IMG/VR virus record: IMGVR_UViG_3300031994_000099
Span: 1,039 to 65,038 of that record
Source: a virus
Lineage: Duplodnaviria; Caudoviricetes
Strand: one strand, 5' to 3'
DNA length: 64,000 bases
Shown here one piece after another: positions 1-64,000 of the stretch (positions within the stretch are counted from its first letter, which is position 1; each line of letters opens with the position of its first letter). Below the pieces are notes generated by a model. The model did no database searches, was not told the origin of the DNA, and saw nothing but the letters and a program-made list of their open reading frames with translations. Position numbers and translations under genes: made by a program.

Positions 1-528
1 GAGGTTCAGGACCATATGCATGATAAATTCTTTAAGGCCTCCGCAAAAGTAGTCCGTGTCACGCATGGTGACCTGCTGCTTTGCCCGGAACTGAATCACC
101 TTTTGGCGGGGCAGGGGTTCCCCATGGGGTGCCATAAATTCCGGGGCGATGCTCAACACGGCCTCTATATTGGCGGCCCTCCCAGAAAACTCTGCCCGGA
201 GTTTTACCCCTTCGGACTCCATGCGGCCCTGCAGCTGGCCCAGGATATAGGCAATGTCTTCACGCCACTGGATGGTGGGGTAGCAGTCCGGGCAGGCATT
301 GTAATACCCGGCCCGGCGTTTAGACTCCCCGCAGATAGGGCAGCACTTGGAGGGCTTTTTGGGCTTGTATCCGTGTTCCTTGAAAAAGCGGTTGCGGAGT
401 TTACGCTTGATGCGGGCCAGCCTCCTGACCCCTGCCTCAGTGCGGTGGCTTACGCTGCCCCCGGAGTCCTTAAAGTCCTGGAGGTCTGCCAGCCCTGAGA
501 ATGTTTTGTAGGTGAGTCTTTTTATCAT
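1..528 (-). CDS. Hypothetical protein with CxxC...CxxC zinc-finger-like motif (3' end runs off the window)
   Basis: Manually translated open frame from ATG at 528 (MIKRLTYKTFSG...CCPICGES...CPDCYP) preceded by the RBS leader AAAAGGAAAAGCAACAT and a promoter-motif variant at 552-569; no stop inside the window. Confidence 0.6.
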   Translation of the reverse strand, partial: MIKRLTYKTFSGLADLQDFKDSGGSVSHRTEAGVRRLARIKRKLRNRFFKEHGYKPKKPSKCCPICGESKRRAGYYNACPDCYPTIQWREDIAYILGQLQGRMESEGVKLRAEFSGRAANIEAVLSIAPEFMAPHGEPLPRQKVIQFRAKQQVTMRDTDYFCGGLKEFIMHMVLNL

Positions 529-551
529 ATGTTGCTTTTTCCTTTTCGGAA

Positions 552-1274
552 TTATACCCGGCTGGCCTGGGCTACAAAGTCCCGGAGGTCCGCAAGCCTA
601 GTTTCGGACCCGTCCCGCCTAACTGGCATCACGAGGGCCAGGATGTTGTTTTCACACCATACCCTCCCGGTGGTGAGGTTCTTTGCGTCCCCTATCATCC
701 GGGGGCAAATTCCCGTCCCAATTTCAGGGTCACCATATATGGCCCGGATTGCGTTCACAGCCTTGTCCACCTTGGACCCCAGGGAGGCGTCAAACGGGGC
801 AAGGCCCTCCGGGGTAAGATAGCCCGTGGGAATTAGGGCGGGCCAGTAGGGGACCGGGGCCGGGTTGGCTCCCCAGCAGCCTGAGTCAGACTCCCAGCGG
901 GGGCCGCCAAATAGGTAGGCCTCACCCTTTACCAGGACATTGCCTGGGAACACTCCCCTGGCCCATACCAGGCGACACTTATTGGCCAGGGCAGCCGGGC
1001 CACCTTCGGAGTCCATGAACTGGGCCTGGCCATCGGTAAGTTTGACGGCAACGAGGCAGTGCGAGTCAGTCCCAACGAGGTAGCCCCCGCCAGGGTATCG
1101 GGTATATGTGACGCAGTTCGTCATGGGCCTTCGGTCATCCGGGTCCTCAGACATATGCGTGAGTGGATAGAGGGCTTTTACAATCTTGACGAGGTCCTTG
1201 AGGGTCCCCTCTTCGCAAGGCCCAGCGGGTTGCTTCGGAGCCACTACCGGGTCCAACTTGAACAGCATACCCAT
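552..1274 (-). CDS. Hypothetical phage protein (240 aa)
   Basis: ORF track; fits the contiguous minus-strand gene array. Confidence 0.65.
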   Translation of the reverse strand: MGMLFKLDPVVAPKQPAGPCEEGTLKDLVKIVKALYPLTHMSEDPDDRRPMTNCVTYTRYPGGGYLVGTDSHCLVAVKLTDGQAQFMDSEGGPAALANKCRLVWARGVFPGNVLVKGEAYLFGGPRWESDSGCWGANPAPVPYWPALIPTGYLTPEGLAPFDASLGSKVDKAVNAIRAIYGDPEIGTGICPRMIGDAKNLTTGRVWCENNILALVMPVRRDGSETRLADLRDFVAQASRV

Positions 1275-1277
1275 AGC

Positions 1278-1427
1278 CTAGCACCCCCGTTCAATATAGC
1301 CGCATACGGCATAGGCGGCCACCAGCAAGAGGCAGGCAGCCCAGGCCTTGAGGCGTTCCTTCAGTTCTTGACGGCGGCGGTATCTAACCCAGCCACCCCT
1401 GGGAGTGTATTCATTGACTTCAAACAT
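1278..1427 (-). CDS. Small hypothetical protein with C-terminal TM segment
   Basis: MFEVNEY...AWAACLLLVAAYAVCGYIERGC; ATG overlaps the upstream TGA (ATGTTTGA). Confidence 0.5.
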   Translation of the reverse strand: MFEVNEYTPRGGWVRYRRRQELKERLKAWAACLLLVAAYAVCGYIERGC

Positions 1428-1728
1428 GGTTGGCTCCATAAAAGATGAGGTAAATTGTATGGTAGATGATTTCAGGGGCATAGGGTAGGGAGGCCCCATT
1501 GCCCATTCTTACGGATGCCCTGCGGAAACACTTTTGGGCCTCCTGGGATAGTTCCCGGACCTTTTCAGCAGGGACACCGGGCTCAATTAGGATACAGACA
1601 CTGCGGTCAGTCCCCAGAGTTCCCCAGCGGGTCCCGTGGACCGGGATGCCCCTGGACTCTGCCAGGCCCTTTAGACGGGTCACGCACTTGGTCTCATAGG
1701 CCCGGCGGGTATTTACTTTCACGGCCAT
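1420..1728 (-). CDS. Hypothetical protein
   Basis: ORF track; operon spacing. Confidence 0.55.
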   Translation of the reverse strand: MAVKVNTRRAYETKCVTRLKGLAESRGIPVHGTRWGTLGTDRSVCILIEPGVPAEKVRELSQEAQKCFRRASVRMGNGASLPYAPEIIYHTIYLIFYGANHV

Positions 1729-1740
1729 CCGGGTCCCTCC

Positions 1741-2004
1741 CTAGTCAAACAGACCTGCGGCCTGGATAGAATCCATCACGAGTTTGACCTGGTAGGCATA
1801 GTTGTAGCCCTGGAGGCAGTTCACGGCCCCGCCCGTGGGCCCGGTCTTAACTTCAATGCAGAGGTTGCGGCATTCCCGGAACAACTTGAACTGGTCGGGG
1901 TTCCAGTTCATGCGGGTGATGAGGTCCGCAAGGAAAATAGCAATGGGGAGTTCCCGGAGGTCTTCAGCCGGGGCAATCTTGGCGAGGTTTTCAGAAATAG
2001 GCAT
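1741..2004 (-). CDS. Hypothetical protein (MPISENL...)
   Basis: ORF track; start moved to the ATG after the AAGGAACCAATC RBS. Confidence 0.6.
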   Translation of the reverse strand: MPISENLAKIAPAEDLRELPIAIFLADLITRMNWNPDQFKLFRECRNLCIEVKTGPTGGAVNCLQGYNYAYQVKLVMDSIQAAGLFD

Positions 2005-2077
2005 GATTGGTTCCTTGGTTAGGGTTAAGAGGTAAAGGGGGCAGGGCGGTTCCCCGCCCCCGGTTGTCGGACTAGAT

Positions 2078-2659
2078 TTATTTGGTGAGCGACAGCCTGA
2101 TGTGAGGCTTGTTAGCAAGTTCTATTACATAGGTGTTTTGACCATTCCACTTTTCCACATAGTAACCCAGGATGTCCTTTTTGGGCATTGTCTTGTAGCC
2201 GTTGGTTTTACGGGTGATTTTGAAGCAGGCAGCAATAGCCTTTTCGGAGTGGTTCAGGGGGCCATCAGGGTTGTAGCGGTTCTCATGGCGGCTGAGGTTC
2301 TTTTTGTAGGCCTCTTCAGCCGCAGCCTTATCCGCAGTAAAGTAGCAGCGGCGTTCATCCCCCATAGCATAAAAGGTGGTTTTTTCGGAGTTGCGCAATT
2401 CAGAAATCCAGAGGGTGTCGCCCGGTCTAAAACCTTCAGCCGCCTCCCCAAACTCAACCACGCAGGTGTCCGGGCTGCTCATAGAGTATTTAACCGCATG
2501 GGCAACCAGCATAAAGTAGCGATTGTTCTTGGTGAAGGCCACCTTGCCAATTTCGCCCTGATGACCACGCATACCCTCAAGAAAAAGGGAGTAACCCTGG
2601 GCAAGCAGTTCGGCGGTCTTTTCGTCAAACATTTTGGTGATAGCGGTGATGTTCTTCAT
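2078..2659 (-). CDS. Early hypothetical protein (193 aa)
   Basis: Directly downstream of early promoter/leader cassette copy 1. Confidence 0.7.
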   Translation of the reverse strand: MKNITAITKMFDEKTAELLAQGYSLFLEGMRGHQGEIGKVAFTKNNRYFMLVAHAVKYSMSSPDTCVVEFGEAAEGFRPGDTLWISELRNSEKTTFYAMGDERRCYFTADKAAAEEAYKKNLSRHENRYNPDGPLNHSEKAIAACFKITRKTNGYKTMPKKDILGYYVEKWNGQNTYVIELANKPHIRLSLTK

Positions 2660-2779
2660 GGTTCTAGTCCTTTGGGCCGGAGGCCCGGTTGTTTTGTCCT
2701 TTAACGCTTATAAATATAACTCTTTTTTCGTGAAAAGGGTAGGGGTCCGGGCCATTATTTTTAGTAAAATTTTATTTAC
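2660..2779 (-). promoter_or_regulatory. Early promoter/leader cassette, copy 1 of 5
   Basis: GTAAATAAAATTTTAC...AAGAGTTATATTTATAAGCGTTAAAGGA...hairpin...AAAGGACTAGAACC-ATG; near-identical at 10000, 34838, 35942, 62949. Confidence 0.85.
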
Positions 2780-2781
2780 TT

Positions 2782-3711
2782 TTAACCTCTCATCAGTTCC
2801 GCCATTAGTTCCTGGGCCTCAGCCGGGGTCAGGTCCCCGGGGTCCCTGGGTTCCCCCTTCGGATTTTTCCCCAGGTCGGCACGGGCCACCCACACCTTAT
2901 TCCCGCAGGAGGCTATATCACGGGCGGCAGCCCTGGCGTGCTCCTGGGCCTCGTCTTCAGGGTCAAACAGAAATACAACCTCTGACCAGCGGGTCAGGAG
3001 GCTGACCTGCTCACGGGTCATAGAGGTCCCAAAGGTAGCCACAGAGCCGGGACCCATACGCCATTGGTCAAAAACCCCCTCCACTACCACAATGCGGTCT
3101 AGGTCCCTGGCGAGGTGGGCCCCATACAATAGGTGCTTATGGTGGGCCCCGGCCTCAGCCACGGGGCATCCCTTGTATCGCAGGTCTTGTTTCCCGGTAA
3201 TGTCCCGGCCCTGAAAATTTACGAGGTTCCCGTCTAGGTCATAAATTGGGATGATTATGCGGAGCCTGAAGTCACTCCCCTTCCATATAGAGGTGGGCCC
3301 GGTTCCCTTTATCCCATACCGCTCCACAAGTTGCTGGGCCCTGAAATTACGCTTGTGCAGGTAGTCAATATGGGGCTGCTCTAGGGCACCGCCTGGGATG
3401 CCCTCCAGGATTTTCCCGGTGGCTGTCTTTCGCTCCGGGGCAGATGTATGAACGGACCCGGTGGTGTAGTCCCTAATCAGCCGCTGGGCCTCTGCTAGGG
3501 GTAGGCGGGCGGCTAGGGACAAGGCCCGTGTAGGGCTACAGCCGGGGCAACGCCAACATTGATAGTCCCCATTGTCTATGCCAAAGGACCCGTGGTTGGA
3601 ATGGTCCCCGCACAATGGGCACTGGATATTTACCCGGCCCGGCGTGCAGTTCTTGCCACTGGTCCAGTTAGGCACCCGGAGGCTATCAAGTAGGCGGGCC
3701 CAATCAACCAT
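2782..3711 (-). CDS. DNA primase (N-terminal Zn finger plus TOPRIM)
   Basis: CPLCGDH...CWRC zinc finger; TOPRIM motifs VVVEGVFD and FLFDPEDEA. Confidence 0.85.
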   Translation of the reverse strand: MVDWARLLDSLRVPNWTSGKNCTPGRVNIQCPLCGDHSNHGSFGIDNGDYQCWRCPGCSPTRALSLAARLPLAEAQRLIRDYTTGSVHTSAPERKTATGKILEGIPGGALEQPHIDYLHKRNFRAQQLVERYGIKGTGPTSIWKGSDFRLRIIIPIYDLDGNLVNFQGRDITGKQDLRYKGCPVAEAGAHHKHLLYGAHLARDLDRIVVVEGVFDQWRMGPGSVATFGTSMTREQVSLLTRWSEVVFLFDPEDEAQEHARAAARDIASCGNKVWVARADLGKNPKGEPRDPGDLTPAEAQELMAELMRG

Positions 3712-3868
3712 TAGGGACCTCAGAACCTGCCAGCCCCCACTTCAATACCTTTTCCCAGGCAACGGCACGGGCCTCTGCCATTTCCTCTTCAGTAGGGGTC
3801 CGGGTATCTAGTCCCCGGTCACGGACTACCTGGGCCAGGGCAACCTGGTATCTTTCACTTTCAGTCAT
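3704..3868 (-). CDS. Small hypothetical protein (MTESERYQ...)
   Basis: ATG overlaps the upstream stop (ATGACTGA); the longer ORF-track start overlaps another gene. Confidence 0.5.
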   Translation of the reverse strand: MTESERYQVALAQVVRDRGLDTRTPTEEEMAEARAVAWEKVLKWGLAGSEVPNG

Positions 3869-4382
3869 CTTTAGCCTCGTCAGTTTCATCCGGGAGCGGG
3901 AGCGGCCTGGCTGTCTCATTGAACAACCTGCCCTCCCCAATAAGCAGCGGGTGGATGGCCCAGACCTTGGTCTGATACAACACCCCGGCCTCACGGAGTT
4001 TCTGAACATCGTTGCGCACGGCGGGTTCACTCCTGCCCATAGCCTTGGCGAGTTCGCTGATGGTCAGGGTAGGGTTGAGGGCTATCCACTGAAGGACCCG
4101 GCCCCGGCTGCTTGAGAGGGTCCTGGATTGTATCTGGGGGCGGTGGCAGAACTTAACACCCGGAGCCACGACAATGCGGGGCGGGTATTTGCCTGAGTAG
4201 TGCTTCCACACTTCGGAGTTCGGCCAGAGCCTCCGCACATGCTTATACGGGTTGTAGTGGTCCGGGGTCCAGTCCGTGGTATTTATCGGGGCACCCTTGA
4301 ACGCCGTCAAGAATGCCTTCAGGCGTTCAGTCCGGGCCTGGGCTGCGGCCTTTTCCCCTGGGACATTATATTTTTTCATCAT
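3861..4382 (-). CDS. Winged-HTH DNA-binding protein
   Basis: LTISELAKAMGRSEPAVRNDVQKLREAGVL helix-turn-helix pattern. Confidence 0.65.
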   Translation of the reverse strand: MMKKYNVPGEKAAAQARTERLKAFLTAFKGAPINTTDWTPDHYNPYKHVRRLWPNSEVWKHYSGKYPPRIVVAPGVKFCHRPQIQSRTLSSSRGRVLQWIALNPTLTISELAKAMGRSEPAVRNDVQKLREAGVLYQTKVWAIHPLLIGEGRLFNETARPLPLPDETDEAKDD

Positions 4383-4564
4383 TCATCCTTTGGGCGGTCA
4401 TTATCGGCTGCCCGCTTTTCGTGGTAGTTATACCCATGATATATGGCCCATGCTCCTATAACATAGGGGAGGGAGAACAGAGCGGTCAAGGCCCCTACAA
4501 TAAGGGCGGGGGCCGCAATAGCCCCCACCACTAGGTAGCCAGCGAGGTCCCGGACTCTAGGCAT
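4379..4564 (-). CDS. Small membrane protein
   Basis: Long hydrophobic stretch GYLVVGAIAAPALIVGALTALFSLPYVIGAWAIY. Confidence 0.55.
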   Translation of the reverse strand: MPRVRDLAGYLVVGAIAAPALIVGALTALFSLPYVIGAWAIYHGYNYHEKRAADNDRPKDE

Positions 4565-5180
4565 CAGAGGCCTCCGGGTCACGGGCCTCTACAATGGACT
4601 TGCGCCACTTCATGCCCACCTTAAATTCCCGGTCAGGAATTATACCAGTGTCGCTTACATCGGCCACCATTACCACCTGGATACCAAGGCGGCGGCTGAT
4701 AGCCTTTAGCATGTCCCCCAGGCGTTGCCTTGCCCGGCCACGGATAAACTTGAAGGGCTCATCCAGGAGCAGGACACGGGCGTTGGTAGAGAGCGTGAGG
4801 CAGCAGATGCGGAGGGCCAGGGATATAACATCCACGACACCTCCCCCGTTGGAGTCCAGCGGGTCCATCCGGGTCCCGTCCTTATCCAGCCACATGTCCA
4901 CTTCGGTCCTGCCCCTGCGGGGAGTGAATTCAACCTTGAAGGTGTAGGAGCCGGGGAACACTACATCAAGGGCGGTCTGGGTAATGTCCTCAAGCCTGAC
5001 CCTCAGCTGGTCCTGGGTAGCGGCGGCCACGCCCTGGATAATAGCCACGGCGGCGTCAATGTCCTTTTTCCGCTGGGTCAGGCGGTCCACTTCGGAGCGG
5101 GCCTGGTCCCGTTGGGCAATCCGGGCCTGGCGTATGCCCTGGAGCCTTGCGGCTGCAGTAGATACCCCGGCGGCGTTCAT
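4557..5180 (-). CDS. sbcC: SbcC/Rad50 C-terminal half (ABC signature plus Walker B)
   Basis: Coiled coil, then signature-like SNGGGVVDVISLALR and Walker B LLLDEPF; no Walker A. Confidence 0.8.
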   Translation of the reverse strand: MNAAGVSTAAARLQGIRQARIAQRDQARSEVDRLTQRKKDIDAAVAIIQGVAAATQDQLRVRLEDITQTALDVVFPGSYTFKVEFTPRRGRTEVDMWLDKDGTRMDPLDSNGGGVVDVISLALRICCLTLSTNARVLLLDEPFKFIRGRARQRLGDMLKAISRRLGIQVVMVADVSDTGIIPDREFKVGMKWRKSIVEARDPEASDA

Positions 5181-5419
5181 CGCACGGCCTCCGCAGAGGC
5201 AATAAGGCGTTCAGCCTCTGCCATCTGCTCATCATACTCCTTTTGGAGGGCATCCAGTTCGGACTCTGTCTGGGCCTTAATCTTTTCAATTTCATCCGGG
5301 GAGTCCACGCCAAAATCTGCCTTCCACTGGGCCTTGATATTGTCAATGGTCCCCTGGGCACGGGCACGGCGTTCCTTTTGTTCATCTAGTCGGCGGCTGA
5401 GAGTTGCTACATCAGGCAT
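5177..5419 (-). CDS. Coiled-coil hypothetical protein
   Basis: Heptad-rich 80 aa; translationally coupled to its neighbours. Confidence 0.6.
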   Translation of the reverse strand: MPDVATLSRRLDEQKERRARAQGTIDNIKAQWKADFGVDSPDEIEKIKAQTESELDALQKEYDEQMAEAERLIASAEAVR

Positions 5420-6039
5420 TACACGGCCCCCAGGCTTTCAAGTTTTTTCAATACGGACTCTGCCGCCTCCACATCACCTTCGCAGTAGTGCTTGATGCGG
5501 TCCTTGTCCCCGGCCCTGAAGAGGTCCCACACCTGGTCCCCGTGTTCGTGTTCCTTCGGGTCCGGGAGGTTGAGCAGGAGGCAAGCGGAGCGGAGCGACA
5601 TGGGGGCATAGCCGCCAAATTTCATCAGTTCCATCGTGTCCTGGTGCTGGATGTCCCAGGGCTTTTTCCCGGCGGTCTTGAGGGAGTTCGGGAGCGGGAG
5701 GGCCTGGGCCATATAGCGTTTAGCCAGGAACGGGATGTCAAAGCCCTTGATGTTATGGCCAATAAGGACCACGCCCGGCTGGTCCAGCCAGGAGCCCAGG
5801 GCATACAACATTTCCTTTTCCTCACCTGCGAGGGCGGCACGGGAAAAGGCCATATTGTCGGCACCATATTCCTTGAGGCAGACGCAGCAGGTCATCCCAA
5901 ATTCCGGGTAAAGTCCTGCGAGGTGTTCCAGTTCCTCCGGGGCCTTGTCGGGGTTCTTTTCCCCGGCCCACTGCTGGAACCAGGTATTCATAATGCCCGG
6001 ACGGGGCACTGTTTCAATGTCAAGCACGAGTCTTTTCAT
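5419..6039 (-). CDS. DEDD 3'-5' exonuclease
   Basis: ExoI LDIET, ExoII GHNIKGFDIPFL, ExoIII YCEGDV. Confidence 0.85.
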   Translation of the reverse strand: MKRLVLDIETVPRPGIMNTWFQQWAGEKNPDKAPEELEHLAGLYPEFGMTCCVCLKEYGADNMAFSRAALAGEEKEMLYALGSWLDQPGVVLIGHNIKGFDIPFLAKRYMAQALPLPNSLKTAGKKPWDIQHQDTMELMKFGGYAPMSLRSACLLLNLPDPKEHEHGDQVWDLFRAGDKDRIKHYCEGDVEAAESVLKKLESLGAV

Positions 6040-6051
6040 AGTTGCTTTTCC

Positions 6052-6336
6052 TTATTGATGGGTGTAGATAAATGTGGGGTGTTTACGGGTTGCCTCAAAC
6101 TGGTCTGCGGTCCGTTGGGTATTATATGAGAACCACTCATTGGCCTCCTCATCGGACATTCCCTGCTGAACAAGGCAGTCCAAGACCTTGTCGTGGTCAT
6201 ACACGGCCCGGATTGTATCGGAGCCGTCAAGGGCCTGGTCCCAGATGTAGCCCACCAGGGCGGGTTCCAGGTTGGGAAAAATAATCACCTCCAGGCAGTG
6301 GTCCTGGGCGAGGTCTTGAAGTTCTGCGTGGGTCAT
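6052..6336 (-). CDS. Hypothetical protein
   Basis: ORF track; preceded by a CCGG-N7-GGTATAA promoter motif at 6374-6391. Confidence 0.6.
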   Translation of the reverse strand: MTHAELQDLAQDHCLEVIIFPNLEPALVGYIWDQALDGSDTIRAVYDHDKVLDCLVQQGMSDEEANEWFSYNTQRTADQFEATRKHPTFIYTHQ

Positions 6337-7238
6337 CGTCTATCCTTATTGAGGTGGTCAAGCACCTCGTTTATTATACCCTTGACGCCGGGGGCGGTTC
6401 CAGGTTCCTCTGCCGCAGCCTTCAGGTTGTCGGTAAAGGATAGGGTCACGGAGGCAGCTGCCGTTGCGACCTCCAGGCACTTATCCATCCGCTCATCCCG
6501 CTCCTTTTCGGCAGCCAGGTAGTCCGTGACCACATCGGCAGAATTGAGGGGGAGGTAGTGAGGCGTGACCTGGGCCGTGCCGGTGTCCCAGATATATACA
6601 CGGGGCTTGTAGTCATCCATGTCTGCGGCCTGGATATTAAGGCAGCCCGGAGTAATTACCCGGCGGCCATCTGCCCCAGTGTAGACATAGCCCCGGTGAT
6701 AGTCCCCCGTGACCACTACCTGAACGCCCGGAGCCTCGTCAAGGAGGTCCTGGGCTATCTTACCCCCGGCCATAGGGGGCTTGGTCTCAGCGTTCTCAAA
6801 GGTCAGCTGGTGAGTGGCCCATACATCGGTATGGGGGTCAACCGGGTCCAGGCCAAACGGGGCGGCGGTAAGAGTGAACCCCCTAGAGTCCTCACGGGTG
6901 CGGAGTTCGGGGAATGACTTGAGGACAATCCCAAGGCTGCTCTGCTCCAGGTTCCCATAGTCATGATAGGGGAGGTCATGGTTGCCCGGCAGGATATAGA
7001 CCGGGCAGACCTCCCGGAGGTTCTTGAGGCCTACCAGGACCATATTGACGGCCTCTGTGGCTGCACGGGGCTGGTGGAACAAATCACCTAGCACCCACGC
7101 CTCGTCAACCTTTTCCCGGCGGACTATATCTACCACGGCCTGAATGTCCTGACGCTGGGACTCAATCCAGTCCTCATCAATACGGCAGCGGGGGCGGTCC
7201 CCCCGGATGTGCCAGTCAGCAGTTAAAAGAATTTTCAT
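6333..7238 (-). CDS. sbcD: SbcD/Mre11 metallophosphoesterase nuclease
   Basis: ADWH, LGDLF, PGNHD, THQ, GDYH phosphoesterase motifs. Confidence 0.88.
   Translation of the reverse strand: MKILLTADWHIRGDRPRCRIDEDWIESQRQDIQAVVDIVRREKVDEAWVLGDLFHQPRAATEAVNMVLVGLKNLREVCPVYILPGNHDLPYHDYGNLEQSSLGIVLKSFPELRTREDSRGFTLTAAPFGLDPVDPHTDVWATHQLTFENAETKPPMAGGKIAQDLLDEAPGVQVVVTGDYHRGYVYTGADGRRVITPGCLNIQAADMDDYKPRVYIWDTGTAQVTPHYLPLNSADVVTDYLAAEKERDERMDKCLEVATAAASVTLSFTDNLKAAAEEPGTAPGVKGIINEVLDHLNKDRR
6374..6391 (-). promoter_or_regulatory. Phage-specific promoter motif CCGG-N7-GGTATAA
   Basis: Exact motif; 8 exact copies with fixed spacing, all upstream of minus-strand genes. Confidence 0.7.
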
Positions 7239-7462
7239 TGGGCATCCTCCTCATCCTCATCCTCATCCTCATCCGGGCCGTCAGTCAAGTCCGTAAGCAG
7301 CAGGATACAGCCGACAAGGACTGTCCAGGCCCAGGACCCTATAATGGAACAGACGATGCTCACGCCCATGCCCCAGTGGAGCAGGACAAATGGCAGGACT
7401 ACCATTGCGGCTGTAAATACAATGGCGGCCAACACCGCCATAATTGTCTTGAAATAGGTCAT
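7235..7462 (-). CDS. Small two-TM membrane protein with acidic tail
   Basis: Two hydrophobic segments and an EDEDEDEE tail; RBS AAAAGGAAAAGCAAC. Confidence 0.6.
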   Translation of the reverse strand: MTYFKTIMAVLAAIVFTAAMVVLPFVLLHWGMGVSIVCSIIGSWAWTVLVGCILLLTDLTDGPDEDEDEDEEDAQ

Positions 7463-7482
7463 GTTGCTTTTCCTTTTCGGAG

Positions 7483-7872
7483 TTATACCCGGCCCGCCTC
7501 TAGGTTGAACTGATGAGGGAATAGGGCGGGCAAAATTCCCCCGTTAATTTCTGAGGGCAGGACCTCACACCCGCAGTTGGCATAGTGGTAGCCATCTGCC
7601 TCGTGCCAGGCCCTGAACACCTGTTCCTGGACCGGGACCCAACGCCCGCCATTGTTAGGCTCTAGGGCTTGGGACAGAAAAACATCCACTGTTATGTCCC
7701 CCTTGTAGGGTATAAGGTCCTGGATGTGCTCTACAATAGCCCGGTCCAGCTGGGCCCATTCCGTTGCGTCCACCCATCCTAGAGTGTAGGTTGCGGAGGT
7801 CGGCACCCGTTGTTCCGGGAGTGGGTAGACAATGGTGGCCCGGTATTTAAGGCGGCCCACTACATTAGGCAT
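7483..7872 (-). CDS. Hypothetical protein
   Basis: ORF track; start at MPNVVG overlaps the upstream stop. Confidence 0.55.
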   Translation of the reverse strand: MPNVVGRLKYRATIVYPLPEQRVPTSATYTLGWVDATEWAQLDRAIVEHIQDLIPYKGDITVDVFLSQALEPNNGGRWVPVQEQVFRAWHEADGYHYANCGCEVLPSEINGGILPALFPHQFNLEAGRV

Positions 7873-8089
7873 ATTCATCCTCCAGTGAGAGTTCGTCACG
7901 ACATTCCGGGCAAATCCATTCCCCAGGACTATCCGGGGAGGGCACCCAGCACTTGCAGTTAAGGCGGTGGACCATATTCTTGATGGTTAGGAATGGCGGC
8001 AGCCCGGAATCCCGCCCACACTTTGAGCACTCAACCTTTTCGGGACCCCTGGGGCTGGTTTTCGGCACATATGCTGGTGGTCTAGGCAT
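7865..8089 (-). CDS. Small Zn-finger protein
   Basis: CSKCG...CPEC motifs. Confidence 0.55.
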   Translation of the reverse strand: MPRPPAYVPKTSPRGPEKVECSKCGRDSGLPPFLTIKNMVHRLNCKCWVPSPDSPGEWICPECRDELSLEDEYA

Positions 8090-8288
8090 TTTCTTTTTCC
8101 CAGGGTAGTAGGTAGTCAACCGGGGTGATAGTCAGCCTAAAACTGCCGGGAATAAGCCCGGCAACCTTTTCCTGGGCCCACTTCAGGACCGGGGCGAGGT
8201 TCCCACGCTTATATTCAACCTTGTCCTGGACCAACAATGCTGCCCGGTAAACTATGGGCGAGTTGTTCAATGGTTTTCTGTTGTTCAT
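8082..8288 (-). CDS. Hypothetical protein
   Basis: ORF track; overlaps the next ORF by 74 bp, start uncertain. Confidence 0.45.
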   Translation of the reverse strand: MNNRKPLNNSPIVYRAALLVQDKVEYKRGNLAPVLKWAQEKVAGLIPGSFRLTITPVDYLLPWEKENA

Positions 8289-8433
8289 CCGTCAATTCCT
8301 CCGCAGTCTTTAGCGTGTATTTGGTAGCCATTAAGGCCTCCAGGTTGTTCGCAATCTTTTCAAGGGCATCCGCAATCCGGGGGAGGCTAAAGGCCAGGGC
8401 GTTTGCTGCCTCAAGTTCGGCACGGGTCAGCAT
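8215..8433 (-). CDS. Hypothetical protein
   Basis: ORF track; coupled to the sigma gene stop. Confidence 0.5.
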   Translation of the reverse strand: MLTRAELEAANALAFSLPRIADALEKIANNLEALMATKYTLKTAEELTDEQQKTIEQLAHSLPGSIVGPGQG

Positions 8434-9017
8434 GCTCCCTCCAGTTCCATGAATTCATCCAGGTCCAGGCCATAGCGGTAAAGGTTCAGGTGTTTTACGA
8501 GGTCTGCCCAGGCCGCCTGGGTCCTGGCCCAGGTCCATCCCAGGTTGCGGAAAAGTCGGTGGTATGCTCCCCAGGCCGTCAGCTGGGTCCCCTTGCGGAC
8601 CTTGGATGCGGCGGGCGGGTCTAACTTACCCTGAAAATAGAGGTCCACCACGGCACGGGCATCGGGACCCATGGCCAGGTAGTAGTCCTCACCCTCCCCG
8701 TGGTCATCCCATTCCCCGCAGAGGTTCAGGGCCTCATCCTGGTCCCCGGTTTCGGGGTCGGTAAGTTTCGTGACCTCCCCGGCGTGGCGGGCACTAGAGC
8801 GGATGAAGTGGGTGAGGGCCTTCAGCTGGTTATAGAGGTGGGAGGTGAAGGTGGTCCCCTTTTCCGGGTCATAGTTCTCTGCGGCCCGGCAGAAAATAAG
8901 GGCGGCCTCAGCGTTCAGTTCCTCTGCGTCCACGGCAGGGCAGATGAGGGCATAGTGGTTGACCATCTTGTTGATAATTCCGGCACATTCCTGGTAGAGT
9001 TCGGCGGTTGCTTTCAT
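8427..9017 (-). CDS. Phage sigma-70-family (ECF-like) RNA polymerase sigma factor
   Basis: Region-2-like pattern AEELNAEAALIFCRAAENYDPEKGTTFTSHLY (compare D..QE..L...A..FDP.KG..F.TY). Confidence 0.7.
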   Translation of the reverse strand: MKATAELYQECAGIINKMVNHYALICPAVDAEELNAEAALIFCRAAENYDPEKGTTFTSHLYNQLKALTHFIRSSARHAGEVTKLTDPETGDQDEALNLCGEWDDHGEGEDYYLAMGPDARAVVDLYFQGKLDPPAASKVRKGTQLTAWGAYHRLFRNLGWTWARTQAAWADLVKHLNLYRYGLDLDEFMELEGAC

Positions 9018-9043
9018 GGCAGGTTCCTCTGGGCTAAAGATAA

Positions 9044-9658
9044 TTAAACTTGCTGCGTGAGTTGCTTGGGGTCATTGGTCAGGTGGCTAGTCGGGAAAAT
9101 AACATCAGCCAGGGAGGCAGCTGCCTCCATAGCCTCCTTGAGGCCAAATCCGGGGTCCTGGGCCTCAGAGTTCTCATCAGCCGGGAACAATATACCCGCC
9201 TTTTCATAGAACTTGTAGTCATAGGCCTCCCGGCGGGCCTGGGCCTCCTGCTTTATCTTTTTCTGGAGGGCGGCCAGTTCCCGGCGGTATATCTTGAGGA
9301 GGTTCTGAGCAATGGGTCACAGGTGGGTATATTCATCGTCAGTCAGGTCTATCTGAAGGGAACGGCTGTATGGGGAGGCCTTGCCCTTTTCGTAATACAG
9401 ACCAATGTGATGAGGTTCCGACATAAGCGGCTCCCGGTCAAACTGCTTGCGGAAAAACTGCGAGAGCATGGCCCGTTCATCCATGGTAAGTTTTTCAAAC
9501 TCCCGGCGGGTCCTTACAATGATGAGGTCATCCAGGGACAATCCCAGGCGGGCCAGGAGGCGGTCACGGAGTCGGATGGCGTTCTCACGCTCCGGGTCTG
9601 ACTCCGGGGTGGTGTTAATTCTGTATTGGAGGTCTTGGAGAATTTTGCGAGCATCCAT
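9044..9658 (-). pseudogene. 204-codon gene interrupted by an in-frame TGA (nonsense mutation or readthrough)
   Basis: Frame continues past TGA at 9317-9319 (...DEYTHL*PIAQNLLKIYRRELAALQKK...QLTQQV*) for about 90 codons with no obvious new start. Confidence 0.65.
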
Positions 9659-9660
9659 GA

Positions 9661-9999
9661 TTAAGCCTCCAGGCCTTTAGTGTAGGTGCTGGGATATTCC
9701 GGCTGCTGCGTTTCCCAGGCGGCCTTTACTTCATCCGTCAAGCAGTCCATGGCCTCTTCATAAAAGTCCCTATCCCAGCAGCCGCCCTGAGTTTCATCCA
9801 CGGACTTATTCAGGTTGCTCACGAGGCTCTTGAGGGTCTTAATTTCATCAGCGGTCTTGATTTTGTGATTCCAGGAGTTCCCGCATTCAAGCGTGTAGGA
9901 AAAGGCGTCAGTCATCTGAGCCAGGGTGCCGACCCAGAGAGTGCGGCGGTCATGATGGGTCTTGATGAGGGCGATGAGTTTGATGGTCTGCTTTTTCAT
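9661..9999 (-). CDS. Early hypothetical protein
   Basis: Directly downstream of early promoter cassette copy 2. Confidence 0.7.
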   Translation of the reverse strand: MKKQTIKLIALIKTHHDRRTLWVGTLAQMTDAFSYTLECGNSWNHKIKTADEIKTLKSLVSNLNKSVDETQGGCWDRDFYEEAMDCLTDEVKAAWETQQPEYPSTYTKGLEA

Positions 10000-10120
10000 G
10001 GTTCTAGTCCTTTGCCCCGGAGGGGCGGTTGAGTTGTTCCTTTAACGCTTATAAATATAACTCTTTTTCATTCCCCCGTAAAGGGGTCTGAACCATTATT
10101 TTTAGTAAAATTTTATTTAC
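10000..10120 (-). promoter_or_regulatory. Early promoter/leader cassette, copy 2 of 5
   Basis: Same conserved blocks as copy 1. Confidence 0.85.
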
Positions 10121-10121
10121 G

Positions 10122-10181
10122 AAAAAGCCCCCGGCAGTAGAAAAATTTTCAACCCTTAAAAAGTGAAACTGCCGGGGGCCC
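10122..10181 (-). terminator. Intrinsic terminator after the SbcC N-half
   Basis: CCCCCGGCAGT/ACTGCCGGGGG stem followed by a T-run on the minus strand. Confidence 0.65.
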
Positions 10182-10186
10182 ATTAT

Positions 10187-11434
10187 CTAATGGGAATTAT
10201 TGTGTATTTGGATAGGCCGCCCGCATACCGGGCAAATTGCCCCATCTAGGGCCTGGGAGGTCTCAGAAATTATCCGGGAGGCATCTGCCGCAATTTCTGT
10301 GGAGCAAGTGAACCTCCTCAACTCATTCAGCCGGGCCTCCCTGAACCTTTTAGCCTCGTCAATCTTACGGGACAACCGGGTGGCCCGGTTGATGGCTATC
10401 TGGGCCCCCTCTAGGTCTAGGCCCGCCAGGGTCCGGGAGTCCTTCAACTCTTCCAGGTCCTTTATCAGGTCCCCTACCTTTTGGCGGTCCCTACCAATCC
10501 GGGCCTCAAGGCTCCGGGCCTTTTCTAGTAGGTCCCCGGCCCCGTCTAACAGGCCCGCAAGGGCCTCTACATCGGGCTGGGACCTATACTGCCGGAGGGA
10601 GGCCACGAGGCGGTTGTATTTTCCGCTGGCTGTCCCTATATCCACCCCAGTGCGGCTGGCCTTTTCTAGGGCACTCCCTGCTTGTTCTAGCCCGCCCAGG
10701 GCCTCATAGGTAGTCTGGGCAGCCATGTAGTTGTATAGGCTTGCCTGGAGGTCCCGGACCTTCTGGCGGCCCTCGTTTATGCGGGCCTCAAGCCCTGCCA
10801 AGTTTTCGGCCAGTTCCTGGAGGCGGTCCACCCACTCCATGCCCTTTACCAGGTCATCAGCCTTTTCCAGGTTAGCAGTGGCTGCCCGGAGGTCTGCGGA
10901 GCACGAGCGGCCCAGGGAGTTGATTTCAGTCTGTGCCTCGTCAATATCCGTAAGATTGACCAGCTGGTTGATGAACCGGGCGGCCTCCCCCGGAGTGGAC
11001 GCAATCAAAAATGGTGGGTCCATCTGACGCTGGATATTTACCGGGCCAACATTGAAGCACTGGGACACCTCCCTGGGGACATCCGTGCGGAGGGCCTCAA
11101 ACTGGGTATTGTCGGACCCGTCAAAAACCTCATACCCGTTAAACTCCGGGGACCTCTTACGGACCACACTGAACTTGCCCCGGTCCTTTTGAGGGTTGGT
11201 ATCAATTGCCACATAGGTAGCGGCCCCGGCCATCTGCTTGCCCTTCGGGGTCTTGGTCCAGTCACTTACATAGGCATCACCCTGCGGGCTGTTCGTGATA
11301 GCCCAGAGGATAGCACGCATGACCGCAGACTTGCCGCAGTCGGAGTCACCCACCAGCGTGTTAATTCCCGGCGAGAGGTCCAGCTGGGAATTTTCGTGGC
11401 TCTGAAAATTATGAATTTGAATTGTTTGAAGCAT
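10187..11434 (-). CDS. sbcC: SbcC/Rad50 N-terminal half (Walker A, Q-loop, coiled coil, zinc hook)
   Basis: IHNFQSH, GDSDCGKS Walker A, NIQRQMD Q-loop region, ends at CPVC hook. Confidence 0.85.
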   Translation of the reverse strand: MLQTIQIHNFQSHENSQLDLSPGINTLVGDSDCGKSAVMRAILWAITNSPQGDAYVSDWTKTPKGKQMAGAATYVAIDTNPQKDRGKFSVVRKRSPEFNGYEVFDGSDNTQFEALRTDVPREVSQCFNVGPVNIQRQMDPPFLIASTPGEAARFINQLVNLTDIDEAQTEINSLGRSCSADLRAATANLEKADDLVKGMEWVDRLQELAENLAGLEARINEGRQKVRDLQASLYNYMAAQTTYEALGGLEQAGSALEKASRTGVDIGTASGKYNRLVASLRQYRSQPDVEALAGLLDGAGDLLEKARSLEARIGRDRQKVGDLIKDLEELKDSRTLAGLDLEGAQIAINRATRLSRKIDEAKRFREARLNELRRFTCSTEIAADASRIISETSQALDGAICPVCGRPIQIHNNSH

Positions 11435-11807
11435 TACAACTAGCCTTGATTGCTTTTAGATTTTTCTCAATGTTAGATAATACCGCTAACGCCGGGGCTG
11501 GCCATAGGTGAAGGGTAGCGGCAGCCCGGATGCAGTAGACCTCCGGGGCGTTCATTGCCCTGCCGTCCAGGTAGCGTTCAGTGCGTTCGGACAGCTGCGC
11601 CACTTCGGGGTCATCCGGCGGCACGCCTACATCGTCTGCGGGGTATTCCAAGCCCTTGAGTGTGGATACAATATCAAGGGCCTCGTCAATAAGTTTCGGG
11701 CCATTCCCCGGCAACACATACTGCTCCACGCAGTAGATAATGCGGCCTTGGGCATAGGGCATCTTGGTTTCAAAGAGGTATTGTGCGAGCGGGTATTGCT
11801 TTTTCAT
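11409..11807 (-). CDS. Hypothetical protein
   Basis: ORF track; coupled to its neighbours. Confidence 0.6.
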   Translation of the reverse strand: MKKQYPLAQYLFETKMPYAQGRIIYCVEQYVLPGNGPKLIDEALDIVSTLKGLEYPADDVGVPPDDPEVAQLSERTERYLDGRAMNAPEVYCIRAAATLHLWPAPALAVLSNIEKNLKAIKASCNASNNSNS

Positions 11808-12127
11808 TTTTCAATCCGTATCTTTCTGAGTTCAATCCGGGGAATGCCCCGGAGCCAGTCCCAGACCTTCAGCCATAGGAGGCCCAGGCAAAGAATGAAC
11901 GCCACCGCATAGTTGGCGTAAATTGGCCAGTGCGTCACCCCGGCCAGTAGGTCGGCGTGGATTAGGTAGGCGGCTGAAAAAACATTCCCGCCTATTCCCA
12001 TAAACACAAAGCCCCAGGACACCCCGGAGGCGTGCCCCTCTTTTATACATTTGGCTATCTGCGGGAGGGAGCAGAGGGCAAAACAAGCCGCCCCCAACAC
12101 TCCGAAAAAGTTGAACAGCCCGGTCAT
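11804..12127 (-). CDS. PQ-loop / SemiSWEET-like three-TM membrane protein
   Basis: FALCSLPQIAKCIKEGHASGVSWGF pattern (PQ motif, then S.G.S); three TM helices. Confidence 0.8.
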   Translation of the reverse strand: MTGLFNFFGVLGAACFALCSLPQIAKCIKEGHASGVSWGFVFMGIGGNVFSAAYLIHADLLAGVTHWPIYANYAVAFILCLGLLWLKVWDWLRGIPRIELRKIRIEK

Positions 12128-12483
12128 CCTTGTCTCACGCCTCCCTCCGGGTTGGGGGCCTTATTAGCCTGGGACAATTTTTCATATAAGTCATTTGCGC
12201 ACTTATTGCAGTGGGGCAATACACTACCATTAGGCATCTTAATACGGACCGGGTCAAGGGTCTTGCGACCGCATATGCAGCAGGTGGTCACTAGGCTCTC
12301 AGCCTTTTCCTGGGCTTTCATCTGAGCCGTGTCCGCAATATAGGCGGTAATGGCTTGCTGGGCCAGGTCCATTACAGTGTTAGCCTCAAAGCGGTCCCGG
12401 TTCTTTAGGGCCCAGGCCGCCATCAGCAAAAACTCTTCTGGGTCTTTAGCCGGGGCAGAGGGAATATAGTGAATTTCAGGCAT
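12124..12483 (-). CDS. Hypothetical protein with Zn finger
   Basis: CCICG...CNKC. Confidence 0.55.
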   Translation of the reverse strand: MPEIHYIPSAPAKDPEEFLLMAAWALKNRDRFEANTVMDLAQQAITAYIADTAQMKAQEKAESLVTTCCICGRKTLDPVRIKMPNGSVLPHCNKCANDLYEKLSQANKAPNPEGGVRQG

Positions 12484-12709
12484 GCTTTCCCTCCGGGTCT
12501 TTAGGTTTCAGCAAGTCCCCGTGAGTGCTTCCAAGCGGGCAGGGCCGTTCTTGTAATTGGTGGATAGCCTTCCACTGATTATCGGAGTTCTGGTTGATTC
12601 CCGCAATAAGGGCCTGGATAAATTTAAACTCATTGAGGGCCCACTTAAATAGGACAATCAAGAGCATCAAGCAGATAAGGGCGAGGCCAATGGCTATTCC
12701 GTTGTTCAT
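12476..12709 (-). CDS. Small single-TM protein
   Basis: MNNGIAIGLALICLMLLIVLFKW N-terminal TM; start overlaps the RuvC stop. Confidence 0.55.
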   Translation of the reverse strand: MNNGIAIGLALICLMLLIVLFKWALNEFKFIQALIAGINQNSDNQWKAIHQLQERPCPLGSTHGDLLKPKDPEGKHA

Positions 12710-13218
12710 AGACCCTCCCGGCGGGCCCATTCTGCGATGAGCAGGGCATCCGCATCCTTGTGCTTGCCAATAATCTTTTCCCGGTTGGGGAAAAGTCGGC
12801 AACCAATATCCGCACTGGCGTGCTTGAGTTCGGGTCCTTTACACCCGTGGGGCAGGAGGGCCTTTTGCCATTGGCGGCTATCCACATACATACGGGGAAT
12901 GCCCAGGGACTCAATCGCAATAAGGGTAGCCTCAAGGCTCCGGGCGGCACTTACAGAGGCCTGGAACCTCATGGGGTTAATCATCGGGCGTTCAATGACC
13001 ACTAGGGCCTCTGACGGGCTGTCCAGGCCACGGATGACTGCCTTCAGCCAGTTTACCACCTCCGGGTAATCTATCCGGGTGATGTTCTTTTTTTCCTTGG
13101 TATAGGATTGCTCAGACTTGACCGGGGTTTCAATCATGTCCGCAGCGACACCCTCACCCATCCAGGCAATGGTCCCGGTCACGCCGTTGTCAATTCCTAT
13201 ATAGATTTTATGGCTCAT
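12706..13218 (-). CDS. ruvC: RuvC-like Holliday junction resolvase
   Basis: YIGIDNGVTG, VVIER, DADALLIA RNase H-fold acidic residues. Confidence 0.8.
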   Translation of the reverse strand: MSHKIYIGIDNGVTGTIAWMGEGVAADMIETPVKSEQSYTKEKKNITRIDYPEVVNWLKAVIRGLDSPSEALVVIERPMINPMRFQASVSAARSLEATLIAIESLGIPRMYVDSRQWQKALLPHGCKGPELKHASADIGCRLFPNREKIIGKHKDADALLIAEWARREGL

Positions 13219-13221
13219 AGT

Positions 13222-13383
13222 TTAGTCCTTTTGCTTATCCAGCACGGGTTTAAATACCTTTTTGAAACATTCCTCGCAGAGGTCATATTGGGTGCCCTGG
13301 CTCCTGGGCTTGTCATAGTAGGTGTCTTTCACCTTAATCTGCCGCCGGGGCCTCTGCTTGCGGCAAATATCGCATACAATCAT
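13222..13383 (-). CDS. Small Zn-finger protein (53 aa; not in ORF track)
   Basis: Manual translation MIVCDICRKQ...YDLCEECFKKVFKPVLDKQKD fills the gap between genes. Confidence 0.6.
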   Translation of the reverse strand: MIVCDICRKQRPRRQIKVKDTYYDKPRSQGTQYDLCEECFKKVFKPVLDKQKD

Positions 13384-13392
13384 AGGTCTGTC

Positions 13393-13596
13393 CTATCCTT
13401 TGTCATGGCTCCGGGCCTCTGCTAGGGCCAACGGATACATGGCGGTTGTGGCCACTATAAAGGCCAGTTCATCTGCAGAAAATTCCCCGTTCAAAATCAT
13501 GGTGAGGGCGGTCTGGACGGCGTTGGGGCCGGGGACTTTTCGCAGTTTATTCCAGATGGCCATTGCCGCCTCGTCACGCTGGGACACGCTAGGCAT
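13393..13596 (-). CDS. Small hypothetical protein
   Basis: MPSVSQRDEAAMAIW...; start overlaps the RecA stop. Confidence 0.5.
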   Translation of the reverse strand: MPSVSQRDEAAMAIWNKLRKVPGPNAVQTALTMILNGEFSADELAFIVATTAMYPLALAEARSHDKG

Positions 13597-14872
13597 ACTT
13601 GCCTGCCCGCTTGGTCTTGATTTCATCCTCATGGGCCTCCCACTTGGCCTGGACCTTCTTGGTGAGGGCCGCAGCCATAGCCTTGTCCCGGTCGCAGAGG
13701 TCAATGAGTTCCTCACGGGTATAGGTCACGCCAAAGGTCTTGTTGAAGAGTTCGGAGCGGGCCGGGTCTTCAGCAGCCCAGTCGGTAATCCACTGGACAG
13801 ATAGGGTGGAACCCTTGCCAGCTGCCTTTTTAGCCGCCCGGCAGTCATCCGTGAGGTTGTTGTCCTTTAGCCACTGGGTGAGGGTTTCAAGGTTTTTAGC
13901 GGCCTTGCCGTCCCAGGGAATGTTATCAGCGGCCTTGGTGAGGTCCCCCTTGTCATCCCGGAGGTTGTAGAGGTAGTCAAGATTGGAGCCAATGTTGTCT
14001 ATCCCATAATCAAAATACACAGTGTATCGCACCTTGCGATAGGGGCGGGGGGTCTTGGACTTAATGCACGATGCCTCAACATAGGCACCCACGATGTCCC
14101 CGCCTCGTTTAATCTGCTTGATGGTCCTGAGGAAAATCCGGGTGTGGGAGTAAAATTCAAGGGCCTTGCCGCAGGACACTTCCCAGTTCGGTCCATAGCC
14201 CGTGCCGCCAAACTTATCACGGATTTGGGAAACAATGATGAGGGAGCAGTTGGCCTTTTCCAACTTGGCATGCTTGGTTCGGAAAAACTGCTGGCTGAGG
14301 AACTTGGCTATCTGGGCCCCATAGTCACCGGGGTCCTTCACCTCCAGGTTCTGCTTGGCCTGGTTAAGCCGCTTGGACTCCATATCCAACCGGGACGCAT
14401 CTGCAAGGCCGTCAAGGGAGTCCACCGCATAGATGCCCAGCGTGCCGGGCATAAGGTTCTCAAGGAACATAGACACATGGGCATCCATCTGTTCTATGGT
14501 TTCGGAGTCCTGAACAACCTTGTTCCCTATCTTCTGGTCAGCCGGGTGGATGTTTACGCCATAAAGATACGAGGTGTCAAAGGTGTCCCCGGACTCTGTG
14601 TCATCAGAGAACCAGGCCACGCCCTCGTGGTGCTTATGGTAGGCTGCCGCAATAATTTCATTTTTCAGAAAAGTCTTGCCTGCGGACTTGTCGCCAATAA
14701 TGTTAAGCACCATTCCATAGGGCATTCCCAGCACGCCCTTGTCCCCGCCCACGGCAAGGTCTAGGAGGTCGCAGCCCATCAGCATACGGGGGCCGCCTTT
14801 GTCGGGGAGGTAGGCGTTGATTTTAGCAGGAGCCATGAGCATATTCCTTATTTGTTGAATGTTATTAGTCAT
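13589..14872 (-). CDS. recA: RecA/UvsX-like recombinase
   Basis: Walker A GDKSAGKT, AVDSL Walker B, VSQIRDKFG, GKALEFYS motifs. Confidence 0.88.
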   Translation of the reverse strand: MTNNIQQIRNMLMAPAKINAYLPDKGGPRMLMGCDLLDLAVGGDKGVLGMPYGMVLNIIGDKSAGKTFLKNEIIAAAYHKHHEGVAWFSDDTESGDTFDTSYLYGVNIHPADQKIGNKVVQDSETIEQMDAHVSMFLENLMPGTLGIYAVDSLDGLADASRLDMESKRLNQAKQNLEVKDPGDYGAQIAKFLSQQFFRTKHAKLEKANCSLIIVSQIRDKFGGTGYGPNWEVSCGKALEFYSHTRIFLRTIKQIKRGGDIVGAYVEASCIKSKTPRPYRKVRYTVYFDYGIDNIGSNLDYLYNLRDDKGDLTKAADNIPWDGKAAKNLETLTQWLKDNNLTDDCRAAKKAAGKGSTLSVQWITDWAAEDPARSELFNKTFGVTYTREELIDLCDRDKAMAAALTKKVQAKWEAHEDEIKTKRAGKYA

Positions 14873-14884
14873 TTTACTTGTAGA

Positions 14885-14902
14885 TTATACCTAAAAGGCC
14901 GG
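14885..14902 (-). promoter_or_regulatory. CCGG-N7-GGTATAA promoter (recA)
   Basis: Exact motif 13 bp upstream of the start codon. Confidence 0.7.
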
Positions 14903-15105
14903 GACCTTAATGGCCCCGGCCCTTAACCCAATCAAGTGAGTCTATGGCAAATTGTTCCCGGTTAAGGTGCCCTGGGCCAATTCCAGGGGTTGCCCAGTAG
15001 GTCCTAATGTTGGCTCATGGTCCTACTGAGGAGGCCCCGCCGGGTCCACTGTCCTATTTTGCCAACTTTTACTGGCAGTGGGGCGTCACCTCATCCGGGT
15101 AATTT

Positions 15106-16323
15106 TTAGCGGCGGCGGGAACCTGCTGCCCGGCACTTGTCATAGATAGCATCCGGGCAAGTTCCGCAGGCATTGTGGCGGTCGCAATCCGTTCCCCAGT
15201 TCAGGCCGTGCGGGCACTGCGTGCTCTGGCGGGGGACCTCCTCACGGGGAGGTTCCGGGCGGCGGCGTTCCTGGCGGGGAGCCTCCTCAGCCTCGTCAAA
15301 CGGCATGGATGGGGCATTCTCTTCAGGCCTCATAGAGGGCTGCGGCGGCCACGGGTCACGGGACTCTTCTGCAACCTCCGGGCGGCGGCGTTCACGCTGC
15401 GGGGCTTCATCCTCATAAGACGGGCGGCGGCGTTCCCTGGGCGGTTCGGGTTCATATTCCGGCTCAGGTTCCGGGTCACGGCGGCGGGCCGGGCGGTCAT
15501 CCTCATAGGAGTCACGGCGGTTGTATTCCTGCGTGTCCTGCTCCTGGTCCTGGGCAACGGCCTCATCCTCATCGTTGCCATACATAGCATCCAAAATCTG
15601 CTTGGAGGTCGGGACAATAAGGTGTTCGTCAAGGCTCACGCACTGCTCCAGGACATCATCGGACACTTCCTCATCCCGGTCCAGGAACTGGAATGACTTG
15701 GCCTCGCAGAACTTATTGGGGCCCAGGGTCTTTTCGCTTACACGGAACGACACCACCTTGCCATCCGGGCCAATGGACGCAAACGGGATAGGCACGGGGC
15801 CTTTAGAGGATGCCCCGGCCTCCTCAATCAATTCCTTATTGAAGCACTGATGGGAGGTCGCAAAAATCATCGGGGCATCTTCGGGTCCGTTGCGACCAAT
15901 CAACTGAACATTGTAGATAGCACGGCGGGAGGGGGTAAAGGCCTTGGCCTCCTCATCACGGCCCTCATCATAAAGTTTCTGACGCTCTTCGCAAGCCGGG
16001 CATGCCTTGCCGTAGGTAGCCTTGGGGCACAGCATATCCTTCTTGTTCGGGCCCAGGTTGCGGTGAACCCAGACATCCAGGAGGTAGTCCCACTGGCCTA
16101 CCTTGCGGCGGCCCGCAACAACCTCCGGGTGCTTCGGGGACTTGATTTGGTAGGGCAGGATGTTGAGGTTCACCCGGTCCATTTCCTTTTTCATTGTAAA
16201 GAATTTGAGTTTGACCCCCGCCCAATTCATAAAGGACTGGCGGGCCTCCCCGTAAGAGTCAGAGTTGGCTGCCTGCTGCGCATAGCGGGAGCCCAGGTCA
16301 ATAGAACTGCGATTGAATGCCAT
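15106..16323 (-). CDS. T4 gp32-like single-stranded DNA-binding protein with long low-complexity tail and C-terminal Cys cluster
   Basis: VHRNLGP...CPKATYGKACPAC core, acidic/RRRPE repeats; lies between the RecA and UvsY-like genes. Confidence 0.7.
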   Translation of the reverse strand: MAFNRSSIDLGSRYAQQAANSDSYGEARQSFMNWAGVKLKFFTMKKEMDRVNLNILPYQIKSPKHPEVVAGRRKVGQWDYLLDVWVHRNLGPNKKDMLCPKATYGKACPACEERQKLYDEGRDEEAKAFTPSRRAIYNVQLIGRNGPEDAPMIFATSHQCFNKELIEEAGASSKGPVPIPFASIGPDGKVVSFRVSEKTLGPNKFCEAKSFQFLDRDEEVSDDVLEQCVSLDEHLIVPTSKQILDAMYGNDEDEAVAQDQEQDTQEYNRRDSYEDDRPARRRDPEPEPEYEPEPPRERRRPSYEDEAPQRERRRPEVAEESRDPWPPQPSMRPEENAPSMPFDEAEEAPRQERRRPEPPREEVPRQSTQCPHGLNWGTDCDRHNACGTCPDAIYDKCRAAGSRRR

Positions 16324-16334
16324 AGTGGGTTTCC

Positions 16335-16814
16335 TTATTGGTTAAGATAATCACGGACCGCATCGGCAGAGGCATCACCATAGGCCCCGCCCTGGAGGGT
16401 CGGGTCATTAGCCTTTGATGCAGCATACTTTTCAGAGAGAGTCAGGCGGGACACAATCTCAATCATGGACTTCTTATGGTCCAGGGCCTTGAGCATAGAA
16501 TCCAGGGTGATATAGTCCGCATTAGCCCTGACCACAGCCGCCTTGAGTTCCACCAGTTCCGGGTCAGCATCCAGCTGGGCCTGAATAGTCCCTTCAGTGG
16601 GTTTCTTGCCGTTGTCAGCAGCCTCCTTGCGGAACTGCAAGTTGAGTTCGGCAGACCTCTGGGTGAGGCGGTTCACGGCGGTGTCCCGGTCACTGCGGGC
16701 CTTCACAGCCTGGTCGGCATAGTAACCATAGAGAGATGCCTGGCGGGCAGCCTCCCCAATAAGGTCGCTGCGGTCCAGTTCCAGGTCATTGTTAGAGTTG
16801 ATAGTTGGTTCCAT
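16335..16814 (-). CDS. UvsY-like recombination mediator (helical)
   Basis: Coiled-coil protein of typical size with K.TE..I...L..D motif, adjacent to the SSB. Confidence 0.55.
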   Translation of the reverse strand: MEPTINSNNDLELDRSDLIGEAARQASLYGYYADQAVKARSDRDTAVNRLTQRSAELNLQFRKEAADNGKKPTEGTIQAQLDADPELVELKAAVVRANADYITLDSMLKALDHKKSMIEIVSRLTLSEKYAASKANDPTLQGGAYGDASADAVRDYLNQ

Positions 16815-16842
16815 TGTAAATTCCTTTTTCGGTTCCTTTGCT

Positions 16843-16860
16843 TTATACCTTCAGGGCCGG
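16843..16860 (-). promoter_or_regulatory. CCGG-N7-GGTATAA promoter
   Basis: Exact motif in the intergenic gap. Confidence 0.7.
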
Positions 16861-16871
16861 GAGTCTAGGAC

Positions 16872-17813
16872 CTACCCATGGGGCTGCGAGCGGAGGGCCG
16901 CCAGGACAATAGCCGGGAACCCGTTGTCATAGGTATTTTCACTGAAGGCCTCCAACGCCAGGGCCGCAACCGGGTCAAACCTTTTAAGCAGGACTGCCGT
17001 CATGTAGCCCGTCACGGCCCTTCGGATTGTTTCGGGGTCCTGGGCGGTTTTCAACTTGGCCAGGACTCCGGCAATGGTCCCCCAGGGGGCACGCTTGAGG
17101 ATAGCCTGGCAGAGTTCACGGGTGTCCGGGTCATCTTCAAGGCCTCCCTTCAACACGGCCAGCTGCTGCTCCCGGTCAGTTATCGGCATCACCTTTTCAA
17201 GGGCCACGAGGGCCGCACGGGGGGAGCCGTCAGCGGCGGCCACGATAGCCTCAAGCAGTTCCTGGTCCACCTCATAATTTTCGGAGGCGGCCACGCCCTT
17301 CACCAACTTGACAACCTGGCGGGGAGTAAGCGGGGCAACCTCCCATTGGGTGCAGCGGGTGTTAATGGCCTTGCCCTCGTCACCCTTCAGGAGTTGTTTG
17401 AGGTTAGTAGTGCAGAGGAAAAAGAAAACACGCTTGGGGCAGTCTTCAAGGGGCTTGAGCAATGCCCTCTTTGCGTCAGTAGATAGGCCGTGAGCCTCGT
17501 CAATGATATAGACCACGGACTTGCCGCCAATAGGCGGGTATTTCAGCTGCTCAATAATTTCACGGATGGTGTCAATGCCTCTGTTATCGGCGGTGTTGAT
17601 TTCATGAATAGTCATATCCGTGGCCCCCAGGATAGAGCGGGCAACGGCACGGGCCAGGGTAGTCTTGCCGCAGCCGCTGTCGCCATAGATAATATGGGCG
17701 TGGGATACACGGGTGGGCTCCTGGGCAAAGTGGGCCCGGAGGCCTTCAACAGTGGCCTCATTACCTATGACTTCATCAAGGGTAGCCGGGCGGTGGGATT
17801 GGTAAAGGGACAT
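16872..17813 (-). CDS. Clamp loader AAA+ subunit (DnaX gamma/tau-like)
   Basis: SLYQSHRPATLDEVIG, GDSGCGKTT, IIDEAH, LLKPLED, SRC-like TRC. Confidence 0.88.
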   Translation of the reverse strand: MSLYQSHRPATLDEVIGNEATVEGLRAHFAQEPTRVSHAHIIYGDSGCGKTTLARAVARSILGATDMTIHEINTADNRGIDTIREIIEQLKYPPIGGKSVVYIIDEAHGLSTDAKRALLKPLEDCPKRVFFFLCTTNLKQLLKGDEGKAINTRCTQWEVAPLTPRQVVKLVKGVAASENYEVDQELLEAIVAAADGSPRAALVALEKVMPITDREQQLAVLKGGLEDDPDTRELCQAILKRAPWGTIAGVLAKLKTAQDPETIRRAVTGYMTAVLLKRFDPVAALALEAFSENTYDNGFPAIVLAALRSQPHG

Positions 17814-17814
17814 G

Positions 17815-18165
17815 TTAGATAATTCCTTTGGAAATGTTGTATTTTTCAGTTAAGAGTTGAGTGATGTCTTCAGCCAGGGCATCAACCTCCCCGGCAGAGG
17901 GCTTTTGCCCGGAGTAGTTTTCAAGCAGGGCAGCTGCTGCCGTTTTCACGCAGCCCAATTCAGCCTGGGCTGCCTTGAGTTCGTCCAGTTCGTTTTCGTA
18001 GGCATCCCGTTCTGTCTGAATAGTCGCAAGCACCTGGTCAGTTTCAGACTTGATATAAAACAAGTTGTCATCCAAGTGAAGGTCGGTTATGTCGCCAGCC
18101 TTCCGCTCAACTTGTTCCACCGCCCAGTAGATGCGGTCACTGGTAAAAATCTTCAGTTCACTCAT
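17815..18165 (-). CDS. Hypothetical protein
   Basis: ORF track. Confidence 0.6.
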   Translation of the reverse strand: MSELKIFTSDRIYWAVEQVERKAGDITDLHLDDNLFYIKSETDQVLATIQTERDAYENELDELKAAQAELGCVKTAAAALLENYSGQKPSAGEVDALAEDITQLLTEKYNISKGII

Positions 18166-18176
18166 TGGTGGCCTCC

Positions 18177-18359
18177 CTACCTACTGACGCCGTGGTCAGC
18201 AAGGGCCTTGGCTGCCTGCTTGTGCTGGTAGGGCTTTTTGTGGCGGAGTCCCCTGGCCCGGTCCATTGGGTTCCAGGAGGTGGGAACACCCTGGGGCATA
18301 ACATAGCCCCGTTCCAGGAGGCGGCGGGTGCGGCGGTTCGGTTTTGCGTCTTGGGTCAT
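18177..18359 (-). CDS. Small basic hypothetical protein
   Basis: MTQDAKPNRRTRR...; RBS AAGGAAAAGACT; promoter motif at 18409. Confidence 0.55.
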   Translation of the reverse strand: MTQDAKPNRRTRRLLERGYVMPQGVPTSWNPMDRARGLRHKKPYQHKQAAKALADHGVSR

Positions 18360-18408
18360 AGTCTTTTCCTTTGGGTTGAGTTCGTCAATGATAAATATCA
18401 TACTAAAG

Positions 18409-18426
18409 TTATACCCCCAGACCCGG
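18409..18426 (-). promoter_or_regulatory. CCGG-N7-GGTATAA promoter
   Basis: Exact motif. Confidence 0.7.
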
Positions 18427-18459
18427 TTGTTTGTGAGGGGAGGTGTCCGGGTCCAGGGG

Positions 18460-18802
18460 CATATAGGGTTCCCGGATTTTCTCAGAGTTTTTGAGAGGGT
18501 CTTCAGACAAAATCCGGGGCAAAAGTAATAGACCCTTTTTCAAATTCAAACTTGGTATGGGCGGGGACATCAAGCCATCGTTTCAGCCCTGGTCCCCGCC
18601 CTGGATGTTGGCCACCATCGTTAGCCACCAGCACTTTATGGCTCATGCTGGTATGCCCCCGGTATTCACCGGGCTTGGCCGTTATTTGTTCGGTCAAACA
18701 GAACCTTGTTCACGCACAATTTTCGTCAGGCGGTTTTATCCGTTCCCCCTCGGTTCTGAAAGCGTCCATTCTGCTATGGATAGCGGGTTTGGTCGGTTGA
18801 CC
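18460..18802 (-). ncRNA. Putative structured RNA(s) 3' of the tRNA
   Basis: Nested stems on the minus strand: GGTCAA/TTGACC, CAGAACC/GGTTCTG, CCCGG/CCGGG, GGCGGGGAC/GTCCCCGCC, CCCGGATTTT/AAAATCCGGG. Confidence 0.45.
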
Positions 18803-18804
18803 TA

Positions 18805-18878
18805 TTGCCTCAGCGGGACTTGAACCCGCATACTCCACCTTCGGAGGGTGGCACCTTATCCAGTTAGGCCATGAGACA
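18805..18878 (-). tRNA. tRNA-Arg (anticodon CCG)
   Basis: Cloverleaf: TGTCTCA/TGAGGCA acceptor, GCCT/AGGT D-stem, CCACC-CTCCGAA-GGTGG anticodon arm, GCGGG-TTCAAGT-CCCGC T-arm; CCA not encoded. Confidence 0.93.
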
Positions 18879-18882
18879 TTGG

Positions 18883-18946
18883 GTAAGCGGCCCGGCGTTG
18901 TTAAAGGACTCAGGGGTGGGACTAGACACCACTGCGGGCCGCTTAC
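18883..18946 (-). ncRNA. Putative small structured RNA or leader 5' of the tRNA
   Basis: Perfect 12-bp closing stem GTAAGCGGCCCG/CGGGCCGCTTAC directly after the promoter at 18954-18971. Confidence 0.4.
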
Positions 18947-18953
18947 ATTCTGT

Positions 18954-18971
18954 TTATACCTGGGTGGCCGG
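18954..18971 (-). promoter_or_regulatory. CCGG-N7-GGTATAA promoter (tRNA locus)
   Basis: Exact motif. Confidence 0.7.
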
Positions 18972-18977
18972 GGGGTC

Positions 18978-21602
18978 CTAGCCTAGTGCCCCAATCTCCT
19001 TCATTTCAGCCCAGGTCCCACCCACTTCGGAGGCCTCCCCCTCAATTACAAGGGGCACGCAAATCCACGGGAATACCTGGGACACCCGCTGGACTCCGTT
19101 TTTGTAGATAGTCCCACGGACCTTTTCGGACTCGTTTTCAGCCTCCAGGACCACGAGGGCATCGTGAATTTGGCCCACTATTACAGAGGCCAGGCCCAGG
19201 TCCTCAAAGTCTGCGACATTCCAGATTAAGGCCCGGAGCAGGATGTGGAACGCACTGCCCTGAATACAGCGGTTGGTTGCTTCGGTATATCCCATGGGGC
19301 CAAAGCACCTGAACCCGGTATATGACTGAACATATCCATAGTCCTGGTAGCGTTGCCACTCTTTTCGCCGCCATCGGTTATATACAGCAAAACGCTTATT
19401 CCAAAAAATATCGTCTGCCTTTTTAACATGGTTCATGAATTGGTCTAGGGTCCTGATGCCCTTTTTCGCTAGCCAGTCTTTAGCAGTCTGGGGCATATTG
19501 TTCCACATTCCTACTGCGCACGAGCGGTAAGATGCCCCATAAAAACTGCTGAAGACATACCCGGACTTGATTGAACTGCGTTCCTCCTTGGTAATGTCCT
19601 CCGGGCGTTTCATATACATGTCCGCTGCCGTGTCCCGGTGCATATCTGACTCCGGGTTCTGGAGGTAGTGAATCATTTGCGGGTCATGGTGGTAGGAGGC
19701 TGAGACCATCACCTCAAGGCTCTTGTAGTCATATTCTGCGAACCTAAAACCGGGCGGGGCCACGAAAAGGCTGCGGAGCAACTTTTTCATTTCCTTGTCC
19801 CGCTTGGGAATGTTCTGAAAATTCGGGGAGTCTGCTGAACTGCGGTATGTCTTGGGCCCGGCATCGCCATCCCCTCCTGCCCCGGCGGCGAGGTTGAAGA
19901 ACGGCCTGATGAGCCACTGGCCCGTAGGTTCGTCAAAAACTGCCTCCCGGATATAGCCGTCAAGGAATGTATCACGCATCTTGGACCAGTGACGCATATC
20001 TAGTATGGCCTGGCAAAATTCCCCGCCTATCTTGGACAGCGTTGCTTCACGGGCATCCCGGCCATCCTTGTCGGAGTATTTCAAAATGTCGTAAAGCAGG
20101 GTGACCAGCTGCTTGTTAGAGTCCGGGTTGAGGCTCATACCCTTTGCCTTTTCGTAGGCAGCCGCCTCCCTAGAGTCCATCACCCTTTTCCGGGCGGCCT
20201 CATACTTTTCGGTCATCATAGCCTTGAGGCCGTTGACCTTATTCATATCAATCGGGAGTCCGTTTGACTGGACCTTTGCGAGGGCCAACATGCCCTCCAT
20301 AAAAAACTCAAAAGCCCTCATCTGGTCCGGGGACAGCATAGGCTCCTGGCGGTCCCGGAGGTAGATGGTGTAAAGGCTATCCAGGCCGCAGTAGTAGGCT
20401 ATTTCACCCCAGGGGACCCCTACACGGGACTTGAGGAGGTTAAACGCATTGCAGGAGTCAGGATTTTCACCCGGCATAAAACTACTCAGCCAGCGGTCAG
20501 CGGCGGCATCATACCCAAGCACGCCCAGTTCGCAGTAGGTGTGGAACTTTAGGCCCACCTTTTGGTTGTTGTCTATTACATGAGCAGCCAGGCAGGTGTC
20601 CCAGGACCAGTTCGTGGGCCAGGGGGAGCGGGTAGAGCCCAAGCCAGAGCGGAACCGGGACCAACACGCCTCAAAATCAGCCTTGTGGGCAATAAGTCCA
20701 GGGCCATTATACAAGACCCTCTTCCAGGCCTCTATCAGTTCCGGGCAGTCCGGGTCCCACTTAAACCCAATGGCCTTGTATTCCCCTTTAGACCTCCAAG
20801 CAAGGGAGGCCGCCACGATGCGGTGGCCGTCACGATGGGGCTTGAGGCCCGTTGTCTCATAGTCAATAGCAACATCCGGGGCAGATGCTCCGGGAGCGGG
20901 TTCAGCCTCCCTCAAGGCCTCGTCAATTAAGCGGGCCGCCTCACGGGGGTCCGTGGTAGTCTTTACCTGGTCGGGAATTTTCGGGAGGGGGACCCCCACG
21001 AGGCTCATGGCCCTTCGGAGGTGCTGCTTGAAATACATTTCCGGGCAGCCGTCATCCTTCTGCCATGATAAAAAGTCCACCCCATAGGTCGGGCAAATCC
21101 AGCAATTGTAGGTTCGGTCAGGAATACACTTGCCAATAAAATCCGTTGCTTTTATGTTGGTTATACGGCCAGCGAGGCGGTCCCAGATTAGGGCCTGGGT
21201 AGATACCGGGCCAAGACAAATAATGACCTTCGGGGCCATTTCCTTGATGAGGGCATCCAGGCGGGCCTTACAGCAGAGGCTCCGGGCGGTCCCGGCATCC
21301 TTATCCGGGCACGGGCACTGGACGGCATAGCCAAAGGCAGCGGCCTTTTTCCAATCACGGGGCAGCCCACGGGTCCCCTCAGTGTCCCAAAAATGATGAT
21401 ATGCGGCCCCGGTAAAGATTTCAGAACTGGTTTCACGGGCGGCAGGGTAGTCCCCCAGGATAAGCACCCCGGATTTTAGGTTGCCCTTAAAGGCGGCAGT
21501 TTGCCCGGAGCGGTCCAGGCCGCAAGCATCGCACCCGCTCAGTTTAGTCGGGGCCTTGCGTTTTTCGGTGACGGGCATCGGGCCCAAGTTGAAAAAACCC
21601 AT
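18978..21602 (-). CDS. Family A DNA polymerase with N-terminal family-4 UDG-like (Fe-S) domain and 3'-5' exonuclease
   Basis: N-term CDAC...LGDYPA...CPCP...CC...PTY; exonuclease DYETTGL; polymerase motifs A (DYKSLE), B (R...K...F..FYG) and C (QIHDAL). Confidence 0.92.
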   Translation of the reverse strand: MGFFNLGPMPVTEKRKAPTKLSGCDACGLDRSGQTAAFKGNLKSGVLILGDYPAARETSSEIFTGAAYHHFWDTEGTRGLPRDWKKAAAFGYAVQCPCPDKDAGTARSLCCKARLDALIKEMAPKVIICLGPVSTQALIWDRLAGRITNIKATDFIGKCIPDRTYNCWICPTYGVDFLSWQKDDGCPEMYFKQHLRRAMSLVGVPLPKIPDQVKTTTDPREAARLIDEALREAEPAPGASAPDVAIDYETTGLKPHRDGHRIVAASLAWRSKGEYKAIGFKWDPDCPELIEAWKRVLYNGPGLIAHKADFEACWSRFRSGLGSTRSPWPTNWSWDTCLAAHVIDNNQKVGLKFHTYCELGVLGYDAAADRWLSSFMPGENPDSCNAFNLLKSRVGVPWGEIAYYCGLDSLYTIYLRDRQEPMLSPDQMRAFEFFMEGMLALAKVQSNGLPIDMNKVNGLKAMMTEKYEAARKRVMDSREAAAYEKAKGMSLNPDSNKQLVTLLYDILKYSDKDGRDAREATLSKIGGEFCQAILDMRHWSKMRDTFLDGYIREAVFDEPTGQWLIRPFFNLAAGAGGDGDAGPKTYRSSADSPNFQNIPKRDKEMKKLLRSLFVAPPGFRFAEYDYKSLEVMVSASYHHDPQMIHYLQNPESDMHRDTAADMYMKRPEDITKEERSSIKSGYVFSSFYGASYRSCAVGMWNNMPQTAKDWLAKKGIRTLDQFMNHVKKADDIFWNKRFAVYNRWRRKEWQRYQDYGYVQSYTGFRCFGPMGYTEATNRCIQGSAFHILLRALIWNVADFEDLGLASVIVGQIHDALVVLEAENESEKVRGTIYKNGVQRVSQVFPWICVPLVIEGEASEVGGTWAEMKEIGALG

Positions 21603-21622
21603 AGAAAATTCCTTGAAAAATA

Positions 21623-21672
21623 AAAAAAGTCCCCGGCCCAGGGACAATGGCTAGTAAACCCAGGCCGGGAAC
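21623..21672 (-). terminator. Intrinsic terminator after the clamp gene
   Basis: CCCCGGCC/GGCCGGGG stem followed by a T-run. Confidence 0.6.
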
Positions 21673-21688
21673 CCCCTGATGGAAACAA

Positions 21689-22771
21689 CTACTCAATCAC
21701 ATCGGTAGATACCAGCTGGGCAAACCCTTCGGAGGTAAACACCATGGTATCAGTTTCAGAGCCTTCAGCGTGGACCAACTTGAAGTCCATAGCCTTGCGG
21801 CCCGCCTCCATAAGGAACGAGGTGTCAACCCAGACAACCCGGTTCAGGTCCGTTTCCAGCGGGGTGTCCCACGGGACAAGTTCGGAGGCGTCACCAGTGT
21901 CCTTCTTGGCATAGAGTTCCAGGCCATCCTTCTTGAAGGTCAAGCGGACAAGGGAGGCACTGCTGCCGTCAATACCGCTGGCCATAGTAGCCACACGGCC
22001 CGTTGCTTCCAGGAGGTCCTTGGGGAGGCGGCCTGCAAGGATAGCCGGGGCACCCTGGGCCTCAGTGACTGCGGTGTTAAACATCGTGACCGGGAACTGG
22101 GCGCAGTCCTTCAACTTGCAGCTGAAGATGGTCCCGTCAGCATACTTGAGGTGGAGCCACGGGCCGCCCATTGCGTAATCAGTCGGGTCACCCAATTTCA
22201 TGAGGTCATTCACCACCGGGTCATCAATCCAAAGCGGGTCCATGCTGCCCTGGAGGGCACCAACGGAAATGCGGGACTGGTCGGTGGACATCACCTGGGC
22301 GTTCTGACCATCCGGGGAGGCCGCAACGGCAATACCACGGAGCGGGGACGGGTTGCACGAGAGTTTACAGAGTTTGACGGCATCCATAAAGCCACCCGGC
22401 AACTTTTTCCACTCTGCTGCGTCCAGGCCCAGGGTGTTAATGTATTCACGGACCCTCGTGGCGTCAATCATCGTCATGCGGGCGTGGGTGCGACCACCGC
22501 TGAGGTTCACCTCCGGGCCGTTCACCTCAATGCTAATCATCGGGGCGTTAATCTTGGTGACCAACTTGAAGAGGTCGGCGGCCTTGACAGCACCTTCAAG
22601 ACCTTCAGCAGCCAGCGGGGTAGATACCGCAATGGTGTCGTTGTAGGTGTGGAGGTAGCCCGGAGTGAAGAGGAATGCGTCAGCACCCACGATGAGGCTG
22701 GACCCGGTTTCAACGCCGGGCATACACTTTTTCATGGCGTCCTGGAGGGTTGTTTTGGCGAGAGTAATCAT
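21689..22771 (-). CDS. Sliding clamp (DNA Pol III beta-like)
   Basis: 360 aa with three repeated beta/alpha units; adjacent to the polymerase; clamp loader in the same region. Confidence 0.7.
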   Translation of the reverse strand: MITLAKTTLQDAMKKCMPGVETGSSLIVGADAFLFTPGYLHTYNDTIAVSTPLAAEGLEGAVKAADLFKLVTKINAPMISIEVNGPEVNLSGGRTHARMTMIDATRVREYINTLGLDAAEWKKLPGGFMDAVKLCKLSCNPSPLRGIAVAASPDGQNAQVMSTDQSRISVGALQGSMDPLWIDDPVVNDLMKLGDPTDYAMGGPWLHLKYADGTIFSCKLKDCAQFPVTMFNTAVTEAQGAPAILAGRLPKDLLEATGRVATMASGIDGSSASLVRLTFKKDGLELYAKKDTGDASELVPWDTPLETDLNRVVWVDTSFLMEAGRKAMDFKLVHAEGSETDTMVFTSEGFAQLVSTDVIE

Positions 22772-22774
22772 TGA

Positions 22775-23596
22775 TTATTCCTTTGTAGTTGGGACATTGA
22801 GTTTAAATGCCGGGCACAACTTGTCCTTGAATTGTTCCAGGCCGGGGCAGTCTAGGCAGCCCCCATCGTTAATAAATTTGAATGCAGACTGGGTTATGTA
22901 GTCCCAGGTAAACATCCGACAGAGTTCAGAGAGTCCGGGGAGGCCCGGCGACACCAGGCAGTAGCGGTAATTTATCCAGCATCCTATGCCGGAGTCAATG
23001 ACACTCACCCCCATGGGCTTGCCCTTCACTAAAAGGGTCATGCGGGAGGCGAGGCCCTGGGGGAGTTCCCCCAATACTGCTTCCACCAATCGGTCCGGGT
23101 CAAATACCCCGTCCCCCTTTTTCCCGGCCCAGTCTGCTAGGTAGTCCTGCGTGGCCTTTTCGTCACGGGACTTTTCCCACGGGACCAGCTGGCAGTTTTC
23201 CAGGCGGGCATTAAGGTTTCGGAGGGCAAGCGACAAGGCCTTGCGGCGGCCACGGAACTGGCCACCCTGCCACCCGTCTAGGATGCGGCTGGGCCTATAT
23301 ACATATTGCTTGTCCCAGAGGCTAGGAACACCACTTTCAGTGGCAAACCCGGCCTCAAATTTTTCATCGGCAAGGGAATAGTCATCCAGGCAGATACCCG
23401 GCAGGACAAGTTGCCCATCCTCTGGGTCCCGGACCTCTATTGACTCCCTGCCGTAAGAATTGCGGCGGCGTGACACTAGATACCCGCATGCCCGGAGCCA
23501 GTAGGGGGACATCAGAAAGTTCGGAGCCTCCCCCAGATACTTATGGCAGTGGGCAGCTGCGGCCTTTAGGTAGGTATCAGCATCAAGTCTTTTCAT
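22775..23596 (-). CDS. DUF2156 / LPG-synthase C-terminal-like (Fem/GNAT fold) aminoacyl-tRNA-dependent transferase
   Basis: QYVYRPSRILDGWQGGQFRGRRKAL resembles DYIY...L.G.KF...RN; FINDGGCLDCPGLEQFKDKLCP resembles YIN...DLG..GLR.AK....P. Confidence 0.6.
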   Translation of the reverse strand: MKRLDADTYLKAAAAHCHKYLGEAPNFLMSPYWLRACGYLVSRRRNSYGRESIEVRDPEDGQLVLPGICLDDYSLADEKFEAGFATESGVPSLWDKQYVYRPSRILDGWQGGQFRGRRKALSLALRNLNARLENCQLVPWEKSRDEKATQDYLADWAGKKGDGVFDPDRLVEAVLGELPQGLASRMTLLVKGKPMGVSVIDSGIGCWINYRYCLVSPGLPGLSELCRMFTWDYITQSAFKFINDGGCLDCPGLEQFKDKLCPAFKLNVPTTKE

Positions 23597-23761
23597 CTAG
23601 CCATTCCCCGGCTGAACAAGGCCCAGGCCAAAGGCATTAACCTTCGGGGCCTTTTTAGTGGTCGGGGCCTTTTTAGCAGTAGCCTGGAGGGACCCGCCCG
23701 CCTTGATGCGGTCAATGAGGGCCTTGGACACATTCCCGGTCTTGCGGCTTTTTCCACCCAT
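23597..23761 (-). CDS. 54-aa Lys-rich peptide (not in ORF track)
   Basis: Manual translation MGGKSRKTGNVSKALIDRIKAGGSLQATAKKAPTTKKAPKVNAFGLGLVQPGNG; RBS AAGGAGG; TAG abuts the next ATG. Confidence 0.75.
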   Translation of the reverse strand: MGGKSRKTGNVSKALIDRIKAGGSLQATAKKAPTTKKAPKVNAFGLGLVQPGNG

Positions 23762-23762
23762 G

Positions 23763-24545
23763 TTAGTTACCTCCTTCAGGAACCTGAATCACATCATCCG
23801 GGTCCTCTGCCGTTTCCTGCGTCACCCCGGAGGCGGCATCAGTAATGTAGCCCAGTTCATCGTAAACACAAGCAGCAATCACGCCCACCATGACCCCTTC
23901 GGAGTCCTTAAAGGCCAGCCAGTTCTTACCCGGCTGCGGATAGAGCGTGAGGGTGTTCGTGAATGAGAACAGAGCCTTGAGGTCAGCCGTGCGGAGGCCA
24001 ATGGGCTTGAACCCGGCGGGGAGGGCGTTCAACTTGATGAGGCCCTTGGACTCTGCCGCCCCAATAATCTCAATGCGGCCACCCGTGTAGATGTTCTTTT
24101 GCATCAGCATCAGGGACCCGTTCTTGCTGTGGAGTTCCACATGGCTGAGGTCATCACTGAGGAGGGTCAGGATGTCCTTATTGAGGACAACCGGGGTGGA
24201 CTGGTCAAAGTCCTTAAACTTGGAATAGATGTCACGGACCTCGTTGAAGGTAGTCTTGGGGCAGCCGCAAGTCTTTTTCTGCTTATAGGCCCCGTGGGTG
24301 GTAATAAAGCAGACTTGGCCGCCCTCCACCTCAATGTTCGGGGACTCGTAATCATTGGCGAAAAAGTCCAGGGCCGCCGGGAACACCATATCAGGAGTAA
24401 AACTGATGATGATAGTGTTATCCATGTTGGCCACATAGAGTTCGGAGCCGTTGCCATGAATATGGGATTTCATACGGCCATTCTGTGCGAGGGCCACGGC
24501 CTGGGCCATCATCAGTTCGGTTCTTTTGGTGATTTGAATTTTCAT
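23763..24545 (-). CDS. Hypothetical protein, possibly a second clamp-fold protein (260 aa)
   Basis: ORF with strong RBS; size and alternating helix/strand pattern suggest a PCNA/gp45-like fold (weak inference). Confidence 0.55.
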   Translation of the reverse strand: MKIQITKRTELMMAQAVALAQNGRMKSHIHGNGSELYVANMDNTIIISFTPDMVFPAALDFFANDYESPNIEVEGGQVCFITTHGAYKQKKTCGCPKTTFNEVRDIYSKFKDFDQSTPVVLNKDILTLLSDDLSHVELHSKNGSLMLMQKNIYTGGRIEIIGAAESKGLIKLNALPAGFKPIGLRTADLKALFSFTNTLTLYPQPGKNWLAFKDSEGVMVGVIAACVYDELGYITDAASGVTQETAEDPDDVIQVPEGGN

Positions 24546-24574
24546 AGTTGTTTTCCTTTTCAGTTCTTTTGCTT

Positions 24575-24592
24575 TTATACCTTCGGGGCCGG
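24575..24592 (-). promoter_or_regulatory. CCGG-N7-GGTATAA promoter
   Basis: Exact motif; its TAA doubles as the stop codon of the upstream rSAM gene. Confidence 0.7.
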
Positions 24593-26020
24593 GAGGCCTC
24601 CAAACACATCACGGAACAGCTGGACCCTGAAATCATCCTTGCCCTGGTAGTTCCACACGAGGCCATCCTCATTGTTTCCAATCGCAATCACACCCTGGCC
24701 CCAGTCAATCGGCCAGGCCTTGTCGCCTTCAGCGTTCCAGAGGGTCTTGACTTCTTTTCGGAGGTTCGTGGACAGCCAGCCACCTTTAGAGAGCACCCAG
24801 TTTTCAAAGTCCCTCCAGGTAGTCGGGGCAGTCCCCCGGCTCTGAATAAAGCGGATAGCCATGACACCGCAGCCCCAGTTGAACCCGGTGAAAAAGTCGC
24901 CCACCGAACAACAGACCCAGTCATCATTTTCCGGGGCATTGCCCTGGTCAAAGGTGGAGCACTTGAGGCCGTTCTGCCTAAAGTATCGCATAAACTTGCC
25001 CAACATAAGGCTGGAGAGGCCCTGGGAGTCTGAGGAGGTCAAGAACATTCTGTCCCAGTCCAGGCCCATCTTCTGAAAGTTCGTTGCGAGGCCACGGGAG
25101 TTCGCTGAGTAGGAGTAGGAGTCAAAGGTGAGGTGGGTCACTCCGGCCTCCTTAATCCAGCCAATGTATTCATCCACCTTGTCCTTGGAGTCATTGATAA
25201 ACATCATCCAGGGCTCAATGCGGGCTACAACCCGGACCCCGGCCTGGGTCAGGCGGCGGCCAGCCTCAAGGCGGGCGTGGAACCCAGGGGCACCCGGCTC
25301 CATTCTCTTCAAAAATTCCTCGTCAGAACTAATCAGCGTGAAGTGGATGGCAGCCTTGCCCTTGTTTTCCGACAAGGCCTTGAGGTAGCGGTCATCACTG
25401 CCGGGAATAGGGCTTTTGGTGTTAATCATCGTGGGGTAGCCCCAGTCACGGAGGTGTTCAAGCACCGCCAGGCTAATGCCGTGCTTGCGTTCGGCATTGT
25501 GAAAGTCCTCAAAGCGGATGCCAAAGCGGATAGGGATGCCCAAACGGACAGCGTTCAGGACCTCATTTTCACCGCTCACCTTTTCGCCCTTATGTCCCAG
25601 GAGTTTGTCCAATTCCTTGTTTACCACAGCCGGGTCGCAGTGACGCAACTTGAGGTTTTTCCCGTTGTCAAAAAACGAGGTATAGAGGGAACTGCGGAAA
25701 TAATCAGCAAAGCAATAGCGGCAGCCCATCGGGCAACGCAGCCCATCCCAGGTGTCCAGGTTAAGGGGCATCGGGCAGGACTGGGCCCGGAGGCTGACCT
25801 CAATGAAGGACTGAAGGCCCTCCGTGGACAAGATGCGTTCCAACTTGTCCATTTCCCCGGTCGCCAGGTTAAACTGATGATAGTTAGACTTGCGGCCCTT
25901 CTGCTTCTGCTTGTAGAGGTCGCCAGGGGAATTATTGAGCGTGGTCTGCCGGGGCACGGCGGTGGCGATATACCTGCGTGCCTCCCAGTAGTCCATAGAG
26001 TTGATTTCATCAAGGGTCAT
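24575..26020 (-). CDS. Radical SAM enzyme B (SPL-like family, 481 aa)
   Basis: CPMGCRYC (CX3CX2C), RFGIRFED, INTKS, RLEA...VVARIEP. Confidence 0.85.
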   Translation of the reverse strand: MTLDEINSMDYWEARRYIATAVPRQTTLNNSPGDLYKQKQKGRKSNYHQFNLATGEMDKLERILSTEGLQSFIEVSLRAQSCPMPLNLDTWDGLRCPMGCRYCFADYFRSSLYTSFFDNGKNLKLRHCDPAVVNKELDKLLGHKGEKVSGENEVLNAVRLGIPIRFGIRFEDFHNAERKHGISLAVLEHLRDWGYPTMINTKSPIPGSDDRYLKALSENKGKAAIHFTLISSDEEFLKRMEPGAPGFHARLEAGRRLTQAGVRVVARIEPWMMFINDSKDKVDEYIGWIKEAGVTHLTFDSYSYSANSRGLATNFQKMGLDWDRMFLTSSDSQGLSSLMLGKFMRYFRQNGLKCSTFDQGNAPENDDWVCCSVGDFFTGFNWGCGVMAIRFIQSRGTAPTTWRDFENWVLSKGGWLSTNLRKEVKTLWNAEGDKAWPIDWGQGVIAIGNNEDGLVWNYQGKDDFRVQLFRDVFGGLPAPKV

Positions 26021-27111
26021 AGCAGTTTTCCTCTTTTGAGTTTGGGGCGGTTTGCCCCGTTGAGTTCCTTTTCTAGGTCTGTTATACTAAACACTTCGGG
26101 CCTTTGCCCGGATAGGATGGCACGGGCCTCATCTAGGTCCCCCACCCCATCCCAGGTCTGGGCAATAATGTCGTCAATGTCCCGGACCCCGGCCAGCCAT
26201 AGCCTCTTCCATTCCATCACTGTAAAGGTGGAGGGGTTGGGCACCGACATGCCGCAGCAAGTGTTTGCTGCCTGGATGTATTCCCGGCTGGTTAAAAAGT
26301 CGGGGCACCCCAGGGCCACCTCTTCTGCCTTGGCAATCTCAATAAGTTCCCGGTGGATAGGTCCCCAGGTCCCATCCTGGGTCCCCTTCCATATTGCCTC
26401 AATATCTACCCCGGCGGCGTTCATCGCCTTCAGGTTGTAGTCGTTGATATGCATAAAATATGTGTTGTAGGTGTGGACCCCCACGGACTTAACTGCCTGG
26501 AGGGCGGCCCGGAACTGGGCAGTGGTATGAAGGCCGGGGACAAAGGGCTCACCATTAAACGCAACCGGGACCCTAGCCCGCATAAGTTCAGCGGCGGCAT
26601 CCAATCGGACCTTCGGGTGGTCTGTGAGTTTACCCTCTAGGTGTTCCCAGTCCCATTCTAGGCCGGGGGACATCTCAATCATTACAGTGGCCTTGCCCCT
26701 AGAGTCCTTGAGCATATCCAGGTCCCGGCCTACCAATAAAGACGGGAATTTTGTCTGGACTACATAGGACCAGTCAAGGGTATTAAACACTGAGAGTATC
26801 TGGCGGGACACCCCTGTGACCTTTTCAATAGGCTGGTAGGGGTCTGCCTTATTGCCAAAGCGGATTGTCTTTTTTGCCTTGATAGCCCTCCCCAGGGGAG
26901 TCTTGGGGGCCGGGTTCTTTAGGCCGTTTTCAAGTTCTTTTCGGATTGTTTCGGGGTTTGCTACCTTCTGGGCCATTCCCCAGGTGCGGTTCATCCTCCG
27001 TAAGTAGCACATAGGACACCCCACGCACTGCCAATAGGCATCTACCTGGAGTGATAGGGGGCACCAGTAGTGGTCCCCCCGCAAAGATACTGGTGACTTG
27101 AATTCATCCAT
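26017..27111 (-). CDS. Radical SAM enzyme A (SPL-like family, 364 aa)
   Basis: CVGCPMC (CX2CX2C variant), IRFGNKADPYQPIE, VQTK, RLDA...NGEPFVPG. Confidence 0.85.
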   Translation of the reverse strand: MDEFKSPVSLRGDHYWCPLSLQVDAYWQCVGCPMCYLRRMNRTWGMAQKVANPETIRKELENGLKNPAPKTPLGRAIKAKKTIRFGNKADPYQPIEKVTGVSRQILSVFNTLDWSYVVQTKFPSLLVGRDLDMLKDSRGKATVMIEMSPGLEWDWEHLEGKLTDHPKVRLDAAAELMRARVPVAFNGEPFVPGLHTTAQFRAALQAVKSVGVHTYNTYFMHINDYNLKAMNAAGVDIEAIWKGTQDGTWGPIHRELIEIAKAEEVALGCPDFLTSREYIQAANTCCGMSVPNPSTFTVMEWKRLWLAGVRDIDDIIAQTWDGVGDLDEARAILSGQRPEVFSITDLEKELNGANRPKLKRGKLL

Positions 27112-27118
27112 ATTCAGA

Positions 27119-27136
27119 TTATACCGGGGTTGCCGG
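27119..27136 (-). promoter_or_regulatory. CCGG-N7-GGTATAA promoter (rSAM pair)
   Basis: Exact motif 8 bp upstream of the ATG. Confidence 0.7.
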
Positions 27137-27138
27137 GG

Positions 27139-27969
27139 CTATTCCCCTATGTTCCACATGACTATTTCACCCACGAGGCTGTCCCGGTTCTCCATAATCC
27201 ACTTCCAGGCCTTGCGGTCATAGTAGGGGTTACAAGGGAACGACACCGGGGTGTCTACCCGGTCCGCATAGGCATAGCCCTCGTCAATTAGTTCTACACT
27301 AGAGTTGATAAAGTCCTGCGGGACCTCCTTGCTGGCCATATACCGCAGGACCTGCTCGTGGCTCCGGGAATAGCCCAAGTGGACAATTAGCCTAGTCTGC
27401 GGGCGGTTAAGCCGGGACAGCCCAAGGGCCACCCCGGATGCCAATGTAGCACTTGAGGCACTCACTACTACATTGACGGGCCCAATAATGTATTCTGGCC
27501 ATGTTTCTGTCAGTTCCTGGGCGGTTGCTTCCACGCTGGCGGTAAACTTTAGGCCGTTGGGGGCCATAGCCCCTCCGTGCTCCACGCAATCCTTCTTTGC
27601 GATGTTCCAGAGAACCGCAGACATGAGGTTGCCCCGGAGCGGGACCAGCGTGGCCCCAAGTTCCTGGGCGTGGGCCTGTGACTCCCGGAGGTCCCCCGGC
27701 TTGTCATCCTTGAATACTGGGTAATAGACCCGGACCGGGAACCCATAATCAGGGGCAAGGTAGGACACCCCCCACCCGGCCTTGGAGTGACGGGTATCAA
27801 GGACCCCAACGCAGGTCGGGGGAATGAGTTGGGCCCGGAGTCCCTTCAGCCAGGATGTTAGGCCCCGGACCTTGCTGAAAGAGGGTCCGGGCGGCGGGCA
27901 GGATAGGTCCTCACGCTTGACCCAGATGCCCAGGTGCCGCTGCCAGGGGGTATGCGTTGAAATTTTCAT
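27139..27969 (-). CDS. Fold-type II PLP-dependent enzyme (ACC deaminase / D-cysteine desulfhydrase-like)
   Basis: IWVKREDL...SKVRG (Schiff-base Lys), VVSASSATLASG phosphate loop, NPYYDRKAW, MWNIG. Confidence 0.8.
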   Translation of the reverse strand: MKISTHTPWQRHLGIWVKREDLSCPPPGPSFSKVRGLTSWLKGLRAQLIPPTCVGVLDTRHSKAGWGVSYLAPDYGFPVRVYYPVFKDDKPGDLRESQAHAQELGATLVPLRGNLMSAVLWNIAKKDCVEHGGAMAPNGLKFTASVEATAQELTETWPEYIIGPVNVVVSASSATLASGVALGLSRLNRPQTRLIVHLGYSRSHEQVLRYMASKEVPQDFINSSVELIDEGYAYADRVDTPVSFPCNPYYDRKAWKWIMENRDSLVGEIVMWNIGE

Positions 27970-29414
27970 CGGCTCCCCCTCCTGCCCCGTCTGGGCGGCG
28001 GGTTGTCCTCATATTCCTCATCGTCCATATTCACTGCCACCTCGTGGAGCATCCGGGCCTCTAGGAACGGGCGGCCAATAGCCAGGCAGGAGGTGCAGAC
28101 AACCTGCTCCATGACGGCGGCCCCCTCACGCTGGGTCTTACAACTCACTCTGTAAATTCCCCGCTCCTTTTCCTCTTCAGTCTGGTTAAGGACTATCAAC
28201 TTGGTCACATGGCCTAACTTGCGGATGTCTTCGGATAGGTCGGCATCACCTGCGTCACGGGTCCCGCCCACTGTCTGGCGGCCCGTATGCGATGCCGTAA
28301 TGATAGCACCCTTGCGTTCAGATGCCAGGCCCCTCAACGCCATCCAGGTCGCATTAAGGCGGTGGCGTTCATCTAGGTTGTTCCTGCCGTGGTCCATATT
28401 ATCTGCAGCGTCAAGCACGATAACATCCGGGACAAACTTGTCATACACCTCCATAGACTTTAGTTCAGCCCGGAGTCCGGCAACGCTCAGGGAGTTCGTT
28501 GGCCAGGTCCTTATTTCCAGGCGGCCTCCCCGGTTATACATGGCGAGGCGGTCCTGGACAGCCTTAATGCCTGCCGGGGTGCTATCTACACGGGTGGTCT
28601 GAAATTCCCTATCCTCAAGGGCCCACTGGTCTGGCCCGGCCTCTACAAATTGAGGGCACGGGGCCTTTTCCCCATATCGGGAACAACCTGAAAGATACTG
28701 CCAAAAACGGCGTATCACCTGCGGCTCCGACATTTCCAGCGAACAGAAAAGGACCTGCTTGCCTTGAAGATAGGCGGTGATGGCAGTAGCCATAAGCCAC
28801 CATGACTTGCCCCTTTTCGGAGGGGCAGCAAAGGCAACAAAGTCTTCACGGATAAACGGCCCAATGACCCGGCCCAGGACCTTCGGGAACTTAAACAACT
28901 CCTCATCCTCGTCATTAAAGGCCCTGAACACCGCATTGGAGTCCGTGGCGATATTTACGGCATGGGCGTTCCTAACAGTGGGCTGGACAAACTCAGCAAT
29001 AAGCCGCTCCGCATGCGAGGTATCATTGGATTTCACGGCCCGCTCTAGGTCCTCAGTGAGCATCTTCACGGCCCGCTGCTTGAAATAGCCCATAGCCATA
29101 TCCACGGCAAGGGCGTTGTTGGTCGGGGTCCACTCGTCACTCATGGTGGACAAAAAGTCATAGACCAGTTCGGCATCTGCCTGCTGGAGTTCCCCCGCCC
29201 TCTGTCGGTAAATATCACTGATGGCTTTTCCGGGGGCCTCCCCACGGCGGTCAAAATACTCCCAGACCCAGGAGGCCACTGCCCGGCTGGGCCCGGACTC
29301 AAACAATTTAGGGTCCCCGGCGGTCCGGCAACGGGCCAGTAGTTCGGTGGACATAATCAGGTTAGACAACACCCGGCGTTCAATAGATAGGTCAATTGGT
29401 TCTTTGGTAAGCAT
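27966..29414 (-). CDS. dnaB: DnaB-like replicative helicase
   Basis: Walker A APPKRGKS, SLEM, IVLDAAD, TASH, LSEDIRKLGHV. Confidence 0.85.
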   Translation of the reverse strand: MLTKEPIDLSIERRVLSNLIMSTELLARCRTAGDPKLFESGPSRAVASWVWEYFDRRGEAPGKAISDIYRQRAGELQQADAELVYDFLSTMSDEWTPTNNALAVDMAMGYFKQRAVKMLTEDLERAVKSNDTSHAERLIAEFVQPTVRNAHAVNIATDSNAVFRAFNDEDEELFKFPKVLGRVIGPFIREDFVAFAAPPKRGKSWWLMATAITAYLQGKQVLFCSLEMSEPQVIRRFWQYLSGCSRYGEKAPCPQFVEAGPDQWALEDREFQTTRVDSTPAGIKAVQDRLAMYNRGGRLEIRTWPTNSLSVAGLRAELKSMEVYDKFVPDVIVLDAADNMDHGRNNLDERHRLNATWMALRGLASERKGAIITASHTGRQTVGGTRDAGDADLSEDIRKLGHVTKLIVLNQTEEEKERGIYRVSCKTQREGAAVMEQVVCTSCLAIGRPFLEARMLHEVAVNMDDEEYEDNPPPRRGRRGSR

Positions 29415-29442
29415 GATGGGTTATACCTTAAACAATAGGGGT

Positions 29443-31353
29443 TCACCTGCCCCGGCGGGCTAGGATTTCAGTGAGTAGGTCCATATCAACCGGGGCCTTG
29501 CCGTCCATTACCCCGTCCAACATTTTAGCACGCTGGTCCAGGACCTCTATTGCGTCCATATCAATCGTGCCCTTGGCCACGAGGTAGTAGGAATTGACCG
29601 GGACTCCCTGGCCACCTCTATGAAGGCGGTCCTCAGCCTGGCGGTGGTCATTAGGGGTATGGCTAAATTCAAGGAACACGCAGTGGCTGCATACCTTCTG
29701 GAACCCGTCAATGCCCACGCCCCCGGCCTGGATATTAGCGACCATTACCCGGCACTTTTCATCATTGACAAATTTCTGAACGGCCTTGTCCCGGTCCCCA
29801 GTAGACATTCCCCCGTATAACTTGGCGGCGTGATATTCCTTCATCTCAGCCGTCACGAGGTCCACCACATCCCGGTGCCAGGCGAAAATAAGCAACTTGT
29901 TGTCGGTGTCCTCCAAAAAATTCCTTATCCACTCCATGGCGGGTTTTTCCTTCACGGAGTAGGCTGACCGCAGGAGGCCCGCAATGCGTTCCCTCAGTTC
30001 AGCCTTTGTAGCATTGTCCTGGCTAAAGGCCTCATGTTCAGCGGCCTGATACTCTGCCAGTGCCTTCTGGTCGGGTTCTAGGGGTATCACATCCACTGTC
30101 TTGGGCGGGAGGTCCTTCATGACCTGGGCCTTGGTTCGCCTCACCATTACATCTACCAGGAGGCGGTGGAGTTCCTGGATGTGGGAGGCACCATTGTAGG
30201 TCATCCCAAACCCATTAGACTTCGGGCCGCAATAGCGGTTGAGGTAGTGGTAATAGTTGGGGAATTTATCAGGCGAGAGGATATTGAGCAGCGGCCAGAA
30301 CTGGGCGGGCTTGGACCGGGCGGGCGTTCCGCTCATCCCAATCAGTCCTGGGATGACCTTGGACAATGCCCTAAAGGCCTTGGACCTCTTGGAGGTCGGG
30401 TTGCCTATGGCCTGGCACTCATCGCCAATAAGCAGCTGGAACCCAAACTTGGCCAGCGGCCCATCAGTAATAAAGGCCCCGTTGCCAGCAATATGCCCGG
30501 CCCAGTCTGCTAGAATATCCCAGTTGATAATGTAACTCACGCCCGGCTCCATCGGAAATGGCTTGCGGCCAGACAGCACCCCAATCCGCTTAAACATAGG
30601 GCTGACTGCGTGGACTTTTCCCAGCCAGTCCTTAAAGGCACGGGCCCACTGCAGTTTAGTCGGGGCGTTCACTACAATCAACGCCGGGAATGCCCCAGAG
30701 TAGGCAAGCCACGCAAGGGCCTGCACTGTTTTTCCCGTCCCCATATCATCGCCAAGTGCGGCCCGGCCCTTGCGGAGGGACATGAAACGGACAAAATCAA
30801 CCTGATAGGGGTAAAGGCCTGGGATGAGCGGGCGGCATTCCTCTAGCCTCACGGCCTTAATCTTTTTTGCCTGCTCTTCAGTCGGGTCCGGGGGCGGCGG
30901 CAGAGGGGCTGCCGGGGCCGTTTCAACTTGCTCCGGGGGAATAGTCCACCCGGATGCTATCAGCCACGCTACATAGGCGGGCTTGTCCGGGACATCCCAG
31001 AGTTTAGTTGCCGGGTTAAACGAGCGGGCCGGGAGGGTCCTGACCCTCTCAAGCACTACCCTCCACTGGTCCTTGTCCCTGCTAGCCCACGAGAGGATGA
31101 GGCGGCCCTTGTCGTCACCCTGGCCCCTTGCACAGGTGTAGGTCACGCCCTTTACCGGGCCAAGCGGGGCTGGGAGTCCCGTGGGGCTTAACAACTTACT
31201 AGACTGGATGGCAGCCTGAACCCTTTTGTCCGGCATCGGGACCGGGGCCAGGGGCTGGTAGCGGGGGCCACTAGTCAATGGGGTTTTATATAAATTAACT
31301 TTTCCGGATGGGCCGTTGGTGGGTTCGCTTGGCGGTGGCGGATAATTACTCAC
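29443..31353 (-). CDS. SNF2-family helicase with HARP-like N-terminus
   Basis: LYPYQ, GDDMGTGKT, DECQ, SGTP, RRTK, QAEDRLHRGGQ. Confidence 0.9.
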   Translation of the reverse strand: MSNYPPPPSEPTNGPSGKVNLYKTPLTSGPRYQPLAPVPMPDKRVQAAIQSSKLLSPTGLPAPLGPVKGVTYTCARGQGDDKGRLILSWASRDKDQWRVVLERVRTLPARSFNPATKLWDVPDKPAYVAWLIASGWTIPPEQVETAPAAPLPPPPDPTEEQAKKIKAVRLEECRPLIPGLYPYQVDFVRFMSLRKGRAALGDDMGTGKTVQALAWLAYSGAFPALIVVNAPTKLQWARAFKDWLGKVHAVSPMFKRIGVLSGRKPFPMEPGVSYIINWDILADWAGHIAGNGAFITDGPLAKFGFQLLIGDECQAIGNPTSKRSKAFRALSKVIPGLIGMSGTPARSKPAQFWPLLNILSPDKFPNYYHYLNRYCGPKSNGFGMTYNGASHIQELHRLLVDVMVRRTKAQVMKDLPPKTVDVIPLEPDQKALAEYQAAEHEAFSQDNATKAELRERIAGLLRSAYSVKEKPAMEWIRNFLEDTDNKLLIFAWHRDVVDLVTAEMKEYHAAKLYGGMSTGDRDKAVQKFVNDEKCRVMVANIQAGGVGIDGFQKVCSHCVFLEFSHTPNDHRQAEDRLHRGGQGVPVNSYYLVAKGTIDMDAIEVLDQRAKMLDGVMDGKAPVDMDLLTEILARRGR

Positions 31354-32315
31354 TTGAAAAACCTCCTGGGAACAGATACGCCCCGCTCACGGGACAGCCA
31401 CCCCATAAAGTCCACCCAGGCCGGGGAGGTCGGGCAGATAAATCCAAAGGGGACAAAGCCCCCTGCCTTTGCGTAATCTAGGATGCGCAAGAAAAAGGCT
31501 GACCCGGAACCGAACACCAGCCGGGCCTCCGGGCAAATTCCTACTAGGTCCGCACCCCTAGCAAGCCACCACTGGTAGGCCTCACGGGCACCCTTCCAGA
31601 ACATTAGTTCCTGGGCCTGGCCCCAGCGGGCTGGCTGCTTGCCCATAGCCTCGCAAAGAATATCGGAGGCGACATTGCAGACCTTATGGGGCACCTGCTC
31701 CTTTAGTGCGGCTATCTGTTCACGGGGAGGCAACGCCCGGTCCTGCCTCCATAGGATGGCTACAAATGGGCTGTATGCCCCAGAGTTAGGGGGAGTGGTC
31801 ACAATGAAGTCCACCAGGGACACCTTCTGACGCCTCCCGGCCTTCATAGGTGGGTAGGGGTAGCCCTCCGGGACAAGGGCCTCAAGGCGGCCAAGGGCCG
31901 TGTCTAGGCAGTCAATAAGTTGGTCCAGGTCTGACGGGACCCTGGGCATGATAAATTCCCCGGAGGGGCTGTTGGACTTGACCCAGGCGGCTCCCCACTG
32001 GTAGGCTGCCTGGAATGTCCCCAGGAGCAGCTGCGAGAGAACCAGCTGGAGGCGGCTGCCTACCTTTGACAGGTTGTCCGGGTCCAGTTTTGTCTGGGAT
32101 ATAAGGGCCTTGTGTCGGGACATCAGGTCAGAGAGTCCCCGGAACTGGTCTGCCGTAAACTTGAAGGCTTCGTGCCTCCCAGCGGGAATTATCCTGCCCT
32201 TAATGCGGACTGGGTGGACCTTCGGCAATACCTGGACCTTTACCACAAAGGCCTCCGGGCGGTCCATCCCAGCCGGGACAAATGCCTCATTAGGGTCTAG
32301 CACTTCGGCAGTCAC
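31350..32315 (-). CDS. Hypothetical protein (321 aa)
   Basis: ORF track; coupled to its neighbours. Confidence 0.65.
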   Translation of the reverse strand: MTAEVLDPNEAFVPAGMDRPEAFVVKVQVLPKVHPVRIKGRIIPAGRHEAFKFTADQFRGLSDLMSRHKALISQTKLDPDNLSKVGSRLQLVLSQLLLGTFQAAYQWGAAWVKSNSPSGEFIMPRVPSDLDQLIDCLDTALGRLEALVPEGYPYPPMKAGRRQKVSLVDFIVTTPPNSGAYSPFVAILWRQDRALPPREQIAALKEQVPHKVCNVASDILCEAMGKQPARWGQAQELMFWKGAREAYQWWLARGADLVGICPEARLVFGSGSAFFLRILDYAKAGGFVPFGFICPTSPAWVDFMGWLSRERGVSVPRRFFK

Positions 32316-32710
32316 TTGGCCCCTGCCTTGTTCGGGTGCTTACTTATCCAGCGGGCAATAAAGGCCCGGCACCCTTCTATGGTGTCCGGGTAGGCCTCTA
32401 AAAATTCTGCCCTCATCTGCGATGCCGTTACATTCTCAACCCGGACCAGGCGGGCCTTCATGGGCTCTAGGTTCTTGCCCCTATACTCAGGCCTAAACCA
32501 TTGGACACTGGGGGAATAGCCCCGGCCCGTCATCTCAAGCAGGACCTGGGAATGATACCACACCAGGGTAGGCTGGGGGAGGTTCCACAGCCACTGGAGG
32601 CGGCGGCCCTTGCCCCATGACTTGCCCCTAAAGCGGCAGCAGTCCCTATGGAGGGCACACAGCATCCGGGGAGGGAGGGTTGAAAGTAGTTCTGGGTGAA
32701 TTATACGCAT
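32312..32710 (-). CDS. Pyrimidine-dimer DNA glycosylase / endonuclease V-like protein
   Basis: MRIIHPELLSTLPPRMLCALHRDCCRFRGKSWGK matches the MRLWH..L...LP...L...HRECC..RG..WG pattern. Confidence 0.7.
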   Translation of the reverse strand: MRIIHPELLSTLPPRMLCALHRDCCRFRGKSWGKGRRLQWLWNLPQPTLVWYHSQVLLEMTGRGYSPSVQWFRPEYRGKNLEPMKARLVRVENVTASQMRAEFLEAYPDTIEGCRAFIARWISKHPNKAGAK

Positions 32711-32738
32711 ACAAAGTCCTTGAAAAGGTCTTGCGGTA

Positions 32739-32756
32739 TTATACCCTGGGGGCCGG
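32739..32756 (-). promoter_or_regulatory. CCGG-N7-GGTATAA promoter (head of the replication operon)
   Basis: Exact motif. Confidence 0.7.
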
Positions 32757-32764
32757 GGGCCATC

Positions 32765-32819
32765 GTAAATAAAATTTTACTGAAACCGCCTAGAAAAGGC
32801 CCGGCGAAAAAAGTATAAT
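32765..32819 (+). promoter_or_regulatory. Divergent promoter: GTAAATAAAATTTTAC box plus CCGG-N7-AGTATAA
   Basis: Same 16-bp box as in the early cassettes and a one-mismatch copy of the promoter motif, pointing into the structured non-coding region. Confidence 0.6.
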
Positions 32820-32824
32820 TTACC

Positions 32825-33500
32825 TGGGCCCGGCAAAACGGGTTCAGCGGTCACGGGGTAACCAGCCCCCGGAGGCGGTCAGCCCGGAGGGTAAAAGCCG
32901 GGCGAACTGGGACAAGAGCAACCTGGTAATAGAGCCAGTAAGAGTCCCGCCACTAGCGGCGTCAGCGAACAAGGTTGAGTGGTGTATAGAGGTAGAGAAC
33001 AAGAGGCCTTGCAACCTCCTGGAGCCTATCTTCAAACAGAGTCCCGGCCCACAAAAGGTTGTGCCTATTCCATAGTAAGATATTTTGGCGGCGGGGCCTC
33101 CCCTCAAGCATTTTCGCAGGGCAGGTCCAGCAGTCTTGTGTTCGCCAGCCCTGGTCGCTATGGGTGGATATTCAGCCGGGACATTTCCCGCCATGACTTT
33201 TTAGTCGCAGTGTAGCGTGAGCAGACCCCTGACAGGATGACCTGGGGGTTGGGAGCAATCCCAGTAGCGTGTCGCCCGTGAAATCCGGGCTTGGTGATAG
33301 TCCATACTTTGATGGGGTATTTAGCCAAATTGCTCCCGTTTCCGGGGGCAGTTTGGCTCCTGAACCTCCATTTCCGGGGTAAGCCTTCGGCAAGGCATTA
33401 GGACCATAAAGGGTCTAGGCCTAGACCATGAATGCCTCATGAGGTATGGCGTGAGCCACGAGTCATAGGGCATAAGGCCTCAGTAAAAGGTTTAATTTAG
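32825..33500 (+). ncRNA. Large structured ncRNA candidate (~670 nt)
   Basis: No credible ORF; many hairpins, including GGGA-GCAA-TCCC (33251-62), a 16-bp stem with G-U pairs (33323-58), CAGACCCC/GGGGGTTG and GCCCG/CGGGC; upstream promoter. Confidence 0.6.
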
Positions 33501-33509
33501 GCCCATACT

Positions 33510-33737
33510 ATGTCAAAACCTCAATTTTTCGGCACACTAGATGGATACATCAGGGGTCACGGGCTGACCTTCGGACACCTCCATGTGGTCCGGGAGGCTC
33601 CCCACTACCCTCCCCCTCCAATAGGTCAGCAGCCGGGTCCCCCGGCGGCTCCGGGCCGTCACTCCACTCCCCGTGAGTGGTGGGAGGCCCAGGCAGAGTT
33701 CTACGGGTGCCCGGTCCCTCCCTATCCAGGGGACTAG
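33510..33737 (+). CDS. Possible small Pro-rich protein
   Basis: ORF track; followed by a terminator; no recognised domain. Confidence 0.35.
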   Translation: MSKPQFFGTLDGYIRGHGLTFGHLHVVREAPHYPPPPIGQQPGPPAAPGRHSTPREWWEAQAEFYGCPVPPYPGD

Positions 33738-33762
33738 CCACCCAAAAGCCCACTTTTAAGGC
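33738..33762 (+). repeat. 25-bp motif CCACCCAAAAGCCCACTTTTAAGGC (inverted copy at 61304-61328)
   Basis: 23/25 identity with the reverse complement of 61304-61328. Confidence 0.6.
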
Positions 33763-33801
33763 TGGATTGGGGTTGAGGGGTCCATCTATACACCCCCTAT
33801 C

Positions 33802-33836
33802 AGAAAAAGGTGGCCTAGCAGCCACCCTTCTTTTGT
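33802..33836. terminator. Bidirectional terminator at a convergence point
   Basis: AGAAAAAGGTGGC-CTAGCA-GCCACCCTTCTTTT. Confidence 0.65.
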
Positions 33837-34001
33837 TTACCATTTCCTTGAGATGTCCCAGGGCCTCCTGCCCCTGCGGGGTTCCTCCCGGTTCCGGGAG
33901 TCCGCAGCAGCCCTGATGGCCAGTTCCAGGTCCTCTATTGCGTCCCTTGCGGAGTAGTCCCAGCGGAGGGCGTTGCGGCACGGGGCCGCACCCCTAGACA
34001 T
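33837..34001 (-). CDS. Small hypothetical protein (54 aa; not in ORF track)
   Basis: Manual translation MSRGAAPCRNALRWDYSARDAIEDLELAIR...; TAATG overlap with the upstream stop. Confidence 0.5.
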   Translation of the reverse strand: MSRGAAPCRNALRWDYSARDAIEDLELAIRAAADSRNREEPRRGRRPWDISRKW

Positions 34002-34837
34002 TAGGCCTCCCCCTTAACCGGGAACACATTTACACGGATGTGCCAGCAGACAATGTTATAGCCAGCCACGCCCTTGCTCACTACCTCGCAGCGGCCCTTC
34101 TCACCAATCACGATGCCGTTCAGCACAGAGTAGCCGTGGGTGCCGTGGGTGATAGAGAGGCCAGAGCAGTCCGTGGCCGTGCCCACATAGCGTTCTACAC
34201 GCTGGGCCAGGTCCTGGACGAGGGTGGCGGCATCTTCGGCGGCTCCCTTCTCAATCTGGGCATCCGTCAGGGCAGCCATGCGTTTCAGTTTTTCCTGCTC
34301 GTCACGGGCGGCCTCAATGCGGCAGAACCTGGTCCAGGCATCCGAACCATGCCCGGCCTTGTAGGCCTCACGGCGGGCATCATAGTAGTCATCCACTGAA
34401 TACCACTCCCCGTTGTCCTTGCGTTCGGCAATGTCGTTCTGGGCAAAGGTCCTGCGGAACTTCCTATCAATGATGAGGCTGCGTTCAAGTTCACCCTGGT
34501 AGACCTTAATGGCCTTGGGGATAGCGTTGACCTTGGCCTCAGACTCAGCCAGTTCCTTGTTAAGGCGGTCCAGGTCCATCCTGCGGCCAAAGATTTCAGA
34601 CTTGCGGCGTTCAATCCCCTCACGGGCCTGGTCTGCGGTGTAGGCCGGGGTCCAGAGTCCGTTGGTCACGCAGTTCTTGGTGTCGTTCCCGTCACCCTTG
34701 AACTCATACCCGGCCTTGGCCAACTTGGCGATGGCGTTGTTCATACGGGTCTCAAGGCGGGGCAGGGCCTCCTCAGCCTTGCGGATAGCGGCCTGGGCCC
34801 TCTCAATATCCTTCTTGATGGTTTCAATCTTGCGCAT
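34001..34837 (-). CDS. Early hypothetical protein (278 aa, coiled-coil)
   Basis: Downstream of early cassette copy 3. Confidence 0.7.
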   Translation of the reverse strand: MRKIETIKKDIERAQAAIRKAEEALPRLETRMNNAIAKLAKAGYEFKGDGNDTKNCVTNGLWTPAYTADQAREGIERRKSEIFGRRMDLDRLNKELAESEAKVNAIPKAIKVYQGELERSLIIDRKFRRTFAQNDIAERKDNGEWYSVDDYYDARREAYKAGHGSDAWTRFCRIEAARDEQEKLKRMAALTDAQIEKGAAEDAATLVQDLAQRVERYVGTATDCSGLSITHGTHGYSVLNGIVIGEKGRCEVVSKGVAGYNIVCWHIRVNVFPVKGEA

Positions 34838-34957
34838 TTTTCTAGTCCTTTGCCCCGGAGGGGCGGTTGATTTTGTCCTTTAACGCTTATAAATATAACT
34901 CTTTTTTCGTGAAAAGGGTAGTGGTTCAGGCAACTTTTTTCGTAAAATTTTATTTAC
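34838..34957 (-). promoter_or_regulatory. Early promoter/leader cassette, copy 3 of 5
   Basis: Conserved blocks as in copy 1. Confidence 0.85.
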
Positions 34958-35002
34958 TAAAAATAGGCCCTCCGGGGAGTGCCCCAGGGAGCCTTCAGCG
35001 GC

Positions 35003-35200
35003 CTATCCTTTACGGCGTTTTTGTAGTTCCTCTGGGGTAGCCTCCCGGCCCTTTAGACTGGCCCGGTGGATAATGCGGAGGCACCTTTTACAAAAGTAGC
35101 AGTATGCACCGCCCCAGAGGACAAACAGAGCCTTGCCCCTGGGGACTACCTCCCGGTGCCCCTGGCAGAACACCATGCGGTTATGGTCTTGCGCACTCAT
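35003..35200 (-). CDS. Small Zn-finger-like protein
   Basis: FCQGH...YCYFCKRC. Confidence 0.5.
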   Translation of the reverse strand: MSAQDHNRMVFCQGHREVVPRGKALFVLWGGAYCYFCKRCLRIIHRASLKGREATPEELQKRRKG

Positions 35201-35206
35201 CGGCGT

Positions 35207-35437
35207 TCACCCCTTTAGCCAGGCAGCCCGGTCCCTAACACTGTGGGTCCCGTCCCCAAAGGCCCAGACGAATTTCATGAACAACGCCATGGCGGCCTCC
35301 CTCGTTTCTATGCCTCCCTTGACGGCCTCCACGCCATCCTCCCCGTGGTAGTATACATAGAACTTGTTGCCGTCAGCGTTTAGGCTAACCCACTGGCCAC
35401 TGTGTGTTTCCTCAACCCTCATGATTTGGTAGTTCAT
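35207..35437 (-). CDS. Hypothetical protein
   Basis: ORF track; RBS GGGAGGGGG. Confidence 0.6.
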   Translation of the reverse strand: MNYQIMRVEETHSGQWVSLNADGNKFYVYYHGEDGVEAVKGGIETREAAMALFMKFVWAFGDGTHSVRDRAAWLKG

Positions 35438-35449
35438 ACAGCCCCCTCC

Positions 35450-35672
35450 CTAGAGTTCCACCTTAATGTTACGGACAAAGGCCCACTCAGTGATGTCGGT
35501 CTTTACATAGTCCGCATCCGGGCTGCGGTCAATGTGTTCCTTTTCATCCCTGGCCACCTTAATGGCCGCCTCAAGGCTGTTCCTATACTTGGGGGGAGTT
35601 GTTGCCCACCTGCCCGTTCATACTGACCTGCGGGTTCCTATACCTGAAAAATGTTACTACTCTGTATTTCAT
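35450..35672 (-). pseudogene. Small gene frameshifted at a G6/C6 run
   Basis: MKYRVVTFFRYRNPQVSMNGQVGNNS stops early; removing one C of the run at 35591-35596 restores a 73-aa ORF ending ...RNIKVEL*. Confidence 0.5.
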
Positions 35673-35674
35673 TG

Positions 35675-35941
35675 CTATGCCTCCTGGTATGCATAAAGCG
35701 TATCTGCCTTGCAACGCTTATCATAGGTGTTGCCGTCCCCGCACTTAACGAAAAGATGGACCATTGTCTTTCCACATGGGGTAACCTCCATAACCTCTTG
35801 CGTTGACCCTCCCGTGCAAATCATAATATCCCCGGCCCTGAAGTCCCTTGCAGGCTTTGCAGGCCTCCAGCCGCAGCACGGCACTAAAATTTCCCCGTCA
35901 TGGCGGTGAAAGTAGGCATCAAGTTTTTCAATAGGGGTCAT
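35675..35941 (-). CDS. Early hypothetical protein
   Basis: Downstream of early cassette copy 4. Confidence 0.7.
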   Translation of the reverse strand: MTPIEKLDAYFHRHDGEILVPCCGWRPAKPARDFRAGDIMICTGGSTQEVMEVTPCGKTMVHLFVKCGDGNTYDKRCKADTLYAYQEA

Positions 35942-36053
35942 GGTTCTAGTCCTTTGGGGTCCTGGACCCCGGTTGATTTTGTCCTTTAACGCTTATAAAT
36001 ATAACTCTTTACGCATGAAAAGGGTAGGGGTAGAATAGTAAAATTTTATTTAC
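35942..36053 (-). promoter_or_regulatory. Early promoter/leader cassette, copy 4 of 5
   Basis: About 80 bp identical to copy 5. Confidence 0.85.
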
Positions 36054-36114
36054 TTTTCCCCATAAAAATCTTACTTTTTACTTACGGCACAGAAAATAGG
36101 CTATATTTAGGGGT

Positions 36115-36948
36115 ATGAATACCCGTCAGAAATACAACTCCACCATTCCAAAGGTAAAGCGGGGGCCAGAGCCTATGACCCACCGCCGCCCCACGGATAA
36201 TAGCCCCGCAGAGGCAGGCACCATTGCCTATGTCCCGCCCCGCACCTCCGGGGCTAAAAAGGACCCCACTGCCCTATTCCCGGACTGGAAGGCATCCGGG
36301 GCCTCCCTTGAGGAGGTCATATTTGCGGCTGAGTATCTTCAGAGCCGCTTTGACGCCGGGGCTGCTTACCGGGCAACCAACCCCAAGACCTCCCCCCGGA
36401 ACGACAGTGCCCACGGCATGGCTATGTTAAGGCGGCCCGCTGTCCAGGCCCTATTGACGGACTACACCAGCAGCTGGCTCCGGGGACGGGCGGCCCAACT
36501 AGAGTATGAGTTGTTCAGCACCCTCCACGCCCTCGCATTCTATGACCCCGGCCAGCTGGTCAACCCGGACGGCACTGCTGCCTTTAGTTCCTGGGATGAA
36601 CTGCCCGTTGAAATTCGCCGCTGCGTCACGGCCATTGATGTCAAGTTCTACGGCAAGGATGCTAACCGGGAGGCCGTCACCATTACCCTAGCCAATAGGG
36701 CTGATGCCCTAAAGGCCATTGCTGGCTACCTCGCCACTATCAAGAATGGGATGAACGCCCAGATGAACGATGCTATGAGGGTATCTGCCGACACTGAACT
36801 GCTCCTGGGCTCTATTATGTCCGGGGGACGCCCGGTTGACCGCCGCTCCCCCGCCCAGCGGAGGGCTGACGCCATCCAGGCTGACCGGGCCTCCGAAGGT
36901 CCTGCCGAAGGGTATGAGGCCCCACCAGTTATCAGGGGGCTGGCCTAA
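36115..36948 (+). CDS. terS: Terminase small subunit
   Basis: Immediately upstream of TerL; AAYRA...LRRPAV...AFYDPGQLVNPDG...DELP.EIRR pattern. Confidence 0.7.
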   Translation: MNTRQKYNSTIPKVKRGPEPMTHRRPTDNSPAEAGTIAYVPPRTSGAKKDPTALFPDWKASGASLEEVIFAAEYLQSRFDAGAAYRATNPKTSPRNDSAHGMAMLRRPAVQALLTDYTSSWLRGRAAQLEYELFSTLHALAFYDPGQLVNPDGTAAFSSWDELPVEIRRCVTAIDVKFYGKDANREAVTITLANRADALKAIAGYLATIKNGMNAQMNDAMRVSADTELLLGSIMSGGRPVDRRSPAQRRADAIQADRASEGPAEGYEAPPVIRGLA

Positions 36949-38279
36949 TGTTTACCTGGTGTCCCGACTATCTAGCCCGCATCAGGGACTGGCCTCACCT
37001 TATGGGTCATATGGTAGGTAAGAACCTGCTGACCCCGCTCCACTCCGACTGGTGCAAGATGATTTGGGATGCTCCCGGCGGCCAGCACTGCTCCCTTATG
37101 GCCCATCGTGGAGCCTACAAGACAACGGCCATCACTGAAATTGGCATCCTTTACTACCTTCTATTTCACCCCAATGACCGCATTGCCCTCATCCGTGAAA
37201 CCTGGACAGAGTCCGTAAAGACCCTGGAAACCATCAAGAACTACATGAAGACAGAGGCCATCCAGAGCCTCTTTGCCTATGCTCACGGCAAGCCGCCCAT
37301 CCCAGTAAAGTCCCCCGCCGGGTCCGTCACCTACTCCTTCAAGAGGTCCATCACTAAAGAAGGGAGCATTGACGCATACGGCATTAACCAGGTCCCGACT
37401 GGCTCCCACTATGACCGCATAATCTGCGATGATATTGTCACGATAAACTCCCGACTATCTAGGGCCAAGCGGGAGGCCGTCAAGCAGGGCGTGCTTGAAA
37501 TCATGACCAATATTGTGGACCCCGGCAAGTCCTGCTTTTTCGTGGGGACTCCGTGGCACTATGATGATGCCTGGGCCATGAAGAATGAGGATGGTGAGTT
37601 GATTATCCCGGAGGCCTGGAAATACAGACCCCAGGACACCCACATTCTTACCCCGGCCCAGCTGGAGGCCAAACGCAAGACCACCACGGCCTCGCTGTTC
37701 GCTATCAACTACATGCTAGACACGAGCGTGCGTGACGAGGGCCAGATATTTGATGAGCCCCACTATGCGGACTGGGACCACTCCCTGCTCCCCACCCGTG
37801 TCCACTCCCATGTGGATGCCGCCTGGGACGGGGCCTGCACCAACGCCCTAACTATCATGGCCAAGAACCCTATCACGGGACGCATCCACGCCTATGGCAA
37901 GATGTATCCGGGGAACATCCAGGACTGCCTCACTGATGTAGTCCAGACCTGCGGGGCCTACAAGTCCAGGGACCTCCGATTGGAGGACAACGCCGACAAG
38001 AAGATGCTGGCCAAGGAATTTATGAAGGTGCCGGGTGCTCCCCGTGTATCCTCTTACCACGAGGCCATGAACAAGGACATTAAAATTGCCTGCTACCTCA
38101 AGAAGTATTGGAACGACATTGATTGGGACCCCCGGACTGACCCCAATTACATGATGCAGGTGCTAGACTACAGACCCGGCCAGGACCCACGTGACTGCGC
38201 AGACTCTGCCGCCTCCCTACTCCGTGAGGTGTTCTACAAGACTGACTCAGCCAAGGGCCACGGGTCCTTATACGATTAA
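36948..38279 (+). CDS. terL: Terminase large subunit
   Basis: AHRGAYKTT Walker A variant, IICDD Walker B, VGTPWH, nuclease HVDAAW...DCADSA. Confidence 0.85.
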   Translation: MFTWCPDYLARIRDWPHLMGHMVGKNLLTPLHSDWCKMIWDAPGGQHCSLMAHRGAYKTTAITEIGILYYLLFHPNDRIALIRETWTESVKTLETIKNYMKTEAIQSLFAYAHGKPPIPVKSPAGSVTYSFKRSITKEGSIDAYGINQVPTGSHYDRIICDDIVTINSRLSRAKREAVKQGVLEIMTNIVDPGKSCFFVGTPWHYDDAWAMKNEDGELIIPEAWKYRPQDTHILTPAQLEAKRKTTTASLFAINYMLDTSVRDEGQIFDEPHYADWDHSLLPTRVHSHVDAAWDGACTNALTIMAKNPITGRIHAYGKMYPGNIQDCLTDVVQTCGAYKSRDLRLEDNADKKMLAKEFMKVPGAPRVSSYHEAMNKDIKIACYLKKYWNDIDWDPRTDPNYMMQVLDYRPGQDPRDCADSAASLLREVFYKTDSAKGHGSLYD

Positions 38280-38302
38280 CAATCAATGGAGGGACAACCC
38301 TA

Positions 38303-39616
38303 ATGACTACACTCACCAAAAACCTTTTCCGCTTGGACGGATGGAAAAACCTCTTGAGCGGCCTGGGTGGCCGCCGGGACAAGACCCGCTACACCAAGCC
38401 CTCCCCGGTCACACGGCTCTCTGACATAGAACTGGCTGCCCTCTATTACGGGGACCCTATTGCAGCAGATGCCGTGGACTACCTGCCTGAGGACATGACC
38501 AAGGCGGGCTTTGAGGTCAACGAGGATAATGGGGAACTGGAGCAGGCATTCAATGAACTCCACGGCCCCGAAAAGTTCAAGGAGGCCCTGGCCTACACAG
38601 AACTTTATGGTGGGGCAATTATCCTTATGGACATTGAGGGGTCCGGGACCTATGACCAGCCCTATGACCCCGCCAAGGGCAAGAAGGTCCGGGCACTCCG
38701 GGTCTACCCCCGGACCCGGATTGACCTGGGCCTTATGAAGCAGGTGGTCCTGCCTGAAAGCCCCTATTTTGAGGACTATGAACAATTTGTCATCCGTAAG
38801 ATAGACGGGGCTACATTCAAGGCCCACGCCTCCCGCTGCCTCATCTTCAGGTCCCCGATTAAGGTGGACCCGACCATGGCGGGATTTGTAGAGCATGAAC
38901 GCTACTGGGGACTGCCCGCAGTCTTGCGGTATTATGATGCCGTGGCGGCCTATGGGACCCTCATCCAGGGTCTCACGCACCTCTCGCAGGAACTCGCAGT
39001 GGGCAAGTATAAGTTGGCCAACCTGGAGCAGCTGGTGGCTGAGGGTGATTATAGGTCTATCAACCGCCGCATGGACGCAATAGACACGCAGAAGTCCCTT
39101 GTGAATGGGGTGTTCCTTGGGGAGGGTGAAGACTATACGAGGGAGCAGCTGACCTTGTCCGGGGTGGATGCCCTAACGGACCGCTTTATGATGCATGTCG
39201 CAGCGGCTACCCGCTATTCAGTCACCCGGCTCTTTGGCCGCTCCGCTGCGGGGCTGAACGCCACGGGCAAGGGGGACCAGGACAACTACTATGACCGGGT
39301 GAAGTCTGCCCAGACCAACCGCATGACCCCGCCGCTGATTAGGCTCCTAGAGGTCCTGAACAACTCCCTCAAGGTCCTGCCGAAGGGCGAAAAGATTGCC
39401 GTGACCTACAATCCGCTCTATCCCATGGACTCCACCCAGGAGGCTGATGTGCGGTATAAGATTGCCCAGGCTGATGCCGTGTATATTGACCGGGGCGTGT
39501 TGTCTCAAGATGAGGTCCGGGCCAATAGGTTCCTGGGCGGCTACAAGTTGGACACCTCTGTTGATACCGATGCCGCCCCGGACCTCGTGCCCCCTAACTC
39601 CACCCCGGCGGTATAG
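38303..39616 (+). CDS. Portal protein (DUF1073-type)
   Basis: Follows TerL; LYGGA, RLFGRSAAGLNATGKGD..NYYD motifs. Confidence 0.85.
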   Translation: MTTLTKNLFRLDGWKNLLSGLGGRRDKTRYTKPSPVTRLSDIELAALYYGDPIAADAVDYLPEDMTKAGFEVNEDNGELEQAFNELHGPEKFKEALAYTELYGGAIILMDIEGSGTYDQPYDPAKGKKVRALRVYPRTRIDLGLMKQVVLPESPYFEDYEQFVIRKIDGATFKAHASRCLIFRSPIKVDPTMAGFVEHERYWGLPAVLRYYDAVAAYGTLIQGLTHLSQELAVGKYKLANLEQLVAEGDYRSINRRMDAIDTQKSLVNGVFLGEGEDYTREQLTLSGVDALTDRFMMHVAAATRYSVTRLFGRSAAGLNATGKGDQDNYYDRVKSAQTNRMTPPLIRLLEVLNNSLKVLPKGEKIAVTYNPLYPMDSTQEADVRYKIAQADAVYIDRGVLSQDEVRANRFLGGYKLDTSVDTDAAPDLVPPNSTPAV

Positions 39617-39619
39617 CCC

Positions 39620-41755
39620 ATGCGCAAGTCCACTACATTTGCCCGGCTATTCCGGGAGCAGGGCAGCCGCAAGTCCGTCAAGTTGATGTCCCGGAGGCAG
39701 TGGAAATATCCTGCTGCCCTAGAACACCAATATGCCCGGTCCATCAAGTTCTACCTGGACAAGAGTTGGAAGGGCTACGCCCAGACCCTTATTGACTCCT
39801 ATGTTCCCGCCAGGATGGATGCCCTGGAGGACATCTGGCCTGAGGACCCGACCCGTGGCCCGGTCCTGGGGGCCATTGTTACGATTGCTGAGAACATGGA
39901 AAAGTTCAACCAGCGGGAGTGGGATGCCTTCAAGAAAATTGCCGTGGGGGCGGCCTTTAGTGAGGAGGATGCCTGGACCCAGGCCGTGGTGGATGAATGG
40001 GCCCGGACCCAGGTGGCCCTAATCACCAAGGCCTCTAATGACATGCGGGACGCAGTTGCTCGCCGGGTCCGCAAGGGTGTTGCCGAAGGTCAGAACAACG
40101 ATGAAATCAAGGCCCTAATCATGAGGGACCTGCCGGGAATATCTACCCGGCGGGCTGCTATTATCGCAAGGGACCAGACTGCTAAACTGAATGCCGACCT
40201 ATCCCAGGGCCGCATGGAGCAGGCAGGCATTGAGACATATATCTGGTCCACCTCTATGGATGAGCGGGTCAGGGGACTCCCCGGTGGTAAATATGCGGAC
40301 TCCAGGACCTCCCACTATGTGATGGAGGGGCTGATTTGCCGTTGGGATGACCCGACTAAATACCGCAACGCCTCCGGGGAATGGGTGGCCCGGCCTATGG
40401 GTGCCCCGCTGCTCCACCCCGGTCAGGACATCATGTGTCGCTGTGTGGCCCTACCTAACTGGGGGGAGTTAGACGAACTGACTGACGCTACCCCTGAGGA
40501 ACGGGCCCAGACAGAATTGGAGGCCGCCCAGGATGCCCTCGCAAGGGCTACCACAGCAGCCTCCTACATAGACCCCTCCAACCCGGCCCGTGATACCTTT
40601 ATCAAGGAGCAGGAGCGGGCCCAGGCCATCATAGACAAGTTGTTGGTAAAGGCTGCCCCGCCCCCGGCGGCATCCGCTGCTAAAGTAGTGACGGATGTGG
40701 CTGCTGTCAAGAAAATAATTGGTGAGACCTCTATGGCTGTTACTGCCGGGACCACCAGTGACGAAACATTGGCTGCCTTTGGTCAGTTGTTAGATACGAT
40801 GGACCCGGAGCAACGGGCAGCCTATGAGCGGGTGTTCCAGGACTGGGTTTGGGGCATTGGTAAGTTTCCCCGTGATAAGGGTCCTTGCTACTACCAGGAC
40901 CGCCTTATTCACATATGGGATGTGGCTGGACAGACCCACAAGTATAATGCCACTACAATGGTTCATGAGATTGCCCACGCCATTGATGAGTTCCGGGGCT
41001 GGTCAATGAAGGGTGTCCGGGCTATGGCCGGGACCTATTCAGTGGCATGGGAAAAAGGATTTTATAAGGCCCTAGAACCTGCCGTGAAGGACCTGATGGA
41101 CAATCTATCCACAGCCTTTTCCGGGGCAGTAAAGGATGCCCTGGCCTCGTTTGACCCGGCGGCTATCCGGGCAGCTGCCCAGTTGTCCCGGACTAGCATT
41201 GACCCGTTCAGCAATCCATTCTACCTAGCCTGGCGGGACAAGACCACGGCAGACTTTGTGGCCATAAAATACTCCACCCGTTACCTGATGAACTTTAGGG
41301 ACTGGGATGAGATTATTGCTGCGTCAGACGATAAAATCAAGGATGTATTTGCGGGTATAGTGGAGCGGTGCACCCGGTCTGATGTAGTGGGCCAGCGTCA
41401 CTGGCGTGAAGTGCTGTTGTCCTCAGAAAAGTCCCCATTGTATAAGTTTTCGCAGATGACCGACCCCACAATGCGGTCTAGGTCCCTGGGGGTCATATCC
41501 GACATGCTGGATGGTCATACTATGGGCAAGGTGAGTCTGGGTGAGAGCCACGGCCCCTCCTATTGGAAAAAGTTTGAGCGGGCCGGGGCACCACGAGGCT
41601 TTGCGGCTACCCTAGAGGGCTGGGCTGAGACCAACGAACTGATGGCCCTGGGCCAGGATGCAAAGTGGGTTTTAGACGAACTTTTGCCCGGAGTGGAAGG
41701 CAAGGCCCGTGAAATTTACACAGATATTGCTAAACAATTTGGAGGCACCCCGTGA
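39620..41755 (+). CDS. MuF/gp7 head morphogenesis protein fused to a C-terminal HExxH metallopeptidase-like domain
   Basis: IIARDQTAKLN, YIWSTSMDERVR, HPGQDIMCRC; C-term VHEIAHAID and HGPSYW...EGWAE. Confidence 0.85.
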   Translation: MRKSTTFARLFREQGSRKSVKLMSRRQWKYPAALEHQYARSIKFYLDKSWKGYAQTLIDSYVPARMDALEDIWPEDPTRGPVLGAIVTIAENMEKFNQREWDAFKKIAVGAAFSEEDAWTQAVVDEWARTQVALITKASNDMRDAVARRVRKGVAEGQNNDEIKALIMRDLPGISTRRAAIIARDQTAKLNADLSQGRMEQAGIETYIWSTSMDERVRGLPGGKYADSRTSHYVMEGLICRWDDPTKYRNASGEWVARPMGAPLLHPGQDIMCRCVALPNWGELDELTDATPEERAQTELEAAQDALARATTAASYIDPSNPARDTFIKEQERAQAIIDKLLVKAAPPPAASAAKVVTDVAAVKKIIGETSMAVTAGTTSDETLAAFGQLLDTMDPEQRAAYERVFQDWVWGIGKFPRDKGPCYYQDRLIHIWDVAGQTHKYNATTMVHEIAHAIDEFRGWSMKGVRAMAGTYSVAWEKGFYKALEPAVKDLMDNLSTAFSGAVKDALASFDPAAIRAAAQLSRTSIDPFSNPFYLAWRDKTTADFVAIKYSTRYLMNFRDWDEIIAASDDKIKDVFAGIVERCTRSDVVGQRHWREVLLSSEKSPLYKFSQMTDPTMRSRSLGVISDMLDGHTMGKVSLGESHGPSYWKKFERAGAPRGFAATLEGWAETNELMALGQDAKWVLDELLPGVEGKAREIYTDIAKQFGGTP

Positions 41756-42012
41756 CCTTTGATGAAATCATAAATACCCCGGCGGCTCTATCCTACATGG
41801 AAATGACCCGGACCGGGCTGACCTACAACCCTTGGGACAACTCTATCCACGCCCAGACTGCTGACGGGCTAGAGTATATGGTGAAGGGGTCCGAAGTGGC
41901 CGTGCTTGACGCTATCCAGGTGTCAGTAGGCTCCGGCCAGGACCTCCTGAAGCAGTTGTTTGTCCCCCTAGATGAGCCCACCGATGATGAAGGCAATCCG
42001 GGCATTCTCTAG
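41752..42012 (+). CDS. Small acidic protein (candidate immunity or partner of the MuF toxin)
   Basis: GTGA overlap with the MuF stop; 86 aa. Confidence 0.55.
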   Translation: MTFDEIINTPAALSYMEMTRTGLTYNPWDNSIHAQTADGLEYMVKGSEVAVLDAIQVSVGSGQDLLKQLFVPLDEPTDDEGNPGIL

Positions 42013-42180
42013 CCAGTTAGATGGGATAGCCCTATAATTTATCAGCCGGGCAATAAAACGGCCTAGAACTGGCCATTGCGGTCAATTATCAGCCACTTTA
42101 GACCCCGGACTAATAAAAAATTTTTGAAACGGCATCCCTTTTCTTAAATTTTTATTATATTTTTCTTACTGGAGCGACTT

Positions 42181-43374
42181 ATGGACCCCAAAATTGACGC
42201 AAAACAGACCCGCACCGACTGGTATGACAATTTTATGGATGCTACCCGCCCGGTGGAAAAGACCCCGGAGGGCTTTGCCAAGGCCACAGTGGCCGTTACA
42301 TCCATTGGTGTCTTTACCTATCGCAACCCGGATGGGACCACCCGGCGGGAATTGCGGTTGCCTGAGGAGGTGTTCAAGCAGGACTCTATGGACACCCTGG
42401 CCCTCAAGCCCATGACCCTGCTCCACCCGACTAAAGACCAGACCCCTGAAAGTTTATTGAACCCGGAAACAGTGCAGGCCCTCTCTTGCGGCTCTGTCGG
42501 TGTCCCCTTTGCGGACTCTTACCGGGTATTTACTGAGATTATGGTGACCCGTGCGGATGCTATTGAGAGCGTGCTGACCGGGCAGACACTGGGACTCTCT
42601 TGCGGATATACCTGCGACATTGAATGGACCTCCGGGAACTGGCTTGGCCAGGACTACGATTGCATTCAACGCAATATCCGATATAATCATGTTGCCCTGG
42701 TCCCCCGACCCAGGGCGGGCGATGACGCAACAATCCGCCTTGACGCTGCCGGGGCACCGGGACCCGTGCCCAGTGAGTATTTAACAACCGAAAAGGAGCC
42801 CAATATGGACTACAAAAAAGTGAACCTTGACGGGGTGGAATACCAGGCTGAGGCCCAGGTCATCACCGCCCTCACCAAGGCCCAGGAACAAGTGGCCGCC
42901 CTTAACTCCCAGGTGGACCAGCTGCGCACGGATGCTGCTGACTCCGCAAAGAAGGTGTCCACGCTTGAAGGTGAACGGGACAGCCTCAAGGAACGCCTTG
43001 ACGCTGCCGAAAAGGAAATGCCGGGCAAGATTGCTAAAGCAGTCCAGTCCCAGATTGAACTCATGGACAAGGCCCGTGCAGCGGGTTGCGAGGTCCGTGC
43101 CGACATGTCCGAAAAGGACCTCAAGACGGCAGTCATCCTCAAGAAGTTCCCCAAGGCTAACCTGGACGGCAAGGATGACAACTATCTCCAGGCCCGGTTT
43201 GATGCGGCTTGCGAGGCTATTGCCGAAGATGCCGAAAACCAGAGCCGCCAGGATGCGGCTGACATCAACCCCAAAGACTCTACCAAAAAGGACCCGCTGG
43301 CTGAATCCATGAAACGCTACAACGCCCGGATGGACAACGCCTGGTCTGACTCTAACCCGAACAAGGAGGCCTAA
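42181..43374 (+). CDS. DUF2213 prohead protease/scaffold protein
   Basis: LSCGY, YNHVALVPRPRAG motifs, then a coiled-coil scaffold. Confidence 0.85.
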   Translation: MDPKIDAKQTRTDWYDNFMDATRPVEKTPEGFAKATVAVTSIGVFTYRNPDGTTRRELRLPEEVFKQDSMDTLALKPMTLLHPTKDQTPESLLNPETVQALSCGSVGVPFADSYRVFTEIMVTRADAIESVLTGQTLGLSCGYTCDIEWTSGNWLGQDYDCIQRNIRYNHVALVPRPRAGDDATIRLDAAGAPGPVPSEYLTTEKEPNMDYKKVNLDGVEYQAEAQVITALTKAQEQVAALNSQVDQLRTDAADSAKKVSTLEGERDSLKERLDAAEKEMPGKIAKAVQSQIELMDKARAAGCEVRADMSEKDLKTAVILKKFPKANLDGKDDNYLQARFDAACEAIAEDAENQSRQDAADINPKDSTKKDPLAESMKRYNARMDNAWSDSNPNKEA

Positions 43375-43376
43375 CA

Positions 43377-44090
43377 ATGGCTGCTTATGGTAACATGGAA
43401 AAGGCTGTGCCCGGCCTCTTGGATGGGCTTAACCACCAGATTGACTCCCGCCTTGCCGATGGAGCAATTGACTTTGGTGATGTCGTCTGCGGCAAGGATG
43501 GCGACCAGGTGACCCTGGGTGGCGATGTCCCGCTGGGCATTGTAGCCCGGACCGCCCTGGATGCCCCGAACTACCCGAACAAGGCTGCTGTCAATGTCTG
43601 CCGCACGGGCAAGGTTTGGGCCAACGCCTCCGAAGCAGTCACAGCTGACTCCGAAGTGAGCGTGAACGCCTCCACTGGTAAGATTATCGCAAAGACCTCC
43701 GCAGCTGCCGGAGCCAAGCGTGTTGTGACCATCACTGTGGCCAACGCATCGGCTGAAGGTAAGAAGGTGACTGTTGTCGTGGGTGACAAGAAATTTGAAC
43801 TCACTACCACCGCCACTGTTAAGGCCGCCAATGATGTGGCTGCTGCTATTAAGGCGGGCTTGGAAGGTCTGGACATTCCGTTTGTCCCCACTGTTTCCTC
43901 TGCGGTTGTTACGCTTACGGCCAAGGCCAAGGGCGTGAATGACACTGCGGTCACGGCTGCCACCACCGACTCCACCCAGACCCTCACTGTGGCCCAGACC
44001 CAGGCTGGCTCTGATGTTGTCGCCAATCCGGGCTGGTTTGCCCGTTCCACCATTGACGCTCCGGGCATTGTGCTCGTGGACATGAACTAA
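43377..44090 (+). CDS. Capsid decoration/cement protein with inserted Ala/Thr/Val-rich beta domain
   Basis: Between scaffold and MCP; IDFGDVV, NVCRTGKVW motifs. Confidence 0.7.
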   Translation: MAAYGNMEKAVPGLLDGLNHQIDSRLADGAIDFGDVVCGKDGDQVTLGGDVPLGIVARTALDAPNYPNKAAVNVCRTGKVWANASEAVTADSEVSVNASTGKIIAKTSAAAGAKRVVTITVANASAEGKKVTVVVGDKKFELTTTATVKAANDVAAAIKAGLEGLDIPFVPTVSSAVVTLTAKAKGVNDTAVTAATTDSTQTLTVAQTQAGSDVVANPGWFARSTIDAPGIVLVDMN

Positions 44091-44103
44091 AGGGAGGTAA
44101 AAG

Positions 44104-45036
44104 ATGAACCCGACCGAAAAGAACGCTGCCCGGCTTGACCAGGGCGAACAGGTGTTTTTTGACGAGCAGCTGACTCTCGTCAAGGCCCGCACCTATGATG
44201 TCATTCACAAGGACCTCAAGGCCCTCACCCTCCTGCCCGTCAGCACGGAGCAGGATGACGCTGCGGAGCACATTGAATATCGCTCCTATGACCAGGTGGG
44301 CATGGCCAAGATTGTGTCCGACTACGCCAACGATTTTCCCCGTGTGGATACGCTGGGCACGAAAAAGTCTGTTCAGGTTCATAGCCTGGGCGACTCCTAT
44401 GGCTACAGCATCCAGGAAATTCGCCGGGCGGCCCGGGCTAACTTCAACCTGGACGCACGCCGTGCTATGGCTGCCCGCCGGGGTATTGAGGAAAAGCAGG
44501 ACCACATTGCCTGGTTTGGCGACCAGAAGGCTGGCCTGAATGGCTTCATCAACGCCGAAGGCATCACTGAATATGTGGCTGCCAATGGCGCAGGTGGCGG
44601 CAAGGCTTGGAGCGGCAAGACCGCTGATGAAATCCTTGCGGATGTTGTCGGCATCATTACCGCTGCCCCGGAGTCTACCAACGGCAAGGAGGTGCCTGAC
44701 ACACTCATTCTCCCGCTGGCCCTCTACAACAAGTTGGCCTACACCCCGTATGGCGACAACCGGGACAAGACCCTCTTGACCTTTATCCGGGACAACTACC
44801 CGACCCTGACCCGCATTGAATGGGTCCAGGACCTCGTGGGAGCCGGGGCAGGCAAGACCAACCGGGTGATGGCCTACACTCGTGACCCGATGAAGGTTGA
44901 GGTCCAAATTCCGCTCCGCTTGGAACAGCTGCCCCCGGAACGCAAGGGCATGGAATACTCTGTGATTTGCCACCAGAGAACTGCTGGCACCATCGTGTAT
45001 TACCCCATGTCTGTCGTGTTCTGCGATGGCCTTTAA
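44104..45036 (+). CDS. Major capsid protein (DUF2184, HK97 fold)
   Basis: YGYSIQEIRRA, IAWFGD...GFIN, RTAGTIVYYP. Confidence 0.88.
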   Translation: MNPTEKNAARLDQGEQVFFDEQLTLVKARTYDVIHKDLKALTLLPVSTEQDDAAEHIEYRSYDQVGMAKIVSDYANDFPRVDTLGTKKSVQVHSLGDSYGYSIQEIRRAARANFNLDARRAMAARRGIEEKQDHIAWFGDQKAGLNGFINAEGITEYVAANGAGGGKAWSGKTADEILADVVGIITAAPESTNGKEVPDTLILPLALYNKLAYTPYGDNRDKTLLTFIRDNYPTLTRIEWVQDLVGAGAGKTNRVMAYTRDPMKVEVQIPLRLEQLPPERKGMEYSVICHQRTAGTIVYYPMSVVFCDGL

Positions 45037-45080
45037 TTCCTGATGGGAAGACACCCTGCCGCTGGGGATAAATAGGCGGC

Positions 45081-45139
45081 AAACTGCCGGGCTGGGTTCC
45101 GTTGCTTTTGCTCGGCTCCGGCAGTTTTTCTTTTTTTTC
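45081..45139 (+). terminator. Intrinsic terminator after MCP
   Basis: AAACTGCCGG/CCGGCAGTTT stem followed by a long T-run. Confidence 0.75.
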
Positions 45140-45175
45140 AAAAGCAGCAAACTTTTTCATCAGGAAGGTTTAATC

Positions 45176-45559
45176 ATGATTATCAATTTTCGCAAGGCCC
45201 GTTGCCTCGTTGCCGCCCGCAAGTCCAAAGGCTCCCTGACTATTGTTCCGGGTGTCAATATCCTGGACGATAAGGACTGGGATGACATCAAGGACTCCCT
45301 CAAGGACCGCACGGGTGAAGGCAAGGACATTACCACTGTCGTCAAGGTGTCTAAAGGACCCGGCGGCAAGGATGTCACCAGCCCGGTAAAGCCCAGTGAA
45401 CTGGACCCGGCCCAGGCTGAAACCCTTATCAAGTCTGTGGACTCCCTGGATGTTATCAAGAAGTGGCTGAGCATGGAGTCCCGTGACGGGGTCCGGGCTC
45501 AACTCTTTAACCGCCAGGCTGAAATTCTTGAGGTCACCAAGCCTGAAAAAAAGGAATAG
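45176..45559 (+). CDS. Hypothetical virion-associated protein
   Basis: ORF track; position after MCP. Confidence 0.65.
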   Translation: MIINFRKARCLVAARKSKGSLTIVPGVNILDDKDWDDIKDSLKDRTGEGKDITTVVKVSKGPGGKDVTSPVKPSELDPAQAETLIKSVDSLDVIKKWLSMESRDGVRAQLFNRQAEILEVTKPEKKE

Positions 45560-45565
45560 CCCCAG

Positions 45566-45991
45566 ATGAAACCAGCCGCCCTCTCTGTTGAACAATACTT
45601 GCGTGCCCTTGCTCCTCAGTGTATTGCTGACGGGGGCTATGAGGTATTTATCAACATGGCAGAGCAGCGGACCAACCGCCAATTTTACGGACTAAAGGCA
45701 AACCAGGCAGTGGCTTTACTCGCAGCCCACATCTGGTTCCTTTTAGGCTCCGGGAATGGCGGGGCAGGTAGTGGGAACGCTGAAGGCGGGGTCACTGGTT
45801 CTATTGCCTCCAAGCGGGAGGGCGATTTGGCTATTGGGTATGGCTCCGGGGCTGCCTCCGGGTCCAGTTCCCCGTCTGACGCTGAATTGGCTCTTACCCG
45901 GTGGGGGCTTATGCTCTTGAACCTCCGAAAAGGTTGCAAGCCCTTCATTGGGGTCTGCGGGGAGGGAGTATGCCCAAGCCTGCATCCGTGA
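45566..45991 (+). CDS. Head-tail adaptor (DUF4054-like)
   Basis: LLAAHIW, IASKREGDLAIGY, LTRWG...L pattern. Confidence 0.7.
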   Translation: MKPAALSVEQYLRALAPQCIADGGYEVFINMAEQRTNRQFYGLKANQAVALLAAHIWFLLGSGNGGAGSGNAEGGVTGSIASKREGDLAIGYGSGAASGSSSPSDAELALTRWGLMLLNLRKGCKPFIGVCGEGVCPSLHP

Positions 45992-46464
45992 CATTTGAGA
46001 GCAAAGACCTCGGCAAGTCCAAGATAAAAAAGGACCTCCGGGGCCTTAATTCCTATGCTGCCATGGTGGGCATACCCTCTACAGCCCCCCGGCCCGTTGA
46101 CAAAAAGACGAAAAAGCCACTGGCCATCAACATGGCCTCCCTTGCCCTTATCCATGAGCGTGGTTCAGCCGCCAATAACATTCCCGCCCGGCCCTTTATG
46201 AAGCAGACCCGCCAGAGGGCTGAGGGCCGTTTTGCCCGACTCCTGCGGAGGCTCTACAAGCAGGTGGTTAATGGCAAGGTGAACCCGATTAACGGCCTAT
46301 CCAAGTTGGGTGTAGCCTATGAGGGTGAGATGAAAAACACATTCCTAGTGGGCCAGTTTACACCCAATAAGCCAGCGACTATCAAACGCAAGGGGAGTTC
46401 CAGGCCCCTTATTGATACTGGTCACCTGCGCCAATCTATCATTAGCAAGGTGGTAAAGGTATGA
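45970..46464 (+). CDS. Neck / tail-completion protein (virion morphogenesis)
   Basis: HERG...IPARPF, PNKPATIKRKGSSRPLIDTGHLRQSI. Confidence 0.75.
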   Translation: MPKPASVTFESKDLGKSKIKKDLRGLNSYAAMVGIPSTAPRPVDKKTKKPLAINMASLALIHERGSAANNIPARPFMKQTRQRAEGRFARLLRRLYKQVVNGKVNPINGLSKLGVAYEGEMKNTFLVGQFTPNKPATIKRKGSSRPLIDTGHLRQSIISKVVKV

Positions 46465-46802
46465 GCACGCTGTTTCCCCATACCATCGTTGTTCGCCACC
46501 GCTCCGGGACCCTTGTGAAGGGTGTCTGGACTCCTGGCCCAGTTGAGGCTGGGACTTTTGTTGGTTCTGTTCAGCCCGTAAAGGGCAAGGACCTAGACTT
46601 GCTGCCGATTGGCCGCCGGGACACGGGGTCAGTGAAGGTATATTCTAACACACCCCTGGCAGTATCTGTTGAGGGCGGGAACACTCCGGGTGATATTGTA
46701 GTGTGGCAGGGCCGTCAGTGGGAGGTAGTTGCTGAACTCCCCTACCAAAATGACCTCATCCCCCACTACAAGTATTTGGCTACGGATATTGGGGAGGCGT
46801 GA
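46461..46802 (+). CDS. Head-closure protein
   Basis: GSVQP, GDIVVWQGRQWEV; synteny. Confidence 0.65.
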   Translation: MSTLFPHTIVVRHRSGTLVKGVWTPGPVEAGTFVGSVQPVKGKDLDLLPIGRRDTGSVKVYSNTPLAVSVEGGNTPGDIVVWQGRQWEVVAELPYQNDLIPHYKYLATDIGEA

Positions 46803-47386
46803 CGATGGACGCAACCCAACTTTATGAATTTTTGTATGACTGGGCCTCCGGGGTTTTGCCCGGTGTAGTGGTTCGGCAGTCCCATCAGGACTACCCGACC
46901 CCGAAGCACGGCCCGTTCATTGTCCTATCTTATGCGGGGGACTGGGTAAACAGAGGGGCTGCCCCGTCTAGGATGATTTGGGACCGCCCGGACCTCCCGT
47001 CACCGAAGGTCTATCAGTGGCGGGGCCAACTCACTATTTACGAGGTTGACGGGAACGGGGAATTGCTTCACCGCCTGGTGGAGTCCCTAGATGATACTGC
47101 CATCAAGAATGACTTTGGTGATGCCGGGGTGTCGGTGCTCCGCTCTATTGGTCCCCAGATGCAACCCGACCTCCAGGACAGCAATTGGAGGCGTGAGGCT
47201 ATCCTGATTTTGGAATTGTCCTGGGCCCGTGCTCTTGCTGGTAGCCTTGAGGTCATTGAAAAGGTTGAAATCACCCAGGTGGAAAAGACCGCCGCCGTGG
47301 ACTCTGACAACATCCTAATATCTGGCGGGACTGATAATGGGGTTGTTATTGCTGAGGAAACAAAAAATTCATTTATTATTCCATAG
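46799..47386 (+). CDS. Tail terminator / neck protein
   Basis: Synteny between head closure and sheath. Confidence 0.6.
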   Translation: MTMDATQLYEFLYDWASGVLPGVVVRQSHQDYPTPKHGPFIVLSYAGDWVNRGAAPSRMIWDRPDLPSPKVYQWRGQLTIYEVDGNGELLHRLVESLDDTAIKNDFGDAGVSVLRSIGPQMQPDLQDSNWRREAILILELSWARALAGSLEVIEKVEITQVEKTAAVDSDNILISGGTDNGVVIAEETKNSFIIP

Positions 47387-47446
47387 TTATTTTGTGAATA
47401 AAAAGGTATATTTAACTTGAGTGCAATCTAAAACTGGAGGCCTTGA

Positions 47447-48493
47447 ATGGCATATAAAGACATAGTTCAAATCAACATTACCCGGCAGACTACCTCTGTG
47501 GCCGTGGCAGCCTTCAATGTGGCCCTGGTCCTCTCGCAGTTTGCTACCTCTAAAACTAGACCTGACTTCAGCCGTGCCCGCTCTTACGGGGATTTGAAGG
47601 CCCTCGCAGACGATGGCTGGACAGAAGGTGACGCTGTGTATAAGATGGCCCAGGCTATCTTTATGCAGAACCCCTGCGTGTCCCGGATTGTCGTGGGCCG
47701 CATTGACTCGCAGGATGCGGACCTGGCAGCCTCTATGGCGGCAATTCAGGCTGAAGACAATTCCTGGTATGGCGTTGCCCTGGACCAGGCCCTGGCTAGT
47801 TCCCAGCAGGCACTGGCGGCCTGGACTGAGGCCAACAAGCGGTTCTCTATTATGTGGACCACGAACCCCGACACTTACGATGCCGCCAAGGACACTGACC
47901 TGGCCTCTGTCCTCAAGGGTAAATATGACCGCACGGCTGTGATTTTCAATGAAGCCCCGGCGGATGGCGATGACTACCCGGACGCAGCGTGGATGGGTGA
48001 AGGGTTCCCGTATGACCCCGGCAGTTCTACCTGGGCCTACAAGACCCTCAAGGGGGTGACCAAGAGCAATATCACCCCGGCCAAAGAAACAGTGCTCCAG
48101 TCCAAGAATTGCAACTATTACTCCGAAGTGGGTGGCGTGAATGTTACCCAGGAAGGCAAGGTTGCATCCGGGGAATGGATTGATATCATCATTGGGACAG
48201 ACTGGCTTGAGGCCCGCCTCCGTGAGGCCGTGTTCTCTGCGTTTGTGAACAACCGCAAGGTGCCCTATGACGATGATGGTATCACCACTGTGGAAGGTAT
48301 TGTGCGTGGGGTTCTCGTTCAGGCCGCCTCCGCAGGCATCCTCCAGAAGGACTCCATTGAGGTGACTGTCCCCAAATACAAGGACATTCCCCAGGCAGAC
48401 CGGGCAAACCGCCTCCTGCCGGACATCAAATTCACGGCCCTTTATCAGGGGGCTATCCACAAGACTAAAATTGACGGCACCATTTCCGTTTAA
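47447..48493 (+). CDS. Tail sheath protein (DUF3383-type)
   Basis: PGSSTWAYKTLKGV, GEWIDIIIGTDWL, KVPYDDDGI. Confidence 0.88.
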   Translation: MAYKDIVQINITRQTTSVAVAAFNVALVLSQFATSKTRPDFSRARSYGDLKALADDGWTEGDAVYKMAQAIFMQNPCVSRIVVGRIDSQDADLAASMAAIQAEDNSWYGVALDQALASSQQALAAWTEANKRFSIMWTTNPDTYDAAKDTDLASVLKGKYDRTAVIFNEAPADGDDYPDAAWMGEGFPYDPGSSTWAYKTLKGVTKSNITPAKETVLQSKNCNYYSEVGGVNVTQEGKVASGEWIDIIIGTDWLEARLREAVFSAFVNNRKVPYDDDGITTVEGIVRGVLVQAASAGILQKDSIEVTVPKYKDIPQADRANRLLPDIKFTALYQGAIHKTKIDGTISV

Positions 48494-48505
48494 GGAGGTA
48501 TCACA

Positions 48506-48943
48506 ATGCCCGTTACTAATCCACTTGTAAAGACATATGACCCGAAGATGGTGTCAGTGTCCTGGGGTGCCTTGACCTTTAGCGGCTATGCTGACGGCAC
48601 CTTCATCAATGCCACCCGTTCCGGGGAGGCCTTCACCAAGCGTAAAGGAGCCGGGGGTGATGTAGAACGCACCAACAAGAATGCGTTTGACTACACCATT
48701 GAACTCACGCTGCTCCAGACCAGTTCCACTAACACGGCGTTGTCGGCTGCGTTGGCAGCGGACCAGGCTGGAAATGTTGGGGTGTTCCCGTTCATCATCA
48801 AGGACCTCCTTGGTCAGACCCTCCTCACGGCTCCCCAGGCCTGGATTGCCCAGGACCCGGCTATTGAGGAAGGTGATGAGACCACCAACCGCACCTGGAC
48901 ATTCCACACTGGCCCTGCGTCCTCTGTCGTTGGAGGTAACTAA
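48506..48943 (+). CDS. Tail tube protein (DUF3277-type)
   Basis: TYDPKMVSV...GYADGTFI...LLQTS. Confidence 0.8.
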   Translation: MPVTNPLVKTYDPKMVSVSWGALTFSGYADGTFINATRSGEAFTKRKGAGGDVERTNKNAFDYTIELTLLQTSSTNTALSAALAADQAGNVGVFPFIIKDLLGQTLLTAPQAWIAQDPAIEEGDETTNRTWTFHTGPASSVVGGN

Positions 48944-48945
48944 TC

Positions 48946-49434
48946 ATGCTCACCCCGGCTACAAAAACCTTTGACGGCGTTCAGGTCACCTTCATTCCGC
49001 TCCCTCTCTTGGATGCCTCGTCTATTGACGCCCGTGTGGCGGCCCTTGTTTTGCCGCTCCTGGAACTCCTTGAGACCACGGACTTGTCCACTATGGATGT
49101 AAACCTCAAGGCCCTGGGCACTATCATGTCCCGGAGCCTCGCCACCCTCTCTAGGCAAGCCCAGCAGGAACTCATTGTGGACTCCCTCCGGGGCTGCACC
49201 ATCCAGGTTCCGGGCAAGGCCCCGGCAGAAATTACGGATGCCGCCACCCTTAACAAGACCCTGGAAGGGGTTGGCCTTGATGTCCTCTATCAGATTGTGT
49301 TTGAGGCCTGGAGGTTCAACAAGTTGTCCCCTTTTGTCCTGGCGGCCCGTATTGGGTTGAAAACTCTGCCAATCCCTACCTTCATGGGGCCCAAAGCAGA
49401 AGCAACGGGACATGGAATAAAATTGGCAAGGTAG
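48946..49434 (+). CDS. Tail assembly chaperone (G)
   Basis: Between tube and tape measure; slippery CCCTTTT at 49329-49335. Confidence 0.75.
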   Translation: MLTPATKTFDGVQVTFIPLPLLDASSIDARVAALVLPLLELLETTDLSTMDVNLKALGTIMSRSLATLSRQAQQELIVDSLRGCTIQVPGKAPAEITDAATLNKTLEGVGLDVLYQIVFEAWRFNKLSPFVLAARIGLKTLPIPTFMGPKAEATGHGIKLAR

Positions 49435-49646
49435 GACAGCTGCGGTCCGACCTAGACGGGGAATGGCCTATTTGGCGGATTGTAATTGAGGCCCACCAGC
49501 CTTTATCCGAAGTGCTACGCTGGGACCTTGAAGATGTCCGCAAGGTCAATTCCCTCCTAGATATGCGGGCGGCCCACTCTGCGGCCTATACTGAGTATAA
49601 CACCCGGAACCTAGAAAAGGACATGGCAAAGAAAAATGGTCATTGA
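49329..49646 (+). CDS. Tail chaperone GT extension (-1 frameshift frame)
   Basis: -1 frame open from 49305 to 49646 with no usable start for the conserved part: ...EWPIWRIVIE...WDLEDVRKVNSLLDM... Confidence 0.7.
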   Translation, partial: PFCPGGPYWVENSANPYLHGAQSRSNGTWNKIGKVGQLRSDLDGEWPIWRIVIEAHQPLSEVLRWDLEDVRKVNSLLDMRAAHSAAYTEYNTRNLEKDMAKKNGH

Positions 49647-51300
49647 GGAACTTACAACCCGGCTTGGATTTCAGGTGGACCCGAACGGCCTGGACAAGGG
49701 CAAGCAAGCCCTTGGCGGGTTCAAGAAGTGGGCTGCCGGGATAGGTATTGCTGCGGGAGCGGCTTTTGCCTACCTCGCCAAGACTGGGGTGGATGCTGCC
49801 ATGACCATGGAGTCTATCACGGCCCAGTTTACAGTCATGACCGGGTCTGCCGACCGGGCTGCCTCCCTCATTAAGGAAATTGCCGATTTTGCCGCCCATA
49901 CCCCGTTCACCAAGTTGGGATTGTCTGAAGCAGGCAAGACCCTTATGGCGTTTGGGATGGATGCTGAAAAGGTAGTCCCGACCCTTAAAATGCTTGGCGA
50001 TGTAGCTGGGGCAGACCAGAACCGCCTCAACTCCCTCGCCCTAGTGTTTGGCCAAATTCAGTCCACGGGTAAGTTGATGGGGCAGGACCTCCTACAACTT
50101 ATCAACCAGGGGTTCAACCCCCTGACTGTAATGGCCGAAAAGTCCGGCAAGTCCGTGGCAGAACTCAAGGACCTAATGGCCCAGGGTGCTATATCCGCAG
50201 ATGATGTGACGAGGGCTTTTCAGATAGCCACCAGTGAGGGCGGCCTATTCTTTGGCAACCTAGAGGCCCAGAGCCAGACACTGGCTGGTAAGTTGTCCAC
50301 CCTAAAGGACAATTTTGAAACGGCCCTTCAGAACATGGCTGAGGCCTTTTTCCCGTTGATGAAGCAGATGGCAGATTTTGCTATTGCTATTGACTGGACC
50401 CCGATTGTAAACGGGGCACAGAAAGTGGCTGCTATGATTGGGGACTTGTCCGGGTTGGTAGATACTCTGACCACCTGGCTCAAAAGGCTCTCGCCACTGT
50501 TTCTGATGATTTTTGGCCCACGCCTCCGGGTGATGCTAACTTCAGCCATCACTCAGACACGGGCATATGCTGCTGCCACCCTTTTCCTTCAGCGGGCTCA
50601 CCTTGCCGCCGGGGCCGCTGCTAACTACCAGTTGACCGCCACGGGACTACTCAAGGCAGGCATGTTCTCTGCTACCCAGGCCGCTAAAGGCTTTGGGGCA
50701 GGAATGAAGGCCGCATTCACCGGGGTCCTGGGTTCCCTTAACATCTTGTTGGCAGGATTGGCAGCGGTCAAGGAGTTGTATGACTACTTTGTAATTGAGG
50801 CCCCCAAGCAGCTGGGTAAAGAATTTGAGGCCCAGACCATTGAAGACTTCAAGAAGGGTGAGGGGGCCTATTCCATGATGGGCGGTCCCGAAGGTTATAT
50901 GCAATTTTGGCAGCGTGTATATAAGGACTCAGAAAAGAAACTCAAGGACCTCGTGAACCAGCCCGGAGCATCCCAGGCCGCAATTGATAAGGCCTCCCAG
51001 GACTATAAGGATGCCCAGAAGATGTATGAGGAGGGGGCTGCCCTATACAAGAAGGTGCGTGGGATTGAGTGGTCCACTGCTAGGGCCAAGGGGGCTGCCT
51101 CGCAGGGGGTCCAGCAGACCATCACGGAGTCTAACAAGACAGTCAAGATTGATAACAAGTTTGACTTTGAGATTGCCGCCCCGGCTGATAAGAACACCCA
51201 GACCGGGCTGACTGCCGCTGATGTAGCCCAGCTGGCCAACCAGGCTATTGACGCAGCCTTCAATATCCGTTTGAAATCCTTAATTGTGGGGGCCATGTGA
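49636..51300 (+). CDS. Tape measure protein (554 aa)
   Basis: Tape-measure N-domain FAAHTPF...LGDVAG...GKLMGQDLLQL...G.FFG. Confidence 0.9.
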   Translation: MVIEELTTRLGFQVDPNGLDKGKQALGGFKKWAAGIGIAAGAAFAYLAKTGVDAAMTMESITAQFTVMTGSADRAASLIKEIADFAAHTPFTKLGLSEAGKTLMAFGMDAEKVVPTLKMLGDVAGADQNRLNSLALVFGQIQSTGKLMGQDLLQLINQGFNPLTVMAEKSGKSVAELKDLMAQGAISADDVTRAFQIATSEGGLFFGNLEAQSQTLAGKLSTLKDNFETALQNMAEAFFPLMKQMADFAIAIDWTPIVNGAQKVAAMIGDLSGLVDTLTTWLKRLSPLFLMIFGPRLRVMLTSAITQTRAYAAATLFLQRAHLAAGAAANYQLTATGLLKAGMFSATQAAKGFGAGMKAAFTGVLGSLNILLAGLAAVKELYDYFVIEAPKQLGKEFEAQTIEDFKKGEGAYSMMGGPEGYMQFWQRVYKDSEKKLKDLVNQPGASQAAIDKASQDYKDAQKMYEEGAALYKKVRGIEWSTARAKGAASQGVQQTITESNKTVKIDNKFDFEIAAPADKNTQTGLTAADVAQLANQAIDAAFNIRLKSLIVGAM

Positions 51301-51977
51301 TAAGTGTTCTTCAGGCAATTGACCAGGCTATTAGTGGCCGATTTGAGCCCACTGTCCCGGTGAGTCTGTTTTACCGGGCAGACGGGTGGAGCGTGGGTGA
51401 AATTAGTTTAGACTTAATCTTGACTGAAACTCATGCCCTCAATGCTGCTGTAACCCAGCACCCGGTTCAAGATGGGTCCACGATTAGTGACCACATCACT
51501 ATCCTGCCCCGCTCCGGGACTATGAGAGCATTAGTGTCTAACTTTTCGCTGTCCACTGCTGAAGGGGACGCCAAAGCAGCCTGGGAGGAAATTTATGCCC
51601 AGGGGCAGGAGGCCCGCAAGACCCTCCCCAACCGGGCAGCAGATGCCTGGGAAAAACTCAAGGACCTCGTTAAAAAGAGGGAACTGGTGAAGGTTGTCAC
51701 CTCACTAGAGGTCTATGAGGATATGGCCCTGACTAGGGTTGAGACAGTCAGGGACGGGGACACGGGCGATGCCCTTGAGATTGATATTGACTATGAGCAG
51801 GTGACCAAGGTAAAGTTGCGGGAAACAAAGGTCACGGCTCAGGTCCAACCCCGTGATATGAAATCTACTATCAATCAAAAGTCTGCGGTCCAGGTGAACT
51901 CCGGGCAGAAGGTAGGAACGGGGGCCACTGCTCAAGAGGAGGCCCAGCTGACCTTTGGGGAGGTGGCTGTCCCATGA
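51297..51977 (+). CDS. Baseplate / tail tube initiator protein
   Basis: HPVQDGSTISDH, VVTSLEVYEDM. Confidence 0.7.
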   Translation: MISVLQAIDQAISGRFEPTVPVSLFYRADGWSVGEISLDLILTETHALNAAVTQHPVQDGSTISDHITILPRSGTMRALVSNFSLSTAEGDAKAAWEEIYAQGQEARKTLPNRAADAWEKLKDLVKKRELVKVVTSLEVYEDMALTRVETVRDGDTGDALEIDIDYEQVTKVKLRETKVTAQVQPRDMKSTINQKSAVQVNSGQKVGTGATAQEEAQLTFGEVAVP

Positions 51978-52327
51978 TGAAAATTCCTTTTGACCCGACT
52001 ATTTCTGCGGACCAGCAATTTCAGGTGCTTATACCTGAGCGGGCTGTGATTATGCTCACGCTGCGGTGGAACACCCGGAGCGGCTTTTGGTATGCTGATA
52101 TTGAGTCCGGGGGAAAAGTCCTGAACGGCCTCAAGGTAGTTCCCCGCTGGCCTATCTTACGGGAGCACCAGGCCCTCTCGCCTATTGACGGGGACCTTAT
52201 TGCCCTGCCGTTGTCCGGGAATGCCCCGGACCCGATACCCTATGAAGGCCTGGGGGACTCTTGGGGGCTGTTCTGGCTTGCCCCTGAGGATGTAAAGAAA
52301 TGGGAGGCTGCCCATGGCCTGGGATAG
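51974..52327 (+). CDS. Baseplate protein
   Basis: LTLRWNTRSGFWYADI; synteny. Confidence 0.65.
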   Translation: MMKIPFDPTISADQQFQVLIPERAVIMLTLRWNTRSGFWYADIESGGKVLNGLKVVPRWPILREHQALSPIDGDLIALPLSGNAPDPIPYEGLGDSWGLFWLAPEDVKKWEAAHGLG

Positions 52328-53300
52328 GATTTGCCGTGTAGTAGTTCGGACCCCCACTGGACCCGGCAGGGGCAGTTATACCGAAGTGGAACTCACCAGC
52401 CTCCATGTGGACTTTAACATCACCCGGTCCCGTGTCTTTAATGACAACGAGGCCAAGTTGAATATCTACAATGCAGCTCCCGACTTTATCCGAAGGGTGC
52501 TGCAGCGGGGGTCTAACCTCCTAGTGTATGCTGGGTATAAGGATGAGGGTGAGGGCCTTATTTACCAGGGCAATATTGTGGGCGTGACCTCCGTGAGGAC
52601 AGGGGCAGACATAGTGACCTCTGTTATGGCTATGTCCTTGCGGTCCCTTGACAAGCCCTTTACATCTACCCCGGTGGTGCTAAATTTTGCTCCCGGAGCC
52701 ACGGCTGACGAGGTTGTAGTTGAGATTGGGGCACGGCTGGGCCTAGTCCCGATTGGGGCAGAAAATGCAAAGGGCATTACATTCCCGCAGGGCTGGGCGT
52801 TTGTAGGCCCGGTTGGCCTTGCTATTGAACGGATAGGCCGGGACCTTATGGCGCATGGGTATGGGCTGTATATTGACCTGGCTGAATTAGTTGTCTATTC
52901 CACCCAGGCAGATAGCACCTACACGCTGGCATACCTCCATTATGGGGCGGGCCTCCTATCTATCAAGGACACCACGGACTATATCGCAGCGGCCCGTGGT
53001 AGGATTGATGAGATGGGCCAGACGAAAAGGACCACCACGGGTAAAGGCAAGAACAAAAAGGTCATCATCACCACGGAGGCCTCAAAGAATGTATATGAGG
53101 AATTGGAAAAGGTTTTCACATCCCTTAAAAAGACCCTGAGTGCCCAGACCTTAATGATGCCGAAAGTTCGCCCCAATAGCCTAGTCCAGGTAGATACCCC
53201 GGAACACTCCGGGCTGTTTGTGGTGGACCATATGACCATCCGGGGTGGTAATTATGAGGGCGTGACCTTTGTAATGGGCCTAGAATTGGTGGAGGCTTAA
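52314..53300 (+). CDS. Baseplate hub protein
   Basis: AKLNIYN, LLVYAGY...IYQGNI; synteny. Confidence 0.7.
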   Translation: MAWDRICRVVVRTPTGPGRGSYTEVELTSLHVDFNITRSRVFNDNEAKLNIYNAAPDFIRRVLQRGSNLLVYAGYKDEGEGLIYQGNIVGVTSVRTGADIVTSVMAMSLRSLDKPFTSTPVVLNFAPGATADEVVVEIGARLGLVPIGAENAKGITFPQGWAFVGPVGLAIERIGRDLMAHGYGLYIDLAELVVYSTQADSTYTLAYLHYGAGLLSIKDTTDYIAAARGRIDEMGQTKRTTTGKGKNKKVIITTEASKNVYEELEKVFTSLKKTLSAQTLMMPKVRPNSLVQVDTPEHSGLFVVDHMTIRGGNYEGVTFVMGLELVEA

Positions 53301-53304
53301 AACT

Positions 53305-53919
53305 ATGTCACTAGCATCTGCTTTGTCTGCTTATATGGCTAGCACGCTGGGCGTGGTCCACACGGCTATGCCCGCCAAGATAGTGTCTTATGACCCCAAG
53401 ACCCACCTGGCTGAGGTAGTCCCCACTGTCCGTATGGCGATGGACAACGGGGTGGAGTTGGAACTGCCTAAACTCAAGCGGGTCCCGGTCATTTTCCCCT
53501 CCACCACGGCGTTTGATATTGAGTTCCCGGTTGCCCCGGATGATGAAGTGCTTTTAATCTTTTCTGAGGCTGATTTGTCAGCCTGGATTGAGAGTAAAGG
53601 CACCGATGTAGTCAGCCCCGGAACGCCTAGCCGCTTTGGTCTAAATTCTGCCATTGCTATTCCGGGCCTCAGGCCTACCCGCAAGGAGGGTTCTGCCCGT
53701 ATGGCCGTGGATGATAAGGGCACGATGACTATCACCGCCCCCAAGATTGTCCTGAACGGCCAGGTGGTAGTTGAAAAGGATATGCTGGTGCGGGATGATG
53801 TCTATGTAGGCCCCAAGCCCGCTGGCCCCGGCGTGTCGCTTAAAAATCATGTTCACCCGACTGCGGTTGGCCCGACCTCCCCGGCCACCCCGGCCCCTAT
53901 TCCCCCGGAGGTTCAGTGA
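53305..53919 (+). CDS. Baseplate spike (Gp138/gpV-like)
   Basis: HTAMPAKIVSYD, VPVIFP, GDE-like VLLIFSE, LKNHVH tip. Confidence 0.8.
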   Translation: MSLASALSAYMASTLGVVHTAMPAKIVSYDPKTHLAEVVPTVRMAMDNGVELELPKLKRVPVIFPSTTAFDIEFPVAPDDEVLLIFSEADLSAWIESKGTDVVSPGTPSRFGLNSAIAIPGLRPTRKEGSARMAVDDKGTMTITAPKIVLNGQVVVEKDMLVRDDVYVGPKPAGPGVSLKNHVHPTAVGPTSPATPAPIPPEVQ

Positions 53920-53920
53920 T

Positions 53921-54211
53921 ATGGCCCTTAACTTGACAAAATTTAAATCAGACCTAAAGACTGCCCTGCTGAAGGCTCAGGCCAAGAACCAGGTTGACAA
54001 CCTCACAGAGGACCCGAAGGATGCCCCGGAGGCTGCTATGGGCAACCTGGCAGATGAACTAGCAGCAGTGATTGATGCCTATATCAAGACCGCCACTGTT
54101 AGCACCACTGTTAGCACTACAGTGACGGGGACTTGCGCAACTCCCGCCGGGGGCGGGGCAGGGACTATTGCTGGAACCGGGTCTGGCTCCGGCACGGGGT
54201 CCTTATCATGA
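53921..54211 (+). CDS. Small virion protein with Gly/Thr-rich C-terminus
   Basis: MALNLTKFKSDL...GTGSGSGTGSLS. Confidence 0.6.
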   Translation: MALNLTKFKSDLKTALLKAQAKNQVDNLTEDPKDAPEAAMGNLADELAAVIDAYIKTATVSTTVSTTVTGTCATPAGGGAGTIAGTGSGSGTGSLS

Positions 54212-54286
54212 GGAATAGGGCCGCCGGGGTGAGGGCCAGACTGGTTTGGAGGCCACCCCGCCCGGCCCGTTAAAACGAGGTAATTT

Positions 54287-54658
54287 ATGCAACTTGCTTT
54301 AGACACTAACACCTGGGACATTTTCTTGGACTCCACTGGGAATATAGCCCGCCGGGATGACTTCACAAAGGACCGCCTGGGGGACCTTATCTGCCAGCGG
54401 GTCCGGCACCGCCTTCAGACATTCCAGGGGGAGTGCTACCTGGACCGCTCTGTGGGTGTCCCGTATTTTGCCGAAGTCCTAAAGAAAAACCCGGACCTGC
54501 GGAGGGTCAAGGCATTGTTAGTTGCTACTATCCAGGGAGTTGAGGGGGTGAAGAAAATTATTGACTTTTCAGTAGATTTTTCAACCCGTTCCCGTGAATA
54601 TAAAGTTATATTTAAGGCAGAGGCCGATGACGGCACTATTGTTGAAGGGAGTATCTGA
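54287..54658 (+). CDS. Baseplate wedge (gp25/DUF2634-like)
   Basis: RLQTFQGECYLDRSVGVPY. Confidence 0.75.
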   Translation: MQLALDTNTWDIFLDSTGNIARRDDFTKDRLGDLICQRVRHRLQTFQGECYLDRSVGVPYFAEVLKKNPDLRRVKALLVATIQGVEGVKKIIDFSVDFSTRSREYKVIFKAEADDGTIVEGSI

Positions 54659-54661
54659 TTT

Positions 54662-56098
54662 ATGGGCACCTATGTCACCCCGGCGGGCCTGAAACGCAAG
54701 ACACTTCAGGAAATAAGGCTTGAGATAGAGCAAGCCCTAAAGCAGGCATTTGGCCCGTCTTTTGAAACCTCCGTGGACTCCCCCAACGGACTCCTCATCA
54801 GCCAGCTGTCCCTCGCCCTATCTAGCAACTGGGAACTGGCCCAGGAGGTGTTTGTGAGCCGGGACCCGGCCCAGGCTACGGGTATGGCCCTTGATTGGGC
54901 GGCAGTATTGTCTAACATCAGCCGCAAGTCAGCCACGGCTTGTCAGGTCCGGGCTATGCTATACACGGACCAGGCCACTGCATCTATTCCAGCGGGCTCA
55001 TCCGCAATGAGGCCCCGTGGCAACCTAGAGTTTGACCTGGATGAAGGGGTGACGATTGACCGCACGGCTTGCGGTGAACTTTTGATTATTGACGATGGGT
55101 CGCAGAAAAATACAGACTATGTTTTTCACTTTACCTTTGGCGATGTAACCCTCAATAACTCCACGGACCAGTCCAACTTGGCCCGTCTGTATACGCTGGT
55201 GACTGCGGCGGGAGGTTCTGCGGAACTTACCCCCAGGGGCCTCCGGGTGTTTAAGGCTGACGGGTCATCCGTGGGCATTACCGGGACCCTCCCGGATGAT
55301 TTTGATATTTGGGCCGGGGCTGAGGGCGACTTTACTGCCGTGTCCACCGGGACCCAGACCTGCGAGGTGGGTGAACTCACTGCTATTCCCGATGCCGTAA
55401 GTGGCTGGGTTGCGGTGTATAACTACACTGCGGGAACACCTGGGACCGATATTGAGAGTGACTATGAATTGAGGCTCCGCAGGGCCATCGCAGTCCGGGC
55501 TATCCGGGCCAGGGGAACTGACCCGGCTATTGCCTCCCATATTGTTGAGGAGGTTCCGGGAGTTATTACGGCAGTGGTAAAGAGTAACCGCACTATGACC
55601 ACTGACCCGGCCACTGGCCGCCCTCCGAAGTCTTTTGAGAGCCTAGTGGTTGGCGGCAGTGATGAGGCCGTGGCCCAGTGTATCTATGAGAACCAGCCCA
55701 GCGGCATCCAATCTTACGGGAACACCGAAGTGACGATTGTTGACAATGCCGGCGATGAGCAGGTGATAGCCTTTAGCCGCCCCCAGGCCCGGTATCTTTG
55801 GGTGAAGGTCACCTACAGCCTTTACAATGAGGAACTGGCCCCGACTGACGATGAAATCAAGGCGGCCCTCTTGAACTGGGCTGAAAATGAGTATTCTATG
55901 GGCAAGGATGTCATCCCAGACCGCATCAAGGGCGGCCTTTACGATGGCACCACGGGCATTGGCCCGTCTACCATCCTTGTTGCTATTACGGACACGGCAG
56001 AGGGCACCCCCTCTTACGGGTCCGCAGTTATACCGATTGCCCCGGCTGATTATGCTACCCTGGCTGCGGCCCGGATTGCTTTGGTGAGGACTACCTAA
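54662..56098 (+). CDS. Baseplate J-like protein
   Basis: DPAQATGMALD, GTDIESDYELRLR, GGSDEAVAQCIY. Confidence 0.85.
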   Translation: MGTYVTPAGLKRKTLQEIRLEIEQALKQAFGPSFETSVDSPNGLLISQLSLALSSNWELAQEVFVSRDPAQATGMALDWAAVLSNISRKSATACQVRAMLYTDQATASIPAGSSAMRPRGNLEFDLDEGVTIDRTACGELLIIDDGSQKNTDYVFHFTFGDVTLNNSTDQSNLARLYTLVTAAGGSAELTPRGLRVFKADGSSVGITGTLPDDFDIWAGAEGDFTAVSTGTQTCEVGELTAIPDAVSGWVAVYNYTAGTPGTDIESDYELRLRRAIAVRAIRARGTDPAIASHIVEEVPGVITAVVKSNRTMTTDPATGRPPKSFESLVVGGSDEAVAQCIYENQPSGIQSYGNTEVTIVDNAGDEQVIAFSRPQARYLWVKVTYSLYNEELAPTDDEIKAALLNWAENEYSMGKDVIPDRIKGGLYDGTTGIGPSTILVAITDTAEGTPSYGSAVIPIAPADYATLAAARIALVRTT

Positions 56099-56763
56099 TG
56101 GCTGAGTTGGTCCCCATAAGTTCCTACCATGACTATTGCGACCCCTATGTATTAGAACAATACAAGGGTTCCACGAGGCTCCGGGCATTGATTGATGTCT
56201 GCCTGAAGCAGTGTGACGACATAGAGCAGGCATGGTTTGAAATCCGGGGAGCCTTGAACCTTGAGGAGGCAGTAGGCCCGGCCCTTGATTACATTGGTGC
56301 CCTGGTAGGGGTTGAGCGGGTTCCGGGGCAGACTGATGAGGCCTACCTGGTCCGCATACTCCAGGGCAACTACTCCGAAGGGCTACCCACCTATGAGGCC
56401 CTGCGGCGGGTCCTTCAGCTGGAATTTAGCCAGACTGAAATTGGCCTTTATCCTTGCTGGCCAGCTGGTCTTTACTTTGTGCTATATGAGCACTCCGAAC
56501 AAGACCTGCCAGGAGGCCTGAGTGATTACTATACCAGTGGCGTTGATGCCGCTCCGGGCACCTTCCTCTCTTGCGAGGACGGGGAGCCCTGGGGGCTCAT
56601 AGTCCTGGAGGATAACGGGCAGCCGATTGTCGTGGACCAGCGATGGCCGGATACCGAGTACGCTATGGTGGACGATGAAGGCTACCTAATTGTGGACGAT
56701 GCGGACAACGTGGTGGTCGGGATTGACTATTTAACAACGAACGAAAGTTTTGAAACAAATTAA
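56098..56763 (+). CDS. Baseplate wedge (DUF2612-like) with acidic C-terminal extension
   Basis: EAVGPALDYIGALVGVER, DEAY; follows J. Confidence 0.75.
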   Translation: MAELVPISSYHDYCDPYVLEQYKGSTRLRALIDVCLKQCDDIEQAWFEIRGALNLEEAVGPALDYIGALVGVERVPGQTDEAYLVRILQGNYSEGLPTYEALRRVLQLEFSQTEIGLYPCWPAGLYFVLYEHSEQDLPGGLSDYYTSGVDAAPGTFLSCEDGEPWGLIVLEDNGQPIVVDQRWPDTEYAMVDDEGYLIVDDADNVVVGIDYLTTNESFETN

Positions 56764-56779
56764 ACGGAGGGCAAAAATT

Positions 56780-59179
56780 ATGTTATTCAAAAGGATTAAG
56801 GACTGGGCGACAAGCATCACCGCTTTTCGCACTGGCGACGTGATACCCGTGGACGGACCCAGCGGGACAGCGAAGATGAGCAAGGACGACCTGCTGGAGG
56901 TGACGGCGCAGAATGCACTTGCCGGAAACGTTGCAAAAGCGTTCAACACTAGCGATGATTTTGAAGAAGGTGAACTTGTCGTATATGAGGGAAAGACTTA
57001 CCGCTTCAAGGTAGGCCATTCTGCGGGTGCATGGAACGCTTCGGAAGTAGAGCGGACTTCTCTCACGGACAAACTATACGGATATGACAACAGCACAAGC
57101 CACAGCGTAACAGAAAGCGTGACTTTTAGCACCTCGCAATCTTCGTACACGTACACGCTCGTTGACCCAATCCCTGCGGGAACTAGAGTAAAGGTTACTG
57201 CGGGAGACTTTGGAAGCATCACGGGAAACCTCTCCGTTTCGGTAAGGTTCAGGGACTCCAATGGCGACATAATCGGAAACACGCAGTCCATATTCCCGAA
57301 TGGGGAAGTGATTTATCCGCTTGACAAGGAGGCGGTATCCTTCGGTCTATACCGCAACAAGGATGACATCGTGCAGGGCGGGACTGTGGACTTTGTCCTT
57401 GACTACGAGACGGGTGCGAGTTTTTTAGGCGACATTGAAGCCCTTGATGAGAAGACGGGAGAACTTGAAGAGCAGGCGACCGAGATGTTCGGGAAGCCCG
57501 CAGTCATTGAAAAGGAAGAGCATTCGTTTGTGATGAGTTCTTCATCTAGTAACTACATTGTAAACCTTGACACTCCTATCCCTGCGGGAAAGACCATCAC
57601 GCTATCCATTGACGATTATAGCGCATTGATTAGTGGTGTTCATAGTATAAATTGGAGGCTGCGTGACGTAGATAACAACATTGTATGGCAGCAGAGTGTA
57701 TACAATGGAGAGGTTGAAATTCCTCCACAAACGAAAGATATTTACTCTGTATACGGCTATATCAACAAGACGTACATTTCTACAAGCGGGAAGGCCGAGT
57801 GGTCTATTTCTTGGGAGAAAGTTGCCGAGCAGAAAGGTATTCTTACAGAATCCGTCAAAAAGGTAGACTACCTCTACGGAACGGAAAGTAAGCCCGTGAC
57901 TGAAAGCCTTGAATTTGTCACCAAGACAGATGGAGTGGATTATCAAGTTATGCTTGAGCAGCCCATCCCTGCGGGTAAGGTGTTCACGATAACGTGCGGT
58001 GATATAACTGGAGTTGTCCAAAGTGGGCACGGGTTCGGGTATCGCCCAGCGTTTGCGGATAATTCATACGAGGACTCAAAGTACCTTATTTCCGGTGAAT
58101 CTGTTGCCTTCGGTCCTTACGACAAACCCGTTGTCTCCATCCGTGCTTACCTCAGTACATCTTATGTTATTGCAGTAGGTTCTGCTCCATTCAGCGTTAA
58201 TTTTGATGAAGGCGAATATGGAGAAGTTCGTGAAGTTAGGGAAATTGCCGAAAGTGGCAAAAGATACGGAGGTGATGTTCTCCGTGCAAATCACTCTGAC
58301 GAAACATTCGCTTCAATGGCTTCCACCTTCACCGAGAGCCTCTTCAACTTTGGCGCAGTAAACAGCGGGAAGCGCATAGAACTGCGTAGGGTATTAAAGG
58401 GAGTGATGAACGGCTCGCAGGGCGCAGGTTGTACAAGTGACGGCCTCTGTGTTGTGATGAGTGACTCACAGTACCACAAGCAACTCGCCTTCATTGATAT
58501 GAACCATTTTAAGGTTCTCCAGTCTGGCAAGTTTGACCAGAACAACGTAAACTACCATAACAACTCGCTATTCTTCGGTACTGAAAAGTACGATGTGGAC
58601 GACCCGTATCCGTTGCTTTACGCATCGCAGGGAAAGAACACGGAGCATTGCGTTCTCGTCTACCGCATACTTGTCAATGACGGAGTCTATTCTCTTGACC
58701 TCGTGCAGACCATAACACTCCCTGCGGTATCTTCCGACTACAAGTTGAGTGCTGGCGATTCGTTCCTTGGCAACGATGGCTATCTGTGGGTTGTCGGCCT
58801 TGACAGAACCGACCCCGATAACGTGACGGAGTACGTCATCGCAAAGTTTACGATGCCGACCTTGTCGCAGGGAGATGTGTCGCTCACGGAAAACGATGCG
58901 CTTGACTACTACACGTTGCCGTATGTCGCTACGGCTCAAGGCGGGTGCATAGGTGCGAACGGCTACCTCTACAAGATGCGTTCCAGTGGCATCATCGTGA
59001 TAGACCTCCAGAACCATCTGCAACTTGACGCCCAGTCTATGTATATGCAGGGTTATGAAATTGAGTCTTGTTTCTTCCACAACGGCACCATGTACATCAA
59101 TGCGATTGAAGATGCCAGTTTGACCGAAAGTGGACTGGATGAGACAGATATTTGGCAAGTAAAATTTATTAAAGGCTGA
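56780..59179 (+). CDS. Tail fibre / receptor-binding protein (three PIPAG repeats plus C-terminal propeller-like domain)
   Basis: MLFKRIKDWATSITAFRTGDVIPVDGPSG N-term; position after baseplate; distinct composition. Confidence 0.75.
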   Translation: MLFKRIKDWATSITAFRTGDVIPVDGPSGTAKMSKDDLLEVTAQNALAGNVAKAFNTSDDFEEGELVVYEGKTYRFKVGHSAGAWNASEVERTSLTDKLYGYDNSTSHSVTESVTFSTSQSSYTYTLVDPIPAGTRVKVTAGDFGSITGNLSVSVRFRDSNGDIIGNTQSIFPNGEVIYPLDKEAVSFGLYRNKDDIVQGGTVDFVLDYETGASFLGDIEALDEKTGELEEQATEMFGKPAVIEKEEHSFVMSSSSSNYIVNLDTPIPAGKTITLSIDDYSALISGVHSINWRLRDVDNNIVWQQSVYNGEVEIPPQTKDIYSVYGYINKTYISTSGKAEWSISWEKVAEQKGILTESVKKVDYLYGTESKPVTESLEFVTKTDGVDYQVMLEQPIPAGKVFTITCGDITGVVQSGHGFGYRPAFADNSYEDSKYLISGESVAFGPYDKPVVSIRAYLSTSYVIAVGSAPFSVNFDEGEYGEVREVREIAESGKRYGGDVLRANHSDETFASMASTFTESLFNFGAVNSGKRIELRRVLKGVMNGSQGAGCTSDGLCVVMSDSQYHKQLAFIDMNHFKVLQSGKFDQNNVNYHNNSLFFGTEKYDVDDPYPLLYASQGKNTEHCVLVYRILVNDGVYSLDLVQTITLPAVSSDYKLSAGDSFLGNDGYLWVVGLDRTDPDNVTEYVIAKFTMPTLSQGDVSLTENDALDYYTLPYVATAQGGCIGANGYLYKMRSSGIIVIDLQNHLQLDAQSMYMQGYEIESCFFHNGTMYINAIEDASLTESGLDETDIWQVKFIKG

Positions 59180-59355
59180 CCAATAAATGTCCGAACAATT
59201 CTTGCGGCAATAATTCAAACAAAGGAGTGAACCATGCCCACCGAATCCTCCCAATGGCGAAAACTGCACTGACCTATCATCCGGAAAATTGAATGGAACT
59301 ATCACTTTGGAATAAACTAAACCTTTACGGATAACTTAAACGGAGGAACTCCCCT

Positions 59356-59985
59356 ATGCCTTACAACAGACAAATACCCGATGCGCCGATTGCCTTGTCT
59401 ATGCTACCCAGGCTCACGGACTTGCAGGACACCGACCTCATTTACATAGTGCGCCCCACCAACCCGCTGGGGCAGCGTTCAAGGGCTGCGGAAATGGGGC
59501 TGCTTGCCGGAAAGTTCTTGAAGGCTTCCACGGGCTGGGTTAGCATAGAAAACCGCTCGCTGGTTGGAAATGAAGGCTTGGTAAAACTTGCTGTCCCGAA
59601 GGGATATGGTGGCAGGTTTGATTTTAGGTTTGACCTGACCTACTCGGACAGCGGCACGCTTCTTCCTGGCTATGTGCAGGACTTGGTAGTTATGGCTTAT
59701 GACATAGACAAAGGCACTGACTCGGTCTATGGTCATTTCCAGCGAATTTTCCACGATGCCGCTGGCGCAATTACCGGGTCCAACGCAGTAATCCCTACAC
59801 ACTGGTCTGGTTCGGTTGATGTGCCGGGCAGCACCAGGTCGCCTTTGCCGGATGTCCGAGACATCCATCTGCAAATCGTTCTTCCCTATGCGGACACAAT
59901 TATTTGGGCTTTATCCTCTATAAAGGTGAAGGCCGAGTTGTGGGCGGAGCAGGCTTCGGATGCGATGACAGTCATAGGGTCGTAA
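59356..59985 (+). CDS. Hypothetical virion protein
   Basis: ORF with RBS GGAGG; between fibre and lysis genes. Confidence 0.6.
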   Translation: MPYNRQIPDAPIALSMLPRLTDLQDTDLIYIVRPTNPLGQRSRAAEMGLLAGKFLKASTGWVSIENRSLVGNEGLVKLAVPKGYGGRFDFRFDLTYSDSGTLLPGYVQDLVVMAYDIDKGTDSVYGHFQRIFHDAAGAITGSNAVIPTHWSGSVDVPGSTRSPLPDVRDIHLQIVLPYADTIIWALSSIKVKAELWAEQASDAMTVIGS

Positions 59986-59986
59986 A

Positions 59987-60322
59987 ATGGATATTACGGG
60001 CATTGACATAGCGGCTTGCGGCACGATGATAGGCACCATCATTACCTCTATTGGGGCCGTCATGAAGGCTAACAAGACTGAGGCCCTGGCCAAACATCAG
60101 AAGGCTGCCTATGAACAAGAATTGGCGGACCTCCGGGAACGCCTTGCTGTTCAAGAAAAGCAGGGGGCCGTGTTTGAGAAGAGGCTTGACGAGGGCAGCC
60201 GGGACTTTGAGCGGATTGATAACAAGTTGGACAAGACCAATGACCTGCTCCATACCCTTATTGGGATTGTTCAGGGGGCCAAGGGACTCCCTGCCGGGGC
60301 TGAAGGAGGCTTGGGCCTATGA
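59987..60322 (+). CDS. Holin-like protein (N-terminal TM plus coiled coil)
   Basis: IAACGTMIGTIITSIGAVM TM segment; start of the lysis region. Confidence 0.5.
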   Translation: MDITGIDIAACGTMIGTIITSIGAVMKANKTEALAKHQKAAYEQELADLRERLAVQEKQGAVFEKRLDEGSRDFERIDNKLDKTNDLLHTLIGIVQGAKGLPAGAEGGLGL

Positions 60323-60837
60323 AACGCAATAAAGTGACTGTTGAAAAAGTGAATGTGGGCCCGCTGCTAGTTAGCGGGGCGGGGCCTTTTACCTTTAACG
60401 CCGGGGGCCACATTATCCTCACGATAGCCCGGACCCTGGTGGACGGGACTATTTGGCGGGGCTACCTATCCATCAGCCTTTTCCCCGGATACAAGACTGA
60501 CGGGGCCTCTGTCCCGTGGCCCTTTTCCTACCTAGTCCCGAAGTGGCGCAGAGGTGACGATGAATACAACGCTGCCCCCACGGCCCACGATGTCCTTTAC
60601 CTACTCCGGGGCCGGGTCCCCATTATTGGTTCGGACCAGATGATGAACTTGTCCCGTGAGGAGGTTGACGACATCCTGCGGGGTATCTGGAGGTGCTGGG
60701 GCATGTCCCGGTTCCTGGCAGGTGCTGCCGACAAGGCCGTTGAGATTTTTGCGGGCGGTGACGAACATTGGGGCGGGGACTCTTACGGGGTCCGGGACCT
60801 CGTGAGTGTTCATTGGTCCCCTATGGAGGCAGCCTGA
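60319..60837 (+). CDS. DUF1353-family protein
   Basis: GYKTDGASVP, AHDVLY, REEVDDI motifs. Confidence 0.75.
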   Translation: MKRNKVTVEKVNVGPLLVSGAGPFTFNAGGHIILTIARTLVDGTIWRGYLSISLFPGYKTDGASVPWPFSYLVPKWRRGDDEYNAAPTAHDVLYLLRGRVPIIGSDQMMNLSREEVDDILRGIWRCWGMSRFLAGAADKAVEIFAGGDEHWGGDSYGVRDLVSVHWSPMEAA

Positions 60838-61253
60838 TGGACCTGGTTGAATATGCAAAGTGCTTTATTGGGCGGCCCTACATCTGGGGCGGCAACGGCT
60901 CCGGGAAAAACGCCGGTGGGTTTGACTGCTCCGGGCTAGTGGTTGAGTGCCTTCAGGCCGTTGGGGTCCTGGCTAATGGGTCAGACTACTCCGCAAAGAC
61001 ACTCTACAAGCACCTTTTAGCCCACGGGTGGGTAAAGGTCCCACGGGGCTTTGAAACGGCCTCTGACCTGTGTTTCTGGGGCAAGTCTGAGGCCTCTATC
61101 ACCCATGTGAGTATTGCGGTGGGCCCCCGTCAGCACCTAGAGGCCGGGGGCGGCGGCTCCGGGTCTAAAACGGCTGCGACCTCCACTGGGATGGTTCGGG
61201 TGCGGCCCCTATCCTCACGGGCGGACCTTTTTGCCACTTTACGCATGCCCTAG
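60837..61253 (+). CDS. NlpC/P60 peptidase (probable endolysin)
   Basis: GRPYIWGG, FDCSGLV (catalytic Cys), THVSI (His). Confidence 0.85.
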   Translation: MDLVEYAKCFIGRPYIWGGNGSGKNAGGFDCSGLVVECLQAVGVLANGSDYSAKTLYKHLLAHGWVKVPRGFETASDLCFWGKSEASITHVSIAVGPRQHLEAGGGGSGSKTAATSTGMVRVRPLSSRADLFATLRMP

Positions 61254-61303
61254 CAAATGATTGAGGCCGGGGCTGTATAACTTTACCCCTGAAATAGGCT
61301 TGG

Positions 61304-61328
61304 GCCTTAAAGGTGGGTTTTTGGGTGG
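61304..61328 (-). repeat. Inverted copy of the 25-bp motif at 33738
   Basis: Reverse complement CCACCCAAAAACCCACCTTTAAGGC. Confidence 0.6.
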
Positions 61329-61351
61329 GTATTTTGTCGCCGGGGAGTGAC

Positions 61352-61392
61352 AAAAGGCCTCCAGGATAATTCCTGGGGGCCGCTTTTGTTTA
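61352..61392. terminator. Bidirectional terminator between late and early arms
   Basis: AAAAGGCCTCCAGG-ATAATT-CCTGGGGGCCGCTTTTGTTT. Confidence 0.7.
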
Positions 61393-61413
61393 GGACTAGA
61401 ATTTTTTGGTGGG

Positions 61414-62412
61414 TTAGCAGATGGCCGGGAGGGAGTTAAGGGCCTTCATTGGGTCCGTTCCCGGAGGGTTCTGGGCGGCTTGTTCTGCCTCCCATTCCTC
61501 TTCAGTCTTGACCACCACGGGCTTAATGCTGCAGCGGGTGAGGGTTGTTTCATTTAGGCCCTCCCGCTCCTGATGTCCTTTTACCCGGCCCTTTAGGATG
61601 ACCCGGAGGCCGTGCAGGACCTCCTTCATGTGGCTGTTGTTATACCCCCACGGGGTCCCGGTGGCTAGGTGGAACAGCTGCAGGTCCTGGTTGCTCTCAG
61701 TTATCCATACAAAGTGGTGACCCTCCCCGTCTGTCATCTTGTAGCCGTGCTTGGTTACATCGTGGCCCATCCAGTCCGTGGAGTCAAAGGAGAATGTGTG
61801 TTCCAGGGTGACCTCTAGGTTGACCTTGTCCCCCACAGACCCATAGAACTCCGAAGTGGTTGCGAGGTTCCCGGCCTTGCGGCGGGCAGCCCAGATGTCA
61901 TCCGTGACAAACTTAAAGGTGCCATTTTCATCCGGGTCCCGGTCCCACTTGAGTTCCTTTTTCTTATAGTCCTTGACCAGGATGCCCTTGGGGTCATATT
62001 CCTCCGTGTCCCAGGCCGCATCCGGGTGGTCCAGATACCACCAGCTGCCGTTGTAGCGGCCCCCGGCTGCCTTGAGTTCGTCTGTTTTCCCGAAGGTCTT
62101 GGCCATCACGATATAGCAGAGGCCGTTTTCAGCCAGGCCCAGTTCCTTGCGATATTCCGCAATGTTCTCTTCAAACTTGGCCTTGTCCCGCTCTGCCTTG
62201 AGCCTCCTGCGTTCATCCAACTTGGCTTGATATTCCGGGGTGTAGACCTTCCAGGAGGTCTGCCCATACCCGGAGCCGCCGCACTGGTAGCAGATGCCCC
62301 CGTCATGGTAGGCATAGCACTCAATATACCCGGTCCCGCCGCACTTGGGGCAGCGGTCATCCACCCAATACTGGGTCCCGTTTTTGTCAGTTCTAACAAG
62401 TCTTTGTCCCAT
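61414..62412 (-). CDS. Protein with DnaJ-type CxxCxGxG zinc finger and C-terminal OB-fold-like domain
   Basis: CPKCGGTG...CYQCGGSG; GSVGDKVNLEVTL...KMTDGEGHHFVW...LKGRVKGH...TTLTR. Confidence 0.65.
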   Translation of the reverse strand: MGQRLVRTDKNGTQYWVDDRCPKCGGTGYIECYAYHDGGICYQCGGSGYGQTSWKVYTPEYQAKLDERRRLKAERDKAKFEENIAEYRKELGLAENGLCYIVMAKTFGKTDELKAAGGRYNGSWWYLDHPDAAWDTEEYDPKGILVKDYKKKELKWDRDPDENGTFKFVTDDIWAARRKAGNLATTSEFYGSVGDKVNLEVTLEHTFSFDSTDWMGHDVTKHGYKMTDGEGHHFVWITESNQDLQLFHLATGTPWGYNNSHMKEVLHGLRVILKGRVKGHQEREGLNETTLTRCSIKPVVVKTEEEWEAEQAAQNPPGTDPMKALNSLPAIC

Positions 62413-62416
62413 GGTT

Positions 62417-62638
62417 CTACCCCCTAACCTGAATCAGTTTGCCATCTTCCACTTCAGCGTTGAAGAGGTCCGTGGCGGAAAATTCAAACCCGTCCCGCTG
62501 GTCCCTAGCAATGGGGGCCAGTTCCCTAATCCACTGGGCCTTGGTCTTTACCTCCCCGGACTCCGTGTGGCGGTATTTGATAGCCGGGCGGCGGGTCTTT
62601 TTCGGGGCCATATGATTGAGTATCGTCTTGAACTTCAT
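62417..62638 (-). CDS. Small hypothetical protein
   Basis: MKFKTILNH...; RBS GGAGG. Confidence 0.55.
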   Translation of the reverse strand: MKFKTILNHMAPKKTRRPAIKYRHTESGEVKTKAQWIRELAPIARDQRDGFEFSATDLFNAEVEDGKLIQVRG

Positions 62639-62639
62639 T

Positions 62640-62948
62640 TTAGGCCTCCTTGCAAGCCTTGCCAGTGAATGCCGCATAGGTATCATTGAGAAAATCACCC
62701 ATTACGCCGGCATAGTAGTGGTCCTGGGGAATGGTATCACGGAACTTGACCACGGCCTTGCGGGCACTCTCTTTGGCACTGTCACTCCAGTGGAACTTAA
62801 CGGCCACGGCTATCATTCTCCAGGCATCCGTGGCGAGGCGGGCGGCCTGAGCAGCATCATACTTTACGAACAGCCCGCAGTTTTCAATCATCTGTTCCAG
62901 GTGGTGGCAGAAGGCGATGGTGTCGTTGGTAGTGATAGATTTTTTCAT
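62640..62948 (-). CDS. Early hypothetical protein
   Basis: Downstream of early cassette copy 5. Confidence 0.7.
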   Translation of the reverse strand: MKKSITTNDTIAFCHHLEQMIENCGLFVKYDAAQAARLATDAWRMIAVAVKFHWSDSAKESARKAVVKFRDTIPQDHYYAGVMGDFLNDTYAAFTGKACKEA

Positions 62949-63058
62949 GGTTCTAGTCCTTTGGGCCTGAGGCCCGGTTGATTTTGTCCTTTAACGCTTA
63001 TAAATATAACTCTTTACGCATGAAAAGGGTAGGGGTAGAATAGTAAAATTTTATTTAC
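62949..63058 (-). promoter_or_regulatory. Early promoter/leader cassette, copy 5 of 5
   Basis: Conserved blocks as in copy 1. Confidence 0.85.
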
Positions 63059-63059
63059 G

Positions 63060-63090
63060 AAAAAGCCCCCGGCGTTCAGCCGGAGGCTCA
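63060..63090 (-). terminator. Intrinsic terminator after the PAPS-reductase-like gene
   Basis: GCCTCCGGC-TGAAC-GCCGGGGGC followed by TTTTT. Confidence 0.65.
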
Positions 63091-63108
63091 CGGAGGCACA
63101 ACAAGTCC

Positions 63109-63933
63109 TTATTTGTCTGGCGGGACCTCCTGGCGGGCCCACACGGCAAACTTGAATTTGAATTCCTCTAGGCCAGCCCCTTGTTCGGCAAAGTCTAGCC
63201 GCTTGCGCCAAATTCCTTCGGCCCGTCTTTTTAGTCCTGCCGCATCATAGTCTGTTTTCCAGGACCGCTTGAATTTTTGTTCATACTCCTCCACGCACTT
63301 GATAAACTTTTCCCAGCGGTCCGGGAAATGTTTGGCCATATAGGCAATTTCCATTGTGGATAGGAACGGGCAGAAGCAGCAGCCCTGCCGCCTGAAAACC
63401 TTATACCAGTCACCGAACATTGGTTGGGTCCGGGCCCACTCCAATATAGTGTCCTCTACAATTCCCTCCTCAGCCAGGGGGTAGCAGACATCTTGATTTT
63501 CTTCAGGGTTCCAGGTCCCTACCTTATACTTGAACCGCTTGACCTCATCTGCACAAAATCCTATATATGCGACCGGGCGGCATGACTGCCCTTTTATCCA
63601 TTCCTCTAGTTGGGCCTTGCAATCTAGTTTGTAGTGCCTATTACACCACCTCACCTTGCGGTTAGGCATGCCCCACTTTTGATATAGTTCATCCCAGGAT
63701 TTTCGGGGCCGGATAGATTTGAACGGGATGCCCAGGGCCTCGCACATATTACGGATAGCCTTGACGCTGTCATATACAAAGGGCCATTCTATTTCCAGTT
63801 CAAAGTTTACCACCATGTCCAGGGGGTATTTTTGCGGGTTCTCTAGTATAATTTTCATCATATACAGAGAGTCCTTGCCGCCAGACACGGAGGCATAGTG
63901 GATAGGCCGCAGTGCAATTTCATTGGTTTTCAT
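63109..63933 (-). CDS. PAPS-reductase/DndC-like PP-loop Fe-S protein
   Basis: ASVSGGKDS PP-loop, RWCNRHYK, YPL, RQGCCFCPF. Confidence 0.85.
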   Translation of the reverse strand: MKTNEIALRPIHYASVSGGKDSLYMMKIILENPQKYPLDMVVNFELEIEWPFVYDSVKAIRNMCEALGIPFKSIRPRKSWDELYQKWGMPNRKVRWCNRHYKLDCKAQLEEWIKGQSCRPVAYIGFCADEVKRFKYKVGTWNPEENQDVCYPLAEEGIVEDTILEWARTQPMFGDWYKVFRRQGCCFCPFLSTMEIAYMAKHFPDRWEKFIKCVEEYEQKFKRSWKTDYDAAGLKRRAEGIWRKRLDFAEQGAGLEEFKFKFAVWARQEVPPDK

Positions 63934-63935
63934 TA

Positions 63936-63945
63936 GGGGGGGGGG
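63936..63945 (-). repeat. C10 homopolymer between SD and start codon
   Basis: Minus strand reads GGAGGA-CCCCCCCCCC-TA-ATG. Confidence 0.8.
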
Positions 63946-64000
63946 TCCTCCAGTTAGATAGGTTGATATTGAAAAATATAATTATTTCAACGCTGGGTCA

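Follow-up and report, generated by a model that had tools for sequence, protein, structure and literature searches.

A conserved phage gene module in a sheep-rumen replication operon suggests a DNA base hypermodification route that may bypass 5-hydroxymethyl-dU

Why would a phage place radical-SAM (rSAM) enzymes, a PLP enzyme and a putative aminoacyl-tRNA-dependent transferase between its helicase and its clamp? The question arises from the genome of a sheep-rumen phage, in which, within the 64,000-nucleotide stretch analysed here (the window), six closely spaced minus-strand genes sit inside the replication-gene block, with DnaB on one side and a beta-type clamp and PolA on the other (Table 1). 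ORF and profile matches recover every gene that a first-pass annotation of the window had described, and the packing is as tight as it had suggested: DnaB/PLP and rSAM A/rSAM B overlap by 4 nt, and the remaining gaps span 0-29 nt. We found no paper in the literature that describes this module; the enzyme set is widespread yet unstudied. We propose that the module most likely decorates phage DNA bases with an amino-acid-derived group, and place slightly more belief than doubt in the fuller reading that it forms an accessory, replication-coupled base hypermodification route bypassing 5-hydroxymethyl-dU.

Table 1. Module genes, neighbouring genes and promoter-like motifs in the window.
Feature	Coordinates	Strand	Evidence or remark
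DnaB-type helicase	27966..29414	minus	phrog_19 at 8e-44; upstream module boundary
PLP fold-II enzyme, M6 gp52 decarboxylase homolog	27139..27969	minus	PF00291 at 2.7e-12; phrog_7093 at 1e-53
Promoter-like motif CCGG-N7-GGTATAA, upstream of rSAM A	27119..27136	minus	Motif count in window
Radical-SAM enzyme A, 364 aa	26017..27111	minus	phrog_13321 at 2e-15; NCBIfam PA0069 family at 4e-16
Radical-SAM enzyme B, 481 aa	24575..26020	minus	PF04055 and Rv2578c/PA0069 families
Promoter-like motif CCGG-N7-GGTATAA, upstream of clamp-fold gene	24575..24592	minus	Overlaps rSAM B stop codon
Second sliding-clamp-fold protein, 260 aa, two domains, PCNA/gp45 type	23763..24545	minus	AF2 model, Foldseek, VIA-align
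54-aa peptide	23597..23761	minus	In all module loci that have flank; alignments of ~60 sequences
273-aa protein, stand-alone distant DUF2156/LPG_synthase_C relative	22775..23596	minus	Family-level profile and fold matches
Beta-type clamp, three-domain length	21689..22771	minus	phrog_947 at 2e-17
PolA with N-terminal UDG-like domain, downstream neighbour	18978..21647	minus	PF00476 at 1.4e-39; PF03167 at 2.4e-4

Two internal promoters had also been proposed. Both sites are genuine copies of a recurrent motif, CCGG-N7-GGTATAA, of which the window holds 10 copies against 0.29 expected; we infer a promoter function for it. The segment around the second copy (window 24619-24546) is kept in two deletion variants of the locus, L005 and L007. 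The beta-type clamp, presumably the replicative one, comes after the transferase in all loci, and a UDG-like domain lies downstream of it in 62 of 66 module loci.

Homologs of M6 late enzymes and the missing starting steps

In the Pseudomonas phage M6 (Yuavirus), the 5-NedU pathway employs a dUMP hydroxymethylase (gp58), a 5-hmdU DNA kinase (gp54) and an amino acid:DNA transferase (gp51), followed by an rSAM isomerase (gp53) and a PLP decarboxylase (gp52), the last of which decarboxylates C-alpha-glycinyl-thymine in DNA (PMC8989533). The PLP enzyme of the present module is a close homolog of this proven DNA-acting decarboxylase (41% identity over 270 aa), and the Schiff-base lysine is kept, K33 aligning with K36 of gp52. 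Its earlier placement as a core pathway step does not hold, however: the gene occurs in 36 of 65 module loci, and other loci carry, between the two rSAM genes, a methyltransferase-fold protein (22), an aldo-keto reductase (11), an FAD oxidoreductase (3) or an amidoligase (2). This variation is a pattern of exchangeable finishing enzymes, of which the PLP enzyme is an optional one; the toolbox reported near known thymidine hypermodification clusters includes PLP enzymes, flavin oxidoreductases and amidoligases.

The two rSAMs are paralogs, both homologous to M6 gp53 (hhalign probability 97% for rSAM A), and, in common with gp53, they have extra conserved cysteines that would fit a second Fe-S cluster. 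Within the module, rSAM B is the best-conserved gene (dN/dS 0.05); its homologs fill at least 480 clusters (46-98% identity), and it has invariant cysteines at C82, C96-X3-C100-X2-C103 and C370/C371. rSAM A (dN/dS 0.12 against L008) has no Pfam match, and its family conserves C17, C269, C285 and C286. Its cluster motif here is CX2CX2C as opposed to the CX3CX2C of the wider family, a one-residue deletion limited to this clade, and this non-canonical motif counts against the DNA reading. To our knowledge, no rSAM apart from M6 gp53 has been found to install a modification in DNA.

The description of both rSAMs as SPL-like stands on weak family-level matches and on the homology to gp53, but nothing beyond these two supports it. 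Both enzymes match the PA0069/Rv2578c models of the COG1533 clade, which together with SPL represents DNA-acting rSAMs with thymine-methyl radical chemistry, although at scores far under the family cut-offs (59 versus 360 bits). The photo_TT_lyase match reaches just E 0.09, the phage enzymes have additional N- and C-terminal regions, and neither resembles the solved SPL structures in sequence, which also weighs against the DNA reading.

The first-pass annotation had seen no hydroxymethylase, hmU kinase or transferase in the window, an absence that extends to the whole genome (65 kb, CheckV 100% complete): six-frame profile searches at E<=10 returned no thymidylate-synthase homolog (TS), 5-hmdU kinase (HMUDK), kinase helical domain (HMUDK_hel), amino-acid:DNA transferase (ADDT) or Tet/JBP dioxygenase (Tet_JBP). 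Among 20 other module-bearing records, HMUDK and ADDT were found in none and TS in three. The positive controls, M6 and Bhz59, were both detected easily (2/2), and from M6 both kinase and transferase were recovered. The genome has none of the enzymes with which pathways of this kind are known to begin. An ordinary M6-type pathway, with a hydroxymethylase, kinase and transferase that are host-supplied or too divergent for detection, would explain why homologs of two late M6 enzymes occur here, and distant relatives can escape profile searches. Given searches that came back empty in a complete genome while finding their controls, the lack of HMUDK and ADDT in 20/20 other records and of TS in 17/20, and the fact that no further conserved gene of suitable size accompanies the module beyond those described, we regard this explanation as very improbable. 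The two systems are alike in their replication-gene neighbourhood and in finishing enzymes that vary among relatives, but the present module has two rSAMs to the one of M6, and its clamp-fold protein, conserved 54-aa peptide and DUF2156-like enzyme are additional.

The transferase, the clamp-fold protein and the peptide

The designation of the 273-aa protein as DUF2156-like is supported at the family level, although the window's protein itself matches no Pfam model. PF09924 is matched by about half of its family (27 of 53 members) and borne by the closest named Atlas clusters, and the family profile matches a single PDB entry, the stand-alone DUF2156 protein 2hqy (E 1.6e-4). A weak structural model (pLDDT 51) ranks tRNA-dependent transferases first in fold searches (Sbb17, ATE1, MprF and FemX at Z ~8), but the scores tie with plain GNATs; model quality, missing Pfam match and tie all count against the DNA reading. 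Together, the profile and fold matches suggest that the protein is a distant relative of the GNAT-type aminoacyl-tRNA transferase superfamily, a placement supported for the family. That family is a discrete phage one of 614 cluster representatives (the best 150 listed all measure 228-307 aa), and in contrast to MprF, whose C-terminal domain is the relevant comparison, the phage protein is soluble, short (~260 aa) and without a flippase domain.

Aminoacyl-tRNA-dependent DNA modification, as proposed for this locus, now has a precedent: Mom of phage Mu, a GNAT enzyme, modifies adenine in dsDNA at N6 with glycine drawn from Gly-tRNA (PMC13219725). Likened by superfamily and description, the two would both be phage enzymes of the tRNA-using GNAT kind, with Mom as the analogy for a charged-tRNA donor. 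Mom, however, acts alone and late, with a spontaneous rearrangement, whereas the transferase here is of a two-domain, DUF2156/Fem-like branch and is, in the module, always accompanied by two rSAMs, the clamp-fold protein and the peptide.

The 260-aa protein had been called clamp-like, and modelling confirms its sliding-clamp fold. The AF2 model, built on 50 sequences (pLDDT 86), matches 9-1-1 and PCNA in Foldseek (E ~1e-8), and VIA-align returns T4 gp45 (Z 14.4), PCNA and 9-1-1 as the best structural matches, with Z falling to ~4 against non-clamp folds. DNMT1, which binds PCNA through a PIP box, exemplifies a clamp-tethered DNA-modifying enzyme. By analogy, post-replicative DNA modification may be coupled to a sliding clamp here as well, with the difference that the phage would have a second clamp-fold protein of its own for this purpose and perhaps an adaptor peptide as a separate gene product, their binding being predicted.

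Since the DUF2156 superfamily binds tRNA, and since many rSAM enzymes modify tRNA, the target might instead be RNA (tRNA or primer RNA), with tRNA modified or consumed as opposed to serving as donor. The clamp fold implies duplex DNA, however, the homologs gp52 and gp53 are DNA-acting, and outside this clade the module occurs without a linked phage tRNA; we consider an RNA target the least probable of the alternatives.

The 54-aa peptide (dN/dS 0.13) has an invariant N-terminus, MGGKSRK.G..S..L, then a Lys-rich linker that varies among homologs, and a short hydrophobic motif at the C-terminus. The main rival to a DNA substrate takes this peptide to be the substrate itself, in RiPP-like or carrier-peptide chemistry whose product is not a modified base: the DUF2156-like enzyme would attach an amino acid to the peptide, either at its N-terminus or on a lysine, and the rSAMs, together with the PLP enzyme or its tailoring counterparts, would modify the peptide, so that the product is the altered peptide or a small molecule with a peptide scaffold. 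An invariant stretch of 15-20 residues followed by a variable remainder is leader-plus-core-like, the peptide occurs in every module locus, Sbb17, ATE1 and FemX, which aminoacylate peptides or proteins, are among the best fold matches of the transferase, and RiPPs are commonly tailored by rSAM enzymes. Nonetheless, the variable Lys-rich linker is of low complexity and offers no conserved residue for modification, the rSAMs fall in the gp53/COG1533 DNA-acting clade, and the closest characterised relative of the PLP enzyme acts on DNA. As peptide chemistry also gives no role to a sliding-clamp-fold protein or to a position between helicase and replicative clamp, we judge it unlikely.

Conservation, natural losses and a proposed mechanism

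A co-occurrence survey in IMG/VR bore out the view of the locus as one conserved module. At 80 loci found via rSAM B, the clamp-fold protein, peptide, transferase and clamp follow wherever flank exists, and, reciprocally, loci found via the transferase carry rSAM B in 43 of 43 cases. The order (two rSAMs, clamp-fold protein, peptide, transferase, clamp) is constant in ~100 loci and conserved down to 46% rSAM B identity, while the adjoining polymerase differs, being of PolA or DnaE type. Purifying selection acts on every gene of the module (dN/dS 0.05-0.29).

In a sister lineage (L005/L006) the genes for the PLP enzyme and the two rSAMs are cleanly deleted, and another variant is missing the clamp-fold gene and the peptide. 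These natural losses indicate that the module is accessory and dispensable, not part of core replication. Because L005/L006 keep the clamp-fold protein, peptide and transferase, still under purifying selection, these three may have a function of their own, and the single linear pathway first envisaged may instead be two cooperating units. Their retention without PLP enzyme or rSAMs counts against the DNA reading.

It could be accommodated if the genes formed a replisome accessory or DNA-repair set, in which the rSAMs repair thymine lesions like spore photoproduct lyase without producing a new base, and the clamp-fold protein, the peptide and the GNAT-type protein serve as replisome subunits peculiar to the lineage. 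The rSAM family is annotated as 'DNA repair photolyase', the position in the replication operon is invariable, and the same genome has a pyrimidine-dimer glycosylase gene. Yet the hosts inhabit the rumen and other anoxic places without light, in which one would not expect UV photoproducts; the enzymes that lie between the rSAMs are interchangeable and of biosynthetic type (PLP decarboxylase homolog, aldo-keto reductase, FAD oxidoreductase, amidoligase, methyltransferases); and, as the stepwise natural deletions show, replication requires none of these genes. We hold a repair set to be slightly less probable than peptide chemistry.

For base hypermodification, we infer DNA as substrate and, with it, a target base, an amino acid, an order of steps and a role for the peptide. 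The DUF2156-like enzyme would take an amino acid off a charged tRNA, as Mom does for adenine, and the two gp53-like rSAMs, each probably with an auxiliary Fe-S cluster, would form or rearrange the bond that joins the amino-acid group to a duplex-DNA base. Thymine is the most likely target, attacked via a methyl radical as in spore photoproduct lyase and as proposed for M6 gp53. Where encoded, the PLP enzyme would remove the carboxylate exactly like gp52; in other phages, the methyltransferase-fold protein, aldo-keto reductase, FAD oxidoreductase or amidoligase would finish the group differently. The PCNA/gp45-like protein may provide a DNA-bound platform for the enzymes behind the fork, with the peptide as a candidate adaptor whose invariant N-terminus would bind an enzyme and whose C-terminal L/F motif would bind a clamp. 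Counting against the proposal, module contigs assembled normally from Illumina metagenomes, and any modification is therefore no block to standard sequencing.

A compact module within the replication operon

The complete IMG/VR record, at 65,038 bp, exceeds the window by 1,038 bases and has a CheckV completeness of 100%; gut metagenomes of sheep and cattle, from 13 studies in all, contain near-identical DNA. The first-pass annotation had described a compact gene cluster embedded in the replisome operon, and this description is borne out in gene order and in strand (all minus), with 4-nt overlaps at two gene pairs and gaps of 0-29 nt at the remainder. It had also proposed two internal promoters. 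The window holds 10 copies of the motif CCGG-N7-GGTATAA (0.29 expected). Eight of these are minus-strand copies in the early/replication arm, two of them immediately 5' of rSAM A and the 260-aa gene. Because the copies are mostly intergenic within this arm, the motif is likely a phage promoter; what stands of the proposal is a recurrent element before these two genes, with its promoter role read from the motif itself. Short stretches identical to the operon are present in a sheep-gut metatranscriptome, where DNA carry-over is possible, and no joints were seen among four sequencing runs examined.

Features of the window and of related IMG/VR loci (locus handles precede the coordinates)
Feature	Position	Strand	Remark
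SNF2 helicase	29443-31353	-	replication operon
DnaB	27966-29414	-	replication operon
PLP fold-II enzyme	27139-27969	-	replication operon
rSAM A	26017-27111	-	replication operon
rSAM B	24575-26020	-	replication operon
260-aa protein	23763-24545	-	replication operon
54-aa peptide	23597-23761	-	replication operon
273-aa protein	22775-23596	-	replication operon
Beta-type clamp	21689-22771	-	replication operon
UDG-PolA fusion	18978-21647	-	replication operon
tRNA-Arg(CCG)	18805-18878	-	just 3' of PolA
CCGG-N7-GGTATAA	6374, 14885, 16843, 18409, 18954, 24575, 27119, 32739, 56028	-	likely promoter
CCGG-N7-GGTATAA	32801	+	likely promoter
PF03013 glycosylase	32312-32710	-	T4 endonuclease-V type
UDG joined to DnaE-type polymerase	L010:14075-17653		
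Natural deletion variants	L005:8822-9056; L007:8722-9028		
Third rSAM B-like ORF	L072:8682-10208; L075:11700-13265; L087:12166-13734; others		between transferase and clamp
~217-aa protein	L009:7634-8119 (example)		between DnaB and rSAM A

The association of these genes recurs across IMG/VR. Homologs of rSAM B form at least 480 clusters (46-98% identity), and in 80 loci recovered with this protein the order is fixed wherever a flank exists: DnaB, rSAM A, rSAM B, clamp-fold protein, peptide, transferase, clamp. The rSAM A position is sometimes held by a second rSAM-B-like paralog, with DUF362 accompanying the paralogous rSAM, and the order is kept beside PolA and beside a DnaE-type polymerase alike. 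Reciprocally, rSAM B is present in 43 of 43 transferase-derived loci that extend at least 4.5 kb upstream, the two locus sets having many contigs in common. The module occurs in rumen, groundwater, digesters and sediments (117 IMG/VR loci); a tblastn search of 50,697 isolate phage records with rSAM B as query gave no match at 1e-5, and hence no cultured representative there.

The interval from DnaB to rSAM B is complete in 65 loci, of which 64 encode two rSAMs and 36 a PLP enzyme. Where the PLP gene is missing, other enzymes occupy its slot: a methyltransferase-fold family in 22 loci, an aldo-keto reductase in 11, a DAO-type FAD oxidoreductase in 3, and an Amidoligase_2 protein or a SAM methyltransferase in 2 each. 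Such a distribution is that of a fixed core served by exchangeable finishing enzymes; families of PLP enzymes, flavin oxidoreductases and amidoligases have also been reported around known thymidine hypermodification clusters.

Several further features accompany the module. A ~217-aa protein with an acidic/basic low-complexity center is found in 58 loci and is absent from the window's clade, while a third ORF of ~500 aa, weakly rSAM B-like (score about 100), is present in ~10. Intein/Hint domains or insert-split ORFs interrupt some rSAM B homologs (P0100 and P0124; loci L100, L108, L119, L121, L122, L127-L129 and L144). A UDG-like domain is joined to the polymerase, of either PolA or DnaE type, in module phages, and 62 of 66 loci encode a UDG-like ORF downstream of the clamp. 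The rumen phage also carries a pyrimidine-dimer glycosylase, which might supply AP lyase activity to the polymerase-fused UDG instead of repairing UV damage.

Relationships of the module proteins

The PLP enzyme links the module to a characterized pathway. Over its full length it aligns with the gp52 protein of Pseudomonas phage M6 (270 aa aligned at 41% identity, E 3e-60), pairing K33 with the proposed PLP-binding lysine of gp52, K36, and it matches phrog_7093 at 1e-53; a sequence search of the PDB gave no meaningful match. M6 gp52 decarboxylates C-alpha-glycinyl-thymine in DNA to 5-(2-aminoethyl)uracil (PMC8989533), and the window enzyme represents this gp52-type feature of the M6 pathway.

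The two radical-SAM proteins are distant paralogs (23-25% identity, E 1e-8 to 1e-12), a relationship that rests on BLAST because the rSAM B alignment was contaminated by rSAM A rows and its hhalign comparison with rSAM A was set aside. Against gp53, the rSAM glycinyl-thymine isomerase of M6 (PMC8989533), hhalign gives a probability of 97.0% for rSAM A and of 97.6% for rSAM B, the latter from an alignment that may include rSAM A rows; tblastn of gp53 matches rSAM A at E 3e-7. Both proteins are homologous to the gp53-type rSAM; this is homology only, and a similar activity would be argued by analogy. rSAM B matches PF04055, and its motif C96-X3-C100-X2-C103 is unchanged in 17 of 17 sequences; C82 and C370/C371 are also invariant. 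The rSAM A family has the CX3CX2C motif plus conserved C17, C269, C285 and C286, and these additional cysteines in the two proteins would fit a second cluster like that reported for gp53. In the window's clade a one-residue deletion shortens the rSAM A motif to CX2CX2C (residues 29-35), despite which the gene is under purifying selection (dN/dS 0.12 against the related locus L008). The short form is confined to the window's nearest relatives; locus L014, whose rSAM B is 83% identical, has CX3CX2C like the rest of the family.

The likeness to spore photoproduct lyase (SPL) first ascribed to these enzymes survives in part. The only library matches of either are weak and fall in the PA0069/Rv2578c clade ('DNA repair photolyase'). 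The SPL model TIGR04070 is matched by rSAM B only at E 0.093 (11.6 bits, cut-off 400) and by rSAM A not at all, and PDB sequence searches with either protein returned no SPL chain and nothing meaningful. That the genes form a repair or replisome accessory set, as such matches and the operon setting might suggest, we regard as improbable.

The clamp-like character assigned to the 260-aa protein is upheld by structure prediction: its model (pLDDT 86, 50 sequences) has the two-domain sliding-clamp (PCNA/gp45/beta) fold. VIA-align scores it at Z 14.4 against T4 gp45 and 13-14 against PCNA and 9-1-1, with 38 of 38 full clamp or processivity-factor chains above 8 and unrelated folds at about 4 or lower, and Foldseek returns clamps at E ~1e-8 with probability 1.0. 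At the sequence level, the family reaches an hhalign probability of only 72% against the phage's own beta-type clamp, and its profile has no meaningful match among PDB sequences.

The neighboring 54-aa peptide has an invariant N-terminus, MGGKSRK.G..S..L, and then a Lys-rich linker of variable sequence; its C-terminus bears a short hydrophobic motif, which is GL, LF or LL and often precedes acidic residues. An ESM Atlas search found no match for the peptide. From this layout we infer that it may be an adaptor with a clamp-binding tail. The predicted complex with the clamp-fold protein (score 0.01, mark 0.32) is evidence neither for nor against. A peptide with so constant an N-terminus could instead be the subject of a peptide-directed pathway, either RiPP-like or of a carrier type, an explanation we judge unlikely.

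The 273-aa protein had been called DUF2156-like, an assignment that holds for its family; the window protein itself has no Pfam match, PF09924 included. A profile of the 53-sequence family has PDB entry 2hqy (DUF2156) as its sole match (E 1.6e-4), 27 of the 53 members match PF09924 at E<=1 (best 1.3e-6), and in the ESM Atlas the nearest named clusters carry PF09924 (feature score 0.97). A weak model built from 11 close homologs (pLDDT 51), whose fold matches are usable only as a lead, ranks the tRNA-dependent transferases Sbb17, ATE1, MprF and FemX first, tied with plain GNATs. These four lines of evidence place the family near DUF2156/LPG_synthase_C, as far as profiles and models can do so. 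The family is discrete, with 614 cluster representatives, of which the best 150 listed are all 228-307 aa. An ARNO match from the close-homolog profile against the PDB was at chance level. The tRNA-Arg(CCG) gene was also considered as a dedicated donor and rejected: it is clade-restricted, is kept in the rSAM-less locus L005, and is absent from module loci outside the clade, and therefore has no link to the module.

Starting chemistry and proposed function

The first-pass annotation had found no hydroxymethylase, hmU kinase or aGPT-Pplase in the window, and this holds for the complete genome. Six-frame profile searches at E<=10 gave no match for the thymidylate synthase homolog/dUMP hydroxymethylase family (PF00303), the 5-hmdU DNA kinase (PF18748) or its helical partner (PF18723), the amino acid:DNA transferase ADDT/aGPT-Pplase2 (PF18724), or a Tet/JBP dioxygenase; a standard hmU/aGPT pathway elsewhere in the genome was thus looked for and gave no match. 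As a positive control, the kinase and transferase searches were applied to M6 and Stenotrophomonas phage Bhz59 and recovered each gene in both phages (2/2 each). Among 20 other module records (completeness at least 90% in nine), kinase and transferase are each found in 0/20 and the TS family in three, one being a canonical ThyA (E 4.7e-126). A cryptic standard pathway is, we believe, very unlikely. The module shares two late enzyme types with M6 but lacks three defining features of that pathway, namely the hydroxymethylase, the kinase and the amino acid:DNA transferase.

The module probably, if only narrowly so, directs DNA base hypermodification by a route other than through hmU; any specific chemistry is rated much lower. 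By analogy, the DUF2156-like enzyme would take an amino acid off a charged tRNA, much as Mu Mom glycylates adenine in dsDNA from charged tRNA (PMC13219725). The tRNA-donor idea is common to both systems, but the module differs in architecture and has obligatory partners. The target could also be RNA, which we hold to be most unlikely. In the DNA hypermodification route, the two gp53-like rSAMs would form or rearrange the link to the base, most plausibly thymine by way of a C5-methyl radical; the PLP or alternative slot enzyme would complete the attached group, and the PCNA/gp45-like protein and peptide would hold this chemistry on freshly replicated DNA.

A more detailed version, starting from a canonical base in duplex DNA, we consider unlikely. 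Here an rSAM would remove hydrogen from thymine (or another canonical base) and join an amino acid through a C-C bond, the tRNA-derived amino acid being borne on the invariant N-terminal Gly-Gly of the adaptor peptide, which would travel behind the replication fork on a second, dedicated sliding clamp; exchangeable finishing enzymes would then vary the product. If true, radical C-H functionalization would here serve to modify DNA bases for the first time, and this would be the first DNA modification with a peptide carrier and clamp delivery.

The module, probably one of phage DNA hypermodification, is widespread and well defined. To our knowledge, all known amino-acid-type thymidine hypermodifications begin from 5-hmdU and a DNA kinase. 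Searches of the accessible literature found no description of the module, and the published metagenome survey took the 5-hmdU kinase as its anchor (PMC8989533), so that a kinase-free module would have been missed. If DNA is indeed modified, the module would provide a second, radical-based way into base hypermodification, extend tRNA-dependent DNA modification beyond Mom, represent the first phage-encoded second clamp serving something besides polymerase, and offer new enzymes for site-free DNA functionalization.

Natural deletion variants

A sister lineage represented by loci L005 and L006 (DnaB ~80% and PolA 84% identical) lacks part of the module. There, ~175 bp of unrelated sequence stands in place of window positions 27985-24620, an interval that comprises exactly PLP, rSAM A and rSAM B. 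These natural deletions of module genes indicate that the module is accessory and non-essential. Anti-restriction modifications are usually accessory. The clamp-fold protein, peptide and transferase persist without the rSAMs in such variants, at dN/dS 0.09-0.21, and this persistence is the main objection to a single linear pathway. L005 and L006 retain the promoter-like segment that precedes the clamp-fold gene; in a further variant, L007, only 23 codons of this gene are left and the peptide is lost as well. The deletion variants constitute natural controls for module function.

What the first reader, a model, noticed from the sequence alone, without database searches (positions are those of the whole stretch)
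32825..33500. ~670-nt ornate non-coding RNA candidate (ROOL/GOLLD size class) with its own phage promoter
Seen: a gene-free interval in an otherwise tightly packed genome, transcribed divergently from a CCGG-N7-AGTATAA promoter with the early operator box. Many stems: GCCCGG/CCGGGC (32882-903), CAGACCCC/GGGGGTTG with inner CAGG-ATGA-CCTG (33222-51), GGGA-GCAA-TCCC GNRA hairpin (33251-62), GCCCG/CGGGC (33274-90), a 16-bp stem with two G-U pairs favouring the plus strand (33323-58), GCCTT/AAGGC (33383-96), and a perfect 16-bp palindrome GGTCTAGGCCTAGACC (33412-27). Established: large ornate RNAs (GOLLD, ROOL) occur in phages, ROOL in rumen metagenomes, and their functions are unknown. I cannot assign a family by eye, so it may be a new class.
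Basis: partly seen in the sequence, partly recalled or inferred. Interest (0 to 1): 0.75.

Follow-up and report, generated by a model that had tools for sequence, protein, structure and literature searches.

The report
New large structured phage RNA
A gut/rumen phage carries a gene for a roughly 570-base, intricately folded non-coding RNA that matches no catalogued RNA family; its fold is kept by compensating mutations across relatives, but its job is unknown.

Summary
Window 32711-33509 has no conserved reading frame.

Twelve relatives (72-98% identical, from sheep, cattle and pig gut assemblies) were collected. On a 10-sequence alignment, RNAalifold gives 154 base pairs in 27 helices. 97% of cells are paired, and 41 pairs show changes on both sides. 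Shuffled controls average 19.6 such pairs and slid controls give 3-6.

G-U pairs outnumber A-C mismatches 192 to 19, so the plus strand is the folded one. A sigma-70-like promoter (TAGAAA-17-TATAAT, 32791-32819) places the start at about 32826, where a conserved 5' hairpin begins. The conserved core runs to about 33396 (~570 nt).

Contigs from metatranscriptome runs of three studies cover the RNA, at greater depth than the few neighbouring pieces.

No Rfam family matches, including ROOL, GOLLD and OLE.

A conserved 75-codon ORF (33510-33737) lies downstream in the same transcription unit. It is broken in at least three lineages that keep the RNA, so the RNA is probably not just its leader.

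Verdict: a real large structured phage RNA of a new, narrowly distributed family. Its function is unknown; the most likely reading is an early-expressed RNA acting in trans.

The parts
32739..32756 (-). Divergent promoter motif (CCGG-N8-GTATAA) of the leftward operon (glycosylase, 321-aa protein, SNF2 helicase)
   Evidence: Exact motif hit. The -10 GGTATAAT is kept in all relatives.
32765..32780 (+). A+T-rich box GTAAATAAAATTTTAC between the two divergent promoters. It is shared with five other transcription units and is probably an UP element or activator site.
   Evidence: 6 exact copies against 0.13 expected. Same distance to the -10 in all copies. Invariant in relatives except L024 (GTAAAGAAAGATTTAC).
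32791..32819 (+). Promoter of the RNA: -35 TAGAAA, 17-nt spacer, -10 TATAAT. It overlaps the phage motif CCGG-N8-GTATAA at 32801-32818.
   Evidence: GTATAAT or GTATAAC in all relatives except L018/L019 (GTATATT).
32826..32845 (+). P1, a 5'-terminal hairpin at the predicted transcription start
   Evidence: A 7-9 bp hairpin forms in all 12 relatives with different sequences and loop sizes.
32847..33031 (+). 5' region: hairpins H2 (32847-32879), H3 (32882-32903), H4/H5 (32909-32948), H6/H7 (32949-32983) and H8/H9 (32990-33031)
   Evidence: RNAalifold and pair counts. Changes on both sides occur in H2 (4 pairs), H3 (1), H4 (2), H5 (3), H6 (1) and H9 (2).
33041..33182 (+). Central multistem domain (H10-H16) with a three-way junction and a variable-length apical hairpin (16-nt indel at 33104-33120)
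   Evidence: 16 pairs change on both sides, and 93-100% of cells are paired in each helix. The indel is seen in L011, L037, L038, L025 and L024.
33189..33296 (+). 3' multistem domain (H17-H23): a four-way junction that encloses a three-way junction, with the GNRA (GCAA/GUAA) hairpin at 33250-33263
   Evidence: 6 pairs change on both sides. Model R1, built from this domain, finds one copy in the window at 140.5 bits.
33301..33396 (+). 3' hairpins H24 (33301-33316), H25 (15 bp, 33323-33358), H26 (33364-33380) and H27 (33383-33396). This is the end of the conserved core.
   Evidence: H27 is replaced by unrelated hairpins at the same place in L025 and L024.
33397..33509 (+). Variable linker that includes the palindrome GGTCTAGGCCTAGACC (33412-33427). 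It is not conserved in distant relatives, and the true 3' end of the RNA is unknown.
   Evidence: DNA similarity to L024 and L025 stops at about 33383. On the minus strand the palindrome scores as terminator-like.
33510..33737 (+). Small ORF (75 aa, no known family) downstream of the RNA in the same transcription unit
   Evidence: 48.6% aa identity over 74 residues, with in-frame gaps, to the L025 group; 44% to L024; broken in L005, L012, L018 and L020. Called as a gene in relatives. No Pfam, PHROG or Atlas match.
33809..33826 (+). Intrinsic-terminator-like hairpin with a T-run; probable end of the transcription unit
   Evidence: 6 bp, 5 of them G-C, then CTTCTTTTGT. Not clearly kept in L025.

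Best explanation
Window 32826 to about 33396 (plus strand) is the gene for a roughly 570-nt, highly structured non-coding RNA of a family not yet catalogued. It is carried by one lineage of tailed phages from ruminant and pig guts.

It is transcribed from a strong sigma-70-type promoter. That promoter carries the same A+T-rich upstream box as five small-gene units, which I read as early genes (inferred). The RNA starts with a protective 5' hairpin. It folds into about 27 helices, including three multistem junctions and a GNRA hairpin.

Most likely it acts in trans, as a stable folded RNA made from the start of infection. It would be a scaffold, decoy or self-assembling particle in the manner of ROOL and GOLLD, rather than only the leader of the small ORF behind it.

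Shown: the conserved fold, the strand, the promoter, the lack of coding capacity, presence in RNA libraries, and the absence of a match to known families.
Inferred: early timing, action in trans, and any mechanism.
For: Fold and strand:
- On 10 sequences, 154 consensus pairs, 97.0% of cells paired, 41 pairs and 87 cells changed on both sides.
- Controls: 0 of 500 shuffles reach any of these measures; sliding the partners by 1-3 columns leaves 3-6 such pairs and 33-47% pairing.
- 192 G-U cells against 19 A-C cells fix the plus strand.
- MFE z-score is -4.07 on the plus strand and -2.44 on the minus strand.

Selection without coding:
- Identity to L005 is 83-99% per 100 nt from 32700 to 33399, against 60-94% (mostly 80-90%) in the flanking genes, with 1-2 nt indels.
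- There is no conserved frame and no codon periodicity.

Transcription:
- The promoter scores 10 of 12.
- The motif and the upstream box are enriched.
- A 5' hairpin starts 7 nt after the -10 in all lineages.

Expression hint:
- Metatranscriptome contigs from sheep gut, bovine gut and a digester cover 32837-33248, 32849-33225, 32841-33241 and 33083-33291 at depths 6.9, 18.1, 5.8 and 2.6. Other phage pieces in the same 6 kb are at depth about 2-3 in X3 and X16; in X19 a terS-region contig (6.3) is as deep as the RNA contig.

Independence from the ORF:
- ORF75 is frameshifted or stopped in L005/L012, L018 and L020, which all keep the full RNA fold.
Against: - No function is shown.
- The RNA and ORF75 share one promoter. 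No terminator or second promoter was found between them, so the RNA is formally a 685-nt leader of that mRNA.
- The RNA evidence comes from assembled contigs. These give no strand, no ends and no reliable level. DNA carry-over cannot be excluded: one X3 contig (32620-32827) covers the promoter gap itself.
- Only about 7-8 independent lineages are available, all at 72% identity or more. Many helices in the 3' half never vary, so they are untested.
- The family was found only in this phage lineage.
- One contig (L019) carries only the part up to 33245. If that contig is real, the 3' part is dispensable there.
Confidence: 0.6

Rival explanations
1. The structured region is a giant cis-acting 5' leader of the ORF75 mRNA. 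It would control translation or stability of that small gene, for instance by binding its product or a metabolite.
For: One promoter serves both, and no promoter-like site lies between them. ORF75 follows the RNA in every relative that reaches that far. ORF75 is conserved at protein level in distant relatives (48.6% and 44% identity).
Against: ORF75 is broken in L005/L012, L018 and L020, while the RNA keeps its fold there. The linker that holds the ribosome-binding region (33397-33509) is the least conserved part. About 27 helices and 570 nt far exceed known cis-regulators. RNA contigs are deepest over the 5' 420 nt and not over the ORF (weak).
Confidence: 0.2
2. The transcript is a replication primer or origin RNA, comparable to RNA II of ColE1 plasmids or the R-loop origins of T4. 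The folded RNA would form a persistent hybrid downstream and be processed to prime DNA synthesis next to the replication module.
For: It adjoins the replication genes (SNF2 helicase and a DnaB-like protein). Its size is similar to RNA II (about 550 nt, from my own knowledge). A less conserved stretch with palindromes follows the core at 33397-33509.
Against: No iterons, no DnaA-box-like repeats and no antisense promoter were seen. The cumulative GC skew shows no turning point here. It is transcribed away from the replication genes, and a conserved ORF follows it.
Confidence: 0.08
3. It is a very divergent member of ROOL or GOLLD that the covariance models miss.
For: Same size as ROOL (581 nt on average), rumen origin and phage context (PMC5737381).
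Against: cmscan of all Rfam 15 families with permissive filters gives nothing better than E = 1.5 anywhere in 32600-33800, and none of those weak hits is ROOL, GOLLD or OLE. ROOL RF03087 searched alone scored its single first-look candidate and found no match at E up to 10. There is no tRNA nearby; the only one is at 18805-18878.
Confidence: 0.04
4. It is not an RNA gene at all, but a double-stranded DNA element (packaging site or protein-binding origin) or a missed protein gene.
For: It lies 2.6 kb from the small terminase gene. The window has a 116-aa open frame on the minus strand.
Against: Selection keeps base pairing rather than sequence, and does so on one strand only. The frame is not conserved. 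Frame-breaking indels occur.
Confidence: 0.03

Closest known systems
ROOL RNA (Rfam RF03087; Weinberg et al. 2017, PMC5737381; cryo-EM in PMC12286853)
   Same: About 570-580 nt. Many helices with multistem junctions. Found in rumen and gut samples and in phages or prophages. Function unknown. Relatively few invariant unpaired nucleotides.
   Different: No match to the covariance model. No neighbouring tRNA genes. Three predicted multistem junctions and no supported pseudoknot, against six junctions and three pseudoknots in ROOL. Found in a single phage lineage rather than several bacterial phyla. Self-assembly is untested.
GOLLD RNA (in Rfam 15; cryo-EM in PMC12286853)
   Same: A large ornate RNA that is often phage-borne, with unknown function.
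   Different: GOLLD is larger (about 800 nt, from my own knowledge) and often sits next to tRNAs. No match here.
OLE RNA (in Rfam 15; PMC3413148, PMC12054373)
   Same: About 600 nt, highly structured and highly expressed.
   Different: OLE is a chromosomal gene of extremophilic or anaerobic Bacillota and has dedicated protein partners (OapA and others). There is no match here, and no such partner genes lie near this locus.
ColE1 RNA II (replication primer)
   Same: A structured transcript of about 550 nt made from a constitutive promoter next to replication functions.
   Different: No antisense RNA I-type promoter was found and no origin was mapped here. A protein-coding ORF follows the RNA.
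Candidate structured RNAs of IMG/VR (Fremin et al. 2023, PMC10690425)
   Same: A covariation-based catalogue built from the same collection that holds this phage.
   Different: Those candidates are 29-151 bases long, so at most fragments of this RNA could be listed there. I could not compare the sequences.

Membership tests
ROOL RNA (RF03087) | Match to the family covariance model at or above the gathering score (99.1 bits) | tested here: not met
   No hit at gathering threshold, at E up to 10 with permissive filters on 32600-33800, or in a dedicated search of the whole record.
ROOL RNA (RF03087) | Length near 581 nt and a complex multi-helix fold | tested here: met
   The conserved core is 32826-33396 (571 nt) with 27 helices.
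ROOL RNA (RF03087) | [quoted passage not shown] | tested here: inconclusive
   The consensus fold has three multistem junctions. A scan for non-nested covarying helices gave only weak candidates. There are too few sequences to decide.
ROOL RNA (RF03087) | Frequent location near tRNA genes and in prophages or phages | tested here: inconclusive
   It is in a phage. The only tRNA is 14 kb away, at 18805-18878.
ROOL / GOLLD nanocage RNAs | Homo-oligomeric RNA-only assembly (PMC12286853) | not testable with these tools
   This needs native gels, SEC-MALS or cryo-EM of the transcript.
GOLLD, OLE, HEARO, raiA, group I/II introns, RNase P, tmRNA, 6S (Rfam 15) | Match to the family covariance model | tested here: not met
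   All 4227 families were scanned. Only a tRNA passes in the window. The best sub-threshold hits in the region are chance-level miRNA, sRNA and snoRNA models at E 1.5-8.8.
Conserved structured non-coding RNA (generic) | Compensatory base-pair changes above controls | tested here: met
   41 pairs changed on both sides, against 19.6 +/- 2.8 in shuffles (0 of 500 reach it) and 3-6 when partners are slid.
Conserved structured non-coding RNA (generic) | No conserved reading frame | tested here: met
Conserved structured non-coding RNA (generic) | Own promoter and a detectable transcript | tested here: inconclusive
   The promoter is present and conserved. RNA-library contigs from three studies cover the region, but contigs give no strand or ends and may include DNA.
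ColE1-type primer RNA | Origin of DNA synthesis at the 3' end of the RNA, and an antisense regulator RNA | not testable with these tools
   No antisense promoter-like site was found in 32300-34100. Mapping an origin needs experiments.

The most novel reading that the evidence does not exclude
The RNA is a self-assembling, RNA-only multimeric particle or a catalytic RNA of a new fold. The phage would make it at the onset of infection to capture or modify a host component, for example as a counter-defence decoy. It would then be a third, independent origin of ROOL/GOLLD-type 'ornate' RNA machines, and one with a traceable infection phenotype.
Probability: 0.12. Interest if true: 0.9.

Novelty: new variant of a known kind. 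Interest (0 to 1): 0.7.

Why it matters
Bacterial and phage non-coding RNAs above 500 nt with complex, conserved folds are very rare. The known ones (rRNA, RNase P, group I/II introns, OLE, GOLLD, ROOL) have turned out to be ribozymes, ribonucleoprotein cores or RNA-only cages.

This is a new, covariation-supported example with three useful properties:
- a defined promoter;
- a clear genomic setting next to the phage's probable early genes;
- several natural variants, including lineages that have lost the downstream ORF and one apparently truncated form.

It offers a compact system for asking what large phage RNAs do. Together with other unexplained large RNAs that this scan has noted in rumen phages (AI notes I did not check), it suggests that gut phages carry a broader, unexplored repertoire of such RNAs.

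Tried and rejected
- Rfam at gathering and at permissive thresholds, and ROOL searched alone: no family.
- blastn against 50,697 phage records: no match.
- Exact-pattern scans of IMG/VR with three conserved words: only the two relatives already known.
- The same kind of scan of JGI metagenomes and of GTDB genomes: one hit each. These share only the 21-nt word and no other similarity, so they are chance matches. No prophage copy or host was found this way.
- Model R1 on the whole records of two distant phages that share the 278-aa gene (a 213-kb record and a 33-kb record): no match.
- Relatives cannot be drawn for a virus record.
- Pairing between the RNA and the repeated 5'UTR cassette of the five small genes: duplex energies are no better than shuffles, so this idea is rejected.
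- Search for pseudoknots by non-nested covariation: only weak candidates with a single covarying pair, so none is claimed.
- The long-range helix 32841-45 / 33401-05 proposed by RNAalifold (82% of cells paired) is rejected in favour of the local 5' hairpin P1, which forms in all lineages.
- The minus-strand 116-aa ORF and the plus-strand 84-codon open stretch are not conserved.
- ORF75: no Pfam, PHROG or Atlas lead.
- RNA contigs stop at 33225-33248 in three studies, and the L019 junction lies at 33245. I considered a processing site there. However, helices with covariation span that point (H19), and other contigs cross it (X18 33083-33291, X3 33228-33418). I therefore treat it as unexplained, not as an RNA end.
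- Parts of the 6-kb stretch without RNA contigs carry no weight.
- The terminase large subunit gives only about 34% identity to Enterococcus and Lactococcus phage terminases, so the host stays unknown.

Full report
**Where it lies**

The window is a 65-kb IMG/VR virus record rated complete. Sequencing runs that hold this stretch come from sheep, cattle and other animal guts and from a digester. The probable source sample is a sheep gut metagenome, and close relatives occur in pig-gut assemblies.

To the left, on the minus strand, runs an operon that starts at 32710. It encodes a pyrimidine-dimer glycosylase, a 321-aa protein and an SNF2-type helicase. To the right are small minus-strand genes and then the terminase genes, starting at 36115. 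The stretch 32711-33509 lies between these two blocks.

**The observation**

The sequence is as described. The only long open frame is 32844-33194 on the minus strand.

A sigma-70-like promoter, TAGAAA-17-TATAAT, lies at 32791-32819 on the plus strand. CCGG-N8-GTATAA has 18 hits in the window against 3.6 expected, nearly all in front of minus-strand genes of the left arm.

The box GTAAATAAAATTTTAC (32765-32780) has six exact copies against 0.13 expected. The other five copies belong to a repeated promoter-plus-leader cassette in front of five small genes. In all six units the box sits at the same distance from the -10. This position, about -45 to -60, suits an UP element or an activator site better than a repressor operator.

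The plus strand folds to -281 kcal/mol (z -4.07). The minus strand folds to -252 kcal/mol (z -2.44).

**Relatives**

Two IMG/VR contigs carry the region. Further contigs were reached through the flanking proteins' clusters in ENA and Logan assemblies. Together they give 12 distinct full or partial copies. Identity to the window ranges from 98% down to 72-73% (L024 and the L025 group).

Against L005 (84% overall), the interval 32700-33399 is 83-99% identical per 100 nt. The flanking genes score 60-94%, mostly 80-90%. The interval also carries 1- and 2-nt indels, which a coding frame would not tolerate.

Open frames in the region differ in position and phase between relatives, and substitutions show no third-position excess. 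Gene callers on the related contigs leave the interval empty.

**The fold**

RNAalifold on 10 full-length sequences (alignment A5) gives 154 pairs in 27 helices. 41 pairs have at least one sequence in which both sides changed and pairing was kept.

Pair counts with controls:

| Measure | Observed | Shuffles (500) | Partners slid 1-3 columns |
|---|---|---|---|
| Cells paired | 97.0% | 90.3 +/- 0.4% | 33-47% |
| Pairs changed on both sides | 41 | 19.6 +/- 2.8 | 3-6 |
| Covariation score | 0.229 | 0.110 | not above 0.046 |

No shuffle of 500 reaches any observed value.

Examples of compensatory change:
- CUGG/CCAG, CCUG/CAGG and CUGA/UCAG at 32923-32938.
- CGGGG/CCCCG, CGUGG/CCACG and GGUGG/CCACC at 32853-32872.
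- GCGU/GCGU, GUGU/GCAC and GCAU/GUGU at 33215-33270.

G-U pairs make up 192 cells and A-C mismatches 19. The same helices would therefore pair in only about 85% of cells on the other strand. The plus strand is the folded one.

A local 5' hairpin, P1 (32826-32845), forms in every lineage with different sequences and loop lengths. It begins 7 nt after the -10. I prefer it to the weak long-range helix that RNAalifold proposed.

The apical part of the central domain has a 16-nt indel (33104-33120) that leaves a shorter hairpin in five relatives. This is the usual behaviour of a variable stem.

Similarity to the distant relatives ends at about 33383-33396. There, different hairpins occupy the same position. 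The conserved core is therefore 32826-33396, about 570 nt.

**Expression**

Logan contigs of four metatranscriptome runs from three studies were laid on 30500-36500.

| Run | Source | RNA region covered | Depth |
|---|---|---|---|
| X3 | sheep gut | 32837-33248 | 6.9 |
| X16 | bovine gut | 32849-33225 | 18.1 |
| X19 | digester | 32841-33241 | 5.8 |
| X18 | bovine gut | 33083-33291 | 2.6 |

Other pieces of the phage in these runs:
- X3 and X16: depth about 2-3.
- X19: a terS-region contig at depth 6.3, as deep as its RNA contig.
- X18: no other piece.

In X3 one contig ends at 32827 and the next begins at 32837, at the predicted start.

These are contigs. They give no strand, no true ends and no reliable level, and DNA carry-over is possible. 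I count this as a consistent hint, not as proof.

**What follows the RNA**

A 75-codon ORF (33510-33737) is conserved at protein level in the distant relatives. It shows 48.6% identity over 74 residues with in-frame gaps in the L025 group, and 44% in L024. It is called as a gene in further relatives, and it matches no known family.

No promoter-like site lies between the RNA and the ORF. A terminator-like hairpin lies at 33809-33826. The RNA and the ORF probably share one transcript.

However, the ORF is frameshifted or stopped in L005/L012, L018 and L020, all of which keep the complete RNA fold. The linker that holds the ORF's translation start is also the least conserved part. This argues that the RNA has a function of its own.

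**Comparison with known families**

- cmscan of all 4227 Rfam 15 families finds only a tRNA in the window at gathering scores.
- With permissive filters, nothing better than E = 1.5 appears in 32600-33800.
- ROOL searched on its own finds nothing.

The RNA shares ROOL's size, habitat and phage context (PMC5737381). It fails ROOL's model, has no tRNA neighbours, and shows fewer junctions and no supported pseudoknot.

The published IMG/VR catalogue of candidate structured RNAs lists only elements of 29-151 bases.

Conserved words of the RNA occur in IMG/VR only in the two known relatives. A covariance model of the 3' domain finds nothing in two more distant phages. The family is therefore narrow as far as I could search.

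**Mechanism**

Shown:
- a selected plus-strand RNA fold;
- a conserved strong promoter with the same upstream box as five small-gene units;
- a 5' hairpin at the start;
- no coding capacity.

Inferred: the RNA is made with the phage's early small genes and acts as a stable folded RNA in trans, as a scaffold, decoy or self-assembling particle. I put this at about 0.6. That a conserved structured RNA exists at all I put above 0.9.

Rival readings:
- a cis leader of ORF75 (0.2);
- a primer RNA of ColE1 type (0.08);
- a divergent ROOL or GOLLD (0.04);
- a DNA element or missed gene (0.03).

**Unexplained**

One pig-gut contig (L019) matches only up to 33245 and then continues into unrelated genes. 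RNA contigs of three studies stop at 33225-33248. Helices with covariation span this point, and other contigs cross it. I therefore cannot say whether this marks a processing site, a common recombinant or an assembly effect.

Noticed in passing
window 2662-2780, 10002-10134, 34838-34963, 35926-36054, 62946-63070 (minus strand): Five copies of one ~130-nt promoter-plus-5'UTR cassette in front of small genes (193, 112, 278, 88 and 102 aa). Each has the box GTAAATAAAATTTTAC, then a -10-like TTATATTTATAAG, then a leader hairpin that keeps pairing through changes (CCGGGCC/GGCCC, CGCCCC/GGGGC, GGGGTCC/GGACCCC) just before the SD AAAGGA and the ATG. It looks like a shared regulatory leader of a co-regulated, probably early, gene set.
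   Followed up: partly
window, whole; for example 6374, 14885, 16843, 18409, 18954, 24575, 27119, 32739 (minus strand) and 32801 (plus strand): The phage promoter motif CCGG-N8-GTATAA occurs 18 times (up to 1 mismatch) against 3.6 expected. Almost all copies lie on the minus strand of the left arm, and the RNA promoter is the only exact plus-strand copy.
   Followed up: partly
EWWEAQAEFYGCPVPPYPGD) and a Pro-rich, length-variable middle. It has no known family and is broken in three or four lineages.
   Followed up: partly
L019:899-1433 (pig gut contig): This variant keeps the RNA promoter and the first ~420 nt of the RNA (to window 33245). It then continues into unrelated minus-strand genes (118, 109 and 56 aa). 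It is either a recombinant phage or a chimeric contig.
   Followed up: no
L025-L030 (Logan contigs), region 3100-3500: In the 73%-identity relatives the glycosylase gene next to the RNA is truncated (83 or 117 aa) or not called at all. The RNA and the 318-aa gene are intact there.
   Followed up: no
window 34001-34837 (-): The 278-aa gene (one source names it DivIVA-like) is absent from relative L005, where the sequence jumps from 33989 to 34793. It has 41-43% identical homologues in a 213-kb jumbo-phage contig (L007) and in L008. It appears to be a mobile early-gene cassette.
   Followed up: no
window 33412-33427: The perfect 16-nt palindrome GGTCTAGGCCTAGACC scores as a terminator-like site on the minus strand (tail CTTTAT). 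It could end leftward transcription coming from the 278-aa and 54-aa genes. It is replaced by other palindromes in L005 and L012.
   Followed up: no
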